Source: Octopus vulgaris
Lineage: Eukaryota
Length of the DNA: 64,000 nt
Direction of reading: 5' to 3'
NCBI GenBank assembly: GCA_951406725.2
Contig: OX597823.1
Location: forward strand, 20,894,001 to 20,958,000
Shown one piece after another: positions 1-64,000 of the stretch. The translations under genes were made by a program, and so were the position numbers. The notes beneath the pieces were generated by a model. The model was not told where the DNA came from. It saw only the letters and a list, made by a program, of their open reading frames with translations, and searched no databases. Position 1 is the stretch's first letter, and each line of letters opens with the position of its first letter.

Positions 1-540
1 CCGTTGTATGCGGCACGTTTTTACTGATACGCACGGCTTAGTTTTTCTTGTACATCCCACGTATCTTTTTTTATTTCTCATATTGTACTTTTTGTTATAT
101 AGGTTTTCTTTTTAATTCTCATGTTTGATTTCCCTTTCTCTAATTCACAGATTAGGGATAAATCCTTTTGTTTCTTAATTTCATCTCTTATGTTCTCTTT
201 CCATTTCGGTGTTTGAGACTTGGCTGGTGTCTTTTTGTCTTCGCAAATCAAGTTCTCTGGATAACACAACAGCTGTTGAATAGATCAGATCGTTTAGTCT
301 GTTGATATCCAGGGTATCTTTTGATGTGGTCATTATTTCTCTACAGAACTATTTATTATTATTTTGTATTTTGGGGAGACACTTATGCTAACTCATAGTT
401 ATCGACTTTGTGATAATTTCTTCTAGTTCATTTTTACTTCCTCCGACACCATTGATTATAGTTGGTCTGTCATGGTGTGTGATATTTTGTTTGTTGTCGC
501 TTTGTGCTTCGGTTTTTGCTTGTCCATATGTATTATTGAT
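1..540 (-). pseudogene. Degenerate N-terminal region of an R4/Dong-like non-LTR retrotransposon ORF
   Basis: ORF 78-269 reads PKWKENIRDEIKKQKDLSLICELEKG, resembling the pre-RT P-x-W-K-x-R-I...KDLS motif of R4/Dong elements; frameshifted; boundaries approximate. Confidence 0.4.
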
Positions 541-552
541 CTTCTGTGCTCT

Positions 553-627
553 AGAGGGGGACAAGACTGTTTATGAACATAAGTGAGTTACTCGTTTGGT
601 TTACGGTATAGCTTATGATATCCTCTT
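553..627 (-). pseudogene. Penelope-like RT C-terminal fragment
   Basis: Minus strand translates YHKLYRKPNE*LTYVHKQSCPP, matching the PLE motif Y-RKPN...Y-H-x-x-S-x-HPP. Confidence 0.55.
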
Positions 628-2452
628 ATTTTCCGTACCACAAACAAAACGGGGAATTCCTCAGCATATTTAAACAGTCTTTGTCACTCCCACTATAGTA
701 TTTAAAAACATGATAATAGTTAACATCAGTAACAGGGTATCTAATCTCTCTTCTTCAAAAGTAATATCTGATAAGGCAGTCCCCTACTATATCACTGGCC
801 TAGCTAATAGTGTCTTCAAAGATAAGATATATTAGAACGCTTCAAGTATAAATATGAATCATATAACAGACTTAAATATTAACTCTAGAAAATAATATAC
901 TTCGCCATTTCTGACTCCCTAAATGTAAAAATTTACATAGGAAAGAAATTCTTGTCATTTTTAAACGAGCATTTCCTTGTAAATCACAAACATGTTGAAG
1001 ATTTTTGACAACTGCTTTCCATATATGGACAACATTATCACTCATAAGCATCACTGAGAGACTACTTCCAGTTGTAATTGCCAAGAGTCTGGAGCTTACC
1101 CACGTGACCAGGCGTGTATGATAAACTGCGTCGTATATGATACGAATGCAATTTCAAAAGAAGTTATGCAAACCACCCGTATTCTTTCTAGCACATCGAG
1201 AAAAGTAAAGCCTCTAACTTGGCTAGCTAGATATGGCGTTTGAAGAGCAACTGCACACCATATAAAATCAAGTGGAGAATCGGATTTATGGTAGAAGGGG
1301 ACCAGATTCTAATTTCCTTTCTTTCGTTTCCTATTTTTACCGTTCTTATTCCCCCTTCTAATTTTTTTCATCTACTTTCTGGGTATTTTTTGTCCACATT
1401 TCTCTTGTCCCAGTGTCCAGATTTGCAAATAAGATCTTGTGCTCAGAGATTTAGGATTGCTTCGAGACATAGCGCGTGTTAGAAAAGCTTGCTTAGATCT
1501 ATGTCTCAAGAGCAAGTTTCCATTAGTAATTCGTACCGTTAAACTGTGTGCATTGAATTATATATATATATATAGGTGTGCGTGTGGGTGTTTATGTATT
1601 TATATATATATACATATACATACATACACATACATATGTGTGCGTATACAGACAAAGAGAGAGGGAGGGAGGGGGAGTAGGGAGAGAGAGATTACAATGA
1701 TTTAGAAAGTGGGTTTTTAAACTTTGAGAAGAAATGTTGATAAAATAATGTATATATTTATCAATATACGTACACATACATATTTATTTATATATGTCAT
1801 ATGCATCTATATATATATATACGCGTGTGCTTGTGTGAATACACTCATTTTGGTATTGTATATATGTGTGTATGTATGTGTGTGTGTGATTGAAAGAGGG
1901 GGAGTGAGAGTGAGAGATAAATTATCAACATTGATATGTCGATGTTTCAATACATTCATTAAGTACGTAGGAAATTAATCTATTGTAATATCAATATTGT
2001 TTCCTTGTTCTTCCTTCAGATGTAATTTGCTCTGTGTGTATATATACCTCATAGCCCATATGCAACTAACACAATTGAATATGTTGATACATATTTATTA
2101 TGCAAGTAAAAAAATGTAGTCGCCGAGTGTAATGTGTTATACAGAACTCTAATTTCATATTTGTCGTGCATACATAACTCATTCTAATGCTCTGGATACA
2201 CCCAACAACCTTCACATGTTGAAAACGCGGCGATTGCGATTTCCTTAGCTGTTACGAAGAAACTGAACAGAATACGTCCAAAATTATTCACCAAAAATGC
2301 GTAGTAATTCATTATCTTTACATATATTGTCTCTGTCCTATAGAAACATGCTCATTTCCGTCGAAATCGATGTCCTTGTGCCTGAATATGTCCAAAATTA
2401 TTCTCCAAAAATACGTGGCTAATTATTCCTTTTCCGTATACTTTCTCTGTTC

Positions 2453-2546
<94 letters not shown>

Positions 2547-2551
2547 GTCTG

Positions 2552-2623
<72 letters not shown>

Positions 2624-2680
2624 CCTACCTACCTACCTACCTACCTACCTACCTACCTACCTACCTACCTGCCTGCCCAC

Positions 2681-2746
<66 letters not shown>
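2453..2746 (+). repeat. (CTAT)n/(CTAC)n compound microsatellite
   Basis: Read directly; explains ORF 2370-2804. Confidence 0.97.
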
Positions 2747-2747
<1 letters not shown>

Positions 2748-2751
2748 GTTC

Positions 2752-2889
2752 AAATGCCACCGAGGTCGACTTTGCCTTTCATCCTTTCAGGGTCGATAAA
2801 TTAAGTACCAATTGCATACTGGGGTCGATGTGATCGACTAGCCCCTTCCGCAAAAATTTCGGGCTTAATGTCTAGAGCATAAAAGAATA
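2752..2889 (+). mobile_element. 5'-truncated SINE family A fragment
   Basis: ccgaggtcgactttgcctttcatcctttcagggtcgataaattaagtacc core shared with many copies in the window. Confidence 0.8.
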
Positions 2890-3109
2890 GTTGTACACAT
2901 TTCTTCCTATATTGATTACACTCATGTGGTAAAAGCCATACTAGGTCACCTCCACAAGTAGTTTCAGTTAATTATGTCGATCTAAATAAATTGGTAGTTA
3001 TGTCGCCGAAAGTTTTAAGATGCAAAGAGGCAATAGGTATCAGAAGAAGAAACTCAGTTGGTATTATACATCTGCATACACACTTAGAAGACAAACACGC
3101 ACATACCTT

Positions 3110-3146
<37 letters not shown>

Positions 3147-3384
3147 ATGTGTGTGTGTGTGTGTATGTTTATGCACATATATGTGTCGATTGGCTCGACT
3201 AAAGGCGGTGATCCAGCATGGCCGCACTCAAATGACTGAAACAGGTAAAAACTAAAGGAATAATGGAAACACCTAGCATCATGGCATGATAATTTTGAAA
3301 TATCTATAAAACCGTCAAATGCTTGTTTATTTTTATGTTTTTATTTATTTATTATTGGTGTTGCTTAATAAGTTCTGCTAAAAA

Positions 3385-3672
3385 ATGACAGATCTGTCGG
3401 ACATTCAAAGAAGCTAAATTATTGGTGCTCGTAATGCAGGCACTAGCGTAACGAAAACCCGCCGAAATATTTGATGTATCAAGAAGTACTGTCTCGAACG
3501 TAAGGACAGCCCTTGAGAAAAAGGGAAAAGCATCCTCGTCTAAACAAAACTCCGGAAGAAAACCAAAACTTTCAGATAGGGAACGTCGGACTCTTACGCG
3601 AATTGTTAGAAAGGATCACAAAAGTACAGCACTCCAAATTACTGCAGAGCTTAATGACTACCTCAAGAGCAC
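3385..3672 (+). pseudogene. Tc1-family transposase N-terminal (HTH) relic
   Basis: MTDLSDIQRS*IIGARNAGTSVTKT...SGRKPKLSDRERRTLTRIVRKDHKSTAPKITAELND with stop and frameshifts; appears to resume briefly (TVPGKKL) after the LINE at ~5471. Confidence 0.75.
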
Positions 3673-5470
3673 CGGCAAACGTCAGTCGCAATCTTCTTTG
3701 CCCATGTCCAACAGAATTCCCGCTTGAACAACCAAATTGCAACGCTGGTAGACTCAACAGGCGTATCGATTGAGGACCCTTATCAACAGAGTCAGTTATT
3801 TGCCGAGGATTTTTCAACTATTTTCAAACAAGATGATGGTCGTGAACCCCCTCCATTTGATAGATCGGTACCTCCAATGCTTAGATTGGTCATCACGCGG
3901 GACGAAGTCAAACGCGTTATTGAAGGCCTCGATGTCAACAAGGATCACGACCCTGACGGCATACACCCACGGGTTATCAAAGCGTTGGCTCCGGTCATCT
4001 GCGAGCCTTTAACACGTCTATTCAATATGTCATTGGCGACGGGTTTTATACCTGCGGACTGGAGAACAGCGATAATCTTCCCAATTTTCAAGAAAGGGTG
4101 CCGCGAAGACCCGCTTAACTACCGACTGGTTTCCCTTACTTCAATAATCAGCAAGATGTTCGAAACCATCCTTAAGAAAAGTATGATGCTCCACCTCCAA
4201 ATCACAGCCTCTATCTCTGATTCCCAACACGGCTTCGTGCCGAAGAGATCATGCTTGACCAACTTACTGGTAATGGAAGAATTGGTGACGCGATTCCTCG
4301 ATGATGGTGTTGCTGTTGACATCGGTTTATTGGACTTTGCCAAAGCGTTTGACTCGGTAAACCACCGCCTATTACTTGTCAAGCTTCAAGCATATAGTTT
4401 CCATCCGGATATTGTACGATGGGTTGGTGCCTTCCTCTCAGATCGCTCCTTCCAAGTCCAAGTTAATGGTTCGCTGTCCGACGTCTCCAGTGCGAGCAGT
4501 GGCGTGCCTCAAGGTTCAGTGCTTAGGCCCTTATTGTTCTTAGTCTTCATAAATTACTTGCCCGACGACCTCACGCAACACACCCTTCTATTTGCCGGTG
4601 ATGTCAAACTGGTCGCTCCTCGCGGTGATATAGAGGATCTTCGTCGATGCCGCCACCAAATTTGGAGATGGTCTAACGAATGGGACCTGTGTCTGAACGT
4701 GTCAAAGTGCTGTCATCTGCCTGTTGGCTCTTCTCCTGCAACTCAACTTGATTTTAAGCCGGGTCGTCTGCTGCTGGAGAGGACCGACCAGGTAAAGGAC
4801 CTGGATATCTTGGTGGATTCTTCCTTTTCGCCTTCGGCCCAGTGCGTCCATGCTGCCAACAAAGCACACGGAGTTCTGTTTTTAATTGGACGGTCATTCG
4901 GAATGCTCACAGCAGCCATATTCCTACCGCTCTATGCCACGCTGGTGAGACCCATATTGGAGTACGGGATTCAAGCCTCTTCTTCTTATCTCCTCAAAGA
5001 CATACAGCATCTCGAAAGAGTCCAGAAGCTGGCTACCCGCATGGTTCTTGGTCTCAAGCATTTGTCTTATGAAGAAAGGCTGAAGACGCTCGACCTTTAT
5101 TCTCTAGAAAAACGACGACGCCGTGGTGATCTCATTTTGCTCACAACATCATAAGCGGAAAGTGTAACCTCTCGAAAGAGCTGTTCTTCACTCCTGTTCC
5201 AGAGCGTCGGCTGCGGGGTCACCCCGAAAAGCTCTATCTGCGACGATTTCATCTCAATCGAAGGAGAGGGGTTTTCTCCGTCCGGGTTGCGGATCCGTGG
5301 AATAAGCTGCCGGACGAGATAGTGAAGATGCCGACGACCGCTCGGTTCAAAGTCTCCCTTGACCACAAGTGGCCTGAACTCTTTACATGAACACCACCCT
5401 GTACATAACTCCATGTCCCCCTAAATGGCCTTGCTTTTTGCTTTTTGAGCCAAAAAAATTAACTAACTAA
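3673..5470 (+). mobile_element. 5'-truncated CR1/L2-group LINE
   Basis: RT ORF 3724-5154, continuing C-terminal motifs (RVADPWNKLP), 3' UTR ending aaaaaaattaactaactaac; interrupts the Tc1 relic. Confidence 0.88.
3724..5154 (+). pseudogene. Non-LTR reverse transcriptase ORF, 476 aa, catalytically degenerate
   Basis: NYRLVSLTSIISK, QHGF, LDFAKAFDSVNH, SGVPQGSVLRPLLF, ERVQK, RRRRGDLI; the catalytic F/YADD motif reads FAGD. Confidence 0.9.
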
Positions 5471-6597
5471 CACAGTTCCCGGGAAAAAACTGGTAAGTGT
5501 TGATTTCAATTTAAAGTTCATTCCTGTATCGCTATTTCCTTCATCAAGGATACTAATATCACGTTTGGATGTCATTTCATACGTTTTTTCATGGACGTTG
5601 ATGTTCAGTTACACTATACGAGTTTGTATTTTATATAAAATCGATTGAATGAGTTACATAAAAGACACGTTGAATAGAAATAAAACGATTAAGTCGAATT
5701 CAAAATACATGATAAGGGTGAAATTAAAAATATAGCTTTCCCGAAAATTATTATAGTGGTGAAATTTTTCTGTTTTTTTTTTTTTTTGTATTTTCATTTA
5801 TTACGGATTTATTGTTTCTTAACGAAAGAATTTAAATGTGTATTGGCATTTATGTCTACATAAGATGATAGGTATTCCACAAATATTTTATTGATGGGAG
5901 ACTTTTTACAGATTTTTTGTTATTTAACGAAAACATTTAAACGTGGAGAGGTATTTATGCCTACATGTAATAATGTCTCCCTTGACCACAAGTGGCCTGA
6001 ACTCTTTACATGAACACCACCCTGTACATAACTCCATGTCCCCCTAAATGGCCTTGCTTTTTGCTTTTTGAGCCAAAAAAATTAACTAACTAACACAGTT
6101 CCCGGGAAAAAACTGGTAAGTGTTGATTTCAATTTAAAGTTCATTCCTGTATCGCTATTTCCTTCATCAAGGATACTAATATCACGTTTGGATGTCATTT
6201 CATACGTTTTTTCATGGACGTTGATGTTCAGTTACACTATACGAGTTTGTATTTTATATAAAATCGATTGAATGAGTTACATAAAAGACACGTTGAATAG
6301 AAATAAAACGATTAAGTCGAATTCAAAATACATGATAAGGGTGAAATTAAAAATATAGCTTTCCCGAAAATTATTATAGTGGTGAAATTTTTCTGTTTTT
6401 TTTTTTTTTTGTATTTTCATTTATTACGGATTTATTGTTTCTTAACGAAAGAATTTAAATGTGTATTGGCATTTATGTCTACATAAGATGATAGGTATTC
6501 CACAAATATTTTATTGATGGGAGACTTTTTACAGATTTTTTGTTATTTAACGAAAACATTTAAACGTGGAGAGGTATTTATGCCTACATGTAATAAT
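5352..6597 (+). repeat. 623-bp tandem duplication (5352-5974 / 5975-6597)
   Basis: gtctcccttgaccacaag starts at both 5352 and 5975; copies appear identical, including the poly-T length. Confidence 0.93.
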
Positions 6598-6808
6598 GTT
6601 ATCCGAGAATTTGTTAAGCGTTTTCTTTTTATTTAGACGAACTGTATTAATTGATTCTTTTATGCATAACCTACAAGTTCGTGTATATGTATTATAAGGA
6701 GGGATTTCTGTAATTACTGACCGTATCAATTTATAGTTAATATGTTGCATTTTTAGAAGGTTAACGTATGTTGCTATTAACGTGGAAAATTTAATTTTAG
6801 GATTTCTC
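6547..6808 (-). pseudogene. Penelope-like GIY-YIG endonuclease C-terminal fragment
   Basis: NPKIKFSTLIATYV..INYKLIRSVI..PPYNTYTRTCRLCIKE..LNKFSDNIITCRHK matches the PLE ST-L...PYN...C-LC-E...LNK...CRH C-terminus. Confidence 0.8.
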
Positions 6809-6902
6809 GAATGAGTACACTTCAAATAAGTTAATGAGGATCAGCCGAAGGACAAGTCTCGTGGCAGCAGCCGCGGTAATTCCAGCTCCGGTAGCATATA
6901 TT
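6809..6902 (+). pseudogene. 18S rRNA-derived fragment (530-loop region), copy 1
   Basis: gaatgagtacactt...gaggatc...caagtctcgtggcagcagccgcggtaattccagctccggtagcatatatt aligns with the eukaryotic SSU consensus GAATGAGTACACTT...CAAGTCTGGTGCCAGCAGCCGCGGTAATTCCAGCTCCAATAGCGTATATT. Confidence 0.85.
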
Positions 6903-7127
6903 ATAATACGTTAGCATATCTCATCAGAGGATCTCGCTGATACTCCGGGTTAAAGGGTAGCTCACCTCGTAGAAGTCATGAGAAAAACCGTTCAACGCTA
7001 GCGCTATTTCAAAATGATTGAAGTATATAATATAAATACAAATATATACTATGACATATTAAATATACTATTAACTTGCTAACATGCCACCTATATTATA
7101 AAATAGTTAATATATAACAGTATCATA

Positions 7128-7289
7128 GGCGCAGGAGTGGCTGTGTGGTAAGTAGCTTGTTTACCAACCACATGGTTCCGGGTTCAGTCCCACTGCGCGG
7201 CACCTTGGGCAAGTGTCTTCTACTATAGCCTCGGGCCAACCAAAGCCTTGTGAGTGGATTTGGTAGACGGAAACTGAAAGAAGCCCGTC

Positions 7290-7350
<61 letters not shown>

Positions 7351-7570
7351 TGTGTGTGTTTGTGTGTCTGTGTTTGTTCCCCTAGCATTGCTTGACAACC
7401 GATGCTGGTGTGTTTATGTCCCCGTTACTTAGCGGTTCGGCAAAAGAGACCGATAGAATAAGTACTAGGCTTACAAAAGGATAAGTACCGGGGTCGAGTT
7501 GCTCCATTAAACCGGTGCTCCAGCATGACCGTAGTCAAATGACTGAAACAAGTAAAAGAGTAAAGAGAGA
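7128..7570 (+). mobile_element. tRNA-derived SINE family B with internal (TA)n(TG)n
   Basis: A-box-like tggctgtgtgg, B-box-like gggttcagtcc, ccttgggcaagtgtc body, gtaaaagag tail; other copies at ~9025-9422 and ~31784-32268. Confidence 0.85.
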
Positions 7571-7624
7571 ATTTTGTATTTGCACACACACACACTCACT
7601 CACACACACACACACACAGAAACA

Positions 7625-7676
<52 letters not shown>

Positions 7677-8847
7677 AAAAGAGAAAGAGAGAGGGGGAGA
7701 AATTATGGAACAATTAAAAGATAAAATCATAGCAGAATTTATAGGGTAAAAGCCTCTACACTGTTTTTTCCGACAAGTTATTGCTCAACTTGAGGTAATA
7801 ATAGAAAACTGTCTCCCAATGTGTCACATAGTAAGATCGTAGACACATCCACGTAGTTGAACTTTTGCCTACACATCTATGAAATGATGTTCTAGAAATG
7901 TATTTGAACTATACCTTAACAAAATCTTTTCTTACATAAGTAATTACTGTTTAATGCGGTTTATTTATATCATTTTATTATCTACAAATATGTACAGCAG
8001 TTCAACTGATGTCACTCTGTCAAAAGTACAAATATTTTAAATTTATTCTTTCCGCCTTTGGGAAAAGAGCATGTTCGTAAATGTAGCAATAATTCGAAAA
8101 GATAATAAATACGTCTAATTTTCTTGTTCCTGGATTTGTGTGGCAATAATTTGTTTCGTAGCCGATGGCTTTTGAATACAGACACAAATTAAACATATTT
8201 CAGGCAAAATTCCATAGAAATCATGTTAATTTTTCACAACCGTTCTTGGGGAGTCCATAAGTTTTCCACGTTTGCAAACTTAGTTGGATGACGTATTTAA
8301 AACGTTCATACGTATCGCTTCGTTTTATTTCTAAAACAGAATATTTATAATCAGTCAGTCGTAGCAGCAAAGAGAGAACGCGTGAGCTTTTAAACTAGAA
8401 GACGTTAGTGAACCTCAAGCAAATTTGAATAGCAATGTACTTCAAGCAAGTTAGAATGGAATGAGAGAGCGATAAAGCAATTTGCTTCGCTTTCACATTT
8501 TACAAAGTAAGAGCCGCTCATACATTAGAGTCAGAAATCCCACATATTTTCTTTTAACTAACCAAATCCTAATTCGACAGATTACTTGTTTCTCATTGGA
8601 TAACATTTCTGATTGGTCAAAATTCTTGATAACTTAGAATAACACGTAAAGTTCAGTGAAACTATCATCACACGTGACAAACTGCCCCCTCCTAGACTGA
8701 TGGCAAAATGATGAACAAGAAGTAGCGAAATACTGCAAGAACAGTTACATTTAATGACTAGGATGAAGGGTAATTCCAGAACAGTGTGAAAATGGTAATG
8801 TTCAGTGTATCAGCGAGATCCTCTGATGAGATATGCTAACGTATTAT

Positions 8848-8943
8848 AATATATGCTACCGGAGCTGGAATTACTGCGGCTGCTGCCACGAGACTTGTCC
8901 TTCGGCCGATCCTCGTTAACTTATTTGAAGTGTACTCATTCCA
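8848..8943 (-). pseudogene. 18S rRNA-derived fragment, copy 2 (inside inverted duplicate 8807-8983)
   Basis: ggagctggaattactgcggctgctgccac...gtgtactcattcca is the reverse complement of the same SSU segment. Confidence 0.85.
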
Positions 8944-9024
8944 GAAATCCTAAAATTAAATTTTCCACGTTAATAGCAACATATGCAAGGAAATTAAAGG
9001 AGTTTGTATCTTATATCATTTCTC

Positions 9025-9422
9025 ATTTACTTGTTTCAGACATTAGACTACGGCCATGCTGGGATGCGGTTTTGAAGAATTTTGTAGTCGAATGAGTCGA
9101 CCCCAGTGCTTACTTTTTCAAGACTTGTACTTATTCTATCGTTCTTTTACCGAACCGCCTAGTTACGAAGAGGTAAACACACCAGCACTGGTTGTCAAGC
9201 GGTGATTGGGGACAAACACAGATACAAAGACAAAAACACACACACACATGTACATATATACGTCAGGATTGTTCCAGTTTCCGTTCACTAAATCCACTCA
9301 CAAAGCTTTTGTTGGCCCAAGGCTATAGAAGAAAACACCTGCCCAAGGTACCACGCAGTGGGACTGAACCCGAAACCATGTGGTTGGATCAAACTTCTTA
9401 ACCCATAGCCAAGTCCACGTCT
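9025..9422 (-). mobile_element. SINE family B, diverged copy
   Basis: Reverse complement of the family B head (gggactgaacccg) and tail (tttacttgtttcag). Confidence 0.75.
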
Positions 9423-9884
9423 ATGCCAAATTCAAGTGAGTTTTTATTTTTTCTTGCAAGTGTGTGCATTATTATATGTGGTCCGTGCGAGGTGTTCCTT
9501 GAAATAATCATGTTTGTAGAAAATGAATATGGTAAGGCCAATTGGTATTTTGTTTTTAAATTATATCAACTTATGTTACCACGACCTTTTATTAGAGGCT
9601 AAGTTGATAAGCGTTGAAAACTACAGAATGTACAACGCTTGTTGCTTCTCGATACCATAGTTAAGTCACCTCATATTCACGGCTTGTATTCCTGCAAAGT
9701 ATCTGTCAAATAAATCAATACGGAACATACAATACGCACGCCACTCGTCTTAATTACAAACAAAATTACATGTTGCTTTCTAATAGGCTATTAGAATGCA
9801 TGTAAACTAATTGAAAAGATTAATTACAAATTAAAGAAAGGCGACAAGTAAATTGTACTCCTGCAAAAGAGGATTTATGGAATA

Positions 9885-10231
9885 CTAGCAGTATCGCCCG
9901 GCGTTGCTCGGGTTTGTAAGGGAAATAACTATAAAGCATTTTTAGAGAGTTATAGCCAAAAAATAGCAAAAAAATGCATCGTAGACATTTTTAGAGAGTT
10001 ACTTCCCTTATATAATAGCGACAAAAATGCATTAAAATGGAAAAAAATGATGGTAAATTATTTTTAAAATCGTAGACTCATCGTAGACGCGCGCTAATAC
10101 CCAGAAGGGCTCGATATGAATCACGACTATAAGATACCCGGTTTTGGTTAAAATGCACCGCAAAATATGGGAGTAGTTAGGAATCTAAATCGTAGGAGAC
10201 AGACACACAACCTTACTTTTATATATAAAGA
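9885..10231 (-). mobile_element. Non-autonomous Helitron family 1
   Basis: On minus strand: 5' TC, 3' CTAG, subterminal hairpin cccg...cggg, inserted between A and T with no TSD; three copies in the window. Confidence 0.85.
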
Positions 10232-10703
10232 TAACATACGTTCAAGTCATAATCTGTTACATAAATGAGGAATTACTACTGTAACTCTATTGATCTTGGT
10301 GTCATATTTTTCTAAAATTCTGGTAAGAAATAGCGATTCTACATCTATCTTATTCATTTGTTACTGAGACGTCTCTTGAAAGCTATGGTGGTGCCGATGT
10401 ATCCTCATTGATTTAACACATAAAGTGCGACGGGCCACGGTCGTGGCTGTCAGGCACAGGTCAACAGGCCACAATCGTGGCCCAGATAGATACATTTGAT
10501 TTATGGGCGTTTGTTGAAATGTCTATCAATGATTTTTCAGATGATGTAAAACTTGCCACCATTATATACTAAGAAGATATTTTACCTATTTTTAGGCTTT
10601 TTATATGTGCATGGTAGTCTCATTTCCATAAAATGTGTTCAGCTGTCCATGCTGTGTAAGTGAAAATCCCAGCGCTTTAAGGGTTAACATACTGTATGAC
10701 TTG

Positions 10704-10922
10704 TAAGGCGGTGAGCTGGCAGAAATTTTAGCATGCCGGGCGAAAAGCTTAGCGGTATTTCGTCTGTCTTTACGTTCTGAGTCAAAATTCTGCCGAGCTC
10801 GACTTTACCTTTCATCTTTTCGAGGTCGAAAAATTAAGAACCAGTTGCGTACTGGAGTCGATCTAATCGATTGGCCGCCTCCTCCCAAAATTTCGGGCCT
10901 TGTACCTAGATTAGTAAAGCTT
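10704..10922 (+). mobile_element. SINE family A, full length
   Basis: Head ggcggtgagctggcaga, conserved core, 12-bp TSD ctgtatgacttg (10692-10703, 10923-10934). Confidence 0.88.
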
Positions 10923-11639
10923 CTGTATGACTTGAGTATGTTGTATCGTAGTTGGAACGGATATTTCTAGCGGAAGTCAAACTGTTACGCATGTGAAAAC
11001 TTAGTGGAATGGGAGAGAATGCAACCCGAGTATTTAAAGAGGACAAACATCAAATCTGACGGCTGACTAACAAGAATCTAATGAGTTGTTTATGAATTTG
11101 TAAACCAATAGCTGTCTTCTTTAATCAGACAATATGTGTGTAATTAAATATTATATCTCTTTGACCGAAAGTTTTCAAGTGAAAATTTAAAATATTTATC
11201 GAACGTCACGCATTCAACTCAGAATTTGTCAATAGGTTTTTTTTTTGTTTTCGAATTTCGAAATCTCCAGAAAAAGATAGAAGTATATTCGTAAATATAT
11301 AACAACAACACGAGATAAAATTTCATTTCCATCAGAGATGGTTTTAAATAGGTTTAAAGTAATTTTGATTTTGAAACTGTTTAATCGTTTCTCCCTGTCA
11401 GTGTATGTTTAAGACATGGCAATTTTTTTTACGGTCTAGCTTGTAATTTAAGATTCAGTCAATCAGGGGTTTTAATACTTTTAGATTTGCTAATATATAC
11501 GAGTCTTCACCTTCTATGTTGTTTAAGGTTATATATATATAGATAGATGATAATATATCCTATCTAAATTATCAACCTTTAAATAATGTGAAAACATCGA
11601 CCAACCTGTTAAGATTGTGATAATTTTAAAATTACATGA

Positions 11640-12930
11640 CAACGCCCCGACAAGCTATTGCTTACCAACAACACGTCATTAGATTTGCATAGCGTGTTGA
11701 AGTCGTTTACGTGGCCAGATGTTAGAAAAGAAGCCTTCATTGTATTTCACAGTGGGGACCTCAAAAACATTATGTTACACACTGATGATTTGTTCTTAAC
11801 ATTAAAAGGTTTTCTTTAAAATATAATTTGCTCCAACACAGTTTCCGTGCGAGGACCTTTCACAGGAAGAATCACTTTCTCTCCCTATTTCTCCCAATAT
11901 CGGTTCAACACAAGAAAGATGTACTAGTTATTGATAAAAATGCAGTTACAGATGGAGTTTTGTCAAGTACTTGATCCAAACCAGAATAAAGAGACTGTCT
12001 ATTTCTTTTCGCATAAGGAAGTTTGGGCGAACGTGTAATGGATTTGGAGCTGTCAATATATAAGTAATAACATCCAACCTCTTCCTTAAACGAAAAAGTC
12101 TTGCTTGATGAAAATGTAACAGCGAATTACTCTGGAAAGAGAAATAAATTTTATATATCATTTTATTTCCATATGGATGGTCGTTTCTGTTAATGCCAAT
12201 GATGTTAATGGATTTTCGCGAGTTTATCTGAAAGGCATGATGTTAGTGAATGCCAACTATTCACTGGTTCATCAATACAAAGCTTAAATACAGTTTTATT
12301 GCACAATGGAAATTGAAAAGCATGTATCCGGTTCGCTTATTTACTGCATTTAAAGGTATTTTGTGTTAACATCGAGATTTTTATGCAATTCAATGCAACA
12401 ATCCCCAACCGAATCTTTGTGGAGATTTTAAAGTAAATGTTATGTTAATGGAGAAGGTTTTTATGTCTTTTGGGAAGTTATGCTATTACAGAACATTGTA
12501 ACAGAAAAAGCATGGCCAACCATAATTTCATATATACCTGGAAGAAATAAAATTCAATCAGTTCTTTCAGTAGATCCGAAGAAATAGTTTTAACATTTCT
12601 CTATGTTAAGTTTGATTTAATGAAGGTATTTGTTCAGACCATATTTAAAAAGATTCGAAAGTATTTCAGTTTCTCTCATAAATGCCTTCGCCATTAAGTA
12701 TTGCAAAAAGTAAAGGAGGTTCTTATTATAGAAAGTCAAGTGCAAGATGCTTTAAAAGATAGCGCCGTTGATAAAATAATGATTACAACTGAAAGCTTGA
12801 CAAGCATACAGGCAGATGTATTCTAACATCTTAGAATTTATAGGAATATATCTTTTGGAAATGGAGTTGAAAATCTGATTGCGACTTTCAAAAATATGGG
12901 TTGTTGCATGTAACGTGAAATATATTTAAC
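11640..12930 (+). pseudogene. Chapaev3-like (CMC superfamily) transposase relic
   Basis: Ordered degenerate motifs NDVNGF, SLNTVLLHNGN, AYLLHLK, LCGDFKV, IPGRNK..VDPKK, YVKFDLMKVFV, MGCCM; many stops and frameshifts. Family assignment from memory. Confidence 0.6.
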
Positions 12931-13517
12931 AAGAATACTTAAAAGAAAAACATTACGGCAGACATCATGCAGAAGAGGACCTTGATTCAGGCAGAATCAC
13001 AACAGAAGGAAGAAGAATGACAGAGAAGTGCGACAGAAGGACGAGGAAGGACGAAGAACAAGAACTGTAGAACTAGTATCAGAGAATCTAGATCACTTAG
13101 GAACCCCAGTTGGAGGCGCTAAAGCTTCTTCGTTTTCTGTGCGATGTATTACACACTCCTGTCATCCAGAAATCTGTTTAACTGGAGCAGTAAGAACGAC
13201 CGGTTGAGCCGGTTCAGTTGGAAAAGACACACCTTGATGTGCATTTTATCAAGGTGTACAAAAAAAACATTCACCCTAGAGATATAAGAATGTCCTGATG
13301 TAAATATGTGTATGGCAAGTGCCTCCAATCAACCCAAACCTTCTGATAAATTTGGGAACACGGAAATTGAGTAAAAGCTTGCTGAGAGTGTAATGGTAAA
13401 ATAGTTTCGTTTTTGACAGTTAAAGCCCCAACCTGGTCTCACAATGTTTAAGAGTGTGTGGTGTGTGTAAGTATATATGTACGTATGTATGTACTTACGT
13501 ACGCACGTACGAACGCA

Positions 13518-13732
13518 TGTATGTATGTATGTATGTATGTATGTATGTATGTATGTATGTATGTATGTATGTATGTATGTATGTATGTATGTTATGTATG
13601 TATGTATGTATGTATGTATGTATGTATGTATGTATGGTATGTATGTATGTATGTGTGTATGTATGTATGTATGTATGTATGTATGTATGTATGTATGTAT
13701 GTATGTATGTATGTATGTATGTATGTATGTAT
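13518..13732 (+). repeat. (TATG)n microsatellite
   Basis: Read directly. Confidence 0.97.
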
Positions 13733-15508
13733 GTGCGGGCCTCATCTGCGTACCTAAAAATAAATTGAAAATCTCAGTATGTGAAATGAAAAAGGATATG
13801 ATAAGAAAAAGCTGAAAGCAGATTCAGAACAAACATAAAAAGTACTTATAAAAGTGCGTTTGCGATTTGTGGTGAGAACAAAAATGTTCAGTTTTGACCT
13901 CTGTCCATAATAGGATACCTATAGTTATTTCTTTTCTTCAAATTTGCAAAAGGTTGGTTTCTTCTGTTTTTCTTGGTGTGAGAATAAAATAACAGTAATT
14001 AGATATCATGTCGTTTGTGAATACGTATTAAAATAGAACAGAATTCAGATAGCATACAAGAGATCTTAATTTACATGCATTACGGTACGGTTTCATAAAT
14101 ATGTTCGATCATACACGTAGGTGATTTCGTATTTGCAAAGTCAGTTGGATGATGTGAATAGAAAGCGCTTGCAAGTTACTTGTAGAAAAGAGGGAACATG
14201 TGTGTTTTTAAAGTTGTAGATATTACTCTGTCAAGACAATTGTATATTAGGCTCAACAGCTAGCAAAAGTAAATAAAATTAGAGAGCATAGCCACATATC
14301 CGTACAGTTGTTGGTTGCAACTACAGTAAGAAAATCGGTTTATCTTCTCTTAAATAACCAAATCATGACTCAACGATGGCTAACATAACAAATTGGTGAA
14401 ATTTCATGATTTCTTCAAATAGCACGTATTTCAGTTTAACACTATTTCATGGCCTTTTTTTTTATCGAACTTTACTCTGTTGCGAACATTCAGATTGTAG
14501 TTTTGCTCTGATGATAACTTTCTCTGTTTTTCCCAGTCTCGAAAATCTGAATTAAAAAAATTGGATCATATGCTTTGAGCGTTATTTTCTGACTAAGCTG
14601 CAAAAAAGCAATCTGGTTATCAATTAAATTCACTGCAACCTTCGTCCTTAGGCCTTGTTAGATATCACAGCCTACAGCCTTTAATACAACTTAGATACCA
14701 CAACACCATCAAATAACCAACAGTTATACACTTGAAATCGATTTAATTTATTGGAAACTGCTCCCTTTTCATATACACAGCCTTGTAATTATACTAGTAA
14801 ACGCATTCTTCGTCTCAAAATATTCAGCGTTCCACCCATACTAAGAATCGCTATGTTTGCTTAATATTCTCTTAGCAGAAGATTTACAACAAAGTCAGTT
14901 TCAGATTTATTTTCAACACTTCAATCTTTCATGATGTGTTAAGTGTGAAATAGAAACGCTATCTTTATGAATGTTTGTCATGCAACTGAATCAACGATGT
15001 TATTCAAACCTCAGCACGGATATACTCGGATCACTGAAGTTGACCGGTGTACAGTATCATATAACGAATGATAAATCTATTGACAACGTAATAAATGAAC
15101 TAACTGAAAGACCATCATCTCACAAATGTCAATAACTAAATTTGACTTTGCCTCATAAAAACAGACAACAACGAGAAAATTATTCTTAAAATGTAACTTC
15201 AACAAACTCAACTACATTTTTCTCCATCAGTCTGTCAGTCGCTCTCTCTCTCTCTCTCCCTGTATATGTGTATGAGACGAACCTGGAAATTTTGCTGTTT
15301 CAAACGAACCAAAATATTTCTTGTCAAAATATGAAAAATTTACTTAATAATATAAAGAAAAATGAGAAAGATAGTCGTATTTACAACGCAACGTATTTTT
15401 AAAACATGACCAATCTCTCTGTCTCTTTTTCTCTCCCTCCTTGTCTATCTTTATCTATTTATCTATCAATATGACCGTGTGCCCTTTTACTCAAATATTC
15501 AGAAAATA

Positions 15509-15763
15509 TTGCTGCAGAAAGTGGTCTACGTTTCTGGTGCTGAGTTGGATGAGAGGCGCTAGGAAGAAGACAAGAGCATCTAGGGGGCGGCAGCCCGGAA
15601 AATTTTGGGAACCAATGCTCTACAAGGTGTAGTAGCTAAATGTCTCTGGACATACGCTATTGTTAAGTGAAATAAGGATACACTGGGCAATGTAATGTAT
15701 TCCTGATAAACAAAAGTACGAGACTGTCACGGCTGGAAACCCGCTTGAATAGTAGGCCTGCGC
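15509..15763 (+). repeat. Inverted duplicate of 18690-18920
   Basis: About 230-250 bp near-identical reverse complement, including the hAT MITE left end, its TSD and flank. Confidence 0.9.
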
Positions 15764-16215
15764 CTACTGTAAATCGAAAATATGAACTAGATCGATCCCA
15801 TTCCACCAGACGAAACTCACTCTTTCAGTCAGAATATTTATGTATCACTCAATCACCAGGTGAAATCATCTTGTAGTGAAGCTCTGACAATATATGTAGC
15901 AGAAGAATAATATAACAAACGACACATCGGATTAATTAATTAATTAGTTCCGCACAAAAATTTACATATCTGATCTTACTTTAAAACAATTAAAGGACTG
16001 TAACTTTTGTTGTCTTCTGTTTTTGACGAAATAATTTGATTAATATTACTCGTAGATTCAGATTTCTTAAAAACTTACTGCAAAAATAGATATTTTAAAT
16101 TAACTTTATATATTCCTTGACTTAATTATATTGACATTAACTTAACCATTGCTTTTGTCTCAGACGAATGAACCCCTAGTGTTATAGAATATTTTAGTAA
16201 ATTATATTGATTTAA

Positions 16216-16515
16216 GTGGGGCGCAATGGCCCAGTGGTTAGGGCAGCGGACTCGCGGTCGTAGGATCGCGGTTTCGATTCCCAGACCGGGCGTTGTGTGT
16301 GTTTATTGAGCGAAAAACATCTAAAAGCTCCACGAGGCTCCGGCAGGGGGGGGGGTGATCCCTGCTGTACTCTTTCACTACTCTTTCTCTCACTCTTCTG
16401 TTGGCCTACTCGCGTAGCCAGCAGGGTGGCGTCATTCGAAGGCTAAAAAAATGCGAACGCATTGTGACCAGCGATGTTTAGCAACATCTGATGGTCTGGT
16501 TGGTCACGTGACGTG
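16216..16515 (+). mobile_element. tRNA-derived SINE family C, tail type 1
   Basis: A box tggcccagtgg, B box ggtttcgattcc, 12-bp TSD atattgatttaa. Confidence 0.9.
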
Positions 16516-16862
16516 ATATTGATTTAATCTCCCTGTGTGAGATGTTGTTCATTTACGTCGTGATTCATTTATTCATTTGGTAAGAGTAACTTAAATGAAG
16601 GTGCCTGGTTTAACTTTATGTGTCGTTTAAATCAGTCAGACATCCTCACTCACATTCTGCTTGTACCAATCAATAAATTATCGAGTGGTGCATCTATTGT
16701 AATTAGTGTGCGATGGTAAATGAGTAATACACGATACGACATATATATCAATCTCTTCTGCGTACTAGCCAACAGCGGAAGTTTGTTATGCAGTGACACC
16801 ACCTACCAGAGAAAGAGAGAAAGAGAGAGAGAGAGAGCACCAAACCTTTCTTACTCTCACTA

Positions 16863-17316
16863 TCTCTCTATATATAAACGGCAGTTTGTCTGTCTGTGTG
16901 TCTGTGTGTCACCACGGCTTTCAACCGATTCTGATGAAACTTGACACCCACATAGCCCAATGTCATAATTCAAAACTAACGCTGCGAAAACTTTGAAAAG
17001 TTCCCCCAGTTCTGAAAAACAATGATAAATTCGACATGGGGTCGAGAATCTAAGCTTTTTATTTGCAACACATTTTCTGTTGTAGTTTTCGCAACTTGCA
17101 ATCGAGTTTCACCAAACTCATGGTGAAGCTTAATGTTACCCTAAGAAACTTAATTCTGACGTTAGTTTTCCATGCAATACGTTACCATCAGAAAAAATCG
17201 ATAAAATCATGCCATTTTGGGAAATCGCGTTCAAATTCAAGATGACATATTTTCGACAATATCTTTCTCAAACTGGCAGGAATTTTTTTTAAATTCACAG
17301 CGAGCTATGCTGCTAG
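16863..17316 (+). mobile_element. Non-autonomous Helitron family 2
   Basis: a^TCtctctatatataaa start, gtct repeats, caaccgatt..tgaaactt motif, ends gctgCTAG^t. Confidence 0.7.
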
Positions 17317-17363
17317 TACAGTATAAAAAGGGAGGTTGTTACATATATCACATAATGCAGTAT

Positions 17364-17677
17364 TGTTGTTTGTTCCTTCTCGAGCCATGCCTGTCTCATA
17401 AGGGCCGATTTCCCGGTTTCCTTGGCTTATAGGTTCCCCACCTGGACGGGACGCCGGTCCGTCGCAGGTGAGCTGCAAGATGCAGGAGGGAAGATTGAGG
17501 GAAAGTTGTGGCGCAAGAGTCAGCAGAAGTTCGCCATTAATCTTCTGCCGGAGCCGCGTTGAGCTTCGGTCTTTTCATTCATAAAGAAACACACACACAT
17601 CGCTCGGTCTGAGATTCGAACCCGCGATCCCTCGACCGCAAGTCCGCTGCTCTAACCACTAGGCCATGTGCCTCCAC
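17364..17677 (-). mobile_element. tRNA-derived SINE with family C-like head and V-domain-like 3' part
   Basis: Minus-strand head gtggaggcacatggcctagtgg..gggttcgaatc; cctgcgacggaccggcgtcccgtccagg resembles V-SINE sequence. Confidence 0.75.
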
Positions 17678-18073
17678 ATACTGAGAATGTTCGTGGCTCT
17701 CGGGAATTTGATATTGAATCAGAGGATAAACAGTACCAGCAACATCAACAAAGGAAATACAAAATCACCAATAACAACACTCCTTCTTTAAGTATAATTC
17801 GGATCCTATTTATTTCTGATTATTAATTAACGTTATAAAGCATATTAATTAATTAATAGCTATTAATTATAAGAATAGTTTTGTTTTTCAGACTTTTCAA
17901 ATGCATAAACAAGTTTTGAAAATAATACTGAAATTGAATAATTTTTTATATATTTATGTTATTTATATTATATTACTTAGAAATATTTCTGTGTGTATGT
18001 ATGTCTCCTCTCTTCATTAGACCTCTTCGACATAGGAAATAAATTCTTCCAGCATTTCCTTGTTTATTAAATA

Positions 18074-18468
18074 CTAGCAGTATCGCCCGGCGTTGCTCGG
18101 GTTTGTAAGGGAAATAACTATATAAGCATTTTTAGAGATGTAAAGTATAATAGCCATCTCAATATGGCTAACCACAAAGGGGGGTGTTACTGTAGCTTTT
18201 TACGTTCTGAGATTTAATAATACATTTTTAGAGAGTTACTTCCCTTATATAATAGCAAAGAAATGCATTAAAAATGGGAAAAAAATGATGGCATTTTCTT
18301 TTTAAATCGTAGACTCATCGTAGACGCGCGCTAATACCCAGAAGAGCTCGATATGAATCACGACTATAAGATACCCGGTTTTTGTTACACTGCACCGCAA
18401 AATGTGGGAGTAGTTAGGAATCTAAATCGCAGGAGACAGACACACAACTTCACTTTTATATATAAAGA
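18074..18468 (-). mobile_element. Non-autonomous Helitron family 1
   Basis: TC...CTAG termini in A^T context; homologous to 9885-10231. Confidence 0.85.
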
Positions 18469-18835
18469 TATGCCTATTTTCACTAACCCTACACATCCTC
18501 AGTTTACTTTAAATGTAACATTCTAAATAGCTCTATTGTAACGCACATATACTTTTTCTCTCTTGCTAATAGGTGTACGAAGGTAAATCAGTAATACATG
18601 ATACTGTCCCTATATCCAGTATCTTGACCATAGTCATGGCCGCCACCATGTCATTCTAGTTGTTGTTTAACAACAGATGAGCCGTGATCGCGCAGGCCTA
18701 CTATTTAAGCGAGTTTCCAGCCGTGACAGTCTCGTACTGTTGTTTATCAGGAATACATTACATTGCCCAGTGTATCCTTATTTCACTTAACAATAGCGTA
18801 TGTCCAGAGACATTTAGCTACTACACCTTGTAGAG

Positions 18836-19112
18836 CATTGGTTCCCAAACTTTTCTTGCCACCTTCCTGGCGCCTCTCATCCAACTCAGCACCAGAAACG
18901 TAGACCACTTTCTGCAGCAAATTTTAAACAAGTATTTCACAAATATAACTTAACCTAATTAGCGCAATATTTTTCTTTGTGTGTGTATGTGTGTGGGGGT
19001 TACATTCATCGCCTCTTTTGGCTACCATTTCATTACCCAATTTGCTTCAACGCCTCTCTTGATCTTTCCGTCGTCAACAGCGGGGCAGTGCTGCCCACTT
19101 TAGGAACCGCTG
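18836..19112. mobile_element. hAT (Charlie-like) MITE
   Basis: Imperfect TIRs cattggttcccaaa / tttaggaaccgctg; 8-bp TSD ttgtagag (18828-18835, 19113-19120). Confidence 0.8.
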
Positions 19113-19437
19113 TTGTAGAGCGACCGCACTCGCTGGCGATGCATCTTCGACTCAGAAAAGAATTTGAGATGCTATCTTATTCGCCTAACACTGAAATACC
19201 AATAAGTGGTGGTAAATAACATAACAGCGAAATTTTATGTCTCTCTCTATATGCAGATCTAAGCTCAGCATAATTGATACTCTGATATTTCAAATAGTAA
19301 TCGAAGTGTGGTATTAAAGCATTATATTTTTCTTGGCTAAATTTTTAGATTAGTTACAGTATTCAGAATCACCAACGAGCAATGATTACCCGCTCACTAT
19401 TCAATAATTCTTATGCTACATATTGGCAAAGAATATT

Positions 19438-20288
19438 CATTTCTACTCAAGGAACAAGTTCCGAAATGTTTGGTGAGGGGGCCAGGCGATTAAATCGACC
19501 CCAGTATACAACTGGTACTTAATTTATCGACCCCGAAGGGATGAAGGCAAAGTCGACCTCGGTGGATTGAACTCAGACGTAAAGACGTAAAGACAGACGA
19601 AATACCGCAAAACATTTTGCCCGGCGTGCTAAGGTTTCTGCCAGTTCGCCACCTTTGGCTAATAATATTTGTTTATTTATTGCCCACAGGAGGCTAAACA
19701 TAGCGGGGACAAACATGGACCCTAGTGCGTAACTCGTACTTATTTAATCGACCCCGAAATGATGAAAGGCAAAGTCGACCTCGGCGGAATTTGAACTCAG
19801 AACGTAACAGGACACGAAATACCTATTTCTTTACTACCCACAAGGGGCTAAACACAGAGAGGACAAACAAGGACAGACGAACGGATTGAGTCGATCATAT
19901 CGACCCCAGTGCGTAATTGGTACTTATTTAATCGACCTCGAAAGGATGAAAGGCAAAGTCGACCTTGGCGGAATTTGAACTCAGAACGTAGCGTAGAAGA
20001 AATACCGCTAAGCATTTCGTCCGGCGTGCTAACGTTTCTGCCACCTCGCCGCCTTCTTTGGCTAATAATATTCTCTTCTACCATAGGCACAAGGCTCGAA
20101 ATTTTAGGGTACGATGCTAGTCGATTAGATCGACTCCAGTACGCAAATGGTACTTAATTTATCGACCCCAGAAGGATGAAAGGCAAAGTCGACCTCGGCG
20201 GAATTTGAACTCAGAACGTAAAGGCAAACAAATTATTGCTAAGCATTTCGCCCGCCGTGCTAACATTTCTGCCAGCTCGCCGCCTTCT
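19438..20288 (-). mobile_element. Cluster of four SINE family A units
   Basis: Four cores (aaaggcaaagtcgacctcgg), with a ttggctaataatatt-like 15-mer at both ends and at two internal junctions. Confidence 0.88.
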
Positions 20289-20825
20289 TTGGATAATGGT
20301 ATTAAGAAAAGAATGGACGCCTTACGGTCTTATTATTCAACCCTACAAATTTAAAGAATTGAGTCAAATTTGTAGATTGTATGGTTAGCACCACAAAGCA
20401 CATAGCAAACTAATCTGTGACTCTCTTTCAATTCTCAGCTGACACACTCAGCTGACTTGGGAACATTCTGTTTCCTAGTGCTGATAATACCTTCTGCAAA
20501 GCTACTATGTCTCCCAATATGTATTTACATTTATCATCTTCCTTACAACGCAAGTTCTTTGTAACGAGTCAAAGCAAAACCATTGTTTTTTTATTAATTC
20601 ATTGCTGGGTATTAAATGACAAAAAGCAATCAAAACAGAAACCGAGATTTTTGTTCTCATCAGAAGTAAATTCGTTTCACCCTCACTACTAACGAGCTTG
20701 TGAAAAGCACGAGCTGGCAGGAATTCTATACGTACTGACTCGAAATGCGAGAAATAGCAAAATATTTCCGCGAAATTAGACGGCCAGTTTAATCGAATTA
20801 AGTCACACTTTGCCTCCCCAAAGTC

Positions 20826-21195
20826 CATCCCCTCCTCACCGTGGTGGGGACGCTAGCAAGGGGTAGTGTTAGAGCTATGCTGTCGGGAACTTCGGTTCCT
20901 GGTAGGGCCACCCAAGGCGGATTGGTCTGACACCGAGTGGTATTAGGGCCACAACCCGGCAGACGGGGCTCTGATGAAAATCCTCGGAGTGTCAGTTTTG
21001 GTAACCGGCGGCTCCTCGGTTGTTCTGTCCCTGCATCTGCGGATAATCTGCGGCAAACAGGATGTCTCTACATGCGGGATTGTTGGGAATCGCTTGAGAA
21101 ATCCACGTATTCCCACGAAACTTCTTCCAATAGAAGAAGCCAACTCAACCCGCCCAGGGTGTAAGTCGCCACAAGTACAAGTACAAGTAAGTACA
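20826..21195 (+). mobile_element. Short non-autonomous RTE-derived element (5' UTR-like part plus tandem-repeat tail)
   Basis: ccgtggtgggg..agagctatgctgtcggg..cctggtagggccacccaaggcgg..ggtc resembles RTE (BovB/Expander) 5' UTRs; ends in (acaagt)n. Confidence 0.55.
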
Positions 21196-22262
21196 CTGGG
21201 TGATGAGGTGATTTGTATCAGTAAAGATATGATCTTATTAGTTAAGATATTTCGTTCACAGGATTGTTATATTAAGTTTGATCCGAGACTAAACGACACC
21301 ATAAACAGTATGAACGCCACAATCGTTGAAACTATCAAATATATTTCTGCTCCCTACCGTGTTTGGGTGTATTATTTTCACTTAGCGAATTAGGGTTCCA
21401 AATACAATCGCGTAAATAAATTCATATTAATTTCCTTTAGTGGTCCAACAAGAGTCTACAGTGATTTTTTTTCTGATAGTTCACAATTTTTTGACCTTCT
21501 ATGATTATAGATGATGATGTCTTTGGAAAATATTTCCATGAAGCAACATTCTCTGTTAACATGTAAAACACATTGGAGAGCATTTTGTCGGATATGTCGT
21601 GTCTTAAATATATGACAAGACAGTCTTAATTGGAATGTCTATGAACACGGGGTTAATAAGTATTGACAGACTAATGGTTAAAGAACAGTAACATGACCGC
21701 AGAAAGACGTACAGGTTAATAGAGTCTTAGATACACTCTGTGAGAAAACTAAGTGCCGAATGGAAGACCATTAACCGTAGCCTAGTTTAATGGCAACAAA
21801 AACAACAAAAACAAAAACAACAACAACAGCTAAAAGTGGGTATCAGCTCATATTAAAGAATTAAGACATAAACAATTTTATCTAATTAAAAAATAACCAT
21901 TTCTTTTTTTTTACTCCAAATTCCTCAAATCTTGTGTTTGAATAACTTGTATAAGATATCGTCATTGATCTAAGAATTTGCTTTATTACTTCTGCATTAA
22001 TTCTGCGAATATTGTTGATGATAGCTTTAGTAGAACCGGTTTGATTATTTATAGGTAAAATGTTCTTGTTAATTGCTTCCAATATATATATATATAATCG
22101 CTTACGATTTTATGTATTGTGCCAGCAATATAAACTTGTCAGGTCATGTTGACGCATGAACTGTTTTGCTGTTTTATAATACGTTGACAATGTCGACACG
22201 AATTGAAAGGTTGAATTTAATATTTATAGTACGCAATCAAATTTAATTAAAAGTAAAACTGA

Positions 22263-22335
<73 letters not shown>

Positions 22336-22342
22336 TGTAGTA
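22263..22342 (+). repeat. (TAG)n microsatellite
   Basis: Read directly. Confidence 0.97.
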
Positions 22343-23373
22343 GTGGTCTTGTTTATTAGCCACAAAAACTGGAAGATATTTAAAGAAATGCAAAGAAACT
22401 CTAAACAGAAGACTTACAAAGAGGTGTGGAAAGAGAGAGGAGAAGATATACAAAGAGACAGACAGACAGAAAGAGAGAGAGAGATTGAGGGAGAGCGAGA
22501 GGGGATAACTTATAGAAAGTCAAGGAGAGGGTTTAAGGGTTTTTATATCTTATATAAATGGAACATTTTAAACATATAGAGTACACGTTTACAGATAATA
22601 TATGAAAAGTACGAAAAAGCACTGTTATTAAAATAAGGTATAGTCGGAAGGAAACAAAATGTAATAAAATACAATAAAACCAGAAACAGTGGAGAAAATA
22701 ACAACAAACTCGTCCCCTAGTCCCTAGTCATTTCTCGTCTCTCGTCTCCTGTCATTGTTTGTATTACTGTTATCGTTGATAATAGTGATCATGTCAATGA
22801 TGATGATAATGATAATGATGATATAGTTACTTTTGTTACGGATCGAGTTCTCAGAATCTCAGACTAGGCAGCTTGCGTTTCATGAAAATACAAAATTTTC
22901 CCTTTCCAATTCAAGCATGCATGCAAAGCAGCCATATTGGTAATTTCTGCTTCATGTTCGTAGCATTTTTCTGTTCATACCATTATATTAAATCAGATCA
23001 AAACAATTTTCAAAATATTCGATAAAATGATTTGCTGCAAAATTTAATTAAACTAGCTTTACGTGACACAATCTTGTAGCCAAAGAAAGCAAAACTAAAA
23101 CACTTCCGTTCAAACCGTTTCTAACAACAATAATAATCTGCCATTGTTGCCACTAGAATCTTTTGTTTCATGAAAAACATAGGGCTTACAAAAATTGTGT
23201 GGATGAACAAGTAGTTATGACAAAATGGGGTCGGGTGCTAAAGACATTATAGAGTGTATAAAATATTAGTAGATAATTAAATACATTGATAATTATATAA
23301 AACTGGATATAAAATAAAAACATAAACAATTATATCTAATACAATAATTAAAATTAAGATGCAGCACGAAGCG

Positions 23374-23422
23374 TTGTCAGTGAACAGGTCGCGGTCTCAA
23401 AGCGACGAAAATATTTTGACAA
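23374..23422 (+). ncRNA. Minimal type I hammerhead ribozyme motif, G3-C8 variant
   Basis: Stem I ttgtca/tgacaa; core GTGAACA; stem II gtcgc/gcgac; GAAA; palindromic AATATT helix III; cleavage triplet UUU. Confidence 0.65.
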
Positions 23423-24267
23423 ATTAAATTTAAATGTTGAAGTGAATCTAACGGTTTTGTGTGTTTCTTAAATGGCTTATAAACACCTTCCACGCTGCAA
23501 TAATTAAAAACATATACTATTAATAAAAACAGAAATATCTTTTAGGGTAATCCACCAGGGACCAAGCCCGCTGGTTAGATCGGGCCAGAGTACTTTATGA
23601 TTTTCCCCGCCAGCCACTTGGACTTGTATTGCCCAAACAAGTTGTCGGCATTTCAGGTACATATATTTTGATGTTCTTTATCAGAAATCTATCCTTTCAG
23701 TTTTCTGTACTTTACCATAAATCTATTCAAAACCAACCCTACTCTCATTTCATGTCCCTTTTATATTTTGATTTGGATATTTGTGAAGCCCGTGATTGTG
23801 TTCTTAATAGTGTGAACTCCATGGCATCTGAGCAAGATGGCCTCTGAATAATGGTTTGTTCGGGAGAGACGTGATTATCGCCTGTTCAAATTTCCTTTGG
23901 TTGTTGTTGGTATTTCGTCATTGGATACAACTTTCATCTACTCATCGAATATTTCCGGCTGTTCTCCACTCATGTTTGTTCTCCATATCTTATTCGTTGT
24001 CCAAAGGTGATGAAATGCCACTTCTGGATTTCAACAAAAGAGATAAACCTGGTCTTTGACGTTTGACCCCGGGGAACATGCTAAATTTTCGAAGTCCATA
24101 AAAATATTGCATTCGGCTCTGACGCCCGGTACTGCCAGAAATTCTTCCCTTCCAGGACTTGATCTTGTTGTAACGGCGAGCTTCCATCTCTCTTTCTCTC
24201 TGCATTTATAATCCTTCAGGAGAAAAAGCATTATAACGATTGTACCATAAATGTAGCATCATGTCTT

Positions 24268-24281
24268 TTCTTCTTCTTCTT

Positions 24282-24353
<72 letters not shown>

Positions 24354-24418
24354 TTCTTTGTTCTTCTTCTTCTTCTTCTTCTTCTTCTTCTTCTTCTTCT
24401 TCTTCTATATTATTATTA

Positions 24419-24459
<41 letters not shown>

Positions 24460-24525
24460 GTTATTGTTATATTTTTAAAAGAATTGACGTAACCTTTCAC
24501 AAAGGTACATAGTCTTGACAATAAC

Positions 24526-24580
<55 letters not shown>

Positions 24581-24660
24581 GTTATTATTATTATCATTAT
24601 TATTGTTGTTCTTGTTGTTCTTGTTGTTATCATCGTCATCATCAACATCATTATCTTCTT
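24268..24660 (+). repeat. Compound (CTT)n/(ATT)n microsatellites
   Basis: Read directly. Confidence 0.95.
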
Positions 24661-24670
24661 ACAGTTCTAT

Positions 24671-25620
24671 TTACCTTTCTTGCTGTGGCTTACTGACACC
24701 TAGGGTAGAGAGACTCGCTGTATACGTTGGTAGGACATTAAAATAAAGACACCAGACGGTCCATTTACAAAAACATGTAATAGCTTGTTTCATTGCATTT
24801 GTTTTTGTGCCCATGATGAAGCATAGCTCTGGAATGTACCTCTCGTTTTCGTAAGACATTAGGATTTGAAATTTCACACAGCCCCTTCTAGAACCCAAGT
24901 CACTTATGTCCTCTCGTAGCCTGCATGTTTGCGCTGCATATCTGACGAGCCAGATGCCAACCTCACTAACAGTACCACTGGAAATCACACTGTCATTGTA
25001 CAGGTGCATGTATTGTGGTATGATTTCATGTGAAGATGTGCTGGTCGCCACCCTTGCCTTTGGTCTTAAATACTAGGAAAATATTTCCTTACAGTTGTAT
25101 CGGTCGGTAGATATGACACTGCTCATCCCACCAGTCAAGGCTCCTTTCAGTTGCCTTTTAGCGTATACTATTAAAGAAGCAGCTGGTCTTTGAGGCCATG
25201 ATATGCTAATTTTCATTGCTCGTTAACGAAAAATTTCTTTAGACAAAGAGATACACGCTTTTACGACACCTCATTCCAGATTCCTTTTTCGACTGAGATC
25301 CATATTTAGAAATTTTGTTTGTCTAGCAACGGGTGCAAAACAGTTTCTATAGTTACTAATATTTTCCCCAATATTTATTCGTGTCTCTATGACAATGAAA
25401 AGGTTATTTTTGTAGCTTGGATTTTAACTGCGATTTCTTAAATCAGCGTCGGTGCAGTTTTCTATCGCAAAACTATTATTATTTTTGGCATGTTTTCGGT
25501 GTTATTAACCTTTATCTTTTTCCAATCACGAGTATTTTCACTAGCTAAGGTTTGATAGTTTACGTTTGCGGTACCACACAACCTAGGGAGACATCTTCCT
25601 GATACTCCAAGAAGCTATTA
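24671..25620 (-). pseudogene. Unclassified degenerate retroelement-like coding remnant
   Basis: Non-repetitive, coding-like stretch (ORF 24671-25051) ending at microsatellites; only faint RT-like C-terminal motifs. Confidence 0.25.
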
Positions 25621-25885
25621 TGAATTTTGAGCAAGCGAAACAAGTTGAAGTAAAGTGTTGAAAAGATGGTGCTTTGCTTTTCAGAGAAGCATTGTGAGAA
25701 CTTAAAAAAGGAAAACAGATTTATCACAAGCGAGAAAGAAAAAGGCAGATTATCGAATTTATGAAGTGAAGCAATGTATTTTTATTAAGCACACGAAACC
25801 CGCTCAAGAAAGCACGTTTTGTCAACACTCAAAAAAGGAACAAAACTGCAGCAATGTGGATGATGATGATAATGATGATGCAAGG

Positions 25886-25886
<1 letters not shown>

Positions 25887-25969
<83 letters not shown>

Positions 25970-26017
25970 TATAATAATAATAATAATAATTATAATAATA
26001 ATGATAATAATAATAAT

Positions 26018-26061
<44 letters not shown>

Positions 26062-26113
26062 TAATAATAATAATAATAATAACAACAACAACAACATTAA
26101 TCATAATAATAAT
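25887..26113 (+). repeat. (AAT)n microsatellite
   Basis: Read directly. Confidence 0.97.
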
Positions 26114-26116
26114 AAC

Positions 26117-26835
26117 CCTTTCTTTATTGGCCACAAGAGCCGAACACAAAAACATATTGGGACCGTAAAAAACAAGGGACACATAGGGTTTAAAGCAGAA
26201 AACGTGTAAACAATAAATAGCAAAAATAATTGAAAAAAATATCTAACAACATTTCTCAATAAGTAGAGTTTCACCCATGGCCAAAGAGGGTACCCCACAC
26301 ACGCTGGTTACCCCGAATGCCAAGGGCACGCCAGGTGGGCCCCCTCAAGCCCTCAACTGCTCCGGCTTACAAACGAATATTTAGGTTAAGCGCATTCACG
26401 CGAGTCATTTTCGCGACATTCTCCCAACTTTCAACAAACTTACTCGTAGAGGGTGCAGTACTTCACTTTCTAATCTCACTTTCCTTTTTAAGTGGAACTT
26501 GAAAAAATTTATGAGGGCTCGGCCGAAGAGGAAAGAGTCTTTCTTCAGTCCTTTCAACCTCGTTCACCACACTACCTCTTTCGCTATAGCCACTAGGTGG
26601 AAGAAAACTGCCTTTCCCTCCAGGTCAAAAGAAGGCTGCGGGGCGATCCTCACAATTCACACTGGAATCGGCTGATAAACAGGATCTGCACTACCTGTGA
26701 TGACAGTGGTTCGACAAAACTCCACAAATCAATAATGCACGGACACTGGACATCCTCGACAGGCCCATCTGACAGCACCCCCGTGTCTGTAGAACTTGTC
26801 TCTATCCGTCAGAACTCCCAAGTAGCACTGGGGCC
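26117..26835 (-). mobile_element. 3' end of a Tx1/L1-like LINE
   Basis: Minus strand CPCIIDLWSFVE..AKEVVW*TRLKGL..LINFFKFHLKRKVR; 3' end ccaataaagaaa abutting (AAT)n. Confidence 0.6.
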
Positions 26836-26843
26836 TGAATAAT

Positions 26844-27040
26844 CCAGGCCTGAAATTTGTGGGAAGGGGATAAGTCGATTATATTGACCGCCGTATTTGA
26901 CTAGAACTTCATTTATCGACCCCAAAAGGATGAAAAGCACAATCGAAATCTGTAGGATTAGAACTCAGAATGTAGCCTCAGGCGAAATTCCACTAAGAAT
27001 TTTGTCATGTGAGCTAATAATTCTTCCAGCTAACCGCCTT
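26844..27040 (-). mobile_element. SINE family A, diverged
   Basis: atttatcgaccccaaaaggatgaaa core and head remnant. Confidence 0.7.
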
Positions 27041-27071
<31 letters not shown>

Positions 27072-27091
27072 ACAGCAACAACAACAACAGC

Positions 27092-27151
<60 letters not shown>

Positions 27152-27171
27152 AAGAAGAAGAAGAAGAAGAA

Positions 27172-27497
27172 TAGAATGATCTCTGGCTTACCATCCATGC
27201 AGGAAGTGCAAGAGATTGTTTTGACTGGTATTCAACATCTACTGAAGAGAGTAGATGTCTCTGAGAATTTTCTTTCCTTCTTTTCCCTATAATTTTCTTT
27301 GTATAATTTATATATTTTAATTTTTATTTTTTCACTTTTCTCTCAGCTTTCTTCTCCCCTTTTTCTCTGTTATATGACTTAGTAAATGAACCATCTGGTG
27401 TCTTTATCTTAATGTCCTACCAATGTATACAGTGAGTACCTCTGCCCTAGGTTCTCAGTGAGACACACAGCAAGAAAGGGAAACAGAACTAGAAGAA
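27172..27497 (+). mobile_element. Extreme 3' end of an R4/Dong-like LINE
   Basis: GLPSMQEVQEIVLTGIQHLLKRV matches the QK-A-L-GT-HILRR end; flanked by trinucleotide arrays. Confidence 0.6.
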
Positions 27498-27567
27498 GAT
27501 GATGATAATGATCATAATAATAATAACAACAGCAACAACAATAATGGTAATAATAATAATAATAATA

Positions 27568-29112
<1,545 letters not shown>

Positions 29113-29131
29113 AATAATAATAATAATAATG

Positions 29132-29189
<58 letters not shown>

Positions 29190-29229
29190 TGATGATAATA
29201 ATAATAATAATAATAAGAATAAGAAGAAT

Positions 29230-30215
29230 TAATATAAACTCCTACGTATGTAATAGTGAAGAAAGTTTATTAAAAGCTGTTAGGGTCACAGCAAGATATA
29301 GAGAAACCAAAAATCCAAACGAATTTAAAAGTCAGAGAAAAGAACAGATATTATCTGACTGGCAAGATAAATCGTTACATGATAGATTCCCAAAGATAGT
29401 TGCAGCAAATAGTAGAAGTGAGACCTGGCTTTGGTTGCTGAAAGGGAAGAGGGAGACAGAAAGTCTGTTAGTAGGTGCACAAGATGAAGCATTAAGGGGT
29501 AATTGAATAAAAGCCAAGAGCGACAAAAATCAAGTAGATTCCCAATGTAGATTATGCAAATCAAAAGAGGAAAGCGTTACTCACATAGTAAGTGAATGTT
29601 GTAAGCTGGCGCAGAAAGAATACAAGAAAAGGCATGACAATCTAGGGACGGTGATCCATTGGGAGTTATGTAGAAAGCTAGGATTTGAACATGCTGATAA
29701 ATGGTATGAACATGAACCTAGTAAATTACTAGAAGGTAAGAAATATATGAGGTTGTGGGACGTTAACATTCAGACTGACAGAGTAATAGAAGGTAGAGGG
29801 CCTGATTTGGTAGTACTAGATAAAGAGAATAGAAAGTGCCAGATAATTGACTCTACAGACCCAAATGATGAAAAAAATTAATATGTGAGGTATAGAAAAA
29901 TAGCAAAGTGCCAGGACCTAGCCATTGAATTACAGAGACTATGGAAAGGGCGGGTAAAATGTATCCCAATCGTTCTATGTGCACGAGGAACTATACCTAT
30001 ATGTCTGAAGAGATGGATTGAGGAAATAGGCATAAAATCCAGTTTAGTACAGCTGCAGAAAATTGTGTTATTGGAGACAGCTAGGATACTTAGGAGGGTT
30101 CTTGGCAACTAAACTTACTTGCTGTAAACCTGTAGGTCGATTCTTGACATCTAAGGCTAACTGTTGTAACAAAAGCAAAGTTAACCAACCACCAAGTTAA
30201 ATATAAAAGTAATAA
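29230..30215 (+). mobile_element. Second, distinct 5'-truncated R4/Dong-clade LINE
   Basis: WQDKSLH, AQDEAL, CRLC..HIVSEC, RHDN, LWDVNIQTD..GPDLVVLD, LQKIVLLETARILRRVL; follows (TAA)n. Confidence 0.85.
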
Positions 30216-31309
30216 AGATATATTAGTGAACATACAAGCATACAAAAACAGAGAATAAAAAATAACATTTCCACAGAAAACTTTGCGTAATACCAATACG
30301 TTTAACATCATCAAGAATACCAGGCATTTATGTCTGGCTTTAGAATAGCGTGAGAATACTGTCGTATAATTTTCTATGTTGAGAAGCAGAATGTTCCTCA
30401 GCATGCAAAGTCTTACTAGAACATCGATTCCGTAGCAAAGATGTTGATCATCAGACTGGGATCACTATTCTACAATCAGCCGCAGTCGATTCAGAGAAGA
30501 AAGTTGTAATATATTTCTATCGTGCAAGCTTTATTTGCCAAAGGAAAAAAGAGCAGCAGAGGGCCTCGGGCAGATGTTTTAAGTGAAATTTCATAAATTG
30601 GAGATTTCCTGAATTGGGAGAGAGACTGAGGAGAGAGCAAATGACACTCTATGCGTCATCTTCTAAACAGAAAACGAGGCATAAATACAGTCCAAATTGT
30701 ACGCGATGCGCCTGTCCACAAACTGGTTCCGCAATATTTGGGAAAGAACAAAGCAGGGGCTATTGCCTAGGACGTCGGCAAATGATACTGAGTCCTGGTT
30801 TGTTGTCACCCTATTGGAGCAAATTGAGCAGCTGGTCAATGCAGATATAATATTTAGCGATATGTGATCGGTAGGAATAACTATAGAAGTACAAGTTGTA
30901 ATGATACTACAAGACCACAGACAATATCCGAATTACGTCTTGTAAAGGATGACAAAAGGAACCCGTTTCTTTGTTATTCAAAATGAACTGTTCGGCTGTT
31001 ACATATGTGGTAGCAAAACCGATCTGAATGCTGTTCGTATGTAGATCCTTGAAATAAACAAAACAAAATGAAATCATAGAAGCTAAGAAGCAAATTATTC
31101 TGAGTCAACACCAAGCACAACTTGTGAGTCGCCAAATTAAATTGCCCCGCTTCCATTAACAGGAATGAACCACGAGACTTAAATTCTTTCTTTCCTAGAC
31201 ATAATCATTAAAGACATGGACAGTCGACGGCAGAAAAAGCTAGAAAAGCACAACAACTAGGAAATACCCACTCAAAGCGCATCACTCCATCCACTTACAA
31301 AGATAAGTG

Positions 31310-31341
<32 letters not shown>

Positions 31342-31783
31342 CATATATGCATACATACACACAAACACACATAGTGGTGGCAGTTATTACAAGGGAGATA
31401 CTCCTTTACTCAGAATATCTGGTGGGATTAGATGTTTGAATTTGAAATAAAGAAATTATTCAGAAATTATACGGAGAAAGATGCACAGAATTTCACATAT
31501 TTAATGAATTGGAATTCTATACAGAAAGTGTGTGTATGTGTGTGTATGAGAAAGAGAGAGAGAGAGAGGCGGGGAGAATATGAATTGCACAGAAGGTCGA
31601 CATGGGAAAAACAGACTGAAAACAAGTAACATGCTCATCCCTCGTCATTTATCCTTACAATCTTCCCAATCCTCACAATTTCGCGCCATTATCGGCTATT
31701 ACTCATTTTCGTGTCGTCAACAGCAGAACGCTGCTGACATAATTGACGAGACATAGAAAACTGTGAAGAAAACATTAACAAAT

Positions 31784-32268
31784 GCGCAGGAATGGCTGTG
31801 TGGTAAGTAGCTTGCTTACCAACCACATGGCTCTGGGTTCAGTCCCTCTGCATGGCACCTTGGGAGAGTGTCTTTTTATAGCCTCGGGTCAACCAAACCT
31901 TGTGAGTGGATTTCGTAGACGGAAACTGAAAGAAGCCCGTCGTATATATGTATATATGTGTATGTATGTATGTATGTATGTATGTATGTATGTATGTATG
32001 TATGTATGTATGTATGTATGTATGTATGTATGTATGTATGTATGTATGTGTGTATATGTTTCTGTGTCTGTGTTTGTCCATCAACATCGCTTGACAATGG
32101 ATGCTGGTGTGTCTACGTCCCCGTAACTTAGCGTTTCGGGAAAAGAGACCGATAGTATAAGTACTAGGCTTACGGAGAATAAGTCGTGGGGTCGACTTCT
32201 TCGACTATCGGCGGTGCTCCAGCATGGCCACTGTCAAATGACTGAAACAAGTAAAAGAGTAAAAGAAA
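31784..32268 (+). mobile_element. SINE family B with internal (TATG)n
   Basis: Homologous to 7128-7570. Confidence 0.85.
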
Positions 32269-32282
32269 TTATAAACGATGGG

Positions 32283-32666
32283 GAAGCACTCCGTCGGTTA
32301 CGACGACGAGGGTTCCGGTTGATCCGAATCAACGGAACAGCCTGCTCGTGAAATTAATGTGTAAGTGGCTGAGCACTCCACAGACACGTGTACCCTTAAC
32401 GTAGTTCTCGGGGATATTCAGCGTGACACAGAGAGTGACAAGGCTGGCCCTTTGAAATACAGGTACAACGGAAACAGGAAGTAAGAGTGAGAGAAAGTTG
32501 TGGTGAAAGAGTACAGCAGGGATCACTACCATCCCCTGCCGGAGCCTCGTGGAGCTTTAGGTGTTTTCGCTCAATAAACACTCACAACTTCCGGTCTGGG
32601 AATCGAAACCGCGATTCTATGACCGCGAGTCCGCTGCCCTAACCACTGGACCATTGCCCCTCCACG
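32283..32666 (-). mobile_element. SINE family C, tail type 2
   Basis: Homologous to 43901-44285; TSD ataaacgatg. Confidence 0.9.
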
Positions 32667-33306
32667 ATAAACGATGACAGAATAAAGACAAGGCATAATA
32701 GTAATGGAAAACGACACAGGTCGTTTATATAAATAAATACACACAAATAAAGGCCTTTCGGCTATGAGATGGCATTAAGACATGACATGCGCTGAAGTAA
32801 TGCTAATGGAAAAGGATGTCCTGCAAGCCTTCAAAGACAAAGTAGAGAGATTGAATGATAGAAAGAAGTGTGGACAGATAGAAAGAAATAGATAGAACGG
32901 TAAAACGCGAAGTCGAGATCTATGACTAATCTGGGGCTGTGAGTAAATGTTGAAGTAGGGACCAAGGATGCATGGTTTCAATAGTTAGCTGTAAAGCAGG
33001 GAGGGAAAGGGGGAGATGAGAAACAGGATGGTCACATGGTACCGAAAGTGGGAGGAGAGTGAAAGAGGGAAAATCGGTAATGAAGAGTAAAGAGATATAC
33101 GGAGAGTGGCGGCGAGGAAAGAATCGTACGAAGAAGATGAGTTTGGAAAGTTGAAACGAAAGGATTGGATAAGTTTAGGAAATAACAGATACAATGAAAG
33201 AGGGAGTGTGGAGAGAGAGCGAGAGGGACAGAAAGAGGCAGAGGAGAAAGGAAGGACGATACGTAATTGGCAGGGTTTGAGAGGAAGAAATTGAAGCTAA
33301 GAAAGA

Positions 33307-33337
<31 letters not shown>

Positions 33338-33342
33338 TAGAC

Positions 33343-33414
<72 letters not shown>
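33307..33414 (+). repeat. (GACA)n(GATA)n microsatellite followed by a short minus-strand LINE-like 3' end
   Basis: Read directly; tttctttattggccaca at ~33418 matches the end at 26119. Confidence 0.9.
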
Positions 33415-33416
<2 letters not shown>

Positions 33417-34119
33417 GTTTCTTTATTGGCCACACAGGGCTGCACACAGATGGCACAAGTTACAAGGTAGAGCTTTTCTTCTGGGGGAGAAAAAAAAGGT
33501 GGCGTAGGTTTTCGATCAAAAGGGATCGTAAAAATGAAAAAAGAACAAAAAAAAAAGAAAAAAAGAAAAAAAGGGAAAGAAAAAAAGAAAAAAAGAGATT
33601 GATAGAAAGAGATATATAGATAGATATATAGATAGATAATTAGGCATGTAGTTAGGTAGTTAATTAGTTAGTTAGTTAGGTAAGTAGGTAGGTAGGTAGG
33701 TAGAGATAGAAGCGATTGTGAATAGAAAGAAAGGGATTAAAGGAGGGGTGCGCAGAACAAGAGAGAAGAAGGATGGAGGGATGACAAAGTGAAAATGAGA
33801 GAGAGAAAAAGCAATAAAGAGGTAATGTGATAATACAAAATTAGACCGAAAGGAGAGACAGAGAGGAGAGAAATAAAGGAGAGAACCAGATAAGAGGCCG
33901 CAACAAATATTAATCCATGTATGGAGAGTCACTGAAAAGGTTAACAAAATGGAGTGTTGTATGGTGTAAATAATAAAAGTAAAAACAAGTATACGGCATG
34001 ACGACACAGAAAATCACACAGAATACGTAGATACGGTCATTATTCATCGGGTATCGCACCATTACAAATGAGATTTTTTTTATTATGTATAAATATGCAT
34101 GTATATTCATCATGTCTTC

Positions 34120-34188
<69 letters not shown>

Positions 34189-34269
34189 GAAGGACTCGCC
34201 CATCGTCAGACGACGTATTCGTATCTTTTTGCAACTTCTTGTGTAATTTATTTACACATTTTTTAAATT

Positions 34270-36300
34270 ATGTCTTCCTGTGAAAACACAGGCAAGAGCC
34301 CCCGTATCAACAGTTTCAATGAGATGTACCAAGAATTAATCCCAGCACTTCTCTGTCACGAACATGATGAGGCGAACCCAGAAAAATTAAACGAGAAATA
34401 TACAACAAATTCTACAAAGGGCAGCCCAACGTGCAACAATGAAAAAGAATTAATTGACAAAGAAAATGAAGTATGCAAACCAAACTGATGGGGTTTCACG
34501 TCGGTTGCAACTATAAACCAGGAAAACCTAAAGATTAACCAGACAGATCTAGAAAAGTATAAAAGCTTTGCAAAGCCTGAAGGGAACAATATAAACATAA
34601 ATCCACCCGGTGACCTAATTCAACAAACAGCTATAAAAACAGTATTTAAAACTCCTTCACTAAAAACGGAAAAAAGTGGAACATATGACAAAGGAAACAA
34701 TAGAAAAGTGCCTGCAGCCCATATGGGGCAACACCAAATACGTAGCAAGAGGAAAGAGATACGGTACTGAGGAGGTGGGGTTCGCTTCAGAGGAAGAAGA
34801 AGCAAAGGAACACACCACAGTGCCTTTGAAAACCAATGAACTGGCGCTACTGTCCACTTTTATGGGTAAACGCACGTCTAAAATAAAAACTGGGGAGTTC
34901 CCATCAAAAACTGACGTAATGTGACTCGTTGTCGCTGTTCTGCTCGATTTGGAAAGTAAAGTTTCCATACTGCAGGTCACTAAACTACACCAAACAAACT
35001 GCTGAGGCCAAGGCCTCGAAATCATCATACAGACCACACGGCAGGATCTCGAGATTATACCAGATTTAATAAATGTAACAGATGGTACAGCCTGCGGCGT
35101 TATGGTGGCGGGTCGAAGGTTCAGATGTTACAAAGGTGATCAAAAGGCTACATTAGAAGCTCTTGCCAATCGGATACCCCAGGAAAGGGCCACCCGCCAC
35201 CAGACGTGCCTCCACGCAACACCAACACCAACCAAATACCACCAACAATCCCCGCCCCGGACACCAAAAAGAGTAAGAGTAGAAAGGATAACACCAACAA
35301 ACAAAATCCCACACCAATCAGCACAAAAAATTAAGACAATCCCACAACAGAACAGGAACGGAAAGAGATGGCTAACGAAATAGAAGGAAAAGAATAAGCT
35401 TTCTCCAATACCCCACCGCCCCACAGACACACACCACAATACAAGCTCCCTACGCACACACCTGAACCTCCTACTCCAGAATCTGTCATCAACATCGGCG
35501 CAATCAATACAAAGACACAATTAATAGAACACATAAGCGAAATTCCTCGCATATCACATTTCAACACGCCCTCCTCACATTTACGAATTCCTGAACACAT
35601 CCAATTAATAAAACGTGACTGTCATTCATATACGGAACTAAAAGAACAATATTCTAATGACATTGGAACATAATTAAATTTTACTAAACACATTTACCGG
35701 AAAGAAGTTACCAGAATGATGTTACCGGCGCGTGTGTTCAGGACTACATGGATGCAAATGGCACGATCGTTGAGCATGAATGCGAGAAACTTGAACGTAA
35801 TACCTATTTCTTTATTACCCACAAGGGGCTAAACACAGAGGGGACAAACAAGGACAGACATAGGTATTAAGTCGATTACATCGACCCCAGTGCGTAACTG
35901 GTACTTAATTTATCGACCCCGAAAGAATGAAAGGCAAAGTCGACCTCGGCGGAATTTGAACTCACAACGTAACGCAGACGAAATACCGCTAAGCATTTCG
36001 CCCGGCGTGCTAACGTTTCTGCCAGCTCGTCGCCTTTGCCAGCTCGTCGCCTTTGCCAGCTCGCCGCCTTGAACGTAATACCGTAAGTCTCCTGTGTGAG
36101 AGCAGTACTGGGTCATATCTTGTGGGGTCTCCATACCCAACATTTCATCTTGTTTTCTCATCATTGTGCCATGTTTAATATTTATTTTATTAATTGTTCT
36201 TCCATCCGCCCATTCAACGCTGTTGTAGACCCCTAATTGTTCGTGTATATCCTGCATTGTCCCTCTGTGTCGGCTCTAATGGCTAATACAGAATTAAATT
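34270..36300 (+). mobile_element. Degenerate Tx1/L1-like element with ORF1-like sequence only
   Basis: YVARGKRYGTEEVGFASEEEA...FMGKRTSKIK and a degenerate CCHC knuckle (GRRFRCYK...) similar to 59787-59999; 3' tail gtccctctgtgtcggctctaatggctaatacagaa; no RT motifs seen. Confidence 0.5.
35805..36068 (-). mobile_element. SINE family A with triplicated 17-bp 5' end
   Basis: TSD ttgaacgtaatacc (35791-35804, 36069-36082); tgccagctcgtcgcctt repeated three times. Confidence 0.9.
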
Positions 36301-36553
36301 TCTTACCGAACAACCACACAGATTATTTGTTTATAGTGATCGAATGTTTGTGTGCAGATAAGCTCATTCCCTCCATCTGATCGACATTACCTGTACAGGT
36401 ACAACGGATGGCACATGTCAGATAAAATAAGCGCACAGCAACGAAAAATGAACTAATTTGCTCAAGAGCACAACGAAATTCCCGGTTTGGGAATCGAACG
36501 CACGATCTCGCAATTGTGAGTGCAACACCTTAACCACTGATCCATGCACCTTC

Positions 36554-36610
<57 letters not shown>

Positions 36611-37876
36611 CCTGGGGCATTCAAATAAGTAATGCCCCTGACCCACTTTCCATAGCAGTAGAGCAACGAAACTTGGCACAGTTATTAGTCTTTTCCGACA
36701 TAGGAACCACCCAGAGTTACGCATTTCTCCCATCGTATGATGGAGCTCTGGAGACCGTTTTTGTAGAAGACTCCAGTTTAGTCTTCCAGCCACGACTTCA
36801 GAAATCAAGGCTGCATCATCTGGGAAACGCTTTCCTTTCAAAAACAACTTCATGGCTGGGAAAAGGTGAAAATCAGAGGGTGCAAGGTCAGGAGAGTAGG
36901 GAGGATGGGGAGGAGTTCATAGCCGCACGCCTGTACTTCTGATCTGGCGACACGCGAGTTGTGGACCGGAAGCGTTGTCCTGCAGGAGGAGGATGCCTTG
37001 CTGATCTTGCCCCGCCTCTTGATTTTGATAGCTTCTCTTAATTTCCTCAAAAGTGAAGCATAATAGGCTCCTGTAATTGTGGTACCCTTTGCCAGGAAAT
37101 CTGTCATCACTACAACGTCCTGGTACCAGAATACTGTGAGCATGACCTTGCCAGCGGAGGGCTTCTTTGTAGGAGGTGAGTCACGGTGCTTCCACTGCAT
37201 TGACTGGGCTTTGGTCTCTGGATCATAGTGATGGACCCAGGTTTCATCCTGCGTAATCAGTCTTTTGAAAAAATTTGACTCATCCTCTTGGCACATCTCC
37301 AAATTCATCCTCGAGCACTCGACGCGATCTTACTTCTGGAAAGGTTTGGGCAACCTGGGAATCCATCTGGCAGACACCTTTTACATATGCAAATGGTCAT
37401 GAATGATAGTTTCCACAGACCCGGTACTAATCTTGACCTCATGGGCTATTTGGCGAATAGTTATGCGTCGATCTTCCAAAATGGCAGCCTCAACTTGACG
37501 GACAGCTGCCTCATCAATGGCAGAAGGGTCGACCAGATCTGGGAGCTGTTTCCACAGAGTTCCGACCATGTTTGAATTCATGATGCCAGCGTTTTACCAG
37601 GTCATATGATGGGGCATCATCACCATGATTTACTTTCATTTCATCAAAAGTCTCCCGTGGTGTGCCTCCTTTCAAATACAAAAACCGGATCTCTGCTCGA
37701 CACTCAACAGGCTCCATTTCACACTTGACTCAGTTCAAACACTTGTAAATCAAAAACCACAAGAGCTGTAATTTGCTACTTAATCTATAGAGATATAAGT
37801 AATTGCACATGCAAAGTTTCAGCTAGATCAAACAGCTGTAAGTGGGTCAGGGGCATTAATTATTGAACGTCCCTCG
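36611..37876 (-). mobile_element. Full-length mariner DNA transposon
   Basis: TIRs containing taatgcccctgacccactt at both ends, TA flanks, ~1.27 kb. Confidence 0.92.
36685..37717 (-). pseudogene. Mariner transposase, frameshifted
   Basis: ORFs 37514-37717, 37381-37581 and 36850-37308: WIPR, ITQDETWVHHYDPE, GKVMLTVFW, YSPDLAPSDFHL, ending YVGKD*. Confidence 0.92.
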
Positions 37877-38157
37877 TAATACTAATCGACCTCACCAGTA
37901 CCTATACTCTTTTTAAGCCTTGACCTTATGCTATCGGTATCTTTTGCCAAATCACTAAGTTACGGATACGTAAATACACCTACATAATTTGTCAAGTGGG
38001 GTTAAACACAGGCACAGACCCCCACCCCCATATATATGTATATACAACACATTATATACATATGGTATATCTATATATATATACATTAATTGCAGTATAA
38101 CTATATAACTGAAGAGATACATTTCAGTTCGGTAATTAACACACATACACACAATGA

Positions 38158-38264
<107 letters not shown>

Positions 38265-39110
38265 ACACTCTGTCTTTCTTTCTCGCGCTCTCTGAGTGCA
38301 AAGATAAAGATTTATCTATTAATCAATTTTATATAATAATTAATCAATTAAACTACAGCTGTTTAGACTGAAGGTCACCCAAGGCAAAGCCATTCCGTTG
38401 TAATATGAATGTTGCTATATGTATGTGTGCATCTGTGTGTACGTATATAAGTGTGTGTATGTGTGTGTGTGCGTGTGTACGTGTATCTATGTTTATATGC
38501 ACGTGTCCATATACACTAGAAAATGTCTCTGCTTTAAACGTAACATTGTGCAGTAATTATTATTAAAGAGATTTCATATTTTTTCTTTAGTATTTTATGT
38601 TTAGTTTGGAGAAATAACGATTCTAAATCCATTAACCCTTGTAGATCTCGTGTCCATAATCTGAATAAAACGAAAGTAATGGCATACGACATAGTAACGA
38701 CACCTAAGTGCTCTCGTTTCATTGAGGACCATAAGTTTTTGAAAGGTTAATGGATATAGGAAAGTTATTGTAGAAAATAAACATAGGGGAGTAATGAGAA
38801 AATATGACAAGATTTCTCAGAAATATAGCAACATGAACTTAGTTGAATTTATTTAATGAATACATACATATGAGGATGCATGTATGTTTGTGTATGTGTG
38901 TGTGTGTGGCGGTGTATATGTTTTGTGTTAAGATCATGGAATAAAGCTTTGCACGGAGGAACCGTTGATGATTTGCATTGAAATGCACGATGAACAATCA
39001 CTGCAGAAGTTGCAAATAGCCACAACAGTGAAACGTGCGCAGAGAGGAAAATGACATGAACATCATATTGTGTTTATTATGTTTTCAAAAAGGCGCGCAT
39101 ACATGTACAA

Positions 39111-39229
<119 letters not shown>

Positions 39230-39299
39230 TGTGTGTATGTGTGTGTGAATTTATATTTACATGTATGTATATATATATATATATATATGCATATATGTG

Positions 39300-39341
<42 letters not shown>

Positions 39342-39345
<4 letters not shown>

Positions 39346-39903
39346 CGCATATTTGCCATTTGAATATGGCTAACCCCTAAGGGTAGATGCTACTGTAGTT
39401 TGTAGCCCCAGGAAGATACCTCCTCCAGCTGGCTATAGACACACTTTCTGTGCCCTATCAGTATTTGTGAAGGGAACTCATCCTTCCCGTCTTCAACTTA
39501 CGATACACTCGGACTCGAGTTTCAAGGTATTGACCCATCATCGGCGTGTGACAGTCATAGTTGTCGACGAGAATTCAGTTTCCCTCACAAATACATATAC
39601 TTTTTCCAGTGTCGATTGACACTGATATTGAAAAAGTGAAATCAAACAATGATAAATCTCAGAGCGAGTTATAAACAGTAGCGGTAACACATCGTGACGC
39701 ATAAGTGTGTATCATAAGTTGAAGACGGGAAGGATGACTTCCCTTCACAAATGCTGATAGGGCACAGAAAGTGTGTCTATAGCCAGCTGGAGGAGGTATC
39801 ATCCTGGGGCTACAAACTACAGTAGCAGCCATATTCAAATGGCAAATATGCGTCACGATGTGTTACCGCTACTGTTTATAACTCGCTCTGAGATTTATCA
39901 TTG

Positions 39904-39905
<2 letters not shown>
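39342..39905. mobile_element. Fold-back PLE-type/retrozyme-like element with degenerate HHR
   Basis: 352-bp unit bounded by gtgacgcata (39342, 39694), then an inverted partial copy; minus-strand ccgatga-t-gggtcaatacct-t-gaaa-ctcgag-tc at ~39505-39549. Confidence 0.7.
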
Positions 39906-39946
<41 letters not shown>

Positions 39947-40047
39947 CAGAGATAACCCAAACATGAAAAACAAAGAGACAACACAACAACGCAGGACGTG
40001 AAACTAATATAGTGTTATTGGACGCTCAGGAAAGGAAAGAAAGAAGG

Positions 40048-40082
40048 ATTTAACGTTTCGAGCGGAGCTCTTCGTCAGAAAC
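40048..40082 (-). ncRNA. Minimal type I hammerhead motif
   Basis: gttt CTGACGA a gagc-tcc-gctc GAAA cg t t aaat. Confidence 0.65.
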
Positions 40083-40173
40083 ATAGGAAAAGGAAAGATC
40101 CAAGGAAGAGAAAATGGAGGAAAAGAATCGCCAATGATACATACGCGGTCACATATTGATATTTATATATCTG

Positions 40174-40240
<67 letters not shown>

Positions 40241-40576
40241 ATATATATATAATGATAGATATTGTAATTTAGAGTATCTAAGTATCGAAGAACTACCTCC
40301 ACGCTGGAAATAGCAGTCAAAACTGGGCGCTAAAACCACATTAAATGTTCATACAGCAATAGGAGAGAATTACTGTATAAACATTTAATGTGGTGTTAGA
40401 GTCAAGTTTTGGCTGCTATTTCCAGCGTGGTGGTATCTCTTAGATACCCTAAATTATAATTTTGATAATAATTATTGCTTTTGAATGTTTTTAATCCCAT
40501 GCTGGCCATTTGATAAGATCGATAATTAAAGTAACGATCTTATCCTTATTTATATAATGATAGATAGATAGGTAGG

Positions 40577-40670
<94 letters not shown>

Positions 40671-40761
40671 CAGTTATATAAATATCAATATGTGACCGCG
40701 TATGTATCATTGGCGATTCTTTTCCTCCATTTTCTCTTCCTTCGATCTTTCCTTTTCCTAT

Positions 40762-40796
40762 GTTTCTGACGAAGAGCTCCGCTCGAAACGTTAAAT
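40762..40796 (+). ncRNA. Minimal type I hammerhead motif
   Basis: gttt CTGACGA a gagc-tcc-gctc GAAA cg t t aaat; same motif as 40048-40082. Confidence 0.65.
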
Positions 40797-40901
40797 CTTT
40801 CTTTCTTTCCTTTCCTGAGCGTCCAATAACACTATACTTGTTCCACGTCCTCGCATTGTTGTGTTTTCTCTTTGTGTTTTCATATATATATGTGTTTTCA
40901 C

Positions 40902-40932
<31 letters not shown>

Positions 40933-41051
40933 TATTATATTTCATTAGGATGTAATGTTATCCTCTTGACGGGATGATTTCATCCAAGGAAATGCTGGTT
41001 CTATACCTAGTATTTTGTGGGAATGAATATCCTTAAAATGTATATAAAAAC

Positions 41052-41205
41052 ATATAGTTTATATTCATATAAAAGAAGAAAATGGAGATTGGAAGTTAAT
41101 AATTGTTTATTATTAACAACAAATTGGCCTTCTTCACTTCTTTGTCGTTAATAACAAACAATTATTAACTTCCCAATATCCGATTTCTTCTTTTAAACGA
41201 ATACA

Positions 41206-41212
<7 letters not shown>
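41052..41212. repeat. Imperfect hairpin with ~70-bp arms
   Basis: aaaagaagaaa..ggaagttaataattgttt versus aaacaattattaacttcc..tttcttctttt. Confidence 0.85.
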
Positions 41213-41278
<66 letters not shown>

Positions 41279-41537
41279 CACATATAGATATTTTAAAATT
41301 GTCGAGAGAAAGATATTTCAATCATTATATAAATATATTATCTTTCTCTCTCTCTCTCTTTGTATATATATATATATATATTCAGTTGAGGGAAGAAAAT
41401 GGAGATCGGATATTTAATAACTCTTTGTTATTAAAAACAAATAATTGAAGATATATATCATCGAAGAAATTCGAGCGAACAAGAAGGCTTACGGTTGCAC
41501 ATTAGTTTTAAATCGCTACAATTATTTCGAAATATAT

Positions 41538-42029
41538 AAACATATTAAAAGATATATTCGTGCTTGCTTTTAAGGTTTAGGTTAAAAACGGTACTAAGAA
41601 ACATAATATGTCCAGGTTACAATGTATAAGGTAAATAAGATGTCCAGGGCATAATAAATAATTCATAGTTTAAACTTTGGTTTCTTTTTTTTTTTTTCAG
41701 AGTAAATATGAAATGTATTCTCCTATGGCCATTTCTGAGGAACAGTAATCCAAAATTTTAGATAACTGTCTCCATCATCTTCTAACACTCCTTGATGACG
41801 GAGACAGTTATCTAAAATTTTGGATATGAACATTTAATATTTACAATGATTACTGTTCCCCAGAAATGGCCATAGGATAATTCATTTGATATTTACCATG
41901 AAAAACAACGAAAAGCCAACGTTTAAACGATGAGCTATATACTTTTTATACTATACCCTGGATATCTTATTTACTTTATGTACGATACCACCGTTTTTAA
42001 TCTAAACCTTATTATCTTTCAATATGTTT
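41538..42029. repeat. Imperfect fold-back with ~240-bp arms
   Basis: ccaaaattttagataactgtctcc / ggagacagttatctaaaattttgg at centre; cctatggccatttctg / cagaaatggccatagg; taaggtttag / ctaaacctta. Confidence 0.85.
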
Positions 42030-42385
42030 AAATATTTATCATATATTTTTATAGATCCGCATGATTTACCGTACATATATGTCTATTATTATTTTATTAT
42101 TTTTGGTGCATCTGTAATTTTGAAATTTTTGGTATTATTTCGATATTGAACATTTTAATGACAGATGCATTAAATATATTATAATACTCCTTTTGGCTCG
42201 GTTTATATTGTAATTCTTTTGAACTGTCGAGCCTATCTGATTTCTCAACTTTAATTTGAAAAAATATATATAGATAGATATATATATATATGTGTGTGTG
42301 TGTATTCATTCACACGCGCACACATAGAAGAACATTTTCTTTTATCAACCACAATTTCCATGAGCGCGCGTGTTTGCGTAGTATA

Positions 42386-42782
42386 TCTTTATATATAAAA
42401 GAGAGGTTGTGTGTCTGTCTCCTACGATTTAGATTCCTAACTACTCCCACATTTTGCGGTGCAGTTTAACCAAAACCGGGTATCTTATAGTCGTGATTCA
42501 CATCGAGCCCTTCTGGGTATTAGCGCGCGTCTACGATGAGTCTACGATTTAAAAAAAAATTACCATCATTTTTTTCCATTTTAATGCATTTTTTCGCTAT
42601 TATTTAAGGGAAGTAACTCTCTAAAAATGTCTACGATGAGTCAACGATTTTTTAAAAAATTGACCATCATTTTATTTCCATTTTTAATGCATTTTTTGGC
42701 TATTTCTTGGCTATAACTCTCTAAAAATGCTTATATAGTTATTTCCCTTACAAACCCGAGCAACGCCGGGCGATACTGCTAG
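42386..42782 (+). mobile_element. Non-autonomous Helitron family 1
   Basis: a^TCtttatatataaaa ... cccgagcaacgccggg..CTAG^t. Confidence 0.87.
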
Positions 42783-43354
42783 TATATATATATGCGGGTA
42801 GTGGATATGCGTGTGTGTGTACGAGATATTCAGAACAGAAAATGTTTTGAACAATAAAGAAAGATTAGTAAGAGATACTAATTTAAAATAATTCCCTGGG
42901 GTTATATTTCGATGTCTGCTTGGTGTAAATAATTAACGCTAGGAAATCAAAATCATTTGCACCAAGAATTCCAGTTTGTATTGACTGTAAATTCTAATCA
43001 CACACTCACACGGACGCACCCTTACATATATTCGTAAATACACGTATGTACATACACATATACATATATTTCGTTTTGTATTTGTATATGACGTCAAAGA
43101 GCAGACCTCTTTCCTCCATACTCTAACAACATGACAAATACCAACATGGAGACACACTGTGTCAACTTGACATCAGCATTTTATCCAAGCACCCGAAAGG
43201 CCCAACACTTAGACAAATACAGGAGTACGTCATCATCAATGAAACATCCCTTTTACGAAATAGGAATTATGCGCAGGTGGTAGATATACCCCAATACCCA
43301 CACTTCATATATACGCATGTAGAGTTGCCAACAGACTATGTAGAAGTATATATA

Positions 43355-43470
<116 letters not shown>

Positions 43471-43574
43471 TGTATATAATTATAGTTAAATGGATATGTA
43501 AGAAAACAAATGAACAGATAGGTACATGAGTTATACGGACAGACAAGCACACGCACAAGCATGCACAAGTGAAG

Positions 43575-43833
43575 AGTAAACCACATGCAAGTAGCTGAGC
43601 ACTCCACAGACATGTGTGCCCTTAACGTAGTTCTCAAGGTTATTCAGCGTGACACACAGGGCGAGAATGCTGGCCTTTTGAAATATAGGTACTACTCATT
43701 TTTGCCAGCTGAGCGGACTGGAGCAACGTGAAAGAACGTGTCAAACTCAAGGACAGAACGTGTCGCCGGGATTTGAACTCACGACCTTACGTTCGTGAGC
43801 CGAATGCCCTAACCACTAAGTCACGCGCTTTCA
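43575..43833 (-). mobile_element. Older SINE with V-domain-like body and family C type-2 tail
   Basis: ccagctgagcggactggagcaacgtgaaa body; similar copy at ~45965-46205. Confidence 0.7.
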
Positions 43834-43900
43834 CATATGTACCTATATATAGTCATTATATATAGCTATTACATGTATATATAGTCACTATGTGTAATAA

Positions 43901-44285
43901 GTGGAGGCGCAATGGCCCAGTGGTTAGGGCAGCGGACTCGTGGTCATAGGATCGCGGTTTCGATTTCCAGACCGGGCGTTGTGAGTGTTTATTGAGCGAA
44001 AACACCTAAAAGCTCTACGAGGCTCCAGCGGGGGATGGTGGTGATCCCTGCTGTACTCTTTCACCACAACTTTCTCTTACTTCCTGTTTCTGTTGTACCT
44101 GTAGTTCAAAGGGCCGGCCTTGTCACTCTCTGTGTCACGCTGAATATCCCCGAGAACTACGTTAAGGGTACACGTGTCCGTGGAGTGCTCAGCCACTTAC
44201 ACGTTAATTTCACGAGCAGGCTGTTCCGTTGATTCGGATCAACCGGAACCCTCATCGTCGTAACCGACGGAGTGCTTCCTTCCTC
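43901..44285 (+). mobile_element. SINE family C, tail type 2
   Basis: A and B boxes; 13-bp TSD ctatgtgtaataa. Confidence 0.92.
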
Positions 44286-44440
44286 CTATGTGTAATAAAA
44301 TAGATTTTTCCCTTATGCTTTAGCCACACGCTCCGCGGTTGCACATTTTCCTGACAATAGAAGAATAAATTTTCTGTTCTATATTCTTTAAAGATAACAT
44401 GAATTGGGACATTTTGAGTAATGAGATGTTCAACCAGCCA

Positions 44441-44513
<73 letters not shown>

Positions 44514-44776
44514 TATATTGATGTCATCTTTAAAGATTGAATTATGATCTTGTGTTCATTATATTTATAAACTTTGCACTTTAAGTTACATCTGATTTAT
44601 AATGTTATGAATATTGAACATATATTTCACAATAGAATAGAGTAGAAATATCGTATTGAATATATTACTCATATTTCTCGCTCATTCTTCCTCGCTCCCC
44701 CCCTCTCTCTCTGTGTATATTCATCTCTCTCTCCCTCTATCACACTCACATACATACATTCATACACATTGATACC

Positions 44777-44891
<115 letters not shown>

Positions 44892-45216
44892 AATATATAT
44901 AAAGAGAGAAAGAGAGCGGAGTCAGAGAGACGGAGTCAAGAGGAGAGTGTAGAGAGATAGGAATAGATAGATAAATAGTCATACAGACACACAGACAGAT
45001 AAATAAATAGAGTGATAGTAGTTAGATACTTAGCTAAATTTCATGCGTTATAAGAAAGCTTTTATAGAGTGAAATGCTTATTCTGCTACTAGTTGAATAA
45101 ACATTTGTAACAATATCAAAGAACTCTCCTTCCACTACTATGTTACTATAATACCAATTTCAAGACTTGCATGCGTACTTAATCCATTGTAAGTGTCCAA
45201 CATCATTTGGGAATTC

Positions 45217-45482
45217 CGTTCTATATTTAAGAGGTGAGGAATTATGTACATTATTTATATTATTTACATTTGACGGATATTTGTACTCACCTTGTTTTGT
45301 TGTTAATATAAAGTTACGGCTGATATAGCTCCCCCCCAGCCTTCATCAGGTGTCTTGGGGCCATTTCGAACCTGGGTTCTCATTCCCACGGGTATATGGC
45401 GTAGTGGTCAAGAGCGCGGGTTACTAACCCGAAGATTCCGAGTTCGATTCCAGGCAATGACCTGAATAATAATAATAATAGT

Positions 45483-45565
<83 letters not shown>

Positions 45566-45753
45566 TAATAATGATAATAATATAATAATAATAGCAACAA
45601 CAGCAACATCGAAAAATACCTAGGAAAGAGAACCCAGGTTCGAAATTTCCCCAAGACTCCTGATGAAGGCTGGAGGGTATATCAGCCATAACGTTGTGTT
45701 AACAACAAAAAAAGATGAGGACAAATATCCGTCAAATGTAAATAATGTATTTT
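45217..45753 (+). mobile_element. tRNA-headed, hammerhead-tailed short element with inverted 5' duplication
   Basis: 12-bp direct repeat atttgggaattc (45205-45216, 45754-45765); inverted arms ~45249-45387 / ~45621-45749; A box tggcgtagtgg; B box gagttcgattcc; (AAT)n; ctgatga-a-ggctg..cagcc. Confidence 0.8.
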
Positions 45754-46580
45754 ATTTGGGAATTCAAACCTACTTGGAAAGAGTAAAAATACTGTTTCGA
45801 GTCTCTGTATACATTAAAGACGGTAACTTAGATTTGGTGGCGTTTATACGACCGAGATTACAATGATACTCCTTCTGAATATGATAGCGGGGTTAAGCAT
45901 TTACGGCTCGGTGGACTGAGGCAATGCGAAATTGTTTTCCGCAGGGACACTCGTGCCGCCCGCTTGAACATGTACGTCGCTGAGCACTCCACAGACATGC
46001 GTACCCAGGGAGGTTCAGCGTAAGAAAGAATGTGACAAGGCTGACCCCTTTGACATGGTGGTGTAACTCATTTTTGCCAGCTGAGTGGACTGAAGCAGCG
46101 TGAAATTAAGTGTCTTGCTCAAGGATACAGTGCACTGCCAGGAATCGAATATACGACGTTACGACCGAGAGCTGAGTGCCTTAACCACTGAACCACGCGC
46201 CTTCACTGGAAAGGATAACTGAAAGAGGGAGAGAGGAGTAATATGTTTCTATGCATCTCGTGTATTTGAATATTCGATAATCCATAAGTGTTACGGAAGA
46301 GATAAGGAAAGATAAGAGAAAGTAAGGGGGAGATAAATAAAGATGTTTCTGCAAGATCTCTTTCTGTCACGTGACGTGTATTCTTGTTTAGAGGTTAGTT
46401 AGAGGAAGAATAGGAACAACCATGATGCTTTCAGACAATTCTTTGAGACTGATGGAGGGAAACGGAGGAAATATGCCTCAGCTCATGGATTATCATTATT
46501 TCGGAAAACTTGTGCGAAATGACCCTTCAGGGGCAATCTAGGGTCAAGCGACGCTGTTAAATCAGGTGTCCAAAGGTACT

Positions 46581-46758
46581 CATTGCACAATAAAATGTAC
46601 GTCACTTAGCGGTTCGGCAAAAGAGACCGATAGAATAAGTACTGGGCTTACAAAGAATAAGTCCCGGGGTCGATTTGCTCGACTAAAGGCGGTGCTCCAG
46701 CATGGCCGCAGTCTAATGACTGAAACAAGTAAAAGAGTAAAAGAGAGTAAAAGAGTAA
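46581..46758 (+). mobile_element. SINE family B 3' half
   Basis: cttagcggttcggcaaaagagacc...(gtaaaagag)n. Confidence 0.8.
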
Positions 46759-46997
46759 GTCTTCTAGTTGGCGGCCTCCCAGTCTCTGACAAGCGAAATA
46801 CTGCCACGATACTTGAATCGATTTGGCAGAAGTGGCGCGCAGGTAGAACGAACACAGGCATTCATAATTATGACAAGAACATCTTACCCACAGGATCATG
46901 TTGTCTTTTTTTGGTAATATGTTTGAGTGTGTGTGTGTATGTGTGAGAGAGAGAGAGAGAAAGAGAATAAGAGAGAGCAATGGAAAGAAATCGTCGT

Positions 46998-47382
46998 GGC
47001 ACTCCGTCGGTTACAATGAAGTGGGCTCCAGTTGATCCGATCAACGGAACAGCCATCTCGTGAAATTAACGTGCAAATGGTTGAGAACTACACAGACATG
47101 TGTACCCTTAACGTAGTTCTCGGGGAGATTCAGCGTGACACAGAGAGTGACAAGGCCGGCCCCTTTGAAGTACACGTACAACAGAAACAGAAAGTAAGAG
47201 TGAGAGAAAGTAAGTTATAATGAAAGAGTACGGCAGGTTTCGCCACCACCTCCTACCGGAGCCTCGTGGAGTTTTAGGTGCTTTCGCTCAATGAACACTC
47301 ACTACATCCGGTCTGGGAATCGAAACTGTGATCCTACGACACCAAGTCCGCTGCCCTAACCACTAGGCCATTACGCCTCCAC
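46998..47382 (-). mobile_element. SINE family C, tail type 2
   Basis: Homologous to 43901-44285. Confidence 0.85.
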
Positions 47383-47461
47383 TAATAGAAAGAAAGAATT
47401 GTTTTCAGTATGCTCCTGTGACCCACTGTAACAACAGTGTATGACCTTCATATAATAGATA

Positions 47462-47757
47462 TATCACGTGATCACGTGACCGACCAGTCCATCAGATGTA
47501 GTTACACATCGCTGGTCACAATGCGTTCGCATTGTTTTAGCCTTCGAATGACGTCACCCCGCTGGCTAAGCGAGCAGGCCAACAGAAGAAAGAGTGGTGA
47601 AAGAGTACAGCAGGGATCACCACCCCCTGCCGGAGCCTCGTGTAGCTTTTAGGTGTTTTCGCTCAACAAACACTCACAACGCCCGGTCTGGGAATCGAAA
47701 CCGCGATCCTACGACACCAAGTCCGCTGCCCCAACCACTAGGCCATTACGCCTCCAC
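47462..47757 (-). mobile_element. SINE family C, tail type 1
   Basis: Homologous to 16216-16515. Confidence 0.87.
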
Positions 47758-47841
47758 AAATAGAAAGAAATAATTGCTTTCCGTATGCTCCTGTGACCCA
47801 CTGTAATAACCGTGTATGACTTTCATATAATAGATGCGCAT

Positions 47842-47921
<80 letters not shown>

Positions 47922-48819
47922 CTATCCATATCATTCTTATGACAACATATTCGGAATGGAGCGAGCGGTTTATTATTTATTACTACTTCCATGAGACTAA
48001 ACTGGAGACGGTGTGTTTCAAAGCCTTAAAGGCTCTCCAGTTCACTTCACTTCCAATTTAATATAGAAGCTTTAGATTGAAACGGTTGTTATATTAGTTC
48101 CTGTTATTTCTGGCACAAACCTCGTTTATCATATTAGTTTAGCTCATCTATTGCGTTTATTCTGTTTTTCTATTTTATTTCTCTCTTTTCGTTTTTCTAT
48201 CAGTTTCATCTCTTAAATACTCGTATGACTGGGTTTTCTTTTAAATTTTTGTATCATAGTTTGAGATTTAATTAAATTGTCTCTACATAAAGAAGCTTTG
48301 GCACATCTCGGGTTTTATATCACAGCTGAGTCTATTCGCAGCTTTTAGAAGTTTCTCTCGGTCATCTTCATCTCTAGCATTTCATTTTCCAAACATCCAA
48401 ATGGAGATGTTGGTTTATAGTTCGTCAAAATAATTTAAATTCACCGTTACTTTCATTCCACTAATATATTTACATATATAGTAGAACAAAATGCTAATCC
48501 CGAAGACATACCCCCACCTAACCTCAGACCACTTTGAAAAGTTGTGTAGTGAATGTGATCGAGAGGACCTTAAAGGTCAAAAAGCAACCAATGGAAAGAA
48601 AATGAAAAGATTTGAAACGCACCCACAAAATGTAAGAGACACAAATGGTGGTGGTGTGGAATCATTCCAACAACAGCTACGGCATTACTATGATCACCGT
48701 CTACACAAATATCACACACACCTAAATATACAAATACATGCACAACCTTATTCACACAAACATACAGTTCAGAACACAGCACGCACACACACACAAGCAA
48801 AAGAGAAATTATTAACTAA

Positions 48820-49206
48820 TGGATGGAAGCACTCCGTCGGTTACGACGATGAGGGTTCCGTTTGATCCGAATCAACGGAACAGCCTGCTCGTGAAATTAA
48901 CGTGTAAGTGGCTGAGCACTCCACAGACACGTGTACCCTTAACGTAGTTCTCGGGGATATTCAGCGTGACACAGAGAGAGTGATAAGGCCGGTCCTTTGA
49001 AATACAGGTACAACAGAAACAGGAAGTAAGAGTGAGAGAAAGTTGTGGTGAAAGAGTTCAACAGGGATCACCACCCCCTGCCGGAGCTTCGTGGAGCTTT
49101 TAGGTGTTTTCGCTCAATAAACACTCACAACGCCTGGTCTGGGAATCGAAACCGCGATCCTACGACCGCGAGTCCGCTGCCCTAATCACTGGGCCATTGC
49201 GCCTCC
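48820..49206 (-). mobile_element. SINE family C, tail type 2
   Basis: TSD attattaa(c/g)taa. Confidence 0.9.
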
Positions 49207-49602
49207 ATTATTAAGTAAACGGTCATAAACACAACAACAAAAAAAATAGTAAATGACATTCAGCAACATACAAACATCACATACAATAACTTCATCACAT
49301 CAATGAATACCATACCAGCATTAAACTAACACAAAGTATAAACATATTTTCAGAAATTCGATCCCATCAATGTTGGTGAATATTAGCAAAAGACCGTACA
49401 GAAAACTACTTGTGCGAAACGTCACAACCATCCAGAGGAACTGAACGCTTGTCTCCCTCTTGTCTATTGATTATGGATTTTAATATTCTCTTTACACTTC
49501 AGAAATATTCTTACATGATTTGTCTTTCATTCTTTTATCCATTTTAAGTTGCATTACGCTACATTCTACGTTCGAATTCCCTCTTTCCTTTCACTTTCTT
49601 AC

Positions 49603-50188
49603 AAGGCGGTGAGCTGGCAGAGTCGTTAGCATGCCGGGCGAAATGCTTAGCAGTATTTCGTCTGCCGCTACGTTCTGAGTTCAAATTTCGCCGAGGTCGA
49701 CTTGGCCTTTCATCATTTCGGGGTCGATTGAATAAGTACCAGTTACGCACTGGAGTCGATATAATCGATTTAATCCATTTGTCTGTCCTTGTTTGTCCTC
49801 CCTGTGTTTAGCTCCTTGTGGACAGTAAAGAAATAGGTATTTTGTCTGTCTTTACGTTCTGAGTTCAAATTCCGCCGAGGTCGACTTTGCCTTTCATCGT
49901 TTCGGGGTCGATAAACTAAGTACCAGTTACGTACTGGGGTCGATGTAATCGACTTAATCCGTTTGTTTGTCCTTGTTTGGCCTCTCTGAGTTTAGGCCCT
50001 TGTGGGCAGTAAAGAAATAGGTATTTCGTCTGTTTTTACGTTCTGAGTTCTAATTCCGGCGAGGTCGACTTCGCTTTTCATCCTTTCGGGTGTCAATAAA
50101 TTAAGTACCAGCTGCGCACTGGGCTTGGTCTAATTGACTGGCCCCCTCCTCAAAAATTTCGGGCCTTGTGCCTAAAGTAGAAAAGATT
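49603..50188 (+). mobile_element. SINE family A, three head-to-tail units
   Basis: One head followed by three cores; junctions aaagaaata|ggtattt. Confidence 0.88.
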
Positions 50189-52411
50189 CTTCTATCCTTT
50201 ATACCTGAACTCGCAAGCCTTCTAGATAAGCCATCTCTATCAATCTTCCATGTCACTTCGTTCGGTAGATTTATTACGTCACCTCTCTACGTTTCATTTT
50301 CTTCGTCACCAGATTCCCACTCTTAAAAATACCTAATTCCATTATGGTGTCATTTTTAAACTCTTTTACAAAACCGACTAGCGTGTCCATTTCTTTTTCG
50401 GACTCGCAAAATATTTTTAGTTCATCTGGGAAAAATTTGGTAACCATATCCTGGTCTTTTCTTTATCATAACCATTTACTGCCAAAACTCTGGAGACTGG
50501 TATGAAAAGTGTCCGATTATTTTGATATTTCCAAGTGGGTAACCTTGTTATTCTTTCTGATAGCCTATTTCCTCTTTCCATTCTTATGCGTTCTACGGTG
50601 TTATTTGCAATTTGGTTATTTCGTTTCTTCAAAATATTTCAGAACTGCGTCACAGTATCGTATCCGTTTTCCGTAATCAATCCAGCTTCCTCTTAACTTG
50701 CAATTTCTTATAATCATTTTAACGATTAATGTTTGATTTTTGTCCTGCCTGAATTTCTTAGACACCCTTTTAGCTAAATAAGTAGTAGGTTGTGTTCTTA
50801 GATTTTATCCGCAAATGCAGTTGTTAAAAGTAGTAGAAATAAACAAGTCGAGATAACAAATTTGTCATTAATAATAGCAATTGTCTCACTCTTAGTTATC
50901 CGATTCGGAATACTTTGACTCCGAAGCTCTTAATCTAATGGTTTCATCAGTACTAGCCTCTGAGCATTGAGGCTTTTCATAAATGACGTGGGGTACAATG
51001 AGTTCTTACTGCATTGTTTCTTTGAAAAGTCGTTTTTACAAATGTTGACTATCTTACAAAAACGGTATCATTTAAGCAAATGACACCCTCTAAAGTCATT
51101 AAAAGCACTATAATATATTCATAATACTATTTCAGGAAATTATGTTCATTCACTTTAAGCATACAAAAAAAAACACATAAGAAAAATGGACAAATTTAGG
51201 TGGGCAAAATGAGTACGACAGATAAGGTAAAATTGGTTCTTTAAATCTCCGAGATCACGTTTGAAAAAAGACTTTTACAATCAGTATCCATCTGTATATA
51301 TTAGAGTGTAACAAAAATTTTAAACATCTACGTTAAATGAAAGAGGATTATCGGAAAGGAAAATGGCACATGAAATGAAATTACCTAAACTCGACGGAAT
51401 CTACGGACTCAACGTAAAGTACTCTCAACAGCTTCTTAACAATCTACTGGAGTGGCTTTCTTCCTACGCATTATGCAGTTAAAGGGGAGGAATTATTGAA
51501 ATTAGCTGTTATGCATCTTGCCTCATTTTAGACAATTTCTTTCTTTTTTTTTTTTTTTGAAACTTTAAAATGATCAATTTAGACATTAGGATAGGGAGAC
51601 ATTAACTTCGAAGCCAACCGAAAAAAATTATCTAAAATTATCCAGATATTTAATTTGCTATATCAATTTTAATCGATTGGAAGTTGAGGAAAAATTTCCC
51701 GAAAAGAAAGTTCCTGTCACCTGATTAGATTATGTTTCAAACTCTTACAACTTCAAGACCAACTACGCTGACTGATTTTTACAGCCAAAGACCAAAAAAC
51801 AGTACAAAATGACGATGTAATTAATACTTACAATGTAATGGTTTCAGACAGGTAGAGAAAAACGAAAAATCAGATATTGCTAATTTTACCCCATTCTTAA
51901 CCTTATATCTCATAAGGCATGTATGCTCTTCATTCAAGTAATTATGAAACCTATTTTGTAAGAGGCTCCGGAGGGATTACAAAAGAAACCTGTTGTTTTA
52001 ATCCTTTAAATTAAATTATTGTTTCTCCTATCCGCTCAACTTCCAATTATGGATATTTTTCCTGTTCCGTCAGTGATGATAATCTGGACAATGGATTATA
52101 CCTTCTGCTCACTGAACAGAAACGGTCACTTTCGATAGGATTCTACACTGTTTCTATCCTCCCAATTTCGCTTGGATCGACCTGAGACTTTGTTAGAATA
52201 CATTTTACGTTGGTGACACGCAGTGAGAAAACTTGTTATCATGTAGTTGCTAAGCAACCTCCTTTAGCATCACACAGACATGCTTGCCCCAAGCCGGGAT
52301 ATCGAAGTCACGCAATTTTTAAACGTTCCACTTCTTAGTCCTGGAACTCGAAGTGGGCCCAGTATGACATTACTCTCGATAATGATGTTATTAATACTGT
52401 TCCCAATACTG

Positions 52412-52510
52412 TCTTCTTCTTCTTCTTCTTCTTCTTCTTCTTCTTCTTCTTCTTCTTCTTCTTCTTCTTCTTCTTCTTCTTCTTCTTCTTCTTCTTCTTC
52501 TTCTTCTTCT
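52412..52510 (+). repeat. (TCT)n microsatellite
   Basis: Read directly. Confidence 0.97.
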
Positions 52511-53225
52511 AATCAGGACTCACGCCATTAGCTACAGAGAATAATCTCTAATTCGAGCCTACTCTAAGCTTCTAAGAATGCGTGTGGCAACTTGAAGATC
52601 TACCCATTACAGGCGATAGTCTGGCAGTTGCACTAGAGCGAAATGTTATCCTCATTCCGTAAACCGTGGCTTCTAACGGGTTGAGAGCCAAACCATCCTA
52701 GGATACAGAGAATTCGCAATCTAGACTAGGGTCTGAAGGTTTACCACACCATAGTGGGTTACACCATGGTTACTCTGCTTTGTAACAGAAGTAGGAAGTA
52801 AGAGTAAGTTGTGGTGAAAGAGTACAGTAGTTAAAGAAGAATCAGCAGCTCTGCTCACTTTCTCTCCATGGTCGCTGTAGATCCTCTTGACTCTTTCGTG
52901 TTTGAAGGGAGGTAGTTTAAGTGTCCGGTAGATCGCTGCTTTCGCTGCGTCGTAGTGGTGGTGGGCTGTTGACTGGTCTCCTTCTGTGCCGGCTTTGGCC
53001 TTCTCCTCTGCCAAGTCGTTGCCCGGAATTCCCTTGGAAAAAACAAATTTGGTCGTATTGTTGTTGTCGAGGGCTCTTCGTTGAGGCCCGACACCACTGG
53101 GAGGCGGCGGCTCTCGAAATCATTGGAAATGGAGATCTCCAGGTCCAAATTCTAGAACGACCTGCTGCTGCTGCAATTGTTGTTGTTTTGTGTAGCTCAA
53201 TAACTGCAATGATATTAGAAACTGT

Positions 53226-53334
53226 TCGTCTGTCGTTACGTTGTGAGTTCAAATTCCGCCGAGGTCGACTTTGCCTTTCATCCTAATGCGTTTGTCCCCT
53301 CTGTGTTTAGCCCCTTGTGGGTAGTAAAGAAATA
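53226..53334 (+). mobile_element. Internally deleted SINE family A copy
   Basis: Flanked by direct repeat gatattagaaactgttc. Confidence 0.8.
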
Positions 53335-53840
53335 GATATTAGAAACTGTTCTTATTGAGTCGTTGGTATCGTTGTCATTGCTTAATCTCAAGTGAACCTT
53401 CACCTGACCTTCCAATCATGACTATCTCTTCTTAAATTTACGGTTGTTATCAAATCATTTCCTTAATATGGTACAGAGCGGTGGAAGGCGGTGAAGCTGG
53501 CAGAATCGTTAGCACGCCTGGCAAGATGCTTACCAGCATTTCCTCCATGAGTTCAAAATGCACTGAGGTTCACTTTGCCTTTCATCCTTTCGGGGTCGAT
53601 AAAATAAATACCAGTTGAGAACTGGGGTCGATGTAATCGATTTACCCATTCACCTAAAATTACTGACCTTTTGTCAAAATTTGAAATCAATATGGTGCAG
53701 AATGGTTCAGTTGCTATTTGGCTTCTATTTTTAGCAGAACAGAAAGCCTCACTGACGTTCCATCACTGACTCAAGGTTTTTCCTGTAGTTGTTGGTGGTG
53801 ATTGTAGTGATTGGGGTGGCAGCGGCGATGATGATTAATA

Positions 53841-54502
53841 CAAGGTGTTCAAAAAGTCTTTTCGCAGTGAATTTTTTTCATCAAAGATGTATTTCAAAAC
53901 ATGTGGAGAAGAGTCAACTTACGCATTGAAAATGAAGGATGACACTTTCAACACCTCTTATAAAGTGTTTTTAAAGTCTTGTAAAGTCTTATATATTATT
54001 TTGTAGTCTTATACCATCTTATAAATATATATTTTGGGATCTTTTCGGTTTGAACGGCAGTGTTTTTTCTAGTGGTGCAATATGAAATTGTCACCCATGA
54101 TTATGACCCTAGTATCGATCTTTTGCATGTCAATCTGTTTTAGGGTTAGGGTTAGGGGTGGGGGGAAGGGTATTTTTTTTTTCTTCACAAATGTAAATAA
54201 ACCCAATCTGTTTCTTAAACGAGGGACATATTCATGAGGCACAGAATGTGTTCACCTCAATAGACGTCATTGATTGGTTGAAATTGCAGAAATTGAAGAA
54301 AAAATAAGAAATATCTTACAGACTATAGAATTTTCTCAATAAAGCCAAGAGGAAAATGTTTTATACACACATTCTACCAGTATACGAAGTTTAAAAGTGT
54401 TTAGTTACGTGGAAATTACTTTAAAAAAACTGCCGTTCAAACCGAAAAGATCCATATTTTGCAATAAAATACTTACTGCGGAGAGACTTTTTGAACACCA
54501 TG
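53841..54502. mobile_element. Tc1/mariner-type MITE hosting a Merlin-like MITE
   Basis: TIRs caaggtgttcaaaaagtcttttcgcagt / actgcggagagactttttgaacaccatg; TA flanks. Confidence 0.8.
54037..54453 (+). mobile_element. Merlin-like MITE
   Basis: TIR ggatcttttcggtttgaacggcagt; 8-bp TSD atattttg; internal (TTAGGG)3. Confidence 0.85.
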
Positions 54503-55929
54503 TATTTTAGTTTTTTTTTTATATTCTATTTTTCTTATTACTGCATCAAATTGCTGCCATTGATCTCGCTATTAGGTTTATTACTACAATTATTAGTATT
54601 AGGCTACAAGTGGATGTCGTCACACTTATCGATGTAATCAACAATATTATTTAACATATTATAGTCATTATTGCTAATATCTGCTTCATCGTTCTGCCAT
54701 AATAGAGAGGATTGTCACTGCCACTTTCATTATATAAATCTACTCCCACTGCTCTACGTGAGTGGCTATTATTAAAAATATTAATTGTTCGCTTTGTCGA
54801 CAAACCACAATTAATGATTCAAATATGAATCCCCAAGGCAGGATACTGTACGCACAAAAGCCTCTCCTCTTTAGTTACTAAATATGTTACACAATAAATA
54901 CCGAAACTATTAAACAGTAACTGACATTCAATTGAGATGATTAATTCTAGAAAACCTTTCGAAGAGCTTGGCGCGCAAATAGATCCAACTAAGTCAAAAG
55001 TTAGTAGGAATTATATTGACAAACTAGGATTTCCTCACTATTGTTATCAAGCCCTGTGCTTAACCGTGTAGGGACCTTGGATTCATTCGGTCGGTAATCT
55101 GGTTTCCATGGTGAATAAGCGACCAAGATCACAACATTCCCCCACCCCCGCACCCCTGAACGGGATGCTTGTCTGTCGTAGGGGTACTTACTAATTTACA
55201 GCTGGGTAGACTGGAACATCATAAAATGGAGTGTTCGGTTCAAGGACGGAACGCACCGCCCGGTCCGGGAATCGAAATCACGTTCCTACGATTGTGACTG
55301 GAACATCCTAACCACTTGGCCACGAGACTTTGGGTTTGCAAACCGTTCCCCAAATCTGCCTTCTTTTGCAATAATTATCATTTCTACAATAGGCACAAGG
55401 TCTGAAATTTGGAGAAAGAGGGCGAGCCGATTACATCGGCCCCAGCACATAACTGGTACTTATTTCATCAACCCCGAATGGATAGAAGGCTAAGCTGACC
55501 GCGGCGGTATTTGAACTCAATTTTGCGCTAATTTATAATAAAGAACATAGGCACGTGGGCATAAATATTAGTGGAATGTGATTTATTGGGTACATCGACC
55601 TTCAAATAAGATCGGTACTTTACTTCTTAGGCAACGGACCTCACTCACTCAACCCAAAGGAAAAAAAATACGACAAATTTGATCTCAGGCATATTTGAAC
55701 TCAGCAATTAAAGGGATGTAACTAGATACTACAAGACACTTTATCCGGCTTTCAACAACAGCTTCATTTAGAAATGTCATCTGTGTGAAATTTTAATATA
55801 TTTTGCATGAAATTCAATAAAGAATTAGAAACAACAACAGCATCAACAAGAAGATTAATAACTAAAAAAAACTGCAACACACGTAACGACTTTATAAAAT
55901 CAATGGTGTTCCTGCTGATGGTGATATTA

Positions 55930-56392
55930 ATGATGGGTGGTGGTGGTGGTGGTGGCGGCAGTGGTGGTAGTGGTGGTGGCGGCGGCGGTGGTGATGGTAG
56001 TGAACATGATGGCGTCGCTGGTGATTGTGTTGGTGGATGTGTGTGTGGGGGGGTTCTTGATGATCACGATGATGATGTTGGTGATGATGCTGACAACGAC
56101 AATGACGATGGTGATGATGATGATGATGACGACGACGACGACGATGGCGATGATGTTGATGATGATGCTGACGATGACAATGGTGATGAGGAGGGGGAGG
56201 ATGTTCTTGTTTATGATAATTATGACGACGATGCGGATCAATAATTTGAAGTTGATGGTATTACCACTGCGGCGACGATGACGACGTTAAGTGAGGTGAC
56301 GACGACGACGACGACAATAATTTTGATGATAATTATGATGATCAAGACGACAACGACGATGATGTTGATGATGATGATGATGATGATGATGA
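55930..56392 (+). repeat. Degenerate (GGT)/(GAT)/(GAC) trinucleotide tract
   Basis: Read directly; explains the Gly/Asp-rich ORF. Confidence 0.9.
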
Positions 56393-56923
56393 CACTTGAA
56401 CATAAATCCAACACTTTACTTTGATTTTTTTTTTAAATAAATTTTTAAAAATTCCGACATTTTATTATTATTTTTTTATCAAAAACTGAACAGCAGGAAA
56501 TCTTCTGCTCTTATATTTCAAATTTTTGTTCTCTTTATGGTTTTGTCTTTCTCGTCTCTGTTTCTTTCATAAACACGAACGGCCCACTTGATTCCACATT
56601 GCTACTATTGTCTTCTTACTTCTGTTGTTCCTGCTGCTGCTGCTGTTGTTGTCGTTGTTACTCTCGTTGCTGTGATTGTAACTAATGTGCTTTTTTTTGT
56701 GTTTCATGTGGTTGTTGAACTTGCATGTTTCGCTACAGACGAATGTGTGTTCTTGTTAATGTTGCTTTTGTTTTGTTTGTTATAGCACATGTTTTAGTTG
56801 TTGGTTTTGAAGGAAGACTATTGACATTGAGAATGTGAACATTGTACTTAGACTGCAGGGAAACGTGTACAGAGAAAGATTCCCACTGACCTGATGTTCA
56901 AAGGAAAAAAGACTAGGCGTAGT

Positions 56924-57320
56924 GGATCTTTTCAGTTTGAACGGCAGTTTTTAACATAATTTCTAGGTAACTAAAAAAAATTAAAACTTTTATACTTTCT
57001 CTTGGCTTTATTGAGAAAATTCTATAGTTTGTAAGATATTTGTTGTTTTTTTCTTCAATTTCTGCAATTTCAACCAATCAATTACGTCTATTGAGGTAAA
57101 AAGCATTCTGTGCCATATGAATATGTCCCTCGTTTAAGAAACGGATTGGATTTATTTACATTTGTGAAGAAAAAAAAATTACCCTTCCCCCCACCCCTAA
57201 CCCTAACCCTAACCCTAAAACAGATAGAAATGCAATAGATCGATACTAGGGTCATAATTATGGGTGACAATTTCACATGACCCCGCTAGAAAAAAACTGT
57301 CGTTCAAACTGAAAAGATCC
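56924..57320 (-). mobile_element. Merlin-like MITE, second copy in opposite orientation
   Basis: Same TIRs; TSD ggcgtagt/tgcgtagt; (CCCTAA)n. Confidence 0.85.
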
Positions 57321-58314
57321 TGCGTAGTAGATAGAGCAGAGGATGGATGGTGTTAATGTTCCTCTTAAAATCATTGCACATAAAGACAAGATATACGTGT
57401 ATGCTGTAAAGCGAAGAGCGGGGAAGGAGTTCCAGAAAGTCGACATTTTGAAAAGGCATGATTCGGCGTGGTGACTAATGGTTAATGAAGGGCCCTGTGT
57501 ACTGAACACAAGGAGCTTGATGAGAACCGGAAAGACGATTTGATCCAGAGTACCTGAGTAGAGGAGGTGTAAGTCCAGCTAGCCCAAAGGATCAAAAGGC
57601 TATTATAGTACAGAAATCGTATCAATAGTTCTTAAGGTGTATGTGTGTGTGTGTGTGTGTGTGTAGGTGTAGAGGGGATGAGACGATGATAGATGCAAGT
57701 GATTTGGAAGCCCTAGGTAGAGTTGACAGGATACCAACTATCTTTGAGGTTCAGAGGCCATTGTAGCATTGAGAGAAAGACGAAATAGGAAACTATATGG
57801 CTGTGGGCTAGAAACTGAAGTGCCAGTGATTTCATTTGAAACAGTGGAGTGATCTTTTGTCTAGGATGCCTAAACTTTTAGCATTTTCTGCCGGTTAAGG
57901 GGTTTTCTGGCTTTAAAGGGAAGTCATTCATATGCAGTTCTGTCTATGTGTGTTTTGCAGGAATTGTCTAGGATGCATATTGGTGACGCAAGGAATCTCC
58001 TGCGGAAACCATAAGAACGAAACCTAACCCTGGTACACACAAGGAGCTTGATAAAAACCGGATAGACGATTGAATCCAGAGTTCCTGAGTAGAGGATGTT
58101 ATAAGTCCAACTAGCCTTAAGGTGTGTGTATGTGAGAGGAGAGAGAGAGAGAGATAAAGAAAAAATTACAGAGGGAGGGCAAGGGATAGAGATTCGGATA
58201 GTCGGTGGGTGTCATTAGTAATAGCTGACTCTTGTACTGTAAGAAGGATATTTGAAGTAAGTATGATAGGGCGGTATTTGACAAGATCAGAGTAGTTATG
58301 TTACTTCTGAATGT

Positions 58315-59010
58315 AACACACTGTACCATACTTCATAAAACACAACACACCATGCCAGTATACACCTCCACACATGCAACAGAACATAATGCTATGCGTT
58401 ACACTTCTACATACAGTGAACCACATTGCAACATAAGCATACGCAGATATCACTCATAACCATACCATATACCGTTACATACATTACAGGACACAATACC
58501 ATAGCGAACACTGTTATTATGAATATATAACACAACCCCTCAGCATATACCACACATATACCACACCACAGAATATCTCCGTACCAATGCATCATGCCAA
58601 ACAAAACTATATAATATGCCATACGCTTCTGTTATATCATACCCCATAACACTGCCATACAGCTCTATTACGTAATGGCACGTAACACTACCCTATTACA
58701 TACACTTGAACGATATTACATCATAGAATACCATTATATATACCTGTACTATATCACACCAACGACACAGTGGCATACAGCACTTTTACTCCACGACACA
58801 GAAACACTGCAATATAACATACATTTATATCACATACCATACAACACCATACTATACACCTCAATTTAAGCATACCACACAGCAATATAACACTTGTATT
58901 CATTCCTTCACACAGCATTATATCATACGCCTGCTTTACGTTACACTACATCAGATAACCTACCATATAACACCTATTCATCACACCACACAACATTATT
59001 GTAATACTGT
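58315..59010 (+). repeat. Degenerate 5-mer (AYACC/ATACA-like) low-complexity array
   Basis: Recurrent cataccatat/acaccacac periodicity. Confidence 0.6.
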
Positions 59011-59362
59011 GGATCCTCGTCCACTTGTATGTTACTGTCTCCACTATTATGTTGTTGTGGTATTCTGCGTCTTATTATCTTTGAGTCTTATTATCGTACT
59101 GTCGCTGATAGTTCCGCAAGACAATGACTGTGAAGTGACTACCTTGACGGTAACTCGAACTCGTATGGAAGGCGGCGAGCTGGCAGAAATGTTAGCACGC
59201 CGGGCGATATGCGTAGCCGTATTTCGTCTGCCGTTACGTTATCAACAATCAAACAGCAATAAACGAGCAAGTCTTTAACGCTCTTACAAAAAGCACTCCG
59301 TCATCAACGACTCAACTCCAAATATAACTCTGTCAACTACTCTCCGACTCCACAACTACTGT

Positions 59363-60382
59363 ATTTCTTTATTTGGCACCACGACCATAATATAGAGGGG
59401 GACACTACAAAGACAGACACAACACCACAGTGGGGACATAAAACATAAAACGAATGAGAATAAATGCTATATAAAAATGGAAAAAATTAAATCGCTGCAT
59501 GGGCTCCACTCCCATGCAGTACAAGTTTATGCACACTATATTAAAATCGTTCTATTTTGTCTATTGTTTTTTCTTAATCATCTTTTTTTCCTCACATTCA
59601 AAACACACAGGCGGCCCGTCCTCCACCTTCACTCCCACCTCCTCAGCAATCCAACCCAAATTCTCCATTGTTGCCCGGATAGTAAGCTCGATCCCACATC
59701 CTCAGTAATTGATTCTACCAGTCCTCGCCAGCCCTCAGCATCCTGGCCCCTTCCTTCATGTTGAAGATCACGACTGTCATCAGCTATTATGCTTCTTCCA
59801 GTTCTGGGGGCTCCCCGCCCACTCGCACTCTAGCCACACGCTTACCATAGTACGACGGCAAAAGCACCCACTCCTCCGATCCCACTGCCTCCGTTGTGTA
59901 CCCGATTGCTCCTTCCTCCGTCGCAAAGCGCACCTCCACGGTGGCATACCTCTCTCCTCCCGCTATAAAAGTTGCCGACTTTTTAATGCCTTTCAACACC
60001 TCCTCGACCCCTCCGCCGTCACAGTCTCTATATTTCTCATTGCCACCTACATTGTTTTATATGTAACTGTTCATCTCATTACACTGCTTGTCAGCTCTGC
60101 AGGTGGTGCCAACCTCAACGTTTCTTCATCCCTCTCCAGCAATCTCCCACATCCCCTCATCTTCCCTGGTTCGACCCCAACCTCAACCATCTTCAACGCC
60201 TCCTCCTCCGATCCCCTTCCAGCAGCGGAAAAAATAAAACAACAATTAACAATATCAACAATCGAACAGCAATATAACGAACAAACATATAACACTCTTA
60301 CGACAAATACATTCCGTCATCAACAACGCAACTTCAAAAATCTGCACACGACACGAACTTCGACTCCACTACTACTGACTTG
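59363..60382 (-). mobile_element. Short Tx1/L1-like element with ORF1-like sequence only
   Basis: FIAGGERYATVEVRFATEEGA..LLPSYYGKRVARVRVG, then VEDGPPVCFECE (knuckle start), joined to a 3' tail ending aataaagaaata. Confidence 0.55.
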
Positions 60383-60989
60383 ATACAACGACTGAGTCTG
60401 AATTTATAGTGGCTGCGTCATACAACTTTGTCAAGTGGGAAGGAGAGGTCTATTTTCCCTAAAACAATTATAACGTACATCGCTATTATATTACGGAACA
60501 TCGTACTCTACCGTACTTAGTTTTTACACCACACAGCACGGCACCACACCATACAATGCATCACAATCCTCAACCTATCATTTATTTCCAATAGTCATCA
60601 CACGTAAAATGCCGGATAGCGGAAATACGATTAAGCAATAATTGTATTTTTATTGACGAGTTCCGCCATAACTGGCAAGTCTTGTGTAATTTTATTTCTT
60701 GTCTGAATGACTCCAATTAAATACTTGTATAATTAATCAATAATTGATTTTGAGAAGTGTGTTGGATCGGAAGAAACAGTGGAGTGTCTGACTAAATGGT
60801 TAACAGTATTTTAAATTAGTTTAGCTTCTCCGATGTTCATCTAAACTCACCTGCGTCGACATTGTCATCTTTCTGCGAAAGTAGAATAGTGAAGGTAGGT
60901 ACGATAACGTAATCATGAACCATGTACTAAATTAAATATTTGTGTTGGCTTTATTTACTATAACAGTAGGTAAAAAAGTAGCTGAGCGT

Positions 60990-61014
60990 ATTATCATTAT
61001 TATTATTATTATTA

Positions 61015-61098
<84 letters not shown>

Positions 61099-61099
61099 T
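60990..61099 (+). repeat. (ATT)n microsatellite
   Basis: Read directly. Confidence 0.97.
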
Positions 61100-62618
61100 A
61101 TGGCAGTTCATTCAGCGAAGTTTATTGCTCGATATATATATATATATATATGTGTGTGTAAATATGTGTGTGTGTATACATACATACATACATATATACA
61201 TACGTACATACATAGTTCGTACACATACACACATATATGTATGTATATACACATGCATATATATGTCGTTATTTCTATATATATATATATATGTTTATGT
61301 TGATATATCCACTCGAAACCTGTTCATCTTCAGGGAAAGTAAATAGCTTTAATTTACTTTAGAAAATAGAAAAACAATATTGTGAACGATAACGCATTAA
61401 TAACACTACAAAAGCCCGGAAGAAAATTTGGTGGAGAGAAACAACCGATCTGAATTCAGGAGTGTGTGATTTAGGTGATGAGAAGGGAGGCAGACGGAGT
61501 AGAATGAAGAGGAGAGGGAAACTTATTGGTTCATTTGCAGTAAATTATTTTCTGTGTCACTTGATTTTCACTTGTTTGTATACAGATATAGATACTCAAA
61601 TTTGGTATGAACGTGCGTGGCATTCTAGTTTCAAACACAAGTACACATTTTTATGGCTTGGCAGAGGATTTGGTTGACAGAAACTGAAAGAAGCCTGTCG
61701 TGAATATACGCGTGTATGCGTATGTGTAAGTGATTAAATGAAATATTTATTTTGAAATATTTTGTAGCAATGCTGGTGAGTATTGCAAGATAATATCAAG
61801 AAAAAATGCAGAAAAAAATTTATAAAAAACATTGTAATATCTTACATAGATTTTGTAATGATCATATATTTCGGGAAAGATTGCCCTTTTGAAAAAGAAG
61901 AAAGTTAATACGAAAATTCAAATGTGTTGTGTGAGAATGCGATTAATGAAAAGCATTGACATTTAAGATAGGTGGTATTAATAGCTGCTTGGATAGAAAC
62001 ATCAGTAGTATAAATGACATGGCCTATTAAGTCAGAGATGTTGTGTGAAAGTGATAGCAAAGGTCACAAAAGAAGAACTGAACTTTAATAGAACGTTAGT
62101 CAACAGGTAATGTTAATGTATAATAATGTCTTTGTTTAAAAAGAAATAATTTGCACTAAGCTGTTAGTTTTGGCCATAATATGTTGCAGTGTGGTGAATG
62201 TATGTGAGAAATAAGTTAGAAAGATGAGAAAAATGTCGGTGGAGTAAGGGTGTGAGTTGCTTTATTTTATTTGGTTTTAGTTCTCTTGTTTCTGTTGTTT
62301 GATGAGAATAACCTCTTGTAAGGTTACTGTGGTTGATGCTTTTAATGTCGTAACAGATTCTGTTGTTAAAACTATTATTTGTGGAGTTGTGTTTGCTATT
62401 TCTATTTAGTTATTTTGTTATTGCTTAGTCCCAGATCAATCCACACTAAGTGCATACATGACTAAAAGAATTCGAACTGCGCTCTTTAAAAGCGAGTGGT
62501 GCGATATATTATCCAGTGTGTTACTTTAAGACGATAGATTTTGATTTGAGAGAGATTTGGCTGTTATTTTCAGCAAGACGAATGACCGTACAGAGGCTCT
62601 GTTATTATTTCTTTTGCG

Positions 62619-62922
62619 TCATCCTTTCGGGGTCGGTAAATTAATTACCAGTTGAACACTGGGGTCGATGTAACTCCTTGTATGTCCCCACTATGTTTAG
62701 CCCCTTGAGGGCAATAAAGAAATAAAAAACGTTAGCACGCCGGGCGAAGTACTTAGCTGTATTTTGTCTGTCTTTTCGTTTTGAGTTCAAAGTTCAACAG
62801 AGGTCGACTTTGCCTTTCATCCTTTCAGGGTCGATAAATTAAGTACCAGCTGCGTACTGGAGTCGATCTAATCGACTGGCCTCTTCCCTCAACATTTCGG
62901 GCCTTATACCTAGAGTAAAAAC
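62619..62922 (+). mobile_element. Two joined SINE family A units
   Basis: Two catcctttc(g/a)gggtc cores. Confidence 0.8.
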
Positions 62923-63538
62923 ATATTGCTTTTGCGTCTGTTAGTGATCTTAAAGGTTTTGGATGTAGATGGTTTTTTGCTCCATTTTATTCCTTTCCAA
63001 CATTTAGAATGTTTGATCTTGGGCTAAGCGATAACCCCAACAACAACAACAGTACTAAAAGCACTATAGGTAGGGCTACAAAATGTAATACCGTACACAT
63101 CTGAAGAACAAAGAGCTAGCGTTAATAGCGTAGTGAAAAGCTCGCACGTAACCAATAAATAGATGTCATAATAATAGCCTTTCATCTAAATCTGTTCTAT
63201 CATTGAAGAACCTCCTTCTTGGCAGACTAGCTAGATTTTCAATGCATTAACATTATGACGTTACAAGTCTAGTATGATATTGTCACATTGCCATGTGTGT
63301 CCGTCGAACAATACAGTTGTTTACTTGTGTAGTTTTGTTGGCAAATTTGATTGGTTAAATGCTCTTGATTTAAATATCTGCATTAGCAATGGACAAGGCA
63401 AAAAGTAAATAGTTAATAATGAAAAGCAAAAACGATTTACGTGGAGAGAGAATGTGTGAATGAGAGATACGTTATTGTGCACGCGCATATTGTGAGAGAG
63501 GGAGAGAGAAATGTGCAGATAGAAGAAATACAAACATT

Positions 63539-63572
<34 letters not shown>

Positions 63573-63754
63573 GAAGAAGAGAAAGTGATAGGTAGAGAGT
63601 CGTAAAGACCATGCAAGAGAGATGCAGTGAGAGAAACTCAACGCGGAAGAAATTGAGAAATTTAGTGAGAGCGCTACATTCGTAAAGAGATGCAAAGAGC
63701 GCGAGATAGAGAAAGAGATAGAATCAGAAATGCGAGAGAAGGAGCATGAGAGAT

Positions 63755-63816
<62 letters not shown>

Positions 63817-64000
63817 TGAGAATATTTCTATGAGATACGAAAATGAAATTTTGAAATCAATTCTGTTGTTCTGAAATTTGTATTTTCTGGCTAGATTAAA
63901 CATTTCAGAATAGTGTTGAGAAGAATGAAACAAAATATTGGTTGTTTAGAGATTAAAATTAAGGCTGAACAAATGCAGAAACTATTGTGTTTAAGAAAAT

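What the first reader, a model, noticed from the sequence alone, without database searches (positions are those of the whole stretch)
23374..23422. Hammerhead motif with compensatory G3-C8 core swap
Seen: ttgtca-GTGAACA-g-gtcgc-ggtctcaaa-gcgac-GAAA-atat-t-t-tgacaa, with a perfect 6-bp stem I, 5-bp stem II and palindromic AATATT helix III. Known: C3 and G8 form a tertiary Watson-Crick pair, and palindromic helix III supports dimeric cleavage in minimal HHRs. Both partners being swapped suggests selection on structure, and a CUGANGA search would miss it. The UUU cleavage triplet is atypical.
Basis: partly seen in the sequence, partly recalled or inferred. Interest (0 to 1): 0.72.

Follow-up and report, generated by a model that had tools for sequence, protein, structure and literature searches.

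The report
Swapped-core hammerhead in Penelope retrotransposon
This 49-base motif is one of about 6,000 copies of a hammerhead-shaped RNA in the end-repeat of a Penelope-type jumping gene, in which two paired core letters are swapped (G-C instead of C-G) relative to sister elements; it is predicted, not shown, to cut itself slowly, and the jumping gene appears able to spread without that cut.

Summary
The motif is there exactly as described and is not chance (1 comparable hit in 300 window shuffles). It sits in a 145-nt truncated end-repeat (pLTR, 23357-23501) of a Penelope-like retrotransposon; longer copies lead into an RT + GIY-YIG ORF. G3-C8 is the consensus of two subfamilies (6,013 matches). 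Sister families carry C3-G8 at the same place (5,433 matches), and stems I, II and the palindrome covary, so the swap is a real natural double change. Limits: UUU is not atypical (U17 in 24 of 56 published PLE hammerheads). Lineages with G3.G8 or A9C cores also amplified, and no copy among 74 is truncated at the cleavage site, while 35 start about 60 nt upstream of it. So selection on catalysis looks weak, matching published data that PLE hammerheads are slow, protein-assisted and dispensable for insertion in vitro. G3-C8 is known as a laboratory rescue mutant; I did not find it reported in nature, but a key survey was unavailable. This scan has already noted the same family 17 times on other DNA. 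New variant of a known kind; cleavage untested.

The parts
23357..23501 (+). Truncated pLTR copy of a Penelope-like retrotransposon (subfamily A), ending at the shorter of the family's two 3' ends
   Evidence: Homology to 29 other loci starts at about 23357 and ends at 23501; long copies lead to an RT + GIY-YIG ORF; two 3' end classes
23346..23353 (+). Left copy of an 8-bp target duplication (12 bp with 4 bases shared with the element end)
   Evidence: Sequence
23502..23509 (+). Right copy of the 8-bp target duplication
   Evidence: Sequence
23355..23362 (+). Preferred 5' end of genomic copies; inferred RNA start or strong RT stop (initiator-like; also an acceptor-like AG after a pyrimidine tract in long copies)
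   Evidence: 35 of 74 copies start here; upstream sequence in long copies
23374..23379 (+). Hammerhead stem I, 5' strand
   Evidence: covaries across families
23380..23387 (+). Core strand G3-A9 with G3 (23380) and C8 (23385) swapped, plus the extra nucleotide between 9 and 10.1 typical of PLE hammerheads
   Evidence: sister families C3-G8; PMC4209133
23388..23406 (+). Stem II (5 bp) and loop II; the loop differs between subfamilies A and B while the stem is kept
23407..23416 (+). G12-A15.1, 6-nt palindrome for an intermolecular helix III, and U17; predicted cleavage between 23416 and 23417
   Evidence: cleavage site inferred from hammerhead numbering, not observed
23417..23422 (+). Hammerhead stem I, 3' strand
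23472..23501 (+). Start codon and first 10 codons of the element's ORF (inferred)
   Evidence: homologous in position and residues to the start of the intact 1312-aa ORF of sister family C; alignment judged by eye

Best explanation
It is the minimal type I hammerhead of a Penelope-like retrotransposon's end-repeat, carrying a natural C3G/G8C double change, and it likely still cuts itself slowly, only as a dimer or with help from the element's own protein, as an accessory step that insertion probably does not need. Shown: the host element, the position 55 nt upstream of the ORF start, the family-wide G3-C8 and the C3-G8 state of sister families. Inferred: a transcript starts near 23357; two motifs (tandem repeats on one RNA, or two RNAs) pair through the 6-nt palindrome to build helix III; G3-C8 takes the place of the tertiary C3-G8 pair and the 2'-OH at position 8 is retained; cleavage after U17 (23416) would trim the leader or free a unit-length RNA. 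Most genomic copies, this one included, were copied from uncut RNA by reverse transcription started at one of two sites inside the ORF start and run to the RNA's 5' end. U17, already present in several sister families, likely made G3 tolerable, because C17 would lock G3 into stem I.
For: Host: RT motif plus CX3CxxC linker plus GIY-YIG (atlas neighbours carry RVT_1 and GIY-YIG); inverted 5'-truncated partners, tandem units and two 3' ends. Swap: 6,013 G3-C8 and 5,433 C3-G8 matches with the same stem II frame (controls 0 and 5). In families A and B only positions 3 and 8 differ from the canonical core, and they remain complementary (my rough odds for two random core changes doing this: about 1 in 200). 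It is kept in A and B, whose proteins are 81-86% identical and whose loop II differs. Covariation in 12 representatives: 7 of 15 pairs change on both sides, 83% of cells paired against 27-43% for slid controls. Literature: the double mutant partly rescues a PLE hammerhead, which is protein-assisted and dispensable for insertion in vitro (PMC11167929); the G:C swap is the only rescuing double mutant of this turn (PMC9901934); minimal PLE hammerheads cut weakly and only as multimers (PMC4209133). Predicted 3-17 pairing: 0.67 with U17, 0.98 with C17; G3-C8 is reported more active with G17 than C17 (PMC3884650, data not shown there).
Against: No cleavage data and no raw RNA reads. 0 of 74 copies are truncated at the cleavage site (the one that maps there is an internal deletion) and 35 start about 60 nt upstream. 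Predicted-inactive cores amplified: G3.G8 228 matches, present in 8 of the held C16 loci with different ends, one of them with two direct repeats around an ORF; A9C dominates the young family C with intact ORFs; an old family shows 18 U3.G8, 9 C3.A8, 7 C3-G8 and 4 U3-A8 of 45. The double-hammerhead fold (-23.6 kcal/mol) is less stable than two monomers (-25.8), and G3 is predicted to be partly trapped by U17. The 12 rows are related, hand-picked single copies, and four were selected for having A/U at 3 and 8, so that count overstates 3-8 covariation.
Confidence: 0.62

Rival explanations
1. Vestigial or non-catalytic hammerhead: the fold is inherited and perhaps kept as a leader structure or protein-binding site, catalysis no longer matters, and G3-C8 was fixed by drift in a successful master element.
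For: Amplified G3.G8, A9C, U3.G8 and C3.A8 lineages; no cleavage footprint in 74 copies; hammerhead mutants do not affect insertion in vitro and no RNA-seq ends were found at the site in a lizard PLE (PMC11167929); Naiad PLEs thrive without hammerheads (PMC8557442).
Against: The two changed positions are exactly the tertiary pair, which has no role in the secondary structure; the other core letters are invariant or nearly so across 12 representatives while loops and stems turn over; G3-C8 persisted through the A/B split.
Confidence: 0.29
2. Efficient ribozyme whose cleavage (and re-ligation into circles) is an obligatory step of transposition, so that the swap is under strong selection.
For: Model proposed in PMC4209133; a circle would leave no truncation footprint at the cleavage site; tandem units that could supply two motifs exist.
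Against: Copies stop at a fixed point upstream of the motif, as from a linear uncut RNA; mismatch-core lineages inserted independently; in vitro insertion does not need cleavage.
Confidence: 0.08
3. Chance look-alike in an AT-rich repeat.
For: Rfam finds nothing; the fold z-score alone is modest.
Against: 1 hit in 300 shuffles; canonical hammerheads occupy the same position in sister elements.
Confidence: 0.01

Closest known systems
Minimal type I hammerheads in pLTRs of metazoan Penelope-like elements (Cervera and de la Pena 2014, PMC4209133)
   Same: Type I, in the pLTR, extra nucleotide between 9 and 10.1, G10.1-C11.1, palindromic helix III, mostly single truncated copies with inverted partners, U17 common
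   Different: None of their 56 representatives has G3 (53 C3-G8, two U3-A8, one U3.G8, counted by eye); here G3-C8 is the consensus of thousands of copies, and the palindrome is 6 nt
Hammerhead of Poseidon from Anolis carolinensis, PAc (Frangieh et al. 2024, PMC11167929)
   Same: Hammerhead near the ORF start; two 3' end classes inside the ORF start (tail); AT-rich targets; the engineered C3G/G8C double mutant partly restores cleavage
   Different: Wild type is C3-G8; the PAc ORF starts within the motif, here 55 nt after the cleavage site; different PLE clade; activity was measured there, not here
Natural U3-A8 hammerheads (Perreault et al. 2011, PMC3088659; Schistosoma PLE families in PMC4209133)
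   Same: Natural compensatory change of the same tertiary pair
   Different: U3-A8 is two transitions with a U.G wobble path and keeps a purine at 8; G3-C8 needs two transversions and passes through a G.G or C.C mismatch
Neptune/Nematis clades of Penelope-like elements (features from Craig et al. 2021, PMC8557442)
   Same: RT followed by a cysteine linker and C-terminal GIY-YIG; (TA)n targets; partial tandems, inverted pLTRs, tail
   Different: Clade not fixed by a tree; Neptune and Nematis were not told apart

Membership tests
Hammerhead ribozyme (type I) | Three-helix junction with stems I and II flanking the core | tested here: met
   covariation between families
Hammerhead ribozyme (type I) | Literal core consensus C3 U4 G5 A6 N7 G8 A9 / G12 A13 A14 A15.1 / U16.1 H17 | tested here: not met
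   G3 and C8; all other positions match; Rfam no hit
Hammerhead ribozyme (type I) | Watson-Crick complementarity of positions 3 and 8 | tested here: met
   G3-C8 in 6,013 matches against 228 G3.G8 and 208 non-G3 with C8
Hammerhead ribozyme (type I) | Site-specific self-cleavage after N17 | not testable with these tools
   No raw RNA reads; no footprint in copy ends, which is not a test of activity
PLE minimal hammerhead | Located in the pLTR of a PLE, sense strand | tested here: met
PLE minimal hammerhead | Extra nucleotide between 9 and 10.1, G10.1-C11.1, palindromic unstable helix III | tested here: met
   features from PMC4209133
PLE minimal hammerhead | Cleaves as a dimer | not testable with these tools
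   Predicted double hammerhead -23.6 against -25.8 kcal/mol for two monomers; tandem units exist
Penelope-like element | Single ORF with RT and C-terminal GIY-YIG endonuclease | tested here: met
   PF01541 E 1e-4 and 2e-5, above cutoff; RT by the YVDD motif and atlas neighbours; Pfam RVT_1 itself gave no hit
Penelope-like element | pLTRs in partial tandems, inverted 5'-truncated copies, optional 3' tail | tested here: met
   33 short and 41 long 3' ends of 74
Neptune clade | Cysteine linker CX2-5CxxC between RT and EN, and phylogenetic placement | tested here: inconclusive
   CX3CxxC present; no tree with reference elements was built
Non-LTR retrozyme (short tandem, non-coding) | 170-400 nt head-to-tail tandem units without ORF | tested here: not met
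   Copies are dispersed truncations of an ORF-bearing element

The most novel reading that the evidence does not exclude
This genome records a ribozyme crossing a fitness valley in nature: a PLE clade whose hammerhead is only weakly selected samples mismatched cores (G3.G8, U3.G8, C3.A8, A9C) as amplifying lineages, and a pre-existing U17 let a two-transversion G3-C8 core fix and found two subfamilies as an active, protein-assisted ribozyme. It would be the first natural G3-C8 hammerhead with a documented epistatic path, and would mean that genome surveys built on CUGANGA miss whole PLE families.
Probability: 0.25. Interest if true: 0.62.

Novelty: new variant of a known kind. Interest (0 to 1): 0.38.

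Why it matters
The role of hammerheads in Penelope-like elements is an open question. One genome here offers matched natural variants of the same motif in related elements (C3-G8, G3-C8, G3.G8, A9C), several with intact ORFs, so activity can be compared directly with proliferative success. It also gives an evolutionary counterpart to a classic laboratory rescue mutant and shows that descriptor-based surveys undercount these motifs. The surprise is moderate: the swap is known to work in vitro, a natural U3-A8 swap is published, and this scan has reported the family repeatedly.

Tried and rejected
Rfam search: no hammerhead hit. RNA evidence: no RNA holder listed on record, contigs only, so expression, splicing and cleavage ends stay open; contigs of four runs under four organism codes hold the repeat with no listed variant at positions 3 or 8 (two rows not shown; canonical relatives would fall below the 80% cut). 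The reading of the upstream tract as an intron (donor-like GT, branch-like motif, pyrimidine tract and AG in subfamily A) could not be tested; subfamily B keeps the acceptor-like end but not that donor, and no common first exon is seen in truncated copies, so a transcription start is as likely. G3.G8 as the ancestral intermediate: not supported; those copies fall inside subfamily A with B as sister, but the tree is poorly resolved. Retrozyme reading rejected (ORF-bearing element). PDB search with the ORF gave nothing. No intact ORF was obtained for families D, E and F, so their relation rests on pLTR homology, the ORF-start peptide and endonuclease fragments. No paper found linking Penelope enrichment to an octopus Z chromosome. 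Luense et al. 2017, Przybilski and Hammann 2007 and Martick and Scott 2006 were not held.

Full report
Observation. With standard numbering G3 is 23380, C8 23385, an extra G lies at 23387, stem II is 23388-92 with 23402-06, A15.1-U16.1 is the palindrome 23410-15 and U17 is 23416. Stems I and II form in the predicted fold; helix III does not form in a monomer. A descriptor allowing any Watson-Crick 3-8 pair finds this single site in the window at stem lengths 6 and 5, and 1 hit in 300 dinucleotide shuffles. Rfam reports no hammerhead in 20000-27000.

Host element. The window is eukaryotic repeat-rich DNA from a 2.8-Gb assembly; from recalled repeat content and earlier notes of this scan it is likely an octopus, which I did not test. 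The motif lies in a dispersed repeat: 1,330 candidates for 23330-23500, 425 exact copies of the 49-mer. The window copy spans 23357-23501 between 8-bp target duplications. Many copies have an inverted truncated partner at their 5' end. Walking upstream through longer copies reached an ORF with an RT motif, a CX3CxxC linker and a GIY-YIG domain (L061; PF01541 E 1e-4). A protein search gave sister families: B, 81-86% identical, with a 1025-aa open frame (L065), and C, about 48-55% identical, with 1312-aa open frames in partial tandems (L076, L077, L081). Atlas neighbours of the B protein carry RVT_1 and GIY-YIG; Pfam RVT_1 itself and the PDB gave no hit. The ATG at 23472 opens a peptide that matches, by eye, the start of the family C ORF. 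This is the architecture of a Penelope-like element with a Neptune/Nematis-type linker (PMC8557442, passages); the clade was not fixed by a tree.

The swap. With positions 3, 7 and 8 left free, 2,349 copies match, and 92 of the first 100 listed are G3-C8; the rest of the variation looks like CpG decay (counted by eye). A pattern spanning subfamilies gives 6,013 G3-C8 matches, 228 G3.G8 and 208 with C8 but not G3. Subfamily B has the same core and stems with a different loop II. At the same position, families C, D and E have C3 and G8: 5,433 matches, control 5, including fully canonical cores. In 12 representatives 7 of 15 pairs change on both sides and 83% of cells pair, against 27-43% when partners are slid. 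These rows are related and hand-picked, and four came from a search that required A or U at 3 and 8, so the figure shows homology and stem covariation, not an independent count of swaps. Since all outgroup hammerheads are C3-G8, G3-C8 is the derived state (inference). Contigs from four public runs under four organism codes hold the repeat with no listed variant at 3 or 8.

Literature. PMC4209133 (main text parts 1-2 of 4; supplement parts 1-2 of 3) defines PLE minimal hammerheads with the extra nucleotide, G10.1-C11.1 and a palindromic helix III, reports weak multimer-only cleavage and a natural U3-A8 family. Its 56 representatives include no G3; 24 have U17 and the oyster one has UUU (counted by eye from machine-read text), so UUU is not atypical. 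PMC11167929 (parts 1-2 of 4) shows for a lizard PLE that C3G and G8C each abolish cleavage, the double mutant partly restores it, cleavage needs the ORF protein, insertion in vitro does not need cleavage, and two internal RT starts make the tail. PMC9901934 (passages) finds the G:C swap to be the only rescuing double mutant of the turn. PMC3088659 (passages) reports natural U3-A8. PMC3884650 (passages) describes the 3-17 trap. PMC8495972, PMC7229834 and PMC6765202 were seen as passages. Searches for a natural G3-C8 and for hammerheads in octopus found none, but Luense et al. 2017, the largest survey of PLE hammerhead variants known to me, and two primary mutagenesis papers were not held, and figure images and part 3 of the supplement were not seen.

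Copy ends. I anchored on a 29-mer downstream of the motif (3,879 matches) and mapped 74 copies from the first 76 listed, all on C1 (one listed copy that runs upstream, L031, was not in this set and one was collapsed or missed; inverted pairs share junctions, so copies are not fully independent). 5' ends: 35 at window 23355-62, 12 between there and G3, 12 in the core or stem II, 10 beyond the motif, 4 further upstream, and 1 at the cleavage site, which is an internal deletion. 3' ends: 33 near 23501-11 and 41 about 58 nt further. This fits reverse transcription from two internal sites on an uncut linear RNA whose 5' end, or a strong stop, lies about 60 nt upstream of the cleavage site. Whether that point is a transcription start or a splice acceptor is open.

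Evidence that catalysis is weakly selected. G3.G8 copies outnumber the mirror-image C3.C8 copies 50 to 18 over the same 1.37 Gb (A/B-type rows, counted by eye), and 128 of 228 lie in the last 30% or so of the assembly. Among held long copies G3.G8 occurs in 8 loci on C16 (L050-L055, L057, L063) with different 3' ends and flanks, and in none of the C1-C15 long copies whose core could be read. They nest inside subfamily A in a poorly resolved tree, which suggests a derived lineage. Young family C, with intact ORFs, has C at position 9 in most listed copies. An old family shows 18 U3.G8, 9 C3.A8, 7 C3-G8, 4 U3-A8 and 7 others of 45.

Mechanism. Most likely (0.62) a slow ribozyme that needs a partner motif or the element's protein, accessory to transposition. 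The pairing of exactly positions 3 and 8 argues for some selection on the active fold; the mismatch lineages and the uncut templates argue that it is weak. In silico, G3 pairs with U17 in 67% of the monomer ensemble and would pair with C17 in 98%, so U17, shared with families E, F and young C, may have been permissive; this is inference. Rivals: vestigial fold (0.29), obligatory cleavage (0.08), chance (0.01).

Verdict. A real feature and a new variant of a known kind: a PLE minimal hammerhead with a natural G3-C8 core. The scan holds 17 earlier notes with the same words in at least 3 genomes; they are unchecked AI notes and were not used as support. What this pass adds is the copy-end map, the amplified G3.G8 and A9C lineages and the C16 enrichment. 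Interest 0.38.

Noticed in passing
window 40762-40796 (+) and 40048-40082 (-): A second, fully canonical minimal hammerhead (C3-G8, 4-bp stem II, 4-nt palindrome, U17) in both arms of a 259-nt inverted repeat (39993-40251 / 40593-40851); looks like the pLTR of another PLE family.
   Followed up: partly
G000 contig C16 (58.8 Mb of 2,800 Mb): 23 of 44 long copies of subfamily A lie on C16 (binomial p about 3e-27 against length share), and all G3.G8 long copies held are there. Reason unknown; a sex chromosome or local re-insertion are guesses. No paper found.
   Followed up: partly
L076:6383-6434, L077, L078, L081: Family C, young and abundant with intact 1312-aa ORFs in tandem, has C in place of the invariant A9; older family C copies keep A9. 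None of the 56 published representatives has this change.
   Followed up: partly
L063:3096-7116: Two direct pLTR copies, both G3.G8, around an RT-EN region: a tandem unit with a predicted-dead core.
   Followed up: no
L039, L042, L059, L065 (upstream of the hammerhead): Long copies carry a microsatellite-rich tract ending in a branch-like motif, pyrimidine run and AG exactly at the preferred 5' end of short copies; intron or promoter is unresolved.
   Followed up: partly
L132-L145: Old related family with a 5-nt loop II in which U3.G8 and C3.A8 cores appear as separate sub-lineages.
   Followed up: partly
window 43103-43276: Decayed fragment resembling the end of a PLE GIY-YIG domain (E 1e-5 to family C).
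   Followed up: no
window 49653-50123 and 19713-19993: 2.6 tandem copies of a 184-nt repeat with inverted relatives elsewhere in the window; resembles a cephalopod SINE (recalled, not tested).
   Followed up: no
L076:1942-5877: The family C ORF has a roughly 280-aa Asn/Ser/Gly-rich insert ahead of the RT that family B lacks.
   Followed up: no
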